Of a stretch of 64,000 nucleotides of DNA, positions 1 through 64,000 are shown piece by piece. Every line of letters begins with the position of its first letter. Position 1 is the first letter of the stretch. The stretch comes from Squalus acanthias (taxonomy: Eukaryota). The DNA is taken from NCBI GenBank assembly GCA_030390025.1, contig CM059447.1:19096001-19160000 (forward strand). The letters are read 5' to 3'. The notes below the pieces were generated by a model that was not told the origin of the DNA, made no database searches, and saw nothing but the letters and a program-made list of their open reading frames with translations. A program made the position numbers and the translations under genes.

Positions 1-446
1 GCTCCAGCCCGTTTAAGATGGGAGTTCTGGCCAGCAAGATTAATGTCCCGTGGAAAGTCAGGCCAGTTGTAGAAGTACTGGTGAGTGGAACAGACATTTT
101 ATATTCCACCCACTATTTCCCTGGTTTTAAATGCCAACAAATATATGATGATGAAAATTGCTTTCAGTCTCAAACAAGAAAAAGCCAAAGTAAATAAATG
201 AACCAAAACTGCTGTCAGCTTGTCAGTGATTTACAAGGAGAATCAGCTTTTTTCCCCACTGGGATTGGAAGGTACTAGTATCAACCAATCAGCCCCAGTA
301 CTTGGAAGCAATTTATCAATCAGACGTTACTTGTTTCACCATTAGTTGTGTACAAACTTGAGGCAGAAGTGTTTTCAAATAAGCTGATGGTTTCTGAGCA
401 CTGCAATTACAGGTATGTTCATTTAGCATTTGTCCCTGAAGAATTT

Positions 447-567
447 GGGGCTGAATTCCATCAATCTCCCACCATAACTCCACCGAAAGACCAGCAGAAT
501 GCCCAGGGAAACAGCATAAACAGCTGACCCATGGAAGCCAGTGGAACCACCGTGGAATTTCAGTCCC
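447..567. mobile_element. Short GGG-terminated MITE (degenerate)
   Basis: Ends ggggctgaattcca / tggaatttcagtccc form an imperfect TIR. Confidence 0.5.
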
Positions 568-2270
568 ATTTTATATATATAAAAAACAAAACCAGTTGCA
601 GAAGCTTTCCTCCCAATTGACCACTTACCATGCATCACAAAGCTCAATATAGGTTACAGCTGCCTTGTGGCTCTCTGCAACCATTTTTTCTTCTTCCAGT
701 AATCTTTTTAAGGTTACTAACCTGGATGGTTGACTTTATTTTTCATTACATACTTCATTTATTTTTTTTGAAATATGAAGTAATTGTCCTATGATATTCT
801 CTTCTCCTTTCACTCTCTCTGACACTAATTATTATACACTACGGAGGCAGGTCACCAATGGATTCAGTGAAGTGATGCGAGTCACAACGATGAAAGCAGC
901 AATGATTGAAAAATTAGTTGGGAGCTATTAGATAACTTGTGCAGCACAATTCTCAGTATAAAATAGTTAAAGGAACATTCTAGGGAAAATCAACTTCAAA
1001 ACAACGGCAACATCATGCTGTAAAAAAAAGTAAATTAGAATTATGAGCCTTCTCTTACAAACTTGGAGTTTATTAATATAGAAAATTAAATTTAACATTA
1101 CTTTTCTTTATTTTTTAACTAAAGTACTTCTAACAAATCAGGACTGCCGCAATCATTACTCAATTGTCGTGTTCAATTTAAGAGTGCCGCTTTCATTCTG
1201 TGGGGCAATTTTTAAACTTATTGCCAGAACTTAGAACTGGCATTATTGCAGGTTGGCCAACCATTATAGAAACCTATTGACAATCTGTGGTTCTGGAATG
1301 GGCGCCTGTCCCACGACGGCAGTTTTACACAAGTTGAAAATTACCCTCCCTAACTTCAGCACTACTGTATTTCAGCAGAATGCTCAGCATCCATTGTTTT
1401 GATTATGCCTCTATGAAGCGCCTTGGGGCGGTTTTCTATGTTAAACGTGCTATATAAATGCAAGTTGCGGTTGATTTTTGTTTAACATACAAAATTTTAC
1501 ATGTGCCCAAATAAGGTCTCAAAGAAAGACAGCAATCAGGATGAGAGTTTTCAATGGAACCTGTTTTCAGGTACTGCAATCCTCAGTAACAACATGCTCA
1601 CAACAATGTATGTGAATTCTCATAGCCTCTAAAGTAGTTTGCTCAGAAATGTTGGGGATAGAGGTTAACGTTCGGGTGGCTGACTAGCGGAGTGGGGGGT
1701 GGGGGAGAGGCAAAGCAGAGCAGGCAAAACCAGGGTGGCAGCAGCCTGCAGTATATTTGTAGAGCCAGGAGTACACAGTTTTGGGGCTGTTTTTGGAGTG
1801 GCCAGCAGCAGTCTCTTTAAGGGCCGCTGGTTAAACCGTTCAATACCAGGACACCATGTATCTCTTAAAATAGGACCCAGATTTGCATAGTAAAAGGGGC
1901 CTACCACCCGAAACAGCAGGTGCTCCAGCCGCCCATTGAAATGTCCCTTTAAAAATGACGGTGGCCAAGGCATTTGCATTAATGGGGCAGTAAGTCTACT
2001 GACCACATTTTGAGGCCATTATCGCCTCGTTAATGACAATTTCGGCTGGATAAAAATGTCCCCATTATCCTTGGTTCAAGATTTCCATAAAGTATTGACA
2101 GAGATTTCCCCTCTAATTACTCCGTCTCTGGAGTGGGCTTGAATCAACAACTTTCGGACTCAGAAGTGAGAGTACTACCATTGAGCGAAGGCCGGCACCA
2201 AGCTGATCTAATTAGTAGGAAACTTGTTAGTTGTTAACAAGAACAAGCAACAAATATGGAGGTACAGGAA

Positions 2271-2455
2271 GACTGGGTAGTGAAGTGCACTGACCTTTCA
2301 CCTCTGGGGTCCGGGTTCAAATTCAGCCATGACCATTATGCCCAAAAATCCTCTGTCCTCAGCTCTAATGTCACGTGTGAAATTATATTGGGGCAGCTGC
2401 CACTCAATTCCTTGCGGGTGTAAGCCAATAGCACAAAATTGCCCATAATCCAGTA
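2271..2455 (+). mobile_element. Degenerate tRNA-headed SINE resembling LF-SINE
   Basis: cctttcacctct...ggttcaaattcagcc (B-box-like), then tgtgaaat..ttgg and cacaaaa blocks in the order recalled for the LF-SINE consensus. Confidence 0.45.
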
Positions 2456-3679
2456 CTCAGAGACCACAAGGACAGCTGTTGTAAGAAGTGGAACTAAGAG
2501 CTCTTTGATGAAAATGTAGATGCTACAGATCAATACTCTGATTTAGAATAGCAACACATTTCCAACTCAGCAACATCCTTTAATTATACTCCTAAATCTT
2601 TTGGAAGAAATATATTCATAATATTGACTAATATAAATATATTGTGTGGAGAGTAGCAAGAAATCAGTTTTAAATGATGTGCTAAAATTTATGAGTCTTT
2701 GCAAGAACTCAAAACTGTTGATTCCACTGCATGATTTAATTACTCAAGCATCTGCTGAAGAACAATTCAAACTAATACATTAAAGTCCATGTTAATCCAA
2801 GGATTCTTGAATCCTAATGCCTTGAAGAAAACAACTTATTGTTCAGACACACTGGACACTGTATACTGTATTTTTCAATTGCAGTGGGTACAAACCAATG
2901 GGTCCACTTCACCTGAAATATTATTTTCAAAGTAATTGTCAAAAAAGAGATTCCAGTATCTTGCATTCATTTTCCTGTTCACCAGGGGCATGGCAAGTGA
3001 TTATTAAGCTCTGACTCATCGTCCAATACCATTTTGAGCAACGGTGAATTTAATGGATTTAATAACAATACCGACTGTGGGCATAATTTACTCACAATGT
3101 ACCATAAAAAGTAATTTTACTTTGCGCTGCGGAAAATAAATGCAGATTTGAAAAAGAAAATGAAAAGACAGGTTTTAAGATGGTTTTACTGGGTACTGCA
3201 TGGCAGAAGCAGCAAAAAGATCAAACGAAACTGCCTTTGGCATCGCATCCAGTCCACCCATGATTTCTTCAGATGCATTTCCTAGGAGCACCCCATGTAT
3301 CCATTTTATAGATTTATGGTGAAGGCAAGTACACTTTTTTAAATTTTCGTAATTTATAATTAGACACTCTTAGATACAAGGCAAATTATTTCATCTGAGT
3401 AATCCTAGTGACTGAAAAAACCTCTCCAAAATATAAACAAACACACCTAAAGGCAGAATAATCTTCATCTTCACCACCATTTTAATAGGAGATAATGGGA
3501 CAGAAAATTAAGTGGCATTCCATCACGCCATTTCCTTGCCTATTTTCCTGCGATTTGGATTTTTCTCCAGAAGTGATCCCCATATGGGCAGTGGTAGTGA
3601 TGAACTGACCTCGTATGTCACATTTTCGGTCATTACCGCCTTAGCAATGCTGGACACTAACAATACCTGTAGACAGGAA

Positions 3680-4294
3680 GGGCTGGATTTTCAATGACCC
3701 GTGGAGTCGGGTTTGGAGGAGTGGGGGGGGTTAAAGTTGCAGATTCGGGGGTCCCGGCCCCATCCCGACTCCACGCAATTTTGACAAAATCGGTCGCAGG
3801 GTTCCCGACTCCAAGAGGCGGGAGAGGCCATTAAAGCCCTTAACAAGCCCTAAATTGGCTCTATAATGCCATTTTGAAACGTTTTAGCTAGTTTAACCAT
3901 TTTCTGACGTGAAGTACGCCTGATGTGAAACACGCCAGTGAAACCTGGCGTGAGCACAAGTGGATAGCTGACTATCAGCTGCAGGTCCACTATTACAAAA
4001 AAAATTCTCTCTCTCTCTCTCTCTGAGATGCTGCTCATTTTGCATCCAGGTTCTCTCACAGCAAAGGCCAGGCAATCTCTGAGACCAGGCAGTCTCTGAC
4101 CTGCAATGATGACATCATCAGAGGCGACTTTCAGACTGAAACCACTAATTGGTTCATGGGTTCCCACATGCTGGAACTCAATTGCCCAATTAAGTGAAAA
4201 TTGCATCAATCTCCCACATCCAATTGCAGGCGGGTGGATAACACGAAATGCGGATGACACGACCCCAACCCGCCCCAGTATCAAAATCCAGCCC
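3680..4294. mobile_element. PIF/Harbinger-type MITE
   Basis: Perfect 12-bp TIR gggctggatttt / aaaatccagccc; 3-bp TSD GAA on both sides; non-coding. Confidence 0.85.
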
Positions 4295-5388
4295 GAAGTG
4301 TCCACCGTAACCAAGGGAGGAAGTACAGCATCAAAATTTCAAATCAAGAAGGCAGGATGACTAGTCAATTGCAGCATAATGGAATGGCAACTCCAGACGG
4401 TAGATTTTGCTACTTCACACCAGGAATTTAATTTTTAAAATGAGTTTGCCTGCGGCCCTTAAGCTGGTGCATTTCCCAAGTGGCGAGCTCCTCCTTCCTC
4501 CGTGGTGAGCTCCCAAGTACAGGTGGGAATACCGCTGGGAGCTTGCCAAATCTATTTAAATTAGGCTGAACCTGGAGTCAATGGTGGGTTAGCCAAACTA
4601 ATGCTGGTAGACCTACCAAGAGGAAAATCGAGGCTTTATTTTGTTATTTAAAAAAATACTGAACAGTATTATGGACTTGCATTAAAAAAGAACAAGGTGA
4701 TCAGTTCTGGACTCAGAAGACAATAAACATTTTCTCAACCCTATGAAATTTCATACCAGAGAACGGAGAATTGCATTTCCACAGTAATAATTTACGACCT
4801 AGCTATTATGTCACACATTATTTTTCCATGCATGCACTTGGTAACCCCCAAAAAATTCCATTAGGATTATTCTCCATCCCCCCATAAAAATTTACCATAC
4901 TGTTCCGGAGAGGGATTAACAATATAACATTTCAGTTGATTGGGTGAGGGAGGATTATGTATAGCTTCTGCTTAGTGACTAAGGCTCCACAGATACCTTC
5001 AGTATATCGTACCATTAAAGGAAATCACATCATCATTCAAGCATGCTTCAGCAAATTAAAACTGAGAGTGCCGACTGCAGAGAAAACGCTAGAGAAAAGA
5101 TTTAACCAAGACAAACAGGGAATTTCAAACAGTGGCTCAATGAAAAACAACTTTTCAGTCAACTAGTAACCATGAAGTATAGTGTCCACTGCCAATTTAT
5201 TAAACCTGTAATGATATAAAAGAAAGTAGTACTTAGAGTTGATTGTTATTTTAGTGACCTGAACAGCAGCTCTAGAAAATGTATCATACTGCTGTAGGAT
5301 TCTTATACATTTTTTTAAATGAAGAGATGTATGGTTGGGCATTTAATAAGACAATCTCCATAGCCTATCATCAGGAATATCTCTACCA

Positions 5389-6455
5389 TTTTTTTTATTC
5401 ATGGGATGTGGGCATTGCTGGTATGGCCAGCATTTATTACCCATCCCTAATTGCCCTCAAGGAGGTGGTGAGCCGCCTTATACAAATGAGTGGCTTGCTA
5501 GGCCATTTCAGAGGGCAGTTAAGAGTCAACCACAATGGGCCGGATTTTCCGACCCCTACGGGTGCGTACGCACCCGTAGGGGCCTCGCAAGTACCGGTTT
5601 CAGGCATGCGAAGCACATGCGCTGAAAACCGGCACTTGCGATCTGTCAAGAATTCTCTTGACAGACCATCCGCCTGCCCGGGAAAAGTGCCTCTGCGGGT
5701 GGAGAGTTGCGCTTTTTGCACAACTTCCGCCCGCTGAAAGGCCATAGAATTCTTACGCCTGGTAAAAGCAAACGTAAGGCCTGCTTTTACCAGCTTAAGA
5801 GTGTTGAAAAATAGAAAAATTAAATTTGATAACTCATTTATAAATTTAAAATACTCTTCAAAAAAGTTTATTTTCAGCCCCGTAAAAACATTTTTTTTTA
5901 ATTCAAAAAATTTAAAATTATTTTTTTAATTAAATGGAGTTTTAATTCATTTTAATTATGTAATTTAAAAAAAATATATATATTTTAGTGTGTTTTTAAA
6001 TGTGATCCCCATTCATACTTTTGACAGTTCTGTCCCTACAGACCTGTCAAAAGTGTAAAGGGGGATTCCCTTCTTCCATTGGCTCCCCGTGATCCCAGGG
6101 GCGCTTGCGAACCACATGCACCCCTGGGATACGTGGGCCTCTGCGCATTTCCAACAGGAGAGGCCCAAGATCATAAGCCTCGGGCTCTATGGAACCAGCA
6201 GGGAGGTTCGTAGATTTTTTTCCGATCGGAAGCATCCGCCCGCAGGAAGCCTCCGATCGGAAATTCAGGGCCATTGGTCTGAAGTCCCGTATAGGTTAGA
6301 CCGGGTAAGGACGGCAGATTTCCTTCCCGAAAAGGACATTAGTGAAACAGATGGGTTTTTAACGACAATCCGGTAGTTTCATGGTCACCAATACTGGTAC
6401 TAGCTTTTTATTCCAGATTTATTTAATTAACTGAATTTAAATTCCCCAGCTGGAT
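5389..6455 (-). mobile_element. SINE-like element with LINE-derived 3' end, split by a MITE insertion
   Basis: Reverse complement matches 63592-64000 and 30387-30731; continuity is broken only by the 5537-6272 insert. Confidence 0.8.
5537..6272 (+). mobile_element. Hairpin-chain MITE, copy 1
   Basis: Imperfect TIR gggccggattttccga / tcggaaattcagggcc; homologous to 24158-24919; nested in a SINE. Confidence 0.85.
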
Positions 6456-7610
6456 CAGGAGTCATTGGCAATGCCTGGTGGGCTCCCAGCAGGAGTCCCG
6501 CTAAATTCCCACCAATGCTAAAAGGAGAATCCCGACAGTGCTGCAGAAGGGAAGCTGCTGCCACACCAGAACAGGCAGCAAGGGGCAGAAGCAGCTCGCA
6601 GACAGCACCAAGGCTCCCACTGAGCCAAGGTCTCCAGCAACTAAATGCTGGGGCCATATTGGAGAGGGGAGGTCATTACAAAGCCCCATCAATGGAAACG
6701 AAAATCAGGAGAGGTGTATGTACAACGGGCGGCCGATCCAACATCGCCCCGTTTACACCATCAGCAAAAGTGCTTCTTCCCTCCTCCCAACAGTCGGAGA
6801 TTTAAAACTCACCATTTAATGAATACACGGAAGACATCAGCATTTTTGTGTCTGATCCATGAGTAACCGTTTACTGCCAAAAATCAGTGCAAACTGAGCC
6901 TGTCACCCTTAAAAATGACCTCCTACCAGTAATGGAAGTGGATTCAAACTCTGTGTGCTATAGGTATATGCCACGACCGGAAACATTTCAAGTAGCAGCG
7001 GTATTCAGGTAGGTCTGGCATTGAGGGGTGAGAGAAGTCTAGATTGGTGTTTCGTGTGTGCGTTACTTATTGCTGCACCAGTTTTGCTTATATTATTGGA
7101 TAATTAAATGATTCACTTCAGTCATTTACCACATTAAGCTGCGCTATTATCTTCAACTGTGTAAGATTAGGAATTACGTGAATCACAGAATGTAAACATC
7201 ATCTACTATGATTTCCAGCATCCGCAGTATTTCGCTTTTGTGTCGTCTACTATGCTGTTGTTCCTATCAGCATTTTAATAGGTTGAGCAAGAGAGTAATT
7301 TTCCTTCACTGTAAATCATTTAGAATGGAACAATTAATTATGACCAAAATTATAGTGCTGATTCTGCTCCGAGGGATCCTTTAATCACTGTAAAATTGAA
7401 TCTTCTCATGGAGTCCAGTTCCAGCCAAATGCTGTCCTATGTTCCAAGCCTCACACTGTACTCAGCAATTAAACATTTCTTTAACTATTTTTTCCAAGAT
7501 TTCCATCCCTCCCCCAGTCAACTGTTGCTGAGGCAGCCATACAGATTTCTCATTCTCAGGCACCTCTCTCTGAAAGCCAGTCACTTGTCATTTAGGAGAG
7601 GTGTCAGTAT

Positions 7611-7795
7611 GGGGATAATTTTAACTTTGGTGATAGGGTAAAACAGGCGATATCAGTTTGGCTGCCTTTGTATCCCTCGCCAGATTTTCCTTTGTATTGA
7701 CCTCAATGGAAAGGAAAATCGGGCAAGGTGTATAACGGACAGCCGATGCCATATCACCCATTTCACACCAGCCACCAAAAGTTAAAATTATCTCC
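7611..7795. mobile_element. Foldback (whole-length palindromic) MITE
   Basis: Left and right ~90-bp halves are imperfect reverse complements (ggggataattttaactt / aagttaaaattatctcc); relatives at 6650-6795 and 56884-57057. Confidence 0.75.
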
Positions 7796-8105
7796 ACTCT
7801 CTCTGTTCTCACCCTCTCCCCTCCACCCCCACCCCCCCCCCCCGCTCCCATTCAATCAAAATGAGCCTGCATCATTCCAGCTTTAAATGTTAGCCCCTTT
7901 TTCAGTGAGAGTATGTCACTAATGTATCATTTTCCAGTAATCAAGATGAATGTCTCCTTAACTCAGGTTACAAATATGCCTGGCAATGCAATGCTCTAAA
8001 TACACCGTAAAGTTTCTCATCCCGCCTGTGCCGATGGGTGGCTACTGGACACAGCAATGTTGTATTTACGCAATACTCTAATACATATTAAAAGATCTCC
8101 CTTAC

Positions 8106-8194
8106 CCTGGTCGGACATAAGGCTGACAAATCCAGTGAGGGAGAGGCAAATGGTTTTCTCTCGCCTCTTCTTCCTTCCAATTAGATATTTCATC
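8106..8194 (-). CDS. DUS1L: DUS1L exon 10 (HWICQPY motif)
   Basis: DEISNWKEEEARENHLPLPHWICQPYVRP; AG/GT; 89 nt, phase 0-2; translated by hand. Confidence 0.93.
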
Positions 8195-9923
8195 CTACAG
8201 AAATCAGGAAACAGTTATAAACAATAAAGTTTGCCTTATGCACATCTTTGCATAGCATAATGCAAGAAAATTAGCACAAATGCTGTAAGTCCTTGTTTAT
8301 TAAGCAAGTCAAAACTATCCTCTTAATGGTAGATCACTTACTGTAAGTAAAATCTTCCTCTTGTTTGAGTGAAGTTCACCTCCACATACAAATAGGAAAG
8401 TGCCTCCGTGCACGAAGCAACAAAATCACTCTCAGGAACACAGTCACTTTAAATTACCCATATTTCTATTCAGGTGCCCGCCTCCCAACCTGGCTAATTC
8501 ACAGCCTCTTTCTAGCTTTCAAGACTGACACTTTCCTGACTCCGATATCAGTACTGTGGAGTCACTGAACTATATGCATTGGACCAACATTACTTAATCT
8601 GAACATAAGACTGTGTGTAGTCTCATCCCTTGTTCATATTCAAAATAGTTTGAGTTTCATAAACTCCAGAAGTAAGGACTGATATTTATGCCACTTTTCT
8701 TGGCCTATTTTCTCTCCTGTCCACCTTCTCTCCTGAACAATTTCTGATGAAGAGTTACACCTGAAATATTAACTTGTCTTTTCTCTTTCTAGATGCTGAA
8801 TGATCTGTGTATTTCCAGAAATTTCTATTTATTTATTATTTCTAACAATTTTTCTTTTTTATTCGTTTCCCCTCCCCCCTCTCTGTCACCTCCAGACTCG
8901 ACTATTCCAATGCTCTCCTGTATGGCCTCCCATCCACCACCCTTAAACCACACCAAGTCCCATTGTCCCATTCACCCGTGTTCGATGACCTACTTCGGCT
9001 CCTGGTCCCCTAACATCTCAAATTTAAAATTCTCATCCTTGTGTTAAAATCCCTTCATGGCCTCGCCCCCCTCCCTATAGCTTTACAACTCTGCCCCAAG
9101 AATATTACATTCTTCTGACTCTAGCCACTTGTGCATCCTCCATTTTCTTCACCCCAATTTTTCTTTTGGGGTGAAGAATGCTGGTCCAGCCATGTCTTCA
9201 GCTGTCCAGGCCCTACACTCTGGAATTTCCTCCCTATCACAGGCCAGTGAAACTATTAGGGGGGTTCTTATTTTGTTGTGACATTGTGTTCACACAGATA
9301 CCTCCTACACTAAGCAATTTTTATTCTACATTATATAATTATATATTACTTAAAAAATAAACACAGTTAAGAATTTTCACAAACAGCAATCTTATTCAAA
9401 ATGTGACAATGAAACTGAAATGCAGCTTCTCCTCCATCCAACCTCATGCTAATCTTAAAAGGATTAACGGCAGTTAGTACAATCAGTCGTTCTTATTTGG
9501 AAATGATGCCTGGTCACATGGTGCAACTCGCAACAGTCGAAAGCAGCTCCACTGTAAGATGGTACCACGTTGCTCTTAAAGCCAGAGCATTATATTAGAA
9601 AAAAGCTCTGGTCCGACTTGTCCCTTTTAAGGAATTTGGAGGGAAGATTTCCTTTTCAGCTGAGCTTGTATTATTGCTGGTCCAGCCTAATTTTACTCCA
9701 TAATATTATGTAGAGTCCTAACGTCATGGTCTATACATCTTTACATGAAAAGAACGTTTAACATGTCTCGAGAACATGTGTGTGTATAGTGCAATTTGCT
9801 TTACAGAATATATATCTACATTTCCCCTTGGATGAACCTGCAGGAGGGGTTCAGTTAAAATTTAGAAATTCTGATTGGGTCGAACAGCACAACCCCACTT
9901 AGGTTTGCCATGTTCTTGCATAC

Positions 9924-10020
9924 CTGACACTTCCGTTTAAGTTCTTTGTTGACCTCTGCAATGGCCTCCAGAGTCTTCACCTTTGCCAATTCCTCCCTCA
10001 ATTCGTGGTACACCTGCAGC
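9924..10020 (-). CDS. DUS1L: DUS1L exon 9
   Basis: [33 protein letters not shown]; AG/GT; 97 nt, phase 2-0. Confidence 0.95.
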
Positions 10021-12879
10021 CTGTGAAAACCAGAGATCATGATTCAGTACAATCCATTAGCTGCCGGGACAAGAGAAAGGGCAGTACACCAGAAGGTTCT
10101 ATTTTTAAAAGCATGATCACTAGTCCAGCTGGGAGAGTTTTACAGGATCATAAAAACAGAAAGCCAGCTGGCGGTGAAGCGTTCAGTATTCAGGAGCATG
10201 GGCTTCCCATCTTTGTGCATTTTGTAAAGTAAGGGTCAACACTTGATACACAAGCTGCACTTCTAATTTTAATAATGGCCTCAAGTTCACTTCAAATTCC
10301 AGATCATGCTGTAATGTTCTATTATCTCTGAGGCAGCTTATTAGATAAATCAAATCTGCAGATCAGCAAACTGACAGAAAATCCATCTAATCATACATCA
10401 GTACTATACTAGAGTTACTTCAGACTCCACTCCACGAGAACGACATGTACATAAGCCTGCTAACATCTGCACTCTACTAATGCATTCACATAATTATTCA
10501 AGGATCCAGTACTTCCCTCATTTCTTGTAGAATAAATGGAAAGATCATAATGCAAAATGAACCTCCCCCTTCCCCAAGAAGACGCCACTCTGACCTAAAA
10601 AAGCTATGACCAAGAAAAGGAGCTATCGTAACATTAATTCTAAAAGTAGATAAATATATTTATCAGCGAATTTCTTTTGTGCATGACTAGACTCCATCTA
10701 CACAAACAATGCGTCATTCACTTACATTAGCTCACAGGTCTGTAATTATCAAAAAAAAAGTTTTTTTTTTACATTAGAGGAGATTTGATTTTTAATTTTA
10801 TTACCACAGATCCATGGAGAATGACAGTTCAGCTTAAGCTAGTTTTTCACTTCATCTCAGGAACAATCAGAATCCTTTCCAGCCATGGATACCAATTGAA
10901 AGGCATCAGTGACTTGTCAATTCAGCATCGACCCTCAGTTATATTTTGGCTTCCACGTGTAGCTCCATAAATAAGAGCTACTGTCGCAATTTATCCATGA
11001 ATGATTTTTTTTCCTAAACTTGCCCAGGATAATTGGTTAATCCTGAAATGAAGTTGGCCCAAAGTCTTAAAACCATTAAAGAATTCTAAACAGTTTCACC
11101 AGACCACAAACAAGGATGTGTACAACAACTTACATTTATGCACCTTTAACGTAGTAAAATGACCCAAGGAGCTTCACGGAACGTACACTCAACAGTGGCA
11201 GTTTTACTGTTAAATAACCACTTTAGGATCTTTGCCTGGTGCACGGTATGGTGGGCACAATGGGGCCGTATTCACTTTTATTATAAAAGGACCTGCTACC
11301 TGCATGTCCTATGTCCTACCTGGGGGCATGCACTGGTAACATATGCAACATCCCGTGCAATCTAACACCCCAATGACATTGCCAATTGAAGACTGGAGCA
11401 GGCCCTATGCTGAAATTGCACTTCCAGATGCTAGTGTAGATCATATGCTTTCTGTGATCTAATCAGACTTGGTATAATGGATTTTATGGCAATATTGAGT
11501 CAGAGACAGTTCAAAGTAAATTCACGACATTTGTTTTAAATAACACTTTCCACCATAAATCACATACAATATCATTCAGACATAAACTCCTCCATTGAGA
11601 GACAGTAGTGAAAATAGAACATTTTCAATTTGAGTATGGCTTAGATTAAATCCATTTTCACATAAGTGAGGTACAATAGGTTAAACTTATTTTAGAGAGA
11701 CTGCAGCTGGAACACAGTAACAGCAACTTGCATTTCTATAGCGCCTTTAACATAGGAAAACGTCCCACGGAGCTTCACAAGAAGGTAATCAGACAAAAAT
11801 TGACACTGAGCTAAAGAAAGAGACATTAGGAACCACTTCACTGCCTCCCTGGCTTCAAAAGCCTTCTAAAACGCCACCTCTTCATCATGCCCTGGGTCAC
11901 ACCCCCTCCCCCTCAACTGTTCTTCAATTTCCTGCTCATTTACCACCTTTCTGCCATACTAAAGCCCAAAAAAAGATGTTTTCTTTTACATGAGGAGCAT
12001 TAAATAAATGCAAGTTGTTGCAGAATAAAAAGATTAGAACTTATCTACAATTTACAACAATTTTCAAGTCAAGTAATAATAGAACTATAAGAGTCTGTAC
12101 TTTTGAGTCAGGCTTAAAGGATAGGCTGTTTCAAAAGGGAGGAATATATAATCCAGTAGGATCTTTAATACACTTTGTACTTTAGATGTTAGACGTTATG
12201 CAGTATACTGTACTTGGGAGTAGTGCAGAACAAAAATGAAATTTGCATGACATCCAATAACCAAAGTATTGCTTGTGCTTTATTTACTACATAGGTTTTA
12301 AAAAAATTATTAGGCACTCTGATACACAAGGCACAGGGGAGCGATATTCCTTGCCATTTTTGGCTCATTGGCAGTGTATAAACAGCACAGAATTTTCTTT
12401 TCTGACAGGAAATTCCGCCATTAAAATGCTTCCCCCAGGTTCCTTGAGCTTTTCATCCTTCCCACAATCCGTATCGAGAGTCCCAATTTACCTCATTAAT
12501 ATTTATTAGAATGAAGGTCAGTGGTGCTGCAGCTCCGAGTTTCCTGGTTTTACACACTTAACGCACTCCAGGTAACTTAGACTGAGATTTATATGGTACA
12601 GCAGCTGCCAGAATCAACTGATACAGGTGAAAGTGAAGAGTTTTTGAGACAGAGTGTCTGAATAGCGAGTTCTGCTGCTGGGAACGATTTTTCCAGTGAT
12701 TTCACCCCCTCCCAAATCATTCTGCCGACAGAAACCGGGACTTACTTCTCACTGCTTCCAACAGGGTTAGACCAGCGGCAGATTTTCGCATTTCTCCTGA
12801 CCCACAGTGAGGGCTTCTTAGGAGCAACTATGGACATTCCCTTCTGTGCCAGTGTCATGGAGGAGAGAGTAAGGCAGCA

Positions 12880-13800
12880 TTTAAGGAGAATGCACGGCAC
12901 CAGATATTATCATCCCCGTAGAATATACAGACAGCATAGGTCATAAGAAGACCTTTCTGAGGAATTGTGCACGAGAGTGTACTTCATCAAAAAGACAACA
13001 AGGGAGCTCTGCATGGCGACCTTCAGCCACGCTCATCTTCTCGCACTGACCACCACCCTCAATGTTTATTGCACAGGCTCATTTCAGGCAGACACAGGAG
13101 GACACTGTAATATCAGCCAGACTGCAGCATGGCCACGTATTCGTCAGGTGACTGATGCACTCTACAGGAGAACTGTAAAATTCATCACCTTTGGTATTAC
13201 AGCAAGACAGCAGCCAGATAGAGCCATTCACTTTTACGGGGTGGCCCAAGGACTTCCTCTAAACTACCCCAGCAGGAAGGTCTTCCACTCCCTCAATTTA
13301 CAGACTGCACGTGACAACAAGCAGGGGATCCTCCATGTCAATGCTCAATATGCTGGAAGTTGTCATAATATCTTTGACCTTTGAAATTCGTCGCTCCCTT
13401 CCCCTTTAAGGAAGAAAATCAGGTCAATTGGATGGGCTCTAGGTGAAAAAGTCTAGCCTCTGCTCACATGGATAATAACCCCAGTAAGAGTGTCCCTAAC
13501 AGTAGCAGAAAAGCGCTACAATGAGGCAAATGCCTCTATAAGATTGGTCATTTTAAAGGCACATTTTCACTTCCTGGACAGGTTAGGAGGGGTTCTTCAG
13601 TATGCTTCAGGTCATATGTCACCAATAGTTATGACCTGTTGTGCCATGCCCAATTTCACCATTCAGAATGGCTGGACTTTTGACATTGCTGGCAAGTAGG
13701 CCCCGGCTCCACTGGAGTCAGAACAATATGGAGGGGAACACCGCGATGACGAGAACTCCTCAGTGACTGCTGCAAGGCGCATGAGAAGCACATCTCATCA
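12880..13800 (+). pseudogene. Decayed Harbinger (HARBI1-like DDE) transposase
   Basis: TGSFQADTGGHCNISQ, RKVFHSLNLQ, YAGSCH, W.LG....L.W..TP, AEKRYNEA, LQY...CC..N motifs; stops, frameshifts, and loss of the first catalytic Asp segment. Confidence 0.9.
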
Positions 13801-14893
13801 CTCAAGTCTTCTCCTCTGTGTAACACAGTCTACCTTTGACACCACCACTTTATCTTCGTCTCCCCTACTTTCCAATATAGGGACATTCCCTCAATCCACT
13901 ACCCATCCTACAACACATCAGCCCTCTTTGCCCCTATAGAAGCGTGCCAATAATCATCATTTGAGTGAATAAGTCTGCACCAAATAAGTTCTTGTAGGAC
14001 TCCAACCTCCATGAATAACAAAGCATGATACCAGTGCACATTTAATACAACTGCAAAGTGTACACAAGTCAACCTATTCTTTCCTAACACCTTGCTACCT
14101 CTGGATGTCAACACAGTCATTTCTTTCACCTATTCTAGTGCTCAGGTACAACCTGAGAGCTAGGAGGTGATTAGCTATTCACACTCTACAAGAGTTTGCC
14201 CCCCCCCCCACCCCGCCTCCCCTCGTGGTAACTTGCTCCTGGCAGGGAGCTACTGTTGGCTGCACCTTTGGAGCTTGTTCCTGGGCAGCTGTTGTCACCT
14301 TCCACGTTCCACTGGCATGGTGCTCTGAGGGGGAAGGCCTGAGGCCTGGAATGTGCTGTCTTGAGAGACAGCAGTATCAGGCAGGTGGACTCCAGCCATT
14401 GCCATTCCACTGGGGCATGAATCTGTGGCACCAATGATCAATGGGATGGCTGATCTAATGGCAGGTCCTGAAAGCGCCGAGACACAGCAGCATTGCATCA
14501 CAGTCGCCATCGTCTGGAAGCCGCTATGCAGGCTGCTCTCTATTCTCTCCCCTACTGCCACCAGAGCTGCAGTCTGTGCTGCTTGGTCCCTGGCTGCTTC
14601 TTAGCTGGGGATCTGCTGCACATTACAGTGAAGCTGCGAATCGCTCCACTGGTTCCTGTAATGAAGACAAAGCTTTCAAGATGTTCCTGCAGATAAGAGC
14701 CGCACCTATCAGTCACTGCACACGCTCGGAAATTGACCTCAAAGCTTACAAATGGGTATGATGTTCCTCGAACATCCTTTTTCCATGAGTTCTGGGTCCC
14801 AAAGCCTCTAGTAAGGTGACACATCCTCACCCATTTCCCTGGCTTCCTTGTGCTCTGTGAATCACAGAGTGCCACATGTTCACTAACACTATA

Positions 14894-15407
14894 GGGCCAA
14901 TTTTAACTCAGGGTGGAAATCGGGGGCCGAAGTGGGCAGCGAACCGTCAACACCTCCACCCCCCCAAAGCATGAGGCCTAGGAGATTTTAAACTCAGTTA
15001 CACACTGCGATTGACTCTATCCGAAGCCAGCGGGAATTAAGTCACCGCTGGCATGTGCGAGTCAAAATTGTTCTTTGGGGAGGGGGTGGGGGGTGGCATG
15101 TCCAAGGTTGGCGAAGCGGGGGGCCCCCAAGGTATCCTTGTACTCTTGCTGGCTCACAAGGAACCGTTAAAACTGAAGGCCAGAATCACCTGCTTCGGGA
15201 GACTGTGCGTGGTTAGAAAGACTTGCACGCCCCGATGATGTCATCAGGATGTGATGCTGCCATTAAAATAAGGTCCCTGCTCCTCTGGGGCGGGCAGCCT
15301 TCCCATGCCTGGATTCAGACAAGAAATGGGGGGCGGGAACTTGTTGGGAGTGCGGCATAAATCCCTACCTTGTCACCTTACCGGGCGGGGGAGGTTTAAA
15401 TCAGCTC
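14894..15407. mobile_element. GGG-terminated MITE nested in the Harbinger element
   Basis: Starts gggccaattttaac, ends gtttaaatcagctc; 5' part similar to 16455-17075. Confidence 0.6.
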
Positions 15408-15802
15408 GTATCTAATTGTTCTCTAGGTAAAAGTATCCGAGCTGCTGTCTGAGAGCGAGTATTGGCAAGCGGTGACATTGCAAGGTTTGGGGCAGAGAAA
15501 CATAGGGCAGGATCAGGCTCCAGGGACTCCTGTGTGGCCTGGTCCTCATCATCCCCGTCATTGTTATAGTCGACGAGGAAGCAATTTTATTTCCTGTTGC
15601 TATTTATCAACATCTACCTCCCCCTCATGATCCTCTGTCCCCTTGTGGCTGTGATGGATCTGCAGGAAAGGAGAGTAGAAGCTAAGAATGAGTGAACATT
15701 ACCCCCTTGGGATTAAGGAGACACAGAAGAGGGCGGAAGGTTGTGTCTATGTGCTGCTTCACAGGGATGCGAGGGCGATAATGTAGGTGTTCAGTCACTA
15801 AC

Positions 15803-16440
15803 CTGGTGCCGGCAATATGCCGCCAACTTCGTCATCTCTCATGGCAAGAGCAGAGTACCTCCCCATGAGCTTCATTGCCTTCTCCTCATAGGGCGTGAGG
15901 GATTTGAAGGTGGGCATGCCCCCTTTGGTGGCTTGCTTCTGGTGGGTATAGTGCGTCATCTTCTCCTGAAAGAAGATAGAGCAAGTGAGGGGAAGGATAG
16001 CAGTTGAGAAGTGTGTGCCAAGTGGCATGGGAGAGCTGAAGTAAGACATGTGGAGGTATCGGCCTGTTAAAGTGGAGGAAGGTGTTTTAGGGTTGTGCAT
16101 GTAATTGCTATTAGGAGGGCTGCTTAAAAGAGTGAAGAGTGTGCTGGTGCCCAAGGAAAGTGTCCAGTATGTTACCTTGCCTGCCTTGGTGAGATCGTTG
16201 AACCTTTTTGGCACCGTTGTGCAGTCCTGGGGGTGAGGGAGTTGGCATTCAGTGCCAGTGCAATGTCATTCTGGGTGGCATGAGTGATATTCCTAGCTGG
16301 CTTGCTGGCATGCACACCCAGGAGTTTGTGCCTCCTAACTTCAATTTCCTTCAGGAGGGCTTGGAGGTCTGAGTCGGTAAAGGTCTCCTCTGACTTGGCA
16401 TGCCCTGCTGCCTTGGCTGGCTGCTTGGTGCAGATGTCCC
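15803..16440 (-). pseudogene. Decayed Harbinger Myb/SANT-like DNA-binding gene (spliced)
   Basis: FTDSDLQALLKEIEVRRHKLLG...IALALNA...PRTAQRC(Q)KRFNDL with a frameshift; donor at 16175; second exon 15803-15965 (EK.....Q.ATKGGMP....LTPYEEKAM); further acceptor at 15660; convergent with the transposase. Confidence 0.85.
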
Positions 16441-16454
16441 TGCTGTAGACATAA

Positions 16455-17075
16455 GGGTCAGTTTTAATTTGGGGTGGGAATTGGGGGTGCAGGGGCCAAA
16501 GTGGGTGGTGATTCATCCATGCCCCCCAGAATGCGAGGCCCGGGAGATTTTAACTCCCGGGCCTCATTTGCATGCCCCGACACTGACCCCCACTTGAGGT
16601 CATCGGGAGGAGTGGAAAGTTGCGGGGGTTGGGGGTGTTAGGCCCCCTCCAGAGACCCACGGAAACGGTCCCCAGGAAGGAGGAAAGGGAGGGGGAAATC
16701 AGCAAAAATCGCAATTGGGGGGAGCCTGGAGCAGTGAAAGCCTAAGGTATCCTTGTGGGGACAGGAGGAGCACTCTTGCTCCTCCTGGACCACAGGAGCA
16801 GTTAAAAAGTTTAAAAAAAATTAAACTTACCTGGGCCTCGTGTGGTTACTATGCTGCCTGCCGCCACCTTTCACGCAGGTTCGAGATTTTGCGGACGTTT
16901 TATTGGCACTCCAGTTTCAATGCATTTCAGTTAATTACATCGGTCTTGCAGTCCAATGGATATGCAAATAAGCTGACCCAAGAAACTCATGTAACTACCC
17001 CTCCAGACCACTGGCAGCGCAAATCTTTTTTGAATGGCGTAACTATGATGCCATTCACAGAGTAGAACTCAGCCC
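16455..17075. mobile_element. GGG-terminated MITE or Harbinger terminal segment
   Basis: Starts gggtcagttttaa, ends agaactcagccc; 5' part similar to 14894-15407. Confidence 0.5.
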
Positions 17076-17090
17076 TCGTATATTTGAATT

Positions 17091-17544
17091 GGGGCCAAAA
17101 TTCCTCAGTGATTCCTCCAATAACCCATATACATTGGCAGGAGACCGAGGGGGTGGGGGGGCTGCAGGCCTACCCCCCAAAAATGGTCAAGACCCGGTTG
17201 AGCAGGTCATTTCCAGGAGTTTCTGAGCTACTTTATAAGAGGCAGAACCTCCGCCTATCCCTTTCAAGGTTAACGTCATTGCGGGAGCTCCTCATAGCCT
17301 AGCTCAGTCAAGACCCTGTGTATCTGTGGAGGCCATTAGTTGAGTGAGTTGAGACATACTAGACTCGGGATGGACAAATGTGGGCTCCACCTGTAGGGTC
17401 CAGGTGAGGGAAGTGGCCTGGACCCCTGAGGAAAAGGTGTTCCTTTATCGTAAAAGTTTTCAGATTGACTCCCTTACACAGTCAGGATGTGCCTGTACTG
17501 GATATTGCCCTTGTAAATTAGGTGCCCTCCGGATTTTCGGGGCC
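17091..17544. mobile_element. PIF/Harbinger-type MITE
   Basis: Imperfect TIR ggggccaaaattcc / ggattttcggggcc; ATT on both flanks. Confidence 0.65.
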
Positions 17545-17573
17545 ATTGAATATAGTTATTTTGGAATAAAATG

Positions 17574-18023
17574 TGTCAACCTTGGCTCTGTTAAAGCGCT
17601 CTCTCTTCGGAGTAAAAAGTTTGTATGTTCAAGCCCTACTCCAGAACTTGGACACACAGCGCAGGTGTAATGAGGGAGTGCTGCACTACTGGAGGTGCCA
17701 TCTTTCAGATGAGACTATTAAACACCCGTTTTACAACCATCTGCTCTCTCAGGTGAACATAAAAGATCTCATGGCACTATTCGAAGAAGAGCAGGGGAGT
17801 TTCTCCCTGGTGTTCAGGCCAATATTTATCCCTCAACCAGCATCACAAACAGATTATTTGGTAATTTATCTCATTGCTGTTTGTTCACTGTGTGTAAACT
17901 GGCTGCACCTTTTCCCTACAGTACAAAGGTGACTACACTTCAAAAGCATTTCATTGGCTGAGAGTGCTTTAGGACGTCTGCGGTCATGTAAGGCGCTATA
18001 TAAATGTAAACTCTTTCTATTTC
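17574..18023 (+). mobile_element. DeuSINE (SacSINE1-like), diverged copy
   Basis: Collinear with 47505-47975, including the aaagatc(c)catggcactatt core and gcgctatataaat tail. Confidence 0.8.
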
Positions 18024-18169
18024 TTAACAAATAACTGCATCAGTGATTATGAGCACAGTTTGAAGTTAGTTATGATTATATTTATCTTTTGATAGATCAC
18101 ACAATCCTTCTCCAAAGCATCACCTTCATTGTCCAGATCCGTGAGATAGACCTTGTTTGCTTCCACTAT

Positions 18170-18930
18170 TACCAATCTGATCATATTCAGGGCATCTCTA
18201 GCAATAGCTACTCTTTTAATCCCCTCAAGGTCACTTCCAGAGACCCTCAAGAATCCATCCTTGGCAATTCTTCCTCATGTAAATGCTGCCCTTAGGTGAC
18301 ATAATCCAAAGCCAGGGGTCAGTTCCCACATGTACGCTGATGACGCTGCACTCTATCGTGCCACAACACTATTGACCTTTCCACTGTCACTTGCTGTTAG
18401 ACTGCTTGCTCAACATCCAGTCTTGGATGAGCCATAGCTTCCTCCAGCTAAACATTGGAAAGACCAAAGCCATCGCCATTGGCGTCCTCCACAAACTCCA
18501 TACCCTCGCCACCGACTCCAACCCCTCCTTGGATGCTGTTTCAGGCTGAACCAGATTGTTCACGACCTTGGCATCCTGTTTGACCATGAGCTGAGCTTCC
18601 AACCTCATATCCTTGCCATCACAAAGACCAACTACTTTCACCTCCATAACATGATCCCACCTCCACCTCTGCCTTCTGCCACTGAAACCTTCATGCATGC
18701 CTTTTGTCACCTCCAAACTCAATTACTTCAATATTCTCCTGGGCAGCCTCCGATGTACCGCCCTCCAAAACTCTATTGCCCATATCCTCATGCCAAGTCA
18801 TGCTCGCCCACGGCACCCATCTTTGTTGACCTACATTGGCTCCCGGTCTGGTCTCCTAAAGTCTCAAGGTGGAACCAGAACCATAATACTCGTGCTTGTG
18901 TTTAAGTGGCCCCGCCCCTCCTCATCTCTA
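18170..18930 (+). mobile_element. Degenerate L2-like LINE reverse transcriptase fragment
   Basis: YADD motif (tacgctgatgac ~18333), WM....LQLN..KT and LHWLPV motifs across frameshifts. Confidence 0.75.
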
Positions 18931-20428
18931 TAATGAAATAAGTATCAGCAATAAAAAAGATATTTTACAACAATAACTGTGCAGTGCTATAGTGAAAGTT
19001 TCTGGCGATCACAGTTGCCAAAGTTACTCAGGCTAGAAACATAAATGATAAGTTAAATTAACAGGACTTTATATAAAAAAACCTCAGCAATTGATTGCCG
19101 TGCACAACACGTCACTACATTAAAGGACTGATTTCAATTAGACTGCATTCAACAGTACTGTGCAATTCCCTGAAGTAACTGAAAATGTGAAGTTATACTA
19201 AATAATATATACCTAATCAAACTGAAAGGAAGTAATCGGAAATCCTTACAGAAAAGGTAATAACTGGAATGATTTACAACCTCCTGGACACCAAATTGTT
19301 TCAATTATGAAGGAAAAACTAAAATCAACGCCCAAAGCAGACTAAGACCATAGATGAACAAACTTGCAACGCCTTCACCAGCTCACAAACTCTGCTTCAG
19401 GTTGATTGCTTGTTGGTACAATGATCATTTCAGAAAGAACTATAATGCTTCAACAATTCAGAAACTGTAATTTATTCCTTGTGTACTGTGGAAACTTTTG
19501 ATTTTCAAACTGATTTGTTTCCCAACACAATCCGCTATTTATTGTTATATTGGGATGAAATAAATTAAAAACAGCGAATTTTCGGTTGTGTAAAATGTTC
19601 TAGCTATGATATGGAGAAGACGAAGAAATTCCGTCAGGTTGTTTGACTCACTGCTTCAAGTCTTCTTCAGTTTTCAGTAAATCCAATAAAAAGTCACTGA
19701 TTACTAAAGGCAGTGAATCAAAATGTCCTTGAAGAACTCCCAACCACATAGAGCACACCAGAGGGCAGCTGGCACCCATGGAACTGTACCCCGGCATGAA
19801 TCATCTCTTCAGGACAGGAAAAAAGATTGGACCACAGCCCAGTAAGTAACATTACAGGATCACCACAATATTGTACTTAATGATAACATATTACAGGCAA
19901 AAGATTATTTAATATAGATATATGGGTAAACGGTTACAATTAAATGAAAATATTTTTAGTAGTTCTATAAAATTCTCCTATTTGTAGATGATTCCAGTTT
20001 CAAAAATGTCTCTGATGACTGTATTAATTAAAAGCCAGTCCTCTCTAATGGCAGGTTGTGTGACCGTCTGAGATATCTATTTAGTGAGGTTATTCAGCTT
20101 TCAGGCGTGTAAAAGTATTGGGAATAAAGCTCATTCTTTCCTTGCTGTCCCGTCTTACCATGTGTAAGAATGCAGGACTAGAGGGGTTACTTACAGAAGT
20201 GGTCAATCTTTGAACAATACTATTATGACTTTCCTTGTACTTTCATGAGTAAATCTTCAATGTCACAGAAGACAGACCAGCTGGTACTAGCTTTGCTATC
20301 TGGAGTAGCTATATCTGCACAGTTCAATAAAGCTTAGGATGTTATCTACACTGCTCACTGTGAAATGATTAATCACCATGACAATATCAAATAAGCCAAC
20401 ACCGAAGAAAATTTGTTCATTGACTCAC

Positions 20429-20573
20429 GTGTGATGCCAGAGTTTGAAGAGATGAGCTCTGACAAATGAAAGTGGACAAGGGTGTTGGTTGACAATCTCC
20501 AAGTACTCGTCTGTTATCTCCCACACAAGAGGCTTGCGGCCTTCAAAAAGAGCTGGGTTGTGTAGATTACCCT
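20429..20573 (-). CDS. DUS1L: DUS1L exon 8
   Basis: [48 protein letters not shown]; AG/GT; 145 nt, phase 1-2; translated by hand. Confidence 0.96.
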
Positions 20574-21905
20574 CTGTCAGCAAAAGGTAGAAAAATTGGA
20601 GTTTTTTTAATTACATTTGTTAATTTATAGTCTTTTACAGACATACATTTTTCTGTCAATTTTCTCCCCTTCCCATCCATCTCTCCTGAAGCCGCTGAGT
20701 TTTTGTCGAGGTGCAGTTGAGATGGTTGTTATTTATGTGTGAGCCTTGACAATGAACTACTAGACTATGGTGGGTGGGAACCACACCAGAGCTTTATCCT
20801 GACATCAACATCAGAAACAGAAACTTTCCTCAGTCATATTTTTTTTTGAGCCCAATTTTGCCTCCATAATCAATCGGAGGCGCCAACTGGACAGCCACCA
20901 ATCACTGCTCCCGCTGAATTCAGTAAGTCAACTGTGAGTGGAGATCAATCCTAGGATCTTCCTGGTCTGTACAGCTCAGCTACCCAATGGATAAACTTGC
21001 TGAGTCATAGAGAACCTTAGTCCAGCTTTTAACTCATTCTTCAGAACCATGTCAAATTAATTAGAGGATGCAACATCTTAAAATACTAGTATAAATCCTG
21101 GTAAAACTTGATACTTTTACAGCCAGTGTGTGCATTGTACTTTACACAGAACCTTATGTCACATAAAAAAGTGTTTTGTTTAACAGTAAGAATTCTGTGC
21201 AGGCACATTTAACAGCTACAAAGCACAAACTGTCTATAATTATTCCGCTCAGAATGCTTTTCGAAAGCGAAACATGGTATCCCTCACAATGAAAAAAAAA
21301 TAGGGATTTGTTGCAGCCTGGACATCAGTACAACACATGATTAAGAACATAAAGAGGCATTTATGGCTTCAATTTGTTCTTAAGACTTGCAATGGTCTCT
21401 GGCTCAACCACTCACTGAAGTAAAGCATCGCATGCTCCAACAGCCCTCTGACTAAATGTCTCCGAATCTCTCTCTCACGCTCAGTGACAATTTAAAATTG
21501 ATGACTCATTGTCACTGATTTCCCAACCAGAGGGAATATTCTTTCCCTATTCACTATCAAAAACTGGAATAATTTAAAAGACATCCAATAGAAATAGTTC
21601 CAGTATCTCAAGTCTCTCCTGATAACTATAGTACAGGCCCCAGTGGTTGTAGTGGGTGGCCTTTTCATCCTCAGGTCATGAAAGACACAATGTAAATACA
21701 AGTTCTTTTTTACAGATAGCTCAGACTAACATACCAGAGCCATTTTAATTCTGCTGGCATGGTCTTCCCTTTATTTTCCCCATTTTCTCTTTTTTCTACT
21801 TTTACTTTACCTCTGGCTGGTATACTATATTCTAACGGTTATGTAAAAAATAACACACTTTAGCAATCTTCTCCCCCCCGCCCCCCACCCGAGTCTTCAG
21901 ATTTT

Positions 21906-22670
21906 CATAAAATCATACAATGGTTACAGTACAGGAGGAGGCCATTCGGCCCATCGAGCCCGTGCCGGCTCTCTGTAAGAGCACTTCAACTAGTCCCACT
22001 CCCCGTAGTCCTGCAAATTTTTTTCATTCAGGTACTTATCCAATTCCCTTTTGAAAGCCACGATTGAGTCTGCCTCCACTGCCCTTTCAGGCAGTGCATT
22101 CCTGATCCTAACCACTCGCTGCGTAAAAAAGTTTTTCCTCATGTCTCCTTTGGTTCTTTTGCCAATCACCTTAAATCTGTGTCCTCTGGTTCCCGAACCT
22201 TCCGCCAGTTTCTCTCTATCTACTCTGTCCAGACCCCTCATGATTCTATCAAATCTCCTTTCAACCTCCTCTGCTCTAAGGAGAACAACCCCAGCTTCTC
22301 TAGTCTATCCACGTAACCGAAGTCCCTCATCTCTGGAATCATTCTCGTAAATCTTTTCTGCACCCTCTCTAAGGCCTTCACATCCTTCCTAAAGTGCGGT
22401 GCCCAGAATTGGACACAATACTCTAGTTGAGGCCAAACCAGTCTTTTATAAAGGTTCATCATAACTTCCTTGCTTTTGTACTCTATGCCTCTATTTATGA
22501 AGCCCAGTATCCCATATGCTTTTTTAACCGCTTTTTCAACCCGCCCTACCACCTTCAACGATTTGTGCACATATACCCCCAGGTCTCTCTGTTCATGCAT
22601 GCCCTTTAAGATTGTACCCTTTAGTTTATATTGCCGCTCCTCGTTCTTCCTGTATCACTTCGCACTTTTC
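21906..22670 (-). mobile_element. CR1 LINE 3' fragment
   Basis: ORFs 22238-22600 and 21990-22241 encode the CR1 ORF2 C-terminus (LEYCVQFWAP, FFTQRVV). Confidence 0.9.
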
Positions 22671-24157
22671 ACCATGTATTCTAAAAATGGAACTCATACT
22701 GTACAAAACAGACCTCTAAATGGCCAAATCTATCTCCAAAGGTCAGTTTTACACTCATTTGAGGCTTAGAACTGCAATGGCGACCCGATTCTAAAGCATC
22801 AAACTTACAGCAGGATGAGTTACCTCATCGATAGGTCCAGTCACTACCTCTCCAAGGCTAAACTATTCCAGTCACTACTTTATGAATAAAATGGTTTATT
22901 TTTTTTCACCAACAGTAGGGAAGAAATAAAGACTCTATTCATCTTCCTCATTCATTTTTACAATGTTTTGAACGTAACACAAAATGTCCTGTCATGTTCA
23001 TTCAGTGTCAGTACAGGAGACAGATTTTGAGTGAACATTTAATACAAAAATGCCACTTTTAGCATCTCTGTTGAACTTTTGATGAGCCAAGATATTTGCT
23101 GTGCCAGCCCCAAAAGTGAAGTATAGCTAGCGTAACCTTGATAATGCCAATGTAAGTGAGATCACATCAAAGTGGTGGTCTCCTATCAATGACAGCACCA
23201 TCAGAGCAGATTAGCTTCCTATAATGTATCATAATATAATAGCAGAATTATACTATTTTCCCAGCATACGTGTAAAAAAAAAAATTCACACAAACCCACC
23301 ACAACTGTTTGTTTCATCTAGGATTTGCCTTTTACGCAAAAAATTTTTGTGCACTTCTCCTTAATTGGCATTAAATAGGTCAATGTTTTAGGTATATTGG
23401 GATATTTTGCTGCAAACACCTGTAACATGTTTACTTCTTATAATGAATTAGCAGCTAGGTTCTGTTTTTAAACTTAATTGATGGAAAACGTTCTGCCTGA
23501 AAAACCACAACTGAAGTGGATCCTAATCAGGACTTTGATTAGAAAAGGCAGGCCTTTGGCTCGTCTAGAATTTGCTTTTCTGGGTACATTAATTTTTTTA
23601 ATTTCAGACCCAGAGCAGGATAACTTTACATACCGAATAAAATTCCCTCTATTGAATCCCAAATGACCAACAATCAATCAGAACAATGAATGAAAGTACA
23701 CAGAAGAAGATGGCCAACCATGTGTGCTATTAGAATGAAGAAGCACCAAACAGTAAGAGATTTACTGCTGTTTTGGAATAAAATGTGTCCTCCTGTAAAT
23801 GGGTTTCAATAAAATTATAAATAAACTTAGTTTTTGCTCAGCGTTTGTGAAGTAGCAACTCGGATGAAGTATGTGGTACAAGTGCTGCTCCCCGTTTGGT
23901 TTTTATTTACTGGCAATAACTCGATGGGTTCTGGTTAATATAAGCTGTTGTTACAATACAAATATCTTCCCATGTTTGTTCTGGTTATGGAGTGTCCTTG
24001 TTGTGCTGAATTGCATCAAGGTGCAGTACAGGAAAAATGCAAAACATGTTGGACATTACGGCAAGAGTATGCAGAGTCAGTGCCAAAGATCCATGCTGAC
24101 ACTGGAACTGGTGACGATTCAAATCTGTATCTTTTTAAAAAGGGCGTATCAAACATT

Positions 24158-24919
24158 GGGCCAGAAATTCGGGTCTCCACGGGTGAGTACGCGCTGTGTA
24201 CTCACCCGTAGACCCAACGAAAGTGCCGGTTTCGCGCATGCACTGCGCATGCGCTGGAAACCGGTACTTCCGTTCCCTTGAAGGAAGGGGTTCGGAGGTC
24301 AAACGCGTGCACCGGAGAGACAGCGCGCACGCATCGGACTTCCGTTTTTTTTTCAGGTTTCTGTGTGAGGGTAAGTCCCCAGCAGCTGCGCGGGGAAAAA
24401 GCAGGCGCAAGGCCTGCTTTTAACAAGGTAAGTGGTGAATTAACTAAAATTAAAACATTTTTTCCCACAGGTTTATTATTTTTAAATACTTTAAAGAAAG
24501 GTAAGTTTACTTTTAGCCCCGTTAAAAACTGTAACTAATTTTTTCAAAAATTTACATTTTTGTTTAAAGTAGTTAATGTGTAATTTATAGTTATTTTAAA
24601 AATGTGATTTTTAAAAAATTTATTTGAAGTTTTAGTGAGGTTTTGGGGCTGATCTCTATTCATAGATTTGACAGGTCTTCCTGTCAAATCTATGAATGGA
24701 GATTCCCTGCTCCGATTGGTTCTCCATGGCCCACGTGATCCCAGGGGACGCTTCGAACTAACTGCGCCCCTGGGATACGCAAGCACTGCACACCGGCAGC
24801 TGGAGCAGGCCCAGGATCGGAATCCCACGCGGGCCCAGAGCACAACGGCAGGCGCGGTAGGTAAGTGCAGGTTGGGGGCTTGCACCCCGCGGGAAGCCTC
24901 CGACCCGAATTTCTGGCCC
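24158..24919 (+). mobile_element. Hairpin-chain MITE, copy 2
   Basis: Perfect 18-bp TIR gggccagaaattcgggtc / gacccgaatttctggccc; CpG-rich arms with an AT-rich centre; homologous to 5537-6272. Confidence 0.9.
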
Positions 24920-26724
24920 AATAATGACTTCTCAAATCTGAATCTCAAATTGTGTGCATCCTGTGCTTTTTAATCAAACAGTTCAAGACTCTGTAAAATG
25001 GCACATAATCCAGGAATACAAAGCGGGGGGGGGGGGGAAAAGGGCACATAATGAACTGACGATTAACTTAAGATTTAACATTTAACAGTAACCCAACGTT
25101 GCAACCAGGTGGATTTCAGAATTTCCATTTGATTTCACTGGGGCAGCAGCCAGTAATTGCACACTCTCCAAAGCAGAGCCTCGACAAGAGTGCTACTGCA
25201 CTGAAGTCTAATGCCAGGAATGTAAACAGATAAGAATGCACAGTGTGCGTCAAAGTACATTATTAAACTACAACATTTTCTATCCGGTTTAATTTAGTTT
25301 TGCAGAAAGAAATACAGATTCATAATCCCTTTTTAAAAATAAACATCTTGGGCCACTTACTATCAGGATCCAGGCTTCCTTAGACAACATCCCCCTCCAC
25401 TGGACATTTTCTTTTTTAATTACAAAAACAAATTCACAGCACTATTTAATAAAGTTATTGCCAATTCTTTTCCTCTAATTGCTTAGAACCTGCTTGTATA
25501 CTTTTGCAAGTATGCAGCATCAAAATGTTGTTATACTTTTCTGCTTGCTGGAGTTTCCTGCCAAAACCTCTTCACCTTGCTACTTCTGTCCCCACCTTTT
25601 AAAGTCCCTTAAAACCGTGCCTTTAGTTATCCCTCCACTTTCACCCATTACTGCTCTGTGTCTGTACTCTACAATGTGAAGCACCTTGGGATATTTCATT
25701 ATGTTAAAGGCGCTGTAAAAATGAAAGTTGCTTGTTGGATATATCCAACTACATCACTGCAGTAATGCCCAAAAAGCCATTTAACAATTAGTTGTTAAAA
25801 CTTGTGTGTAATTATTTTCCCTATGGGGTTACATTTCAGCTAAATGTAAGCTATTTTGCTGGTAAGCAAATATATATTTTAGCTTCTATTTGCCTTGGTT
25901 ATCAAAGACACCTCTGGTGATTCATTACCACAGCACATTGGTATATCAACATATACCAACGGGGAAGGTTGGGAGGAGGCTTGAGTGGAGCATAAACGCC
26001 GGCATGGACTGGTTGGGCTGAATGGCCTGTTTCTGTGCTGTATATTCCACGTAATTATGTAGTGGAGTAATAGAACATAGGTTTGCACTCATTATTATCT
26101 ATGGAGAGTACTTGATGGGGAAGAAGAAGGATAATTTTTTTTTTTTAAAAGAAGCCTGCTTAAAATACACTTTAATCATGGCCTAGCAGGAGGTCTGTGC
26201 CTGCTCTTTTTGTGGGGACTTAAGTTGAGATTTTGAAAAACCCTTGTCCTTATTTGTTCTGTCTTGACAACAACTAACAATCACAAACCTCAGAATATGT
26301 TGTTACCCCATTTGGAAAATAAACTATGCTTTTATTACTTTGGTAAAGATACCTGCTTGCCAACTATTAGTTTGCTACTGTTTTAGAAAATGTCTCTTAA
26401 TGTTCCACTAACGGTAGCCAACACACAGGACATTTGATTTGTCGAGTCTGCTCAGTTCTCAATTGGGTCTGTGCTGAGTGGGGAAGCACTGGATGAGGGA
26501 CCGGTGTCTCCTGCAGGAGTGAGGGAAAAACTCAGATGCAGCGCACCCTGGGCACTTGGTGACTGGCCAGCGAAAGGCACTGGCCTGAGAGTAGATTACC
26601 GAAACATTCTTTTGACAACTGAGGCATACGGTGGGGAATGGAAATAAGTGCGCATATTTAATGGATGGTAAAATCCCAATTTTTTTTTAGTAGCCATGAT
26701 GTGTTGGACTGGGGTGGACAAAAG

Positions 26725-26864
26725 TGAGAAGTCGCACAACACCAGGTTATAGTCCAGCAGCTTTATTTGAAATCACAAGCTTTCGGACGAAGGAGCAGGG
26801 CTCTGAAAGCTTGTGATTTCAAATAAAGCTGTTGGACTATAACCTGGTGTTGTGCGACTTCTCA
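26725..26864. repeat. Near-perfect inverted repeat (60-bp arms), Penelope-like pLTR derivative
   Basis: Arms 26725-26784 and 26805-26864 differ at one position; loop and right arm read gacga-aggagc-agg-gctct-gaaa-gctt (hammerhead-like core). Confidence 0.85.
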
Positions 26865-27499
26865 ATTTTTTTTTTTTAAATAAGGGGTACAGTTTTCATA
26901 TGAAAATTCTGCTTGATCCTCCTGGAAACTATCTTTGCTTTGTTTCTTTTTAACTATTTATCGATGTCCATGGCATTACATATGGGAAGTGAAGATCAAG
27001 TGTAGTCTTCCAGTGAAGTGCGATTAGAGGGTGGGGGATAATTGGTCTAGACTGCACAGAGGTAATTCGATCCCTATTTTACAGTCTTACATTCTGTCCT
27101 TATTTTGTATAATACTTTGATTTTATACAATTTATAGTTAAATAGCAAAACTTACAGCAATTTGAAGTTGTTGGCCGGAGCATAGAAGTTTCTCTGCAGT
27201 ACAAGCTGAGTTTGGAAATACAAAACTGAGGTGCCACAGTGCCACCACTGACGTGAGGGTGTAATTGCAGCATGACAAGTTTACATAGTCAATTTCCATT
27301 ATAAATGTGACACATAGCAATTTATAATGGGAAAAGTTGACAAGGTTTTGGTTTTGTCGATGGGAAATGCATGCAGACACAAGATTTTATACATATAGAT
27401 GTATTGTAACAAAAAAGAAAAACTTAATGGGTACTTGTAAGCCGAAATCAATCAGGCTAACTAGAATCTAGCTTAAGTAAATTTGCTTTGAACACATAC

Positions 27500-27603
27500 C
27501 TGCACTCATTACACCTTGTACGTCTGTTTCCTGAATGCATCGCTCCACGTCACTCAGGTATTGGATGTTGCCATTTGCAAAAACAGGGATGTTCACTTCT
27601 TTC
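27500..27603 (-). CDS. DUS1L: DUS1L exon 7 (ANGNI motif)
   Basis: [35 protein letters not shown]; AG/GT; 104 nt, phase 2-1. Confidence 0.96.
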
Positions 27604-29226
27604 CTGCATTGAACAGCATATTTCATTTTTTTTTTAGGAAGATCTTTAGTTACCAAACTTGTAGTTAATTATCTGTGTAACTGAATGAGATCAATTGTAG
27701 TGTCTATGTTCACTTGTATATATGAAATTTTATATTAAGATCAAAAATTGTTAACTCTCAAAACTATTACTAGTGTCTCGTTAGAAGACAATCCTATGCA
27801 GCACAATGTGAGAAATATATCCAGCTCTTTGACGAAGGAATGAATTGACACAAAATCAACTGCTTTTACTGGGAGCCTATTCGACAAATCCATTGTTTGG
27901 GAAGAAATCTATCTTCTAATCTCTAGTTTCGCTTGAGGATTATTCATTCTAAGACCTGTGTTCTCTAGTTCTATGCTCACAATCCAAATCAAATAGCCTG
28001 CTTCTACACGCATCATCTACAGCCCTCAGTTTTTAAAATAATCTGCATAATGTTCCCTCCCAATCCCAATAATCTTTTTCTCCAATGTAAACTTCAGGTT
28101 TGCAAGTTCCTCCTTAGAACTTATCGTCCTTGAATCTTGGAACCATCCTTTGCACTTTTCTCTGAACCCTCTTCAACACATCAAAGATTGTTTTTGTCAA
28201 TCGAATGTCACTCCTGTAAAGGAGGTGCAATGATAAGGGGGACAATAGAGTAAAATTGAGGAGCCACGGTGGGCTCCCAGGATACAATGCTTGTGAATGG
28301 ACCAACTGACAAACTTGCAAGTACGATAAGCGTCAGCTCCACATGCTAAATAATATGCTCAACTGGACCCTTTCAGGTTTTCTGTGTATACATGGGGGAT
28401 TTACAATCAGTATTTATTTTGCATAAAACTTTCGGAGCTATATAAAACGTGGTGGATGGTAGCATGATACTTGATGAGCTTCCATGCTCCAATTGTGTTC
28501 TGGGGACACAAGGATCGAACCATGTGAAAGAGGAAGCTGCAAAAAACCACGCACAGAGTACACAAAGTGCTGTGGAGGGAAGGTCAACGGGATGACAGAA
28601 ATTATCAATGAAACGGTGAAAGAGCTCGAGTTGTTGTTTGGGTGGGATCGGACGCCGATAGAATCCTACATACTTAAGATTGGTCTGTTTCATCGGGTTT
28701 TATTACATATTTGAAAGTTGTTACGATTAGTTGTAAGACCACTTCCTTATGGGGAGATGGAGAAAGGGAAAGGTATTGTGTGAATGAGAATGGGCTAGAA
28801 GAGGTCAGCACTGCTCTTGTAGTTGTCTCTGGAGCTACTGTTCCTTCCTGAAGGTGTGGTGATCTGCACGGGGAAAGTAGCACCATCAAAAAAAATTAAA
28901 ACACACTGTCATCTAATAGCGTTAGAGACCTAAAGATGGTATTAGAAGTGTGTGGATAGTGCTGGTAGTGTAGAAATATCCCAAATTCATCAATCTCACA
29001 AGATTGAAATCACTGATCTTTCACTCTTGTGTTCACATGAAGTTAAAACTAAACTTGCTTTTATTTTACTTGCAGAACTTTGATAACATGGCCATAGATA
29101 AGCCAAGATTCCACTCCTAACTGTGCATTCCTTCACTCACTTTGCTGATGAGAAAGATGTAAAGAATTCACTTACAGTACGAGACCAATGTTGCACTTGT
29201 TACCTATTATTTTGTATACTGCCCAG

Positions 29227-29393
29227 CAATGTTCCCCGTAGGCTGCACTATGTTCTGCGTGGCCTGTTTCTATCAATGCGCGGTCCCTTTAAATTTCTGT
29301 GCATGAGGGGTAGCTCCAATGTAAAAGCTTGTGAGCGGCCTGCGCGGGACCTTGCAGCTTACTGCGCGCGCGCGTAGCTTAGAGGAAACATTG
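29227..29393. mobile_element. hAT-type MITE
   Basis: TIR caatgttccccgtaggct / agcttagaggaaacattg; exact 8-bp TSD CTGCCCAG (29219-29226, 29394-29401). Confidence 0.88.
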
Positions 29394-29418
29394 CTGCCCA
29401 GTAGTATTGGCTGCTTAC

Positions 29419-29501
29419 CTCACAGCTTTTATGTGTTCCCAGTCAGCTACACCGGTCAGGGGCCCCTTTTGTTCCTTGGTACGACCGTGAACAGTTAGCA
29501 G
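29419..29501 (-). CDS. DUS1L: DUS1L exon 6 (VHGRT motif)
   Basis: [27 protein letters not shown]; AG/GT; 83 nt, phase 0-2. Confidence 0.96.
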
Positions 29502-30386
29502 CTGAAACAGATTAGAGATTTCTCGCTTGTATATGTATTTGAAAACCATAACATTTGGAAAGCACGGAGGTCAACAGCAGTTGTGTGACAAGCAACATAA
29601 TTCTTCTTTTGTTCTAACTGTGTAACATAATGAGTTTCACTGAAATGGCATTTATCTTTATTCCGTGCAAGATTTTGTAGATCTGTTGACTGTAATAGGA
29701 TTCATTACATTTGAATATCAGTTTGCTGCAAAGAGAATGCTTCTCATCTTCCACGCCCCCTTTCATATTTACAAAAAGGAGCAACATTCCTCAAAAGAGG
29801 GTTTAAAATTAAGGCAGTTTTTTTGCTTTGAGCCCATACCCACAAGAAGCAGAGCTGGGACAATGGAAACTTGTATAGGGCCAAAAGAGAAACTAGACTT
29901 TAATCCTATTGGTTTGAGCTAGATTTGAACACCAGTCCCACAGGCGAGTGTGCCAAAATTTCCCCAAACCAGTTAATGTAATACAGTAATCAGATACTGT
30001 ACTATAGTGTCGCCACGTTTGCTTCAGGAGAAAATATCTGAAATTAAATGTAGGGCATTGGGTTTCGGAGTTAATTTTACATGATTTGGAATTCTCCCAA
30101 ATTCAAAATGTATTGATTCTGGTTATATATAAAAACTAATTTTGTATTTAAATAATGCCTTAGAACATCAAAACATCTCAGTGCTTCAAACGAATTAGTT
30201 TTGAAGTGCAATGGTTGCTGGGGGGCGGGGGTAGGTTATATACAGAAACCCTCATTAGTTAAATGGGCCCTCTCCAATCTTCTGCAGAAGTTGGAATAAG
30301 TAACCATGCATATTTGAATCAATTCACAGCAGTGTAACATCCTCAGCTCGGATATTTATTTTGAATAAGTAAGTTACCAGTTTAAG

Positions 30387-30731
30387 GGTACGGCAGCATA
30401 GTGGTCACGTTACTGGACTAGTAATCCAGAGGCCTGGACTAAAGATCCAGAGATGTGAGCTCAAATCCAAATGTGGAATTTAAATTCAGTTTATTAAATA
30501 AATCTGGTCTGGCCTATATGTGACTCCAGACCCACAGCAATGTGGTTGACTCCTTAACTGCCCTCTGAAATGGCCTAGCAAGTCACTCAGTTGTACCAAA
30601 CAAGTATACAGCACTGTGGGAGTAACTTCACCACATGGACTGCGGCGGTTGAAGGAGGACAATTAGGGATGGGCAATAAATGCTGGCTGTGCCAGCGACG
30701 CCCACATCCCGTGAACGAATTTAAAAAAAAA
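30387..30731 (+). mobile_element. SINE-like element with LINE-derived tail (internally deleted)
   Basis: Same head as 63592-64000; tail caattagggatgggcaataaatgctggc...cccacatccc shared with the LINE at 45325-45970. Confidence 0.8.
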
Positions 30732-31109
30732 TTGTGTGAAGGAATACTCCGATTTCAAATAGTTTTGACTCAACTGTCCAAAAGCTCAAATTTTGATTTT
30801 TCTCTTTGCAAACGGAGAGAAAATGAGTTAAATGTACCGTAAATATAGGTTACTCACTGGCTTACAATTTGATTATATTGTCTTGCAGAGTTCATTACTG
30901 AATAATACATGGCTCTGAATCATGACACAATACTGCAATCAAAAGGAAGGTCAGAAAGTAATTGTACCAAAATCTACCTATCATGGAAAATATAGCTTTA
31001 CAGGAATAATAAGCATATGTTCTGCTAAATATTTCATAAAGCACATTAGTTTCTCTTCCGAAGCATGGAAACTCTGACCATATTATTTGAAAGCAAACTT
31101 TCTGGCTCA

Positions 31110-31960
31110 GGTGATATAGATGGGTTGGTTAGATGGGCAGAACAGTGGAATTTAACCCTGAAAAGTGTGAGGTGATGCATTTTGGGAGGACTAATAAAGC
31201 AAGGGAATACACAATGAATGGTAGGATCCTAGGAAGGACAGAGGATCAGAGAGACCTTGGTGTGCATGTACATAGATCCCTGAAGGCAGCAGGACAGGTA
31301 GATAAGGTGGTTAAAAAGGCATATGGGATACTTGCCTTCATTAGCCGAGGCATAGAATATAAGAGCAGGGAGGTTATGATGGAGCTGTACAAAACGCTAG
31401 TTAGGCCAGAGCTGGAATACTGTGTGCAGTTCTGGTCGCCATACTATAGGAAGGATGTGATTGCATTGGAGAGGGTGCAGAGGAGATTCACCAGGATGTT
31501 ACCTGGGCTGCAGCGCTTCAGCTATGAAGAGAGACTGGACAGGCTGGGGTTGTTTTCCTTAAAGCAGAGAAGGCTGAGGGGGGACCTGACTGAGGTGTAC
31601 AAAATTATGAGGGGCATAGATAGGATAGATAGAAAGGAACTTTTCCCCTTAGTAGAGGGGTCAATAACCAGGGGGCATAGTTTCAAGGTAAGGGGCAGGA
31701 GGTTTAGAGGGGATTTGAGGAAAAACTTTTTCACCCAGAGGGTGGTTGGAATCTGGAACTCACTGCCCGAAAGGGTGGTAGAGGCAGGAACCCTCACAAC
31801 ATTCAAGAAGCATTTAGATGAGCACTTGAAACGCCATAGCATACAAGGCTACGGACCAAGTGCTGGAAAATGGGATTAGAATAGACAGGGATTGATGGAC
31901 GGCGTGGACACAATGGGCCGAAGGGCCTCTTTCTGTGCTGTATAAATCTATGACTATGAC
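31110..31960 (+). mobile_element. CR1 LINE 3' fragment with open 248-aa frame
   Basis: ORF 31133-31879: FNPEKCEVMHFG, DLGV.V, LEYCVQFWSP, FFTQRVVGIWNSLP; tail (ctatga)n. Confidence 0.93.
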
Positions 31961-32111
31961 ACTACTGACTGAGCCAAGCTAACACCTTTAGAATTACAAA
32001 TCACCCAAATGTGGGTGATGAACATGTGCCAGATAACTCCATACTTACTGTATTAAAACCTTCACAACAATCAGGATTATTGGAAGACAAAATATAGATG
32101 TCTTTATTTAC

Positions 32112-32224
32112 CTGGCAACCTGCTTTCTCCAGCATCTTTGCATATTGCACAGTTTTACTGACTTCTGGGAAAACCCGGATTTTGCATGTGATGGGGACAG
32201 AGATTCTCTTATGTGCCTCAGAAA
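32112..32224 (-). CDS. DUS1L: DUS1L exon 5
   Basis: [38 protein letters not shown]; AG/GT; 113 nt, phase 1-0. Confidence 0.96.
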
Positions 32225-32656
32225 CTGCGAAAGGAAAATTAAACATAATGAATACATATTTCTCATTTGCTGCTACCTTTATTTTCATTCTTTGAGATAA
32301 GCTAGCAACTTACTCTCAGGCCTCTCTGTAATGCTCAGTACGCCAGGGTGGCACACCCGCTAGTTTCAATTTCCTTTTTCTGGTGATGTATCTGTTTTTA
32401 CTCAACGCATTTCCCAAGTTCCCTGCTAAAATCAGGAATTTGTCATATGGAGATATGTAGCTTTAAAACTGTCCTACCACTCTGCAAAACATTGGCAGAG
32501 CAGTATGTTTTGCTACTGAACCAGCTAACATGCAATCTTTTGTCTGCATCACTGGCCTTTCCTCGCTCTTTCCCTCTCTTTACTCCCCCTTCCCATGCCA
32601 TGTACTAATTGTGTCTCCCAAGCTGGGAAGTATATGGCTTGTGAAGTGCAGTGCAT

Positions 32657-32962
32657 GGGGAATCTAGAACACGGGGTCACAGTCACAGAATAAGGGGTCG
32701 GCCATTTAGGACTGATGAGGAGAAATGTCTTCACTCAAAGGGGTGTGAATCTGTGGAATTCACTACCCCAGAGAGCTGTGGATGCTCAGTCGTTGAGTAT
32801 ATTCAAGGCAGAGGTCGATAGATTTTGGGGAACGAAGGGAATTAAGGGATATGGGGATAGTGTGGGAAGATGGAGTTGAGGTAGAAGATCAGCCATGATC
32901 TTGTTGAATGACGGAGCGGGCTCGAAGGGCCAAATGGCCGACTCCTGCTCCTTATGTTCTTA
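32657..32962 (+). mobile_element. CR1 LINE 3' fragment
   Basis: tRGHS..I.G...FTQR.VNLWNSLP pattern with CR1-type 3' UTR. Confidence 0.8.
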
Positions 32963-33315
32963 AGTTTCTGAATTACTGGAAACAGCCTGCTGTGATTAAA
33001 CAGCTTTCACCTGGAGGGTCCATGCTGTACATACAAACCACAGGATGACATAATTTCACGGAGTTCTCTCCCCATAAAGATTCTTCAATCGCCCTTAAAT
33101 TTTGCACTTGCAGCACACTGCACATAGGGGGCAAATGCTACAGTAGGGAAAGCTTGTTCAGTGAGCAGCCTCCACCCACATTAAACATCTCCCAGAACGG
33201 GTTTCTGAAACTTGAAGCATATAATGCCAAATACTAAAACATACATCCTAACTCGGCTCCAAGAAACTGAAGAGGTCCTGTACAGAATTCTTTGTTTCAA
33301 TAACGAAGTACTCAC

Positions 33316-33366
33316 GCATTTTGTGTAGCAAGTCCCATTCTTCCTGTAGAAATGCTCCATAGTGCC
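33316..33366 (-). CDS. DUS1L: DUS1L exon 4
   Basis: GHYGAFLQEEWDLLHKM; AG/GT; 51 nt, phase 1-1. Confidence 0.95.
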
Positions 33367-34336
33367 CTGTAAACAGATTGAATACACAGAAGTCAAGTTT
33401 AATTATAGTTAGTCCGGATGTTCTCATACAAAAAGTGACTTCTACTTGATTAAAATAGGATTGTTATTTTCAAGAATGAGGTAGACTCAAAGAGTGGAAC
33501 ATTCTGAGGCCCCATGCCAAGGACATGGTCCTCACATGCAGCAGGGAGCTTACTGGAAATCCACAGGTTTTTCCACCCATTGATGTAAATGGATGAAAAA
33601 CCGTGACCACGTAACCCGCAAATTCCCAATGTCACCTCGCCTCACAAGTAGCGAGGGGGGGCCTCCAAAGATTAACCACAAATTAGACTGTAAGTGATTT
33701 ATGGTGCATCTTAAATCAGAATAAGATCGCAATTGATGCAGTGTCCCCCTGTAGCCCTTTTCAGTTTATGAATAAAAATAAACCTTCGTGATGTCGTTAT
33801 TGTATTGGCCTTTTGAAAACATACAAAGAATAGAATATATGAGGCTCAGACTTCTACTGCTGCTGCTGGTTCCTACAACTCGGTCAGGAATTCAAGACCC
33901 AGCAGAGATCAGTGCTGTAACTGGATGAACTTCATACCATCTCACAGGCTTTTCTTTTTAAAGAGTTTTCTGAATTGATGTTTCTTTTCTCTCGCACGTT
34001 CTCATATGTAACAAACATATGTTACAGGACAATGGGTTACAAATAGCAAATTAAAATAGCTCGCATTTCCTCTTAGATAACTGCTTTAAGTTAGACGTAC
34101 ATGAAAACTCAGGATGGTCATCAGATGACAATTAACATTTCAACGTCACCTCCCGAATTTTATCCTCGGTTACTTACAGCCCACCAAACACTCAAATGCC
34201 GCACTTCTGAAAAAGTTTACCCTCTTAGAGGACTACCCTTCCGAACTCTAAATATATATTTAGTTATTTCAGCCAAATGAATATATAGTGAGTAATTTGT
34301 AGTTCAGAACTATTTTCAGCTAACTAAAATATAGGT

Positions 34337-34797
34337 CATAGAGTCATACATTACAGAAGGCCGCCATTCGGCCAATCGAGTCCATGCCGGCTCTCTGTAG
34401 AGCAATCCAGTCAGTCCCATTCCCCCGCAGCCCTGCAAGTTTATTTCCCTCAAGTGCCTATCCAGTCTCCCCTTGAAAACATTGAGTGTCTCCGCTTCCA
34501 CCACTTCCGTCGGCAGCGAGTTCCAGGTCCTCACCACTCGCTGCGTAAAAAAGTTTTTCCTCACATCCCCCCGTATCTCTTGTCCAAAACCTTAAATCTC
34601 TGTCCCCTAGTCCTTGTACCATTAACTAGTGGGAACAGCCTTTCCCCGTCTAGCCTATCCAAACCCGTCATAATCTTGTACACCTCTATCAAATCACCCC
34701 TCAAGCTCCTTTGCGCTAATGAAAACAAATCCAGCTTCTCCAACCTGTCCTCGTAACTAAGATCCCCCATCCCCGGAACCATTCTGGTAAATCTCCT
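34337..34797 (-). mobile_element. CR1 LINE 3' fragment
   Basis: RRFTRMVPG...LRGDLIEVYKIM...[14 protein letters not shown]. Confidence 0.88.
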
Positions 34798-35929
34798 CGG
34801 CAATGAATATATTTGAAACTAATTTGTTTTTCTGTTCTATTAAAAAATCCAGATCTTTCTATGCAATTGAATTTTGACAGTGAGTTCAGTATGATTCGTT
34901 ACTGTTGGCATCTAAAGATTTCACATCACTTCCTTAATTTAGAAGACTATTTGCAAGTATATGCCACCATAAACTGCACTACTATCATTGCACACTAGAT
35001 GGTGCCCCAATCCCAGGGCTGTAGATATGTGCATATTAATTGGAAAAGAACATGGTCCATTTTAACTTCAGCATTCCATGTTGTGCAACTGTCTTATTTT
35101 TTTTATAGAAAAACAAGATACTACTGTTACTATATTAATACAATGCATGAAAGCTACTCACTTGACTCAAACTGTAAACGTTCAGAATAGCTTTGTACAA
35201 GTATTATTTTAGGACATCACAAGCAAGACTCAACTGCTAATGTGCACAAAGTTCTCACTTAATGACCAGCTCTACCCTTTGATGATCTTTACGTTCAATG
35301 TTTTTGCTGACTGACACTGTGATCAGGCCATTAGATCTTCGGTATTATACACCGGCAAATCCATAGTGTTTCAAGATTAAAATGCCAGGAATCGGGCAAT
35401 ATTCATAAACCATTTAATCTTTGCTCACATGCTTTATAAAATCACTAATAACTTGCAATATACCTGCCGTTCTAATACTGAACTCTCAGGTGCAGCATTT
35501 GAATAAGGAAAACATCAAAGTACAATTTTAGACCAAGTAAACTATTTTATATATTATCAGTACCTCAAAGAAAGAAATCTGAGCACATTTTATATTTATC
35601 ATAGCTTTCAACCATTAAGCTTCAACATTTATGTAATGCAGCTGGCTTTTATTGGTTAGTACACATCCTCATAAGCAAAATACACAATTTAAAAAGCGTT
35701 AATGCCTTATTGGTAGCATTTTGATCATTTCTATAACCATTTCAGCTCCATTACAGATCAACCAGAAATAAGATAAGTCCCAAGATGCTGTCAGTTCAGC
35801 CAGCAATTTCTCACATGCTGGATCTGGCCAGTGGTGATGCCATTGGCTGGACAGTCAGTAGATTATCTTACACTCCGACAGCATCAGTGCAGGTTAGTAC
35901 GTCAAGAAAACAGAAATAAACTCTGATAC

Positions 35930-36038
35930 CTCGTTTTGCAATCATCTGTGGACAGCCCAAGTTCAGATCAATGGCATTGCAGTAATCCTGAGCTAGCAGA
36001 CAGGCTTGGACAAACACTTCTGGGTCATTGGCACAGAA
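35930..36038 (-). CDS. DUS1L: DUS1L exon 3 (NLGCP catalytic Cys motif)
   Basis: [36 protein letters not shown]; AG/GT; 109 nt, phase 0-1. Confidence 0.97.
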
Positions 36039-37321
36039 CTGGAACAAAAAACGAGTCAGCATTAGAGCACAATGATGGTAAGTAATAAGACCAACCTAAT
36101 CCCGCCACAATATACAGTGGCAGATTTCTGCTCTTGTACTTGGGGGGTATTGGATGACCTGGATGCAGCGCATAAAAGATTAATGGCTCGAACATCGGTC
36201 GGGCTCCATTACAGATGTGGAAATCCTCCTGCCCAATTTTCCTCTCTCTTGCTGCACCCAGGTGATCCTATTGAATCCAAGTGCAAAAGCAGGAAAGTCT
36301 TCCCCCCTAAAGATCTCAGTACGGCAGTTTGTAAGTTTGCTAAGTTTGGGAGTAATTCCTGAGAATCAGAGTGGCTAGCAAAGGGTCAAGAAACCAGCAA
36401 ACTACAGAACAGTAAAGTTTATCATCTGTTTTAGGGAAAGACATTAAGACAAGTTAAAGATCTAATAGCTGAACACTCCAAAAAAACATAACTTGTTAAA
36501 GGACAGACAGAATGAAGTCCTGTTTAACCTGGAGTTTTTATTGGAAGATATTATTGACATTGTGGACAGGGTTTCATAATAGACTGGAATTTTTAAAAAG
36601 CTTTTATAGATTTGACATGGGTGTTCAATGGCAAAACTAAGGAGCCACCAAATAGGAGCTGCAGTGTGGCACTGGATAGAAAACAGTCAAACTTTTCAGG
36701 CTGGAAAGAGGTCACAAGCAGGGCATTCCAGGGATCAAGCAGGGATTAACATACATTAATAATAAGCAAATTCTCTGTGTGCAAATATCAAAATGAGTGG
36801 CAGGGCAAATAATGAACAATCCAACCCATTTCAAGATTTAGATCTTTTAGGTAACTGAGCCAATTGATAACTGATGTAATCAAAGCGGATCAGAGTAAAA
36901 TAATTAGTTTGTGAGCAGGGAATCAAAAGGTGCATGCTGAATGGAAGTGTCGCAACTGAGCTTGGGATTATAGTAAATAAATGTATGAAAGTTAGCCCAA
37001 TGCAAATAGGACAAGACAGGAACAGTAACTGGAGATACATATTAAGGAGTCAAATACATTGTGGTATAGCCAGGTTGAGGATTTTCCTGTCGAAGTACTA
37101 GGTGTACTTTATGACTTCACAGTGCTGCGTTTCCTGGCATGAATATTTTAGTTCTCATTTTTTCTGTTAATGCACTCTTAAATTACATAAATACTTTAAA
37201 TTCAAATCATTAAACAGAATGACATTACAATTTAAGGATACGGGGGAGTATAATCAGAAGCTCAAAGTGCTAATGAGATAGTTTGACTTTATTCCTGTTG
37301 CAGCTGCCCTGGATGCCATAC

Positions 37322-37558
37322 CTGAACAACTAGTGGCCGATCCTCTGCGTTCACCTCATTGTATAGGTTCTCCTTTCTGTAGTTTGCATCCCGTACAAAC
37401 ACCTGGGCATGAAGCATGGGCGTGTAACAGAGCTGGGCACCGTGGCGACGACTAAGCAACCTCCACGCAAGCTCACTCTGATCCACCATTGGAGCAACCA
37501 CATATCGGGCGCCATTTAGCGTGGTCCTCCAGAAATCAAACCCATGAAGTTTCGGCAT
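37322..37558 (-). CDS. DUS1L: tRNA-dihydrouridine(16/17) synthase-like, first coding exon
   Basis: [10 protein letters not shown]...[27 protein letters not shown]...DRPLVVQ; acceptor at 37569-37570, GT donor; 237 coding nt. Confidence 0.97.
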
Positions 37559-37873
37559 CCTGGCTGGGCTGCAAAAAATAGCAGGGTGGAACTTTTAAAG
37601 AAAGCCTAAACGACAGATCTTAATAGCAGACCACTGCGGCAGACACTGCTCAACAAAAAGCTGCTGTCCTGTAACAGTGCATCTGAATACTGAAATCCGG
37701 CTCATGTTAATCTGGAAATTGTTACTATGAACTATTCCAAATCAGACACAAGTCAACCAGAATAAACTTGGCATAAAACTTTCCTACATATACCTCACTC
37801 AGTCCAAAACACAGCAGAATCGTTAATTTTTTTGTTGTTGTAATTTTCTTAGAGCATGAACTTCCATTTACAT

Positions 37874-38330
37874 AAAGACTTGCATTTCTATAGCGCCTCT
37901 CACGACCACCGGACAACCCAAAGCGCTTTACAGGCAATGAAGTACTTTTTGAAGTGTACTCGCTGTTGTAATGTAGGAAACGTGGCAGCCAATTTGCGCA
38001 CAGCAAGCTCCCACAAACAGCAATGTGATAATGACCAGATAATCTGTTTTAGTGATGTTGATTGAGGGATAAATATTGGCCAGGACACCAGGGAATAACT
38101 CCCCTGCTCTTCTTCAAAATAGTGCCGCGGGATCTTTTACGTCCACCTGCGGGAGCAGACAGGGCCTCGGTTTAACGTCTCATCCGAAAGACGGCACCTC
38201 TGACAGTGCAACACTCCCTCGGTACTGCAGTGGAGTGTCAGCCTAGCTTTGTGTCTCTGGAGTGGGATTTGAACCCACGACCTTCTGACTCAGAGGCGAG
38301 AGTGCTACCAGCTGAGCCACTGGCTGACAC
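37874..38330 (-). mobile_element. DeuSINE (SacSINE1-like), full length; a partial degenerate copy follows at 38331-38650
   Basis: tRNA-like head (tggctcag..ggtagcac; ggttcaaatcc), Deu-like core, gcgctatagaaatgcaag tail. Confidence 0.85.
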
Positions 38331-40108
38331 TATATATAGCACCTCGGGACATCTCAAAGAAATTTCACATCCAATCAATTACTTTTTGAAGTGTCAAATG
38401 GTTGTTAATGTCGGCAAACGTGGCTGCTAACTGCAAGGTCTCACAAACAGGAAATCAGATAAATGAGCTGTGAATCTTTCTAAGCGTCAGGATACTGGGA
38501 GAAACCCCTACTCCTCTTCAAAAAATGCCATGGGATCTTTATGTCCACCTGAGTAGGCAGACAGGGTCTCAGTTTAACATCTCATCTGAAAGATGGCACC
38601 TCCAACAGTGCAGGACTCGCTCGGTACTGCACTGGAATATCAGCCTAGACCAGGGACATGCATTTTTTTGAATCTGAGGGCTGGGTACACGTTAAAGCCA
38701 GTGAGTGGGCTGCTATAGATACAGCAGAAAATTCACACACAGTAACAGTGAGAACACCCACAAAAAAAGTTCCAGCCCCACAAGAAACCCTCAAACACAA
38801 AATTCAAACCACCTGCCTTTCTATTCCATGCTCCCCTCCTCTTCATTACTTCTTTCCTTCTCCCACTCTCTCCACCAAAACACTCAAACTGGGAAGCGTC
38901 AGGCTTTAATCTTCCTCAGTCTGGCGAACGGGCAAAGCACGTTCCCTGATTGGGAGATTTATGACAATCATGGAGCAGGCCTTCCCAGTCTCTCGGCCTG
39001 GGAAGTTTAAATGTTGAAACTGCCTTTGTGCACAAGTGGCCAAAGATGAGAAGAGTCCACAGGGGCTTTGTGGGACAGATGAAAGGAATTCACGGGCTGG
39101 ATTTGGCCTGTGAGCTGCATGTTAGATACCCCTGGCCTAGACTGCATGCTCAAGTCCTGGAGTGGGACTTGAAACAGTTGAGAGTGCTACACTGCTACCA
39201 AATGAGGCAAGCTGTATATTCCATCCCCTAATTAGCTTCTTGCAACCACACTCTCCATATTTGGAAAGCACACAGAAATGGCCCAAATTTGCCATAAAAA
39301 AGTTCAATTTTACATTGTTATGTGATGCCTAGAAGCAGCCACAAAGACTTCCGACATTTAGATTTTCCCTTGTAATTGTTAGAACCAAACTGATCTCATT
39401 GTAAAGTATCAGGGCCATTCAGGGTAGCAATTACATGGTAGCATTTTAAGAAATTGTCTGTTGAATTATTTACAGAGGAAGCACTCTACACCTATTAGAT
39501 TTTCACAGTAATCGGAGGAACATTTTGGAAATGTTTTAATAATGAACAGAGTCAGTTCTTTGTATATGTACCACTTTTACAAATAACTAGTACTGATGTA
39601 GAATGGATTCTATACAATACAATATTTCCCTTAATACAAATTGCTCTGGACAAAAAATTGTATTATAACTTTTGATTTAAAACATTTTAAAAGCAATTTT
39701 TGGCACAGATGCATACAAACCTACAATTTTTTTTACTCAAGGAACTACCCGGTTGGGCAAGCATTTGTCACACTTGAAAAATGTTCATTGGTTTGTGACA
39801 TTTATATTTGAGCCCAATTATGCTTTGAGTTACAGAATAATCAAAACAAAACTACAGCATAGAGACCATTCCATCTGTTGTGCCTATGCTAGCTCTTCAA
39901 TTGGAGCTGTTTACTGTGATATTAGTTTCCACTTATCTAATTCCATTTTAAATGATGTTAGTCTCTCCCTCAATAGTGACTTCTGATAAAAAGCTTTCCA
40001 TGTTCTAATAAGCTTGTGTTAAAAACTGTATTCTAATTTCTTTTAATAAAAACAGAAAATGCTGGAAATACTCAGCAGGTCAGGCAGCATCTATGGAGAG
40101 AGAAACAG

Positions 40109-40145
40109 AGTTAACGTTTCAGGTCGATGACCCTTCGTCAGAACT
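40109..40145 (-). ncRNA. Minimal hammerhead ribozyme motif (inverted pLTR copy)
   Basis: Exact reverse complement of 41694-41730. Confidence 0.75.
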
Positions 40146-40500
40146 GGAAAAAGCTGGAGATGGAACAGGTTTTTAAGCAAGTGCAGGGGCAGGGAAAGGG
40201 GGGAGGGGAGGAAAGAACAAAAGGGAAGGTCTGTGATAGGATGGAAGGCAGGAGAAATTAAGAGAGATTAAGAGATGGTGCAAGGCAAAAGGAGATGGTA
40301 ATGGGACAAGTTAAGAAACAAAAGATGGCTCTAGATGAAGTGTAAATGGCACTGGCACAACTAGAACTCCTCGCCCTGAACTAGAAAATTTCATTCACTT
40401 TGCTTCCAATTTCCACCCTTCCCTCACCTTCACATGGTCCATCTCCGACTCTTCCCTTCCCTTCCTCGACTTCTCTGTCTCCATCTCTGGGGATAGGCTA

Positions 40501-41400
40501 TTGACAAACATTCACTACAAGCCCACTGACTCCCACAGCTACCTGGACTACACTTCCTCCCACCCTGCTTCCTGTAAGAACTCTATTCCATTCTCCCAGT
40601 TTCTCCGTCGCATCTGCTCTGACGATGCCACCTTCCATACTAGTGCTTCCGACATGTCTTCCTTTTTCCTCAACCGAGGATTCCCCTCTACTGTGGTTGA
40701 CACGGCCCTTGACCATGTCCGTTCTATATCCTGCACCTCTGCTCTAACCCCTTCCCCTCCCTCCCAGAACCACAATAGGGTTCCCCTTGTCCTCACCTTT
40801 CACCCCACCAGCCTCCACATTCAACGGATCATCCTCCGCCATTTCCGCCACCTCCAGCGTGATCCCACCACCAAACACATCTTCCCCTCACCTCCCCTTT
40901 CAGCATTCCGAAGGGACCGCTCCCTCCGCGACACCCTGGTTGACTCCTCCATCACCCCCAACACCCCTTCCCCTTCGCCCAGCACCTTCCCGTGCAAGCA
41001 CAGAAGATGCAACACATGCCCTTTTACCTCCACCCTTCCCACTGTCCAGGGCCCCAAACACTACTTCCAGGTGAAACAGCGATTTACTTGTACTTCTTGC
41101 AATTTACTATACTGTATTTGCTGCTCACGATGCGGTCTCCTCTACACTGGGGAGACCAAACGCAGATTGGGTGACCGCTTTGAGGAACACCTCCGTTCAG
41201 TCCGTAAGGGTGACCCCGAGCTTCCGGTCGCCTATCACTTTAATTCTCCGCTCCACTCCCACTCAGACCTCACCGTCCTCGGCCTCTTACACTGTTCCAA
41301 TGAAGCTCAACGTAAGCTCGAGGAACAGCACCTCATCTTTCGATTCGGCACTTTACAGCCGTCTGGACTCAACATAGATTTCAACAATTTCAGACCATAA
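40501..41400 (+). CDS. Penelope-like RT thumb plus GIY-YIG endonuclease (truncated, probably non-functional)
   Basis: YKPT..YL...S.HP, C...RC.TC, LYCICCSRCGLLYTGETKRRLGDRFEEH, LQPSGLN motifs; the frame extends upstream through LPFLD, but most of the RT is missing. Confidence 0.85.
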   Translation: MTNIHYKPTDSHSYLDYTSSHPASCKNSIPFSQFLRRICSDDATFHTSASDMSSFFLNRGFPSTVVDTALDHVRSISCTSALTPSPPSQNHNRVPLVLTFHPTSLHIQRIILRHFRHLQRDPTTKHIFPSPPLSAFRRDRSLRDTLVDSSITPNTPSPSPSTFPCKHRRCNTCPFTSTLPTVQGPKHYFQVKQRFTCTSCNLLYCICCSRCGLLYTGETKRRLGDRFEEHLRSVRKGDPELPVAYHFNSPLHSHSDLTVLGLLHCSNEAQRKLEEQHLIFRFGTLQPSGLNIDFNNFRP

Positions 41401-41693
41401 CCTCGGCCCCTATCATTTTTTTTCCATTTATTTTATTTATTATATTTCTTTTTTTCTCTTTCCCACATGTCAGCTGTCTTTCATTCTGCCAGTGCCATTT
41501 ACACTTCATCTAGAGCCATCTTTTGTTTCTTAACTTGTCCCATTACCATCTCCTTTTGCTTTGCACCATCTCTTAATCTCTCTTAATCTCTCCTGCCTTC
41601 CATCCTATCACATACCTTCCCTTTTGTTCTTTCCTCCCCACTTTCCCTGCCCCTGCACTTGCTTAAAAACCTGTTCCATCTCCAGCTTTTTCC

Positions 41694-41730
41694 AGTTCTG
41701 ACGAAGGGTCATCGACCTGAAACGTTAACT
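41694..41730 (+). ncRNA. Minimal hammerhead ribozyme motif in pLTR
   Basis: agtt-CTGACGA-agggtc-atc-gacct-GAAA-cgtt-aact: conserved core, helix II, palindromic helix III region (aacgtt), 4-bp helix I. Confidence 0.75.
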
Positions 41731-42287
41731 CTGTTTCTCTCTCCACAGATGCTGCCTGACCTGCTGAGTATTTCCAACATTTTCTGTTTTTATTTCAGAT
41801 TTCCAGCATCCGCGGTATTTTGTTTTTGTTCTAATTTCCTTTGTTCTTGTGGTGATAATACTGCATCTACGGTCCCTTACTTATTTGTCAACTAATGGAA
41901 ACCATTCATTTACCCTGTTGTAACTTTTCAAGTCTCTTAGCTTCCCCCTTAACTATGTTCAGGGGGGAAAAAAACTTGGGTTTTATATTGTACATTTATG
42001 CTTTGTCTAAAATAATCAAACTGTATAACCAAATAGACTTACTAAACAGTTTGGGCATAGAGCTTTCTATTGTACTCTGGTTATCTGTTAAGATTTTGTT
42101 CATGCAAGAAGTGAAACCGAAAGCTGTCAAAAGTACCAGCAAAGTATCAGCCAATCAAGAAGGTGGGTGAACGTTCAGTTTTGAAAACTTTCAGCAACAT
42201 AGATGCCTTTCCCTCCCATTTTTCCTTGTTCTCTCTCCTTTTCTCTATCCCTCCCTCTTTCCCTTCCAGTGGGGGCATTCCCCTGTT

Positions 42288-42719
42288 TGAGTCCAAAGGT
42301 TGTGGGTTCACAGTCCCACTCTAGAGACTTGAGCACAAAATCTAGGCTGACACTCCAGTGCAGTGCTGAGGGAGTGCCGCACTGTCAGAGGTGCCGTCTT
42401 TCAGATGAGACGTTAAACCGAGAACCCCGTCTGCTCTCTCAGGTGGATGTAAAAGATCCCACGGCACTATTTCAAAGAAGAGCAGGGGAGTTATCCCCGG
42501 TGTCCTGGCCACTATTTATCCCTCAATCAACATCACTAAAAAAACAGATAATCTGTCCATTATCACATTGCTGTTTGTGGGAGCTTGCTGTGCGCAAATT
42601 GACTTGCATTTCCTACATTACAACAGTGACTACACTCCAAAAAGTGCTTCATTGGCTGTAAAGCGCTTTGGGACGTCCCGAGGTTGTGGAAGTCGCTATA
42701 GAAATGCAAGACTTTCTTT
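42288..42719 (+). mobile_element. DeuSINE (SacSINE1-like), head truncated
   Basis: Collinear with 47505-47975. Confidence 0.85.
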
Positions 42720-42883
42720 ACCTCTCTTCCCCTCCCTCCTCAACCTTCTCTCTCCTTTACGCTGCTTTTCCTTCCGCCTCTTGCCCTTTTATTACTTTGC
42801 TCCTTTCCTTTCTGCCCTCATTTCTCCTCTCTTGCTTTCTCCCTGGCCCTCCTCTCTTTTCTTTCCATGCGATTCTTACTCAC

Positions 42884-43000
42884 CTGCTCTTGACTTCGTG
42901 TCCGCTCCTGAAATCCGACCGCCGGCCGGTCCTTCCCCTTCTCCGCTCCGAGTGGAAACCAAACCCCATCATCGCATTCAGTCCGGCGGCGCGGCGCAGC
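42884..43000 (-). other. DUS1L: Putative non-coding first exon of DUS1L (5' boundary uncertain)
   Basis: Consensus donor CAG|gtgagt at 42884/42883 at the edge of the CpG patch; the first coding exon has an acceptor 10 nt before its ATG, so an upstream exon is implied. Confidence 0.7.
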
Positions 43001-43100
43001 ACCACCCCTGGCCGCGCACGGCATTACACCGGCTGAGCTGGGGGCAGCCGCTGTGTTTTCTTTGAACTGCTTGCGCAAGCATTATTCACGCCATAAAAAG
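42890..43100 (-). promoter_or_regulatory. CpG-rich patch, putative DUS1L promoter/TSS region
   Basis: Non-repeat CpG-dense stretch directly upstream of a consensus donor; contains 12-bp palindrome GCTTGCGCAAGC (43069-43080, C/EBP-type core). Confidence 0.65.
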
Positions 43101-43364
43101 GCTGTTCATTTATCAAGTTGGGACTTGAATTCTCTCCAGACTTTTTGCAATATTTAGTGTAGAAATTGTGGATCACTGTTAAAATAGTAAAATGTTAGTA
43201 ACCCAGGAGAAGCAGCGAGTTATATTAACAGAATAGTTTCAACAAGTTTATATTTTAGTGTTGGCATTATCATGTTTATAAATATGGGAGGATATTAAGC
43301 CACAATGAGTGATGCAGGTAGATATGCACCTGTAATGTTTTCCATAATTTAAAAACTAGCACAC

Positions 43365-43825
43365 GAAAGAAAGACTTGCATTTATATAGCGTCTTTCACG
43401 ACCACCGGACGTCTCAAAGTGCTTTACAGCCAATGAAGTACTTTTGGAGTGTAGTCACTGTTGTAATGTAGGAATTGCGGCAGCCAATTTGCGCACAGCA
43501 AGCTCCCACAAAGACCAAAGTGATAATGACCAGATAATCTGTTTTTGTTATGTTGATTGAGGGATAAATATTGGCCAGGACACCGAGGATAACTCCCCTG
43601 CTCTTCTTCAAAATAGTGCCATGGGATCTTTTATGTCCACCTGAGAGAGCAGATAGGACCTCAGTTTAATGTCTCATCTGAAAGACGGCACCTCCAACAG
43701 TGCAGCACTCCCTCAGCACTGCACTGGAGTGTCAGCCTAGATTTTTGTGCTCAGGTCCCTGGAGTGGGTCTTGAACCCACAACCTTCTGACTCAAGAGTG
43801 CTACCCACTGAGCCACAGCTGACAC
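43365..43825 (-). mobile_element. DeuSINE (SacSINE1-like), full length
   Basis: Reverse complement collinear with 47505-47975. Confidence 0.85.
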
Positions 43826-44097
43826 ACAAATTGTGAAAGTCCACACTGTATCAATTTTAATACATCGTTCAGGTGCCGGGGCAACTGCCCCTGATGAAGG
43901 GATAAATAGCTATCAGTATATATGACCACTTGTACGGTATGAATTATATACTCCCTAACCTGATTCTTCATAAATAAAGCTTATGGAATAAATATTGTAT
44001 TATAATTTCCTGCTATGTAATGTGTTTATAGTGGATGTTTGGTAAATAATTAGAAAAAAGGTAGATATAAATATTTTAACAAAATATTGATGGGTGC

Positions 44098-44540
44098 AAA
44101 AAGAAGGCTGAGGGGTGACCTAATAGAGGTCTTTAAAATTATGAAAGGTTTTGATGTAGTGGATACAGAGAGAATGTTTCCACTTGTGGGGAAGAGCATA
44201 ACTAGAGGCCATCAATATAAGATAGTCACCAAGAAATCCAATAGGGAATTAAGAAGAAACTTCTTTACCCAAAGAGTGGTGAGAATGTGGAACTCGCTAC
44301 CACAGGGAATGGTTGAAGCGAATAGTATAGATGCATTTAAGGGGAGGCTGGACAAGCAGATGAGGGAGAAGGGAATAGAGGGTTATGCTGATAGATTTAG
44401 ATGAGGCAAGACAGAGGAGGCTCGAGTGGAGCATAAACGCCGGCATAGACTGGTTGGGCCGAATGGCCTGTTTCTGTGCCGTATATCCTATGTAATTCTA
44501 TATAATCCTATGCAATCCTATGTAATCCTATGCAATGTAA
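44098..44540 (+). mobile_element. CR1 LINE 3' fragment with 10-bp tandem tail
   Basis: RRLRGDLIEVFKIM...[14 protein letters not shown]; tail of repeated aatcctatgy-like units. Confidence 0.88.
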
Positions 44541-45324
44541 TGTTTTCCTCAGGGTTGTCCCCATTATATCTTCAACATTGCATCAATGTGGTAGGATGTT
44601 TTATCTACCCTAACCCATTACAAAAACTATATCCATTTAATGGTTAAAGGGGAAAAGAGCAGGAGAGTGGGACTAACTGGATTGATCTTCGAAAGAGCTG
44701 GCGCAGACTTGATGGGCCGAATGGCTGCCTTCTGTGCTGTACTATTCTAGGATTCTAGGATGCAGTGGCCACTTGTCATCTCTTTCCTCATTTGGTTAAA
44801 TGTCTTTCTTGATTGAATAAGTCTGTTTGTCTCCTTTCTAATTGTTTTTTCTTTTCTTTAATCAAGTACAGTATATTCCACAAACCCTTTTTCACCAAAA
44901 TTTTCTCTCCAATTATTGCGTGGTGAGGGGAGAGAGAAACTTCTGTAGGCTACAGCTGCCAAGATACTCCTCTCATTCAGACTGAAACGTTTGAAACTAC
45001 AAACTAGTGAATTCTGAGTTGAGTGGATTGCCGTGTGCTCCTAGGAATAAAATGGCAGAGAGATTACTGCACGAACCTGAAACTTCGTTTACAGCACCCT
45101 GATGTACAGATGCCTGGCCCTTCTTAACCTCTGAATGCAAATGGAGGATCACTAACTGCTGCTACACCTGCCTCTTCCTTTCTACCTACCCTAACTGCTC
45201 CACTGGCACCGCTGCTCCCTCCCTTGAAGGCATGGTCAAGGGTTCCAGCTCCGCACCCTCCTCCAGCCTCAAGACATGACTCCTTTCCACTTCAGACCAA
45301 AGGTTGTGGGTGATGGACAGACCA

Positions 45325-45970
45325 GAAACTTAACTGGACCAGCCACATAAATAATGTGGCAACAAGAGCAGGTCAGAGGCTAGGTATTCTGTGGCGAGTG
45401 TCTCACCTCCTGACTCTCCAAAGCCTTTCTACCATCTACAAGGCACAAGTAAGGAGTGTGATGGAATACTCTCCACTTGCCTGGATGAGTGCAGCTCCAA
45501 CAACACTCAAGAAGCTCGACACCATCCAGGACAAAGCAGCCTGCTTGATTGGCACCCCATCCACCACCTTAAACATTCACTCCCTCCACCACCGGCGTAC
45601 CGTGGCTGCAGTGTGTACCATCTATAAGATGCACTGCAGCAACTCGCCAAGGCTTCTTCGGCAGCACCTCCCAAACCCGCGACCTCTTCCACCTAGAAGG
45701 ACAAGGGCAGCAGGCGCATGGGAACACCACCACCTCCAAGTCACACATCATCCTGACTTAGAAGTAAATCGCTGATCCTTCATCGTCGCTAGGTCAAAAT
45801 CCTGGAACTCCCTCCCTAACAGCACTGTGGGAGTACCTTCACCACACGGACTGCAGCGGTTCAAGAAGGCGGCTCACCACCACCTTCTCAAGGGCAATTA
45901 GGGATGGGCAATAAATGCTGGCCTTGCCAGCGACGCCCACATCCCATAAAAATGAATAAAAAATAAAAAA
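45325..45970 (+). mobile_element. CR1/L2-group LINE 3' fragment (second family)
   Basis: ORF 45356-45775 IYKAQVRSVMEYSPLAW...LDTIQDKAA; A-rich tail. Confidence 0.85.
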
Positions 45971-47504
45971 TAAAAGTGGTCCCATGGCCCTGCCAAACAC
46001 AAACTGTACTTCTTCCTCAGCACACAAGAAACACTGTAAATGATCCACTGCTTACAAATTACAGTAGTACATGACTACAGTCATCTTCTACTTGGCTTAT
46101 AAATTCTAGTCGTACCTGACTATAGTCATCTTCTACTCTGTAAGAGATTTTACATAGAATGACTGGAATGGTTGTTGGAATGGGTATGTTGCAAACCTGC
46201 TAGAATGGCGGGATCATATTATTCAAAACTCAAGACTGAAGTTTTATTGGTTTGTGAATATCATTTGAACTGCTTACTAATAGTAAGAAATAAAAGATAT
46301 GCAACGTGCTCAGTGAAAAATCCGCAAATTTCAAGCTTAGATCAGATTCACTATTGTTCCACAAACTTTGACACAACCGGTAGTACTCCCATGTCTCAAA
46401 AGGGTGTGGGTTTAATTCCCATTCAAGGACTTGAATGCAAAATCTAAGTTGACAACTTCAGTCCAGGATTGAAGGAATAAGGCATTGTTAAATTACTGTC
46501 CTTAAGATGTGATATTAAATATTGTCTGCCAGTTTCAGTGGACATTAAAGATCCGAGGGTATAATTTGAGGAACAGCAGAGAGATCTCCTAGTATACTGG
46601 CCAACACTCTTCCTCAACCAATATCACCAAAACTCAATTTGTTTGTCACTCATCCAAATATGCTGAGTATTTTTGCTTCAATATATTATTTGGCTGTAAA
46701 AACTATTGTTTTAGATCTAGTTTAGCATGCAAGCCAGCCAGCCAGCCAGCCAATAAACTGAAGACATAGCAGAAACCCTATGTAAATTCTGGTGTGAAAT
46801 TTATTGTATTCAGGGTTCATTGTTGGACATGGCCTATTTTTATCACTACAAGGCATAAAGTGAAAGATACACATTTCAGACTGTAAGTGATGCAGGCCAC
46901 TTATGGAAACTACCATTAAGCTGTTTCATGATAAAAAATCTTCAAAAAGTCCAAACCGTAACACAAATCATAGAGGTAATTCCTAACATTTCCCTCAGCA
47001 TTGACAGCTCAATATACAACTGCAGTAGAAAATATAATAAAAACTATCAGTTTTGTTTCTATAATTACAAATAGAATTCCAACTATTTTTAGTCAGCCAG
47101 GTCAATACGGGGTGATGAGATCTGAAGCTGGAGATGAGTAAATGGGGGCCATTATGTACAATGAGGCCCAGCTGGCTTTTGATTGTGCCTGGAGATTGTG
47201 CAATTGTTTCACCTGGTGGAAAATATAGTTTACCCAATATACCTTGTTTTCAGCATGGATTTTAGTTAGTTGTACTATGTGGTGCCAAAGTTACCCCAGT
47301 GCTGGCGAGCATGAAAATTAGCTAAAAGCTCGTCAAAATTCACTCACTTCTCTTTGAGGTGGAATTGTGCATTGGACTGAAGTGTTGCTAGTAGAATGTG
47401 AAGCATAAAATTACACCATGATTTCTTCTAAGATTAGTTCTCTGCGTTACAAGTGTTCCTGGAACAGACCGAAGACAATTTCTTGCAGCCAGAGTGTCTC
47501 CCGT

Positions 47505-47975
47505 GCTGTCAGCCGTGGCTCAGTGGGTAGCACTTTCACCTCGGAGTCGGAAGGTTGTGGGTTCTAAGTCCCACTCCAGAGATTTGAGCACAAAAAATCT
47601 AGGCTGACACTCCAGGGCAGTGATGAGGGAGTGCTGCACTGTCGGAGGTGCCGTCTTTCAAATGAGACGTTTAACTGAGGCCGCCTCTGTTCTCTCAGGT
47701 GGACGTAAAAGATCCCATGGAACTGTTTCAAAGAAGAGCAGGGGAGTTATCCCTGGTGTCCTGGCCAATACTTATTCCTCAACATCACTGAAACAGATTA
47801 TCTGGTTATTATCACATTGCTGTTTGTGGGAGCTTGCTGTGTGCAAATTGGCTGCTGCAGTTCCTACGTTACAACAGTGACTGTAACTTCAAGAAAAAAG
47901 TACTCCATTGGCTGTAAAGCGCTTTGGGAAGTCTGGTGGTCGTGAAAGGCGCTATATAAATGCAAGTCTTTCTTT
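47505..47975 (+). mobile_element. DeuSINE (SacSINE1-like), full length
   Basis: A-box tggctcagtgg and B-box-like gggttctaagtcc head, Deu-like core, tail ggcgctatataaatgcaagtctttc. Confidence 0.85.
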
Positions 47976-49957
47976 CCTTGCTGTCTCAATGATATAATCC
48001 TCTTGGTCAGGCAGATTTCACGCATTGTTTCTTTTTGATAAACCTGTCTCTGGGACAAGATTTCCTCGATGGACAAGTTGTGCAAATTCAAATATGCTAT
48101 GAAGAATAGGTTTATGATTCTGAGTGCAAGAAGGATTTCTTACCCCCCCTTGCTGTGAAGCCTAGATTCAGTTTTAACCTATTTTTTAAGCTTCTGTAGC
48201 CTGTGACAACCTGTCAGGTAGTTTCAATTGCTCTTTTCCTTGAAAATACTGAATGCAACCTTGCCAAGCTTTTTGACACTGATAAGAGCTGCAATTGTTA
48301 GTAGTTTACAAGGATGAAATGGTTGAAAGGCTCTATTACAATATACCCTCAGTCAAAATCTCCAAGGAATTTCACTCGATCTTGTTTAACTGATTGTATC
48401 ATGTGAGGGTAATAAATGCTCAGGGTTAGGCTACAATGCAGTTAAGATGACATTACAACTTATAAAAGGGCTATTCAAGAAGTTTGTCATCGCGGTTCAG
48501 ATGTGGTACTGCTCAGAAAACAGTCCCAACACATTTAAATCTCATCAGAGGAAGAAACTTAGAAACACTGGATAAAACCGGTAACAAATCAGAATCAAGA
48601 GTATACCACTTAATTTAAATTGAAAGTGATTTGAAGTTTTATTTGATGTTTAATGCTACAAATTGCAATGCCTTGGATAGAATAATACAAATTATAACTA
48701 CAATTTGTCTTGTATGATCGTAAACTACAGTGGTCAGGTTAGCTGGGATAGAGCAGCAGATAGCAATTCAGCTTCAGTTAGTCAAATTTAATTACATTCT
48801 GGTGAGAAATGGCACAATTACTGCATTGTCAAAAAATTGACAGAAGCCTAGTAATCCTTTCAAATATCTAATTAACTGAAATTACTCCTAAAAAGTCAAC
48901 CTTTAATTATTGTTCTGTTCTATAAAAATGAATTTTAAACCAGAGATTGATTTTTATTAAAACATAAAATACAGGCCATGAATATGGCCCAGAGTAGCTG
49001 TTTTACAAAACCAAGGAAAATATGGTAAGTCACAAAATACATGAAATAAATTCAATGACATACGTTTACTAATGACACTTCAAACAGCAGGATCGGCCCA
49101 CTTACATGAATGTGTGAATGTCCGTTCCTCCACAGAAAATGAATTGGTGCATTATCTCAAAAAAATGATCTTTATGTAGTACCTCTTTATGTTCGACTTA
49201 TTCGGACTGATCATTTCAGCAATTTAATGGGAGTTCCACAGGGGGAAAAAGTGACACATGCAGTACACACACTTTTACAAAATGCAGAATCGTGAATTGA
49301 CCGTGTAAAATGCTCACACCATTAGGTCCCTTGTTTTGAATTAGAGATCCCCTTGTGTGACTTTGTTTTTGCAAAGGAGGTTCTGCTGAATCTGTGAATT
49401 ATTCAGAGAGTGCACCAGAAGCATCTACTAACTATCTGAGTTGGGGAGGGGAGAGAAATAATTGACGTGCATTGACGTTTTCTGCTACCTCCATGTAAAT
49501 AGGCCATGGTTTCTGCTCTGTGCAGGTCGTATTTTACAATTATGACTAGGTGTCATCAGTTGTTTTAGTCAAATATTTAGGCCAGCGTACCCCCCCGCCC
49601 CCCCAAACTTCCTGCTCCCCAAAATTCCCCTCTGGCCTACAACGCCAGCAGAGCCCGAGTTATGAGATTTGCTACAACTGCCATTTGCTGGCAGGCAGTG
49701 TGATTGGAATGGCATGAGGATAATGATGCCAGCTTCTCATTCACCACACTGGACATGCTCATTTACGGGTGTTGTTCCAGCCAGCAGCTTCATCCAATTG
49801 CGACAGGCGAGTCGGACTGACGATGAGATTCTGGGACTCAAAACTCAGGATCTTCCGATTCGGAGCCAGGCACTTAACAACTGATCATTCCAGGCGGAAC
49901 TGGTTAGTACCCTTTTTGCAATGCCAAACTTAATACTAAAAATAACAAGACTTGACC

Positions 49958-49963
49958 TTTATT
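49958..49963 (-). terminator. Candidate FASN polyadenylation signal (AATAAA)
   Basis: AATAAA on minus ~400 nt after the stop, followed by GT/T-rich sequence; alternatives at 48953-48958 and 48638-48643. Confidence 0.4.
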
Positions 49964-50368
49964 TAATTCCACACACAAAAACACAAATAGTTTACAGTTT
50001 GGGAGAAAAATTATAAACATTACTTTCATGGACAAAAAAAAAGGAATGGATCATGCTATTGGTAGGTTCCACATTACATTGTTGTTTTACAAGCTATTCA
50101 ACTGGACAAATTAAAAACTGCAGCATCATCAGTTTCTATTTCCTCATAGACAATGCATGTCTCAGAAATAGGTCAGTCAGTTTTTTCTGTTTGCCCTTTT
50201 AACAGTTTCTCTATTAAGCACTATATTTACTGCTTTGCACTACAACTAAGCCACACAAAATTACAGTTCTTGCAACAAATTCAGTGTGAGAAAAGACTCG
50301 ACAGCTGTACAATCTATTGCACGCGCCAGGAACCATGGTTTGATTGGTCAACATGTAAATCTTCTGCT

Positions 50369-50769
<401 letters not shown>

Positions 50770-51759
50770 TTGGATTAGATTGGGTAACTGCAAGTAAAGG
50801 TCTTGCTCTTTGTGTAACAGTGGCCATTTTGACAAAGTGAACGCGGGGCCTGAAACTTGGTCAAAGACATTTTGCATTCATATAACATTAGAAGTTTAGG
50901 TTTTTCATTTTGTAAGACTTAACCATACAATAAAACGCGTTGCTGGTCTTGAGTTCTTGTTGGTAAATGTTACCGAGAGATCTATCTTTTGCGTATCCCC
51001 AGCTCGGAAACAAGCACTTCACTCTGACAGCAAAATTACTGCAGTTGATGATGATCCAAATGAAGTGTTCACTCACAAGGCAGGAGTTTTAAATTACATT
51101 TACAAAGCACACCTCACACGAGGGGCCATCAGCTCAGTGCTTCTACAAAGGCTTGACCAACTATCACCCTCTGGGATGTGGGTATAGAAGACCATCTGTA
51201 AAGAGATTTTAACTGCAAAGGACTTGCGAATCTTGCAGATGAATGGTAGTTGACATCAACATTTAGATCTTCAGAGACCAGGGATGTTTGGAATAGCACA
51301 TCCTTAAAAGGCTTCTTGCAGGGGACAGGGTAGTGCAGTGGGCTACCTCACTGTCCTTTCCCCTCAAGTGATGAGCTAAAGGAAAACATTTTGGACAATT
51401 CATTTCTGGCTTTGAGACCCCCGACCCACAACATAACTCGGCAGTCTCAGAGAGCCCACAAGCTGGCTGGCGTGGGAAAGGAAATGACAAGTACGCCACA
51501 CGATAAAGCAGTTGTGTAGGTGCATATTCAGAGGAAAAGCTGTGCATTCAATGCATTCAGCAGCAGTAACCAAGCCGACATGCAAGGGAACTCTATTTCA
51601 TATTCCTCACTCATGCCAACAAGATAAAAGTAGCGAATGCATTTGAAAGCAGAAGCTGATGCAAGAATCTGGGCAAGTTTTTGCAAACCAATAAAAAGAG
51701 CAATTCAACACGAGAGGGGAATAAAATGCACATATCCAAAGAAAAGAACAACAGCTCAC

Positions 51760-52011
51760 CTCAGAGAGTTGGTAATCTCCACCCAGACCCTCTTGAAGTC
51801 CGTGGGTGGTCTTTGCTCGCAGCAGTGTGATGTTGCCACCGAATTTAGATGCAGGGATATACTCGTCTGCTGCTTTAAGTTTGTAGTAGAAAGCGGTAGC
51901 AGCAAAACTAAGCGTGTTACGGTTGATGCTTTTATGGTTTGTGGTGATCATATCAACAACTGCATTAACTCTCGCTTGCAAGTTCTCCAGTGGCAGCAAC
52001 TTCTCAAAGAG
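51760..52011 (-). CDS. FASN: Fatty acid synthase exon (thioesterase)
   Basis: LFEKLLPLENLQARV...FYYKLKAADEY...GGDYQLSE; AG/GT; 252 nt, phase 0-0. Confidence 0.96.
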
Positions 52012-52504
52012 CTGCAGAAAAAGAGAGATCGGAAATGGTTAATTTTGCAAAAACTGTTGCACAGAAATCCCAACGCATGAATGAACAACACTGGAACTCA
52101 AAATACTTTTGCATTTCAGTAAATTTAACAAGATCACAATTGCTCTGTTTATTCAGAGAATGCTGCAAACAAAGAAATCAAGTAAACAAACAGTCACTAA
52201 CACAGACAGATTTTACTTCCTGGTCTAAAACATGCTAGGAGATGGTTAGAAAAGGGAAGATTTGTTTATGTTGTGGATAGAGCTGGACATGTAGCTGCTG
52301 AGAGACTGTTTAATATTTTCCACTAAGTGTTGCAGAACCTGTTTTACTGATGTGTTTTAACGCAACTAGATTTGGTTTTAATGAAGTAAAATTTTCACAT
52401 TTTTATCTTCATTTTGTTTGTAATAATCTCATTTCAATTATGCCAAAAGTCCCTTCCAGTTGCAACTTTAAGAGTCTCTGCTACCACTGAAAACATAAAT
52501 CTGT

Positions 52505-52547
52505 TAGATCGGTGGATAAGGAGATAGATCGGTGGATAAGGAGATAG
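52505..52547. repeat. 20-bp tandem duplication
   Basis: tagatcggtggataaggaga twice. Confidence 0.9.
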
Positions 52548-52560
52548 TTTTAAAGACTAT

Positions 52561-52734
52561 GGGGGGGGGGATTTTCCGTAGGGTATCTCCTGCTCGTACA
52601 TCCTAACTTCAGCGGAAGAGCCATGAAAAGCTCAGGAAAAGAAACAGTTTACACACCATTTTCCTGGGGTTTCCATTACTCTTCCACCCAAGTAAAGGCA
52701 GATGAGCAGGAGAATCCCTCCGGAAATTCACCCC
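52561..52734. mobile_element. Foldback MITE
   Basis: tctcctgctc / gagcaggaga, ggaagag / ctcttcc and caggaaaa / ttttcctg nested pairs; G/C termini. Confidence 0.7.
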
Positions 52735-53099
52735 TAAATATTGGGAATGTGGTGGCACAGTTCAGTGCAGCAGCAATGTAAGGCACTCAGTGGATGCAGA
52801 CTTGACCCGTTAGGCCTTCAAGTTACCAACATCAAAGAAGAAGCTAAACCGTAGCCAAGCTATTGAGGGCAGGAAAATCACAGTGCATCATACTCAGGTT
52901 GAAATCACGCCCCTTCTATTGCTAGAAGAGAGCAAATTTAGTGACAACCCACAGGAGTGTGGTGAGGGGCATCTCACCCTCTCGAGAACAATTGTCTGGG
53001 GATACCAGGGAAGTTTACACTGACATTAAAATAAATTGTGTACATGTTGGAGTAGATGTGCCAACATTTTGCATTTTCCCGGTGATTTTTTTCCTACTA

Positions 53100-53216
<117 letters not shown>

Positions 53217-53408
53217 CTAGAAATCAAGGGAAAGAGAAGTCCATTAGTGCTGATCTCGGAAAAATAAGCAGGGTTTAAGAGCCGACTTTTTAAAAAAATT
53301 TCGTGGGAGGGTTCAAAGAAAAAGAACAGCACTTGTCAATTATGGAAGCACTTTTTGATCATGTCCGTGCAGCCCCTTTCATCCAGTAGAGTGGGATAGT
53401 CTTTATTA

Positions 53409-53632
53409 AATAAAAGCAGAAAATGCTGGAAATATTCAGCTGGTCAGGCAGCATCTGTAGAGAGAGAAACACAGTTAACGTTTCAGGTCGATGACCTTTC
53501 GTCAGAACTGTTCAGAAGGCCATCAACCTGGACCGTCAACTCTCGTTTCTCTCTCCATAGATGCTGCCCGAGTATTTCCAGCATTTTCCGTTTTTATTTC
53601 AGATTTCCAGCATCCGCAGTATTTTGCTTTCG
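53409..53632. mobile_element. Penelope-like solo inverted pLTR pair
   Basis: Same sequence family as 40045-40145 followed by its degraded reverse complement and the ccagcatccgcagtattttg tail; a further fragment at 53866-53950. Confidence 0.85.
53473..53509 (-). ncRNA. Minimal hammerhead ribozyme motif
   Basis: Minus strand agtt-CTGACGA-aaggtc-atc-gacct-GAAA-cgtt-aact. Confidence 0.7.
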
Positions 53633-54063
53633 TATTGGTCCTTCTTATTGCTTTCCATAATTACAGCATTGAAAGCAGGCACACTCTTAAGAGAAATGTG
53701 AAAAGGGACAGCATCAGCTCCACTGGCATCGTGGGGGGTGCTTCACTTAAAGGCTCCGATGACCAACCGAAAAACCAAATGATAATTGCCGTCAATGGAA
53801 AGGGAAATCAGGCCGGGTGCGTAACGTGTAAGCAATTGGGCAAAAGGAACAGAGGTACACTGCAGAACAAAAGGGAAAATACTGCAACTGCTGGAAATGC
53901 TCAGCAGGTCAGTTAGCTTCCAATTCAGGCGTGCACCCTTCATCAGAACTGAAACCCAACAGACGAGCAGGCACTTTAGTAAGGCGGGGAAAAACAAATG
54001 AGAGGGGGGGGGGCAGGAGGGGAGAGAGAAAGAATAGATCCAACAATCAAGTGACCTGGGTTA

Positions 54064-54582
<519 letters not shown>

Positions 54583-55095
54583 TCAAAACAGCAACCCATA
54601 TATGGGTGGGTGCATGTATTGTAATAGTCTGCAAGTAAGGGAAATACATTATCATTTGAACCATAGCAGAGGGACACCGGTTTGTCCCTGGTGTCTAGCA
54701 TTGTCATGGGCAGTGCAAGGGCCATTTAAATGACACAAACCCCTATACACCAATTTTTATTTTTATTCAAAATTTTACTGGCTGCACTGTGATTGCTGGC
54801 AAGGCGACACTGCGGCAGGCCTGCCACAGCATTTCCGCACCAGCTGCAGGCAGACTCCCAAGTACAGGCTTGCAACATACCAAGGCTATGCAAATATCTA
54901 CCCCAATTTTGGTAAAGTGGAAAATCTAGACCAGTGTTTACTAATGTTGGGTTGGTCTTAACCCCATTTTCATAAGCCAATATTTTGACAATTTATGTTT
55001 TTTTTAATTAGTATCGATAATGCAGTATTCAAGCGAAGTGATCGCCACAAAAATAATATATCTTTCTGTAGCTAAAGCTGCAGAAACTCTAGCTA

Positions 55096-55449
<354 letters not shown>

Positions 55450-55947
55450 TTAATTATCCAGAGCGAGTGGTATGAATTTGCATTGTTTCTTAGTGATTAA
55501 CATTATTGCAATTTTCTGAAAGAAAAACCTGCAATAAATGCAACAGGTTAAGTTAACAATATTTAGATTAGTGATAAACAGTGAATATTTTAATAAAATA
55601 ACATAGGAATAAAATTCTCAAAGAAAGGTAGAGCCCATTCACATAAAACTAAAATGTTAGTCATAGCATTTGTTGTTTTAGTATCCAAGTATCAAGGAAT
55701 ATTTCATTTTTGAACACATTCCCGTGTTGCCTGAATTTGCATTTCGCAGCCAAGTGTGTTACTGGCCAAGTCTTTCCTGTGCCTGTAGAACTATTCAAAA
55801 TGAGGGCTTGGGTCTTATATAGCAAATGTTGGCAACGCCCATGCTACAGGCACACCCACACCACAGGCACGCATAGTCACAGTTTTGCCAGAACAGCAAA
55901 AAATCGAGGTTATAGTGTACCACCTTTCAATATTTTTAAATTCCTAC

Positions 55948-56136
55948 CTCCTGTACTGCCGGATTTGTTCACTAGTTCACGTAATTTATTGATGGTGAGT
56001 TGTCGGATTTCTCTCATCGTCATGACGATTTCATAATCCCTCTCAAGTGTTTGTCGTACTTCCACTGCCATCAACGAATCAAGGCCTAGGTCGCCAAGAG
56101 TTGAATCTGGGTTCAAACCATTGACGTCACGTGCAC
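55948..56136 (-). CDS. FASN: Fatty acid synthase exon (acyl carrier protein, LGLDSL phosphopantetheine site)
   Basis: GARDVNGLNPDSTLGDLGLDSLMAVEVRQTLER...; acceptor is AAG-type (cctaag|G), donor GT; 189 nt, phase 1-1. Confidence 0.96.
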
Positions 56137-56514
56137 CTTAGGGGAGAGGAAGAACAGCACCTTAGCCCAAGAGACTAAGCCAGACAACTGTGAATACATA
56201 AGCTCTGTAAATTCATTTTTTTTATAATATAAAGTGGGAGACATACCAATATAGTTATTGTGTGCTAATAGCAAATTTCCAGGGCAATTTCCCTAAGATT
56301 CTGCTCCAAATGCTTACTGCCATAAAAACCTGTTGCTAAAAGTCAAAGTGCTCAGGTAACATAAATTATCATGCATGGGATCACCAGCACTGCTAGATAA
56401 CATGCATGGGATCACCAGCAGTGTATGTTCACTGCAGTTTATCCTTATGAATAGAATGCCCTGTTCTAAAGCTCTCTGTTTATGTATACCATTTACATTT
56501 AAAGCTTCCTGTCG

Positions 56515-56830
56515 GATTCTCCGGATGAGTCAGTGGGTTTATCCAACAAGTACCTGAGCCGTACAGAGCAGGAAGGTCCCAGAATCGATCCGCAGTCTGT
56601 GCTGAGTTAGTTGATCTTAGTTGGGGTGGCGTAGAACAGGGGCACTACAACTGGTCTCAGCATCACTGGTTTAGGGAAGGAACAACAGCCAGGATTGTCA
56701 CTCCTAATCACTCGCCAAAGACCCTGCCAGAAATGTATATGTTTGGATGTTGGGTGAGGAAAGGATAGAGTTTGGCTGTGACTCCCCCCAGAGTTCAATG
56801 CCCTGCCAAGACTTATACATCAATAAAGCC
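56515..56830 (+). mobile_element. Probable tRNA-headed SINE (different family)
   Basis: A/B-box-like head; degenerate relatives near 20700-21005 (minus) and 26440-26600. Confidence 0.5.
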
Positions 56831-56883
56831 TGTAGAGCACAACTGGTGCACAGGGAATCATATCCCAAACAAGGAGTCAACAG

Positions 56884-57057
56884 GTGGGTAAAATCCAACT
56901 TCTGCTGGACGCAAAACAGGCGGCAGTGGATCGGCTGAAAGTTATAGGCCCGATTTTCCCCAAAGTCAATGGAAAGGAAAATCAGGGAGGGTCTATAACG
57001 GGCAGCTGATCCACGACTGCCCATTGTGTGTCCAGGTCAAAGTTGAATTTTACCCCC
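56884..57057. mobile_element. Foldback MITE (same family as 7611-7795)
   Basis: gggtaaaatccaactt / aagttgaattttaccc termini; shared tcaatggaaaggaaaatc core. Confidence 0.75.
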
Positions 57058-57667
57058 AGTGTCTTTGAGACGAGAGGAGGGAGAAACTGGTGAGAACACT
57101 TTTTAAAAATTGCTTCTTGTTGGATCACACCTAACCAACCTTCATGGGAAGCCATTACAAATGTTTTGTACTGTCTTAATTTACAAACGTTTTAATTGAA
57201 AAATGACGAAAAAAAGAACAAAGTGTGACGCCTATTTTAATTTAGAATTTTTGAAAAATTGCGATTGTAAACTAAATCATGAAGACATGAAATCAAGTTG
57301 TCTCCTACATGCTGCAATATAAAACAGCTGACTGATGGTAACTATTCCTTGATTTGTAACTTTGTTCAATATTCAAATAGCAGCAACGTTCTTGCTGTAT
57401 TGTTTGCACGCTGAATGAGTTCTGCAGGCTACTGCTCCAATCCTTCATTTTTAGAAACCATTTTAATCCGCTGTATTGTTGTGTAAGCAAACCACAGTTA
57501 TGACATGGAGAGACACACGCAGATTGTTTTGCAAAGTAACAGAACTACATTCACTTGGTAAGTATTTATTTTTAAACCATGTGGTGTTAAAATTAGCCAC
57601 TTAATATTGGACCAATAGCAACAGGTCCTACATTATTATACAAAAACCTAAAATCCATCAATATTCA

Positions 57668-57985
<318 letters not shown>

Positions 57986-58918
57986 TCACAACCTTCTATT
58001 CTTTTATGCTTTTCCAATTGCCTCGCCGAGGTGATTTCTATAAAAGGAACTACCAGCTTTTACTACTTTAAAGTGTTTTCAGTTGAATGCCCAAAATTCA
58101 TTTGGGTATTTAACTCATTATTTCTCTTCCTTCCCAAATGCTTTTGTTCGAGTTCTAATGAGGATTTAAACTTGGAAACGTTATCCCCTCAATTTACAAA
58201 TGCATTTGCTGTGCATTTCCAGCATTTTCAGTTTTTATTTCAGATTTCCAGCATTTTCTTTTGATTACAGGAAAGGGTGCACTTATTTGCTGCTGATTTA
58301 TTCACTCAAATGATGATTATTGGCACACTCCTGTAGGGGCAAAGAGGGCTGATGTGCTGTCATGTTGTAGGATGGCAGTGGATTGAGGGAATGTCCCTTT
58401 CCTGGAAAGTAGGGGTGGAGATCAGGCGGTGGTGTCAAAGGTAGACTACGTTACACAGAAGAGAAGACTTGAGGGATAAGGGGTCTTCTGATGCACCATG
58501 CAGCAGTCACTGAGGAGTCCCGAGTTTTTGTCATTTTGTTCTTTTTCATTTAATTCTGCCTTCAGCCCAGTTTTCTTGCCACTAAAATGTTATAGCCCCA
58601 TTTATATACCGCTAATACAACAGAAACGGTGAGGTAATTCACTCCCAAGGCCTCCCTTCAGCGGGTGAAAACTGGATAGTACATGAATGATTATAATATT
58701 CCTTCACAATAATAACATGGCCTCACATTAAACTGATTGATATTTAATGACTGGATGTCAAAGTTTGATAGAAAACTGCCATTTTCAAAAACATAAATAA
58801 TACAATATGAATTACTGAAACTTAATAGAAAAAGAGTAAGGATTTTATTTTGAGGGGATTGATGAGTGAGTCTAAGAGGGGAGATTGCACACTATCAGTC
58901 ATGAAGGAAAAACATAGT

Positions 58919-59637
58919 GGCCCAGAATTTGCTGGAGTGGGACATCGCGTGGCATGCCCTGTTAGTTACACTTCTTCCCTCACCCTTCAGCTTGAAAAGT
59001 TTCTGCCCTGTAAGTTGCTGGAAGTGTGAGCTGCTAACAGCGCGGCGAGGACAATGGGGCATCTAGGACCTTGGTGAACAACGGGACCAACAGTCTATCT
59101 CCTTAACCAATACGATTTAAGGATTGAGAAAGAAACAGAGGAATGACGGAGAAGGAGGGTGAATCAAATCAGGTACAGAAAGAGAAATAGAGGGAAAGAA
59201 AGATTGGATTAAGAGAGAGAGAAAAAAAAAGACAGAAAGGAAAAGTAAGAAAAATCTTAAAAATTTATAATTTAAAACATTTCTAACAATTTACTACCTG
59301 TAGGAATGAGACTCCATGGATTAAATTGTTCCCTTTCTGGGCTGGAGGTTAATTGGCATTGCAGGAATATAAATCTCCTCACTTGTGCTGTTAAGTACTA
59401 ACCCTAACTTTCTGCAGTTAGTTTAATGAGCAATAAATGCGCAAATGCAGCAACTTCATGAAACTCATGGGGAAGTCGAGGACGAGCTGCGGGTTTTGCG
59501 AGGCGAATGGCGGAGTGGCGTAAATCATCCAGCAACTTGCGGCGATTCACGATTCACAGGGCATCGCTTCCTCGCCATAAGTCGCTGGACAATTTACACA
59601 TTAATAATGGTGTTATTTTGGCAGCAAATTCCGGGGC
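58919..59637. mobile_element. PIF/Harbinger-type MITE
   Basis: TIR ggcccagaatttgctg / cagcaaattccggggc (14/16); 3-bp TSD AGT on both sides. Confidence 0.82.
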
Positions 59638-59705
59638 AGTATTTTTAATATTTGATACATCAGGCAGGGCACTAATCTTAAACCAATTAACTACAATTTC
59701 TTTCA

Positions 59706-59945
<240 letters not shown>

Positions 59946-60668
59946 TTACTGGCTGCATTAAACTGGCATGAAAATCAAATTTAAAAGATAAAACAGGCAC
60001 TAAAAATAGTACAGATGTTAATCAGGCTCTTTGTACATTTAAATCATACAATAATATCTCTATGAAGGATTGTTGATTAGAATGAATGCCACTGCATAAA
60101 CAATGGGTTTTGGAATGATTTGGCTTTTCTGAAGTTTTCAAATTCATTGATATGTAATACTATATCATACAGCTGTCATTGTCTCTTTTTGACTTATAGT
60201 TTGTATATTACATTTTTTGGTATGATAAAATCTTAAATAAAAATTGTAACTCTTTGCAGCTTGTAAGAGATGACTTGAGACAAGTTCTATAGACGATGGT
60301 GGCCAAGAAATGCGAGACTAGCTATCCCAGTGCCCTGAGGGGGGGGAAACCTGTGGTCCGAGCCTGGTGAAGTTGAGGGAGGAGCAGGGCTGGGAAGAGC
60401 TGCAAGAGCTGCCTTCATCAAAGAAAAAAAATGAAATCTAGTGCGTATCCACCCTTATCGCTCACATGGTTCTTGGATCATAAAATATATAAGCATTAGG
60501 TCACATTAATCCCACCGACCAATCAAATTGGTGGAACAGTAATAGTTTGGCTCATGTGATCTTCATGGGCCAATTGGATCACGAGAAGTTAACATGGATT
60601 GACTGAGGCAATCAGATGTTCAGAAGGGAACCCAAACTTGTTTTCAATGATGAACTGATTTTTTTTTA

Positions 60669-60863
<195 letters not shown>

Positions 60864-61472
60864 TCATGGGATAACAGGGCAGTGTGCTACCATGTGAACA
60901 ATCTAGTCACCAACAGAGATTACAGAACTTAATCAATCTGATCTGAATTCAAATGCAAGTATTGGAATTTGAAAGAGCAGGATTCACTTCAGATGTTGTT
61001 CCCAAGTAGGACCCTGTGTCCGTGTAGAGTGGCCACATTCCTTATAGGTTCAGTAGCTAGCTTTTAATATTCTAAACTAGATTGTAGTATGTAGGGAAAT
61101 TTGCAGCACTGATATTTAGCGCTACTCTTGAAAGAAATAGCCACCTCAATCATGGAATAAGGTAAGTGGCTAACCTTTGGCAAGTGGAAAAGTTTGTAAA
61201 GTGCTTTTGAAAACATTTTGTGGGGTGGCAAGACATGATGGAACTGGATTTTACTTCTGGGATTTTTTTTTCTCTCATCGCAGATAAATCCAACTGAAAG
61301 TGGAAACCATACAGGAAGCACCTTCACATGACACCGTACTCTGATCACATCCAACATACTCACTTTGGATGGTCACAGTGGTGCAAATATTCACATCCAT
61401 GGTAACAGAGGGTGGAAAATATTACTACTCACTGTAATAATGCAGTGCATGAAAAAGCCAGCACAAGCATCA

Positions 61473-61790
<318 letters not shown>

Positions 61791-62521
61791 TTACAAACAA
61801 TCTGTCAGAGGCAGCGCAGACATTAAATAAACCCGATTCAACAACTGCTAATAATTGCAGTACAGTCAAGTTTCAACTATTTCCCCAAAGTTCTTGGGTG
61901 ACAGAGCTTAAAAGAGTTTAAAGTTCCCATTCAGCTGACTACATGGAGGAGTTCCAAATTCAATTTGCCGTTAACGACAACAAATTGTGTGTGTCCAATG
62001 GGAGAAGGGACTTTACACAGTTACAATATGGGACAATAGTCAATACATTCTGAAACATGATGCACGGTATTAATCTAAGATGGTCAGGCATCACAGATTA
62101 TGGCAATTGTTTGTGTATTTTAGTTCCAAAGATAACACTCAATGGAGATTTCTTTCTACCCAATAGAAAACTGAAGCCATACTTAGAATTCTTGTAACAC
62201 TGCAATCATTTTATGCGGAGTGGTTAACATTGGTCAAAACAAATAAAAGATATTTTCAAAAATGCAGGGAAGGTAAGAATTTACTTTTGCTAAATTGGAT
62301 CTTTAAAAAACTACAAAAAGATTTAACAGAGTTTTTAGCCAATTGGCAGCGCTATAAAATGTTAAACAAAAAACAGAAAAAGTGGATGCCATCAATTCAA
62401 GCACACACACACATCCATGTTTGACAGACAGACTTGCATTTATATGGCATCTTAGAGTACCACATACAATGAACTATTTGGAAGTAACTGTGACTTATTC
62501 TGCAGGCAAACACAGCAGCTA

Positions 62522-63070
<549 letters not shown>

Positions 63071-63591
63071 TCAAAGGTGCTCACAGGTTACTTTGATAAT
63101 TAGGGGACTGCAGAAAAATATACTCGATTAGGTAAAAAGCGCAGTAAAGGAGGTCGGAAAACAATGTGGGCAACAGGGGACGTAAGGGATAAAGAAAATA
63201 TAAAACCACCGGTAAGAGATAATGAAAAAAAGGGATTGAGAATACAATTACAAAAAATATGGAAAGAGAGAACATTTCTATAAATGTACTTGGGGAAAAC
63301 AGGTGACAAAGAAGAGTTCGCAAGGGGAACATGATAACTAATAATCAAGGAGTGGCAGATGTCTTTAATTATTTTTTTGTGCCAGTATTTACAAATGAAT
63401 CTGAAGATGACCGTGCCCTTACAAGGTTGCAACTTAAAGAGGAAGAGATGATAGATATGGAAATTACGCACAAAGAAGATAGAATGAGACCACGGCACCC
63501 AGCCTCGATGGACTCAAAAGGAAATGCTAAATTAAGTTAGTCATGTTGAGAGCAATTGCTAAATATAGAGAAGTTGTTTCATGAGGTTATA

Positions 63592-64000
63592 GGCGTACGG
63601 TGGTATTACGGTTATGTTACTGGACTGTTAATCCAGAGGCAGGGAATAATGATCCGGAAGTGCAAGTTCAAATCCCACCACGGCAGCTGGGGAATTTAAA
63701 TTCAGTTCATTAAATAAATCTGGAATAAAATAGCTAGCATCAGTAATGGTGACCAGGAAACTACCGGATTGTCGTAAAAACCCATCTGGTTCACTAGTGT
63801 CCTTTAGGGAAGGAAATCTGCTGACCTTACCTGGTCTGGCCTATATGTGACTCCAGACCCACAGCAATGTGGTTGACTCTTAACTGCCCTCTGAAATGGC
63901 CTAGCAAGCCACTCAGTTGTACCAACCACTACTGCAGCAGCTCACCACCACCTTCTCAAGGGCAATTAGGGATGGGCAATAAATGCTGGCCTTGCCAGCG
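63592..64000 (+). mobile_element. SINE-like element with LINE-derived tail (runs off window)
   Basis: B-box-like agttcaaatcc; 3' end ctcaccaccaccttctcaagggcaattagggatgggcaataaatgctggccttgccagcg matches the LINE tail at ~45873-45931. Confidence 0.85.

Follow-up and report, generated by a model that had tools for sequence, protein, structure and literature searches.

Tourist-like MITEs, of which rice mPing and zebrafish Harbinger3N_DR are the closest described examples, combine TIRs, a 3-bp TSD and an extended palindromic target preference with a partner that encodes a DDE transposase and a Myb-like protein (PMC2836001 and PMC4482050, as far as their available text extends). The Squalus acanthias family described here has all of these features in common with them. 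Its TSD, however, is AWT rather than TWA, it carries an ordered series of covarying 8-30-bp stems, and its consensuses, uniform in size at 743-765 bp, are above the <500 bp quoted for MITEs in the accessible part of PMC4561436. Internal sequence modulates the mobility of mPing, with no structural requirement described in the available text of PMC9921582. The Pangu group resembles the present family in its ANT-type 3-bp TSD and in a TIR beginning GG, but its second ORF is without a known motif and no vertebrate host is listed for it in the accessible part of PMC4482050, whereas the partner identified here has a Myb/SANT domain. Among vertebrate Harbinger MITEs, Harbinger-N12A_XT of Xenopus tropicalis is comparable by description, as it contains internal palindromic repeats and NRF sites that are enriched at open chromatin; it is 342 bp long, and the available text of PMC12676858 reports no covariation analysis. 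The literature searched, to the extent of its accessible text and outside Repbase, Dfam and most subscription papers, held no description of the present family or of natural mismatched Harbinger duplications.

Positions 24158-24919 of the window, the 64-kb stretch of DNA that was analyzed, are almost certainly occupied by a member of the Harbinger superfamily (PHIS), and as an element class this Harbinger MITE is an ordinary one. The GG-starting TIRs are common to an autonomous element, that partner has a Harbinger-type DDE transposase, and the 3-bp TSD lies within an extended target preference; the element is non-coding and its copy number is high, with 540 exact genome matches to its last 24 nt and 1878 exact matches to the right end of a second subfamily (C). 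The initial annotation had described a non-coding TIR element, as borne out by the 18-bp TIRs and by a Pfam search of its two overlapping ORFs that returned no match. It had also proposed an uncharacterised mobile module, a description that gives way to a non-autonomous Harbinger-superfamily element with H1 and H2 inherited from an autonomous left end. Near full-length matches at 94-96% identity were found at 39 of the 40 best-scored genome places, in addition to the window copy itself, which differs by 1.7% from the subfamily A consensus. The diverged copy at 5537-6272 belongs to subfamily B, a sister of subfamily A, and a global alignment of the two window elements is identical in 516 of 805 columns. 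In runs of eight organisms at least 0.41 of the sampled subfamily words were present, and the subfamily is therefore not restricted to one species. The family was also seen in three runs presumed to be RNA, with a depth profile resembling that of a DNA run, no usable splice joint, and contigs that carry no strand or end information. A search for an empty site of the 24158-24919 copy found none. The mixed flanks had suggested ISL2EU (AT TSD), Spy (no TSD) or Crypton, all of which are out, as empty sites gained 3 bp and a Harbinger partner was found.

Table 1. Coordinates of features in and around the two window elements.
Feature	Position	Strand	Basis
Full-length non-autonomous Harbinger-superfamily element, subfamily A, 762 bp	24158..24919	+	best 40 scored matches, exact end matches, consensus
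Left target triplet ATT	24155..24157	+	sequence; family target AWT
Left TIR, 18 bp	24158..24175	+	first 16 nt identical to autonomous L095
Segment homologous to autonomous left end, upstream of transposase ORF	24158..24415	+	82% over 259 columns to L095:3212-3458
H1, perfect 12-bp stem shared with autonomous elements; both sides changed in 3 pairs	24179..24209		copy alignment, consensuses
H2, stem that contains a palindromic hairpin (24234-24254); shared with autonomous elements	24216..24274		sequence, copy alignment
H5, 10-bp perfect stem, edge of autonomous-derived segment	24397..24421		consensuses
AT-rich block between H5 and H6 (approximate boundaries), with splice-donor-like motifs at 24427 and 24500	24422..24651		sequence, motifs
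H6, 24-bp stem with the most covariation (8 pairs in the five consensuses); absent from sampled autonomous elements	24652..24703		consensuses, locus search
Reverse CCAAT-like and E-box-like motifs, in 5/5 consensuses	24715..24737		motif search
H7, 10-bp perfect stem	24738..24776		sequence
Segment homologous to autonomous right end	24821..24919	+	78% over 99 columns
Right TIR, 18 bp	24902..24919	-	sequence
Right target triplet AAT, middle base mismatched against left ATT	24920..24922	+	sequence; family statistics
Subfamily B copy, 736 bp, flanks AAT/ATT, inside an older repeat whose empty copies have ATT	5537..6272	+	alignment, empty sites

The window also holds a long near-perfect fold-back with ~70-bp arms (26720-26869) and a shorter one (50641-50716), two more TIR elements with GGG starts (3680-4294, flanked GAA/GAA, and 7611-7795), and, on the - strand, thioesterase and KR domain exons (54064-54561 and 62522-63034) that probably come from the 3' portion of fatty acid synthase.

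Autonomous ends were sought by extending 20 transposase loci among PF13359 matches without an internal stop, which are abundant in the genome (146 of 150 scored matches). The 4.7-kb autonomous element L095:3212-7883 encodes a DDE_Tnp_4 transposase (PF13359, E 8e-43, 146 bits) and, in an opposite-strand ORF, a Myb_DNA-bind_5 (Myb/SANT) domain (PF13873, E 7e-14). It matches element positions 1-258 at 82%, with the first 16 nt identical, and positions 664-762 at 78%; H1 and H2 are present in the left ends of autonomous elements, while, among 90 transposase, left-end and Myb loci searched, the H6-H7 core turned up solely in MITE copies. Because family ends are shared with, and apparently captured from, autonomous elements, the gene-less element probably uses a partner's transposase and Myb-type DNA-binding protein and would be mobilized in trans. 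The Myb protein of Harbinger3_DR reportedly binds short subterminal palindromes. Within PHIS, the dominance of AWT departs from the TWA of the strict PIF/Harbinger group although the Myb/SANT second ORF agrees with it, and the triplets, mostly AAT and ATT with some ACT and AGT, agree with the ANT of Pangu although the Myb/SANT domain does not agree with its motif-less second ORF (PMC4482050, accessible part); with the TWA test and the test for an ORF2 without motif both failing, we claim no PHIS subgroup. Another autonomous Harbinger family in the genome (L099-L105, L109) has TIRs that start with GGGGG and direct duplications that vary, and at L102:2379-9894 an in-register inverted repeat of >80 bp brackets ~7.5 kb that include a Harbinger transposase.

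Five subfamilies with mutually 54-81% identical consensuses were sampled, for a total of 233 copies: 36 of 39 loci for A (three duplicates dropped), 25 of 30 for B, 120 of 130 for C (nine partial, one duplicate), 21 of 30 for D and 31 of 31 for E. The A, B, D and E loci and 40 of the C loci are best matches and thus biased to conserved copies, and the remaining 90 C loci are exact matches to the right end, drawn from the 1878 in the order of their genome positions. On average, copies diverge from their consensus by 2.8, 5.6, 1.5, 7.6 and 2.5% for A to E, respectively; subfamily C (the L097:1312-2051 family) is the youngest sampled.

The flanks of these copies are AWT in a symmetric target, with a flank bias that is symmetric to ~9 nt, and empty sites align without gaps once one triplet is removed. 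Exact direct triplets, non-AWT ones included, flank 128 of the 233 copies, and swapped AAT/ATT duplications occur in all five subfamilies, in 45 of the 153 copies that have AWT at both ends. The two elements of the window are each of the swapped kind (24155-24157/24920-24922 and 5534-5536/6273-6275). The 120 copies of subfamily C comprise 72 with direct triplets, 27 with AAT/ATT or ATT/AAT and 21 that are otherwise mismatched, 20 of which have AWT on one side; 27 of 91 AWT insertions (~30%) are mismatched, against 0.16 swaps expected from mutation, and ~2 other mismatches would be expected. Swapped copies show no greater age than direct ones (p=0.78), and 5 of the 23 youngest copies are swapped. 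Where mismatched copies had ungapped empty-site matches (26 copies), the top triplet equaled one flank in 15, seven times the left and eight times the right, and 11 matched neither clearly. Copies at non-AWT targets have AWT, not the reverse complement, on the opposite side, as at L159 (AAG/ATT), L302 (AAT/GTT), L215 (AAT/ACT) and, weakly, L234 (ACT/AAT).

These patterns make it probable that an excised element brings its 3-nt donor overhangs to the new site, where the mismatch would be resolved by replication, and a donor origin of one side is likely for the mismatched triplets of 24158-24919. Two subfamily A copies with inverted non-AWT flanks, L008 and L009 (ATA/TAT, AAG/CTT), do not fit overhang carry-over. 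In piggyBac, staggered-cut overhangs can reportedly arrive at the new site, according to a study of its non-canonical insertions. Excised mPing offers a parallel, as staggered cutting in the TSD has been proposed for it (PMC4561436) and donor triplets have been seen in nuclease-targeted insertions (PMC11254759), consistent with 3-nt overhangs able to reach a new site; however, free transposition is said in the available text of PMC11254759 to yield intact duplications, in contrast to the ~30% of natural AWT insertions mismatched here. Other origins of the swapped triplets were considered: fold-back correction or in-place inversion is disfavored by the lack of a reverse-complement partner at non-AWT targets in subfamily C, and later ectopic conversion by the finding that swapped copies are not older.

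The internal architecture of the element is dominated by stems. H1, H2, H5, H6 and H7 all lie where the initial annotation had placed them and have homologous counterparts in 5537-6272; the H1 stem of that copy was confirmed as well, although its missing loop is a private 11-bp deletion, as the subfamily B consensus has a 7-nt loop. At the core of H6, 18 bp are perfectly paired (24658-24697), and H2 contains one G-T pair (24221-24269). Seven stems scoring at least 8 were found in the subfamily consensus, whereas 30 region-wise dinucleotide shuffles averaged 0.53 such stems and never gave more than 3, and the 762 bp of 24158-24919 hold 6 stems versus 78 in the whole window. Folding z-scores of the element, TIR included, are -13.1 for DNA, -18.9 for the RNA + strand and -12.4 for the RNA - strand. 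No motif common to the arms of H1, H2, H5, H6 and H7 was obvious, and thus the site of a single protein cannot account for all stems. H5 is weak in subfamilies C and E and part-deleted in D, and the degradation of H5 and H7 in the young and successful subfamily C indicates that neither is strictly required. The CCAAT-like and E-box-like motifs at 24715-24737, and an NRF1-like motif, are predicted sites. Among other TIR elements of the genome, hairpin density ranges from 1.6 to 10.8 per kb, with 12 hairpins in the 1109 bp of L109:7674-8782, 8 in the 841 bp of L107:7223-8063 and just 1-3 in several others.

Symmetry of the stems is maintained between subfamilies. In H1, H2, H6 and H7 of the five consensuses, 23 of 53 pairs vary, 17 of these by two-sided and 6 by one-sided change. 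The copy alignment gave two-sided change in 9 of 33 pairs of H1+H2 (score 0.163 versus 0.082 shuffled) and 13 of 39 pairs of H6+H7 (0.236 versus 0.103), scores that were reached by none of 500 shuffles and compare with slid controls of at most 0.09, although the shuffle comparison is inflated by the relatedness of copies and by the choice of stems that pair. Five masters were compared in all. Changes per site among consensuses are 0.47 in stems, 0.76 in loops, 0.61 in the AT-rich block and 1.07 at other GC-rich sites, and this slower change of the stems (0.47 versus 1.07) argues that neutral symmetrization alone is insufficient. Some paired changes are clustered, with three adjacent ones and two more nearby in H6 of subfamily D, and subfamilies B and D carry a self-complementary 10-nt loop insert.

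Within subfamilies, by contrast, the landed copies decay at random. The 233 copies contain 1083 single changes and 30 compensatory doubles versus 29.7 expected, with no excess of paired change, and private mutation rates are alike in and out of stems (for example, 0.0030 and 0.0031 in subfamily C), which together indicate that symmetry is made or kept in transposing lineages. The compensatory changes that the initial annotation had reported between copies are thus real paired changes but lie between subfamily masters and not sister copies, and its suggestion that template-switch palindrome correction homogenizes copies found no counterpart in resident ones, where the 30 doubles against 29.7 expected rule out ongoing correction. 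Inherited variants may be fewer in stems, but the depletion is significant (p=0.003) only under a circular stem definition; once corrected, the test gives an odds ratio of 0.76, with p=0.11 for the three young subfamilies.

The stems also mark the limits of exchange with autonomous elements. Over TIR+H1+H2, subfamily C agrees with the autonomous L094 (and also L093) in 106 of 114 nt, but past this block the agreement falls to 47 of 116, and the closer match there is subfamily E with 99 of 116. Judged from these alignments, subfamily C is a recombinant, its first 114 nt (TIR+H1+H2) apparently captured from an autonomous subfamily and the remainder derived from MITE subfamily E, and the boundary of the captured block is the exact end of H2. 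Across TIR+H1+H2, 101 of 114 nt agree between E and L107, and 106 of 114 between A and L115. TIR+H1+H2 would accordingly seem to be an exchangeable unit matched to the partner, and the core appears to descend in the MITE lineage; the alternative to end exchange is that unsampled autonomous ancestors had the core. Some family copies carry, in their AT-rich block or left part, insertions of other family members and of autonomous elements (L009, L030, L098, L108).

We lean toward the interpretation that the hairpins are DNA-level symmetric cis-signals kept only in lineages that are still moving, and that their variants likely originate in fold-back copying. Rare fold-back (template-switch) copying would probably generate new symmetric variants, as the clustered paired changes and the self-complementary loop inserts of B and D suggest, and such variants may spread because symmetric ends and core are better mobilized, whether because proteins bind the paired sites or because cruciforms can extrude. 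A function for the stems is suggested by their slower change and by the capture boundary at the end of H2. The observations leave two readings: either selection acts on symmetry at the DNA level in lineages that are mobile, or correction goes along with transposition.

A neutral by-product is unlikely, though it explains several observations. Fold-back correction in the gap repair that amplifies cut-and-paste elements would symmetrize any short inverted repeat in the masters, and the hairpins would do nothing. Clustered multi-base paired changes, as in H6 of D, and the loop insert of B and D are expected on these terms, as are the absence of strand bias and a corrected inherited-variant test that is not significant, but stems change at half the rate of other GC-rich sequence, the 233 resident copies are without excess correction, and the captured block stops exactly where H2 ends. 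Doubtful in our estimation is a more specific proposal in which fold-back shape, and not sequence, is the cis requirement: H5 and H6 cruciforms beside the AT-rich block would, with H1-H2, shape the transpososome, and a long-lived parasite lineage would keep the core, swap in the TIR+H1+H2 of an active partner, and insert in the style of piggyBac with donor overhangs.

It is improbable that the stems represent structured RNA, whether a 5' leader on the transcript for the transposase or a regulatory RNA derived from the element. The left end does lie upstream of the transposase ORF and retains splice-acceptor and donor-like motifs, the + strand of 24158-24919 folds better than the - strand, and one H6 pair of subfamily C, G-C in A and E, is polymorphic between G-T (68 copies) and A-T (51 copies). 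However, the lean of unique stem mismatches to the + strand (18 G-T, 10 A-C and 27 other) is not significant (18 versus 10, p=0.18), of 25 region-wise RNA folds, 12 favor + and 13 favor -, H6 and H7 are absent from sampled autonomous elements, and an Rfam search of the window gave no match at the gathering score. The one-strand folded RNA of the initial annotation finds no support in these strand tests, and their null outcome weakens the RNA reading. The splice-acceptor- and donor-like motifs, at 24350-24376, 24427, 24466-24506 and 24860, outline 14-nt and ~30-nt mini-exons, with one donor in all five subfamilies. We consider it very unlikely that the stems are paired host transcription factor sites from the element's two promoters, which would keep copies open and reachable and owe their symmetry to dimeric binding, as, despite the NRF1-like, CCAAT-like and E-box-like motifs in all five consensuses and the NRF sites of the Xenopus MITE with internal palindromes, the conserved motifs lie mostly in loops and between stems, and H6 changes sequence at 8 of 16 pairs yet stays paired, which is hard to reconcile with a fixed host factor.

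Our preferred interpretation, that of symmetric DNA-level cis-signals, bears on the open question of why some MITEs out-amplify their autonomous partners, and the five subfamilies, together with near-intact partner genes and natural compensatory variants, make the issue of sequence versus symmetry directly testable. The mismatched duplications provide genome-scale support for staggered TSD cleavage and overhang carry-over in Harbingers, hitherto inferred from plant elements, and annotation that relies on TSDs would overlook approximately one-third of such insertions.
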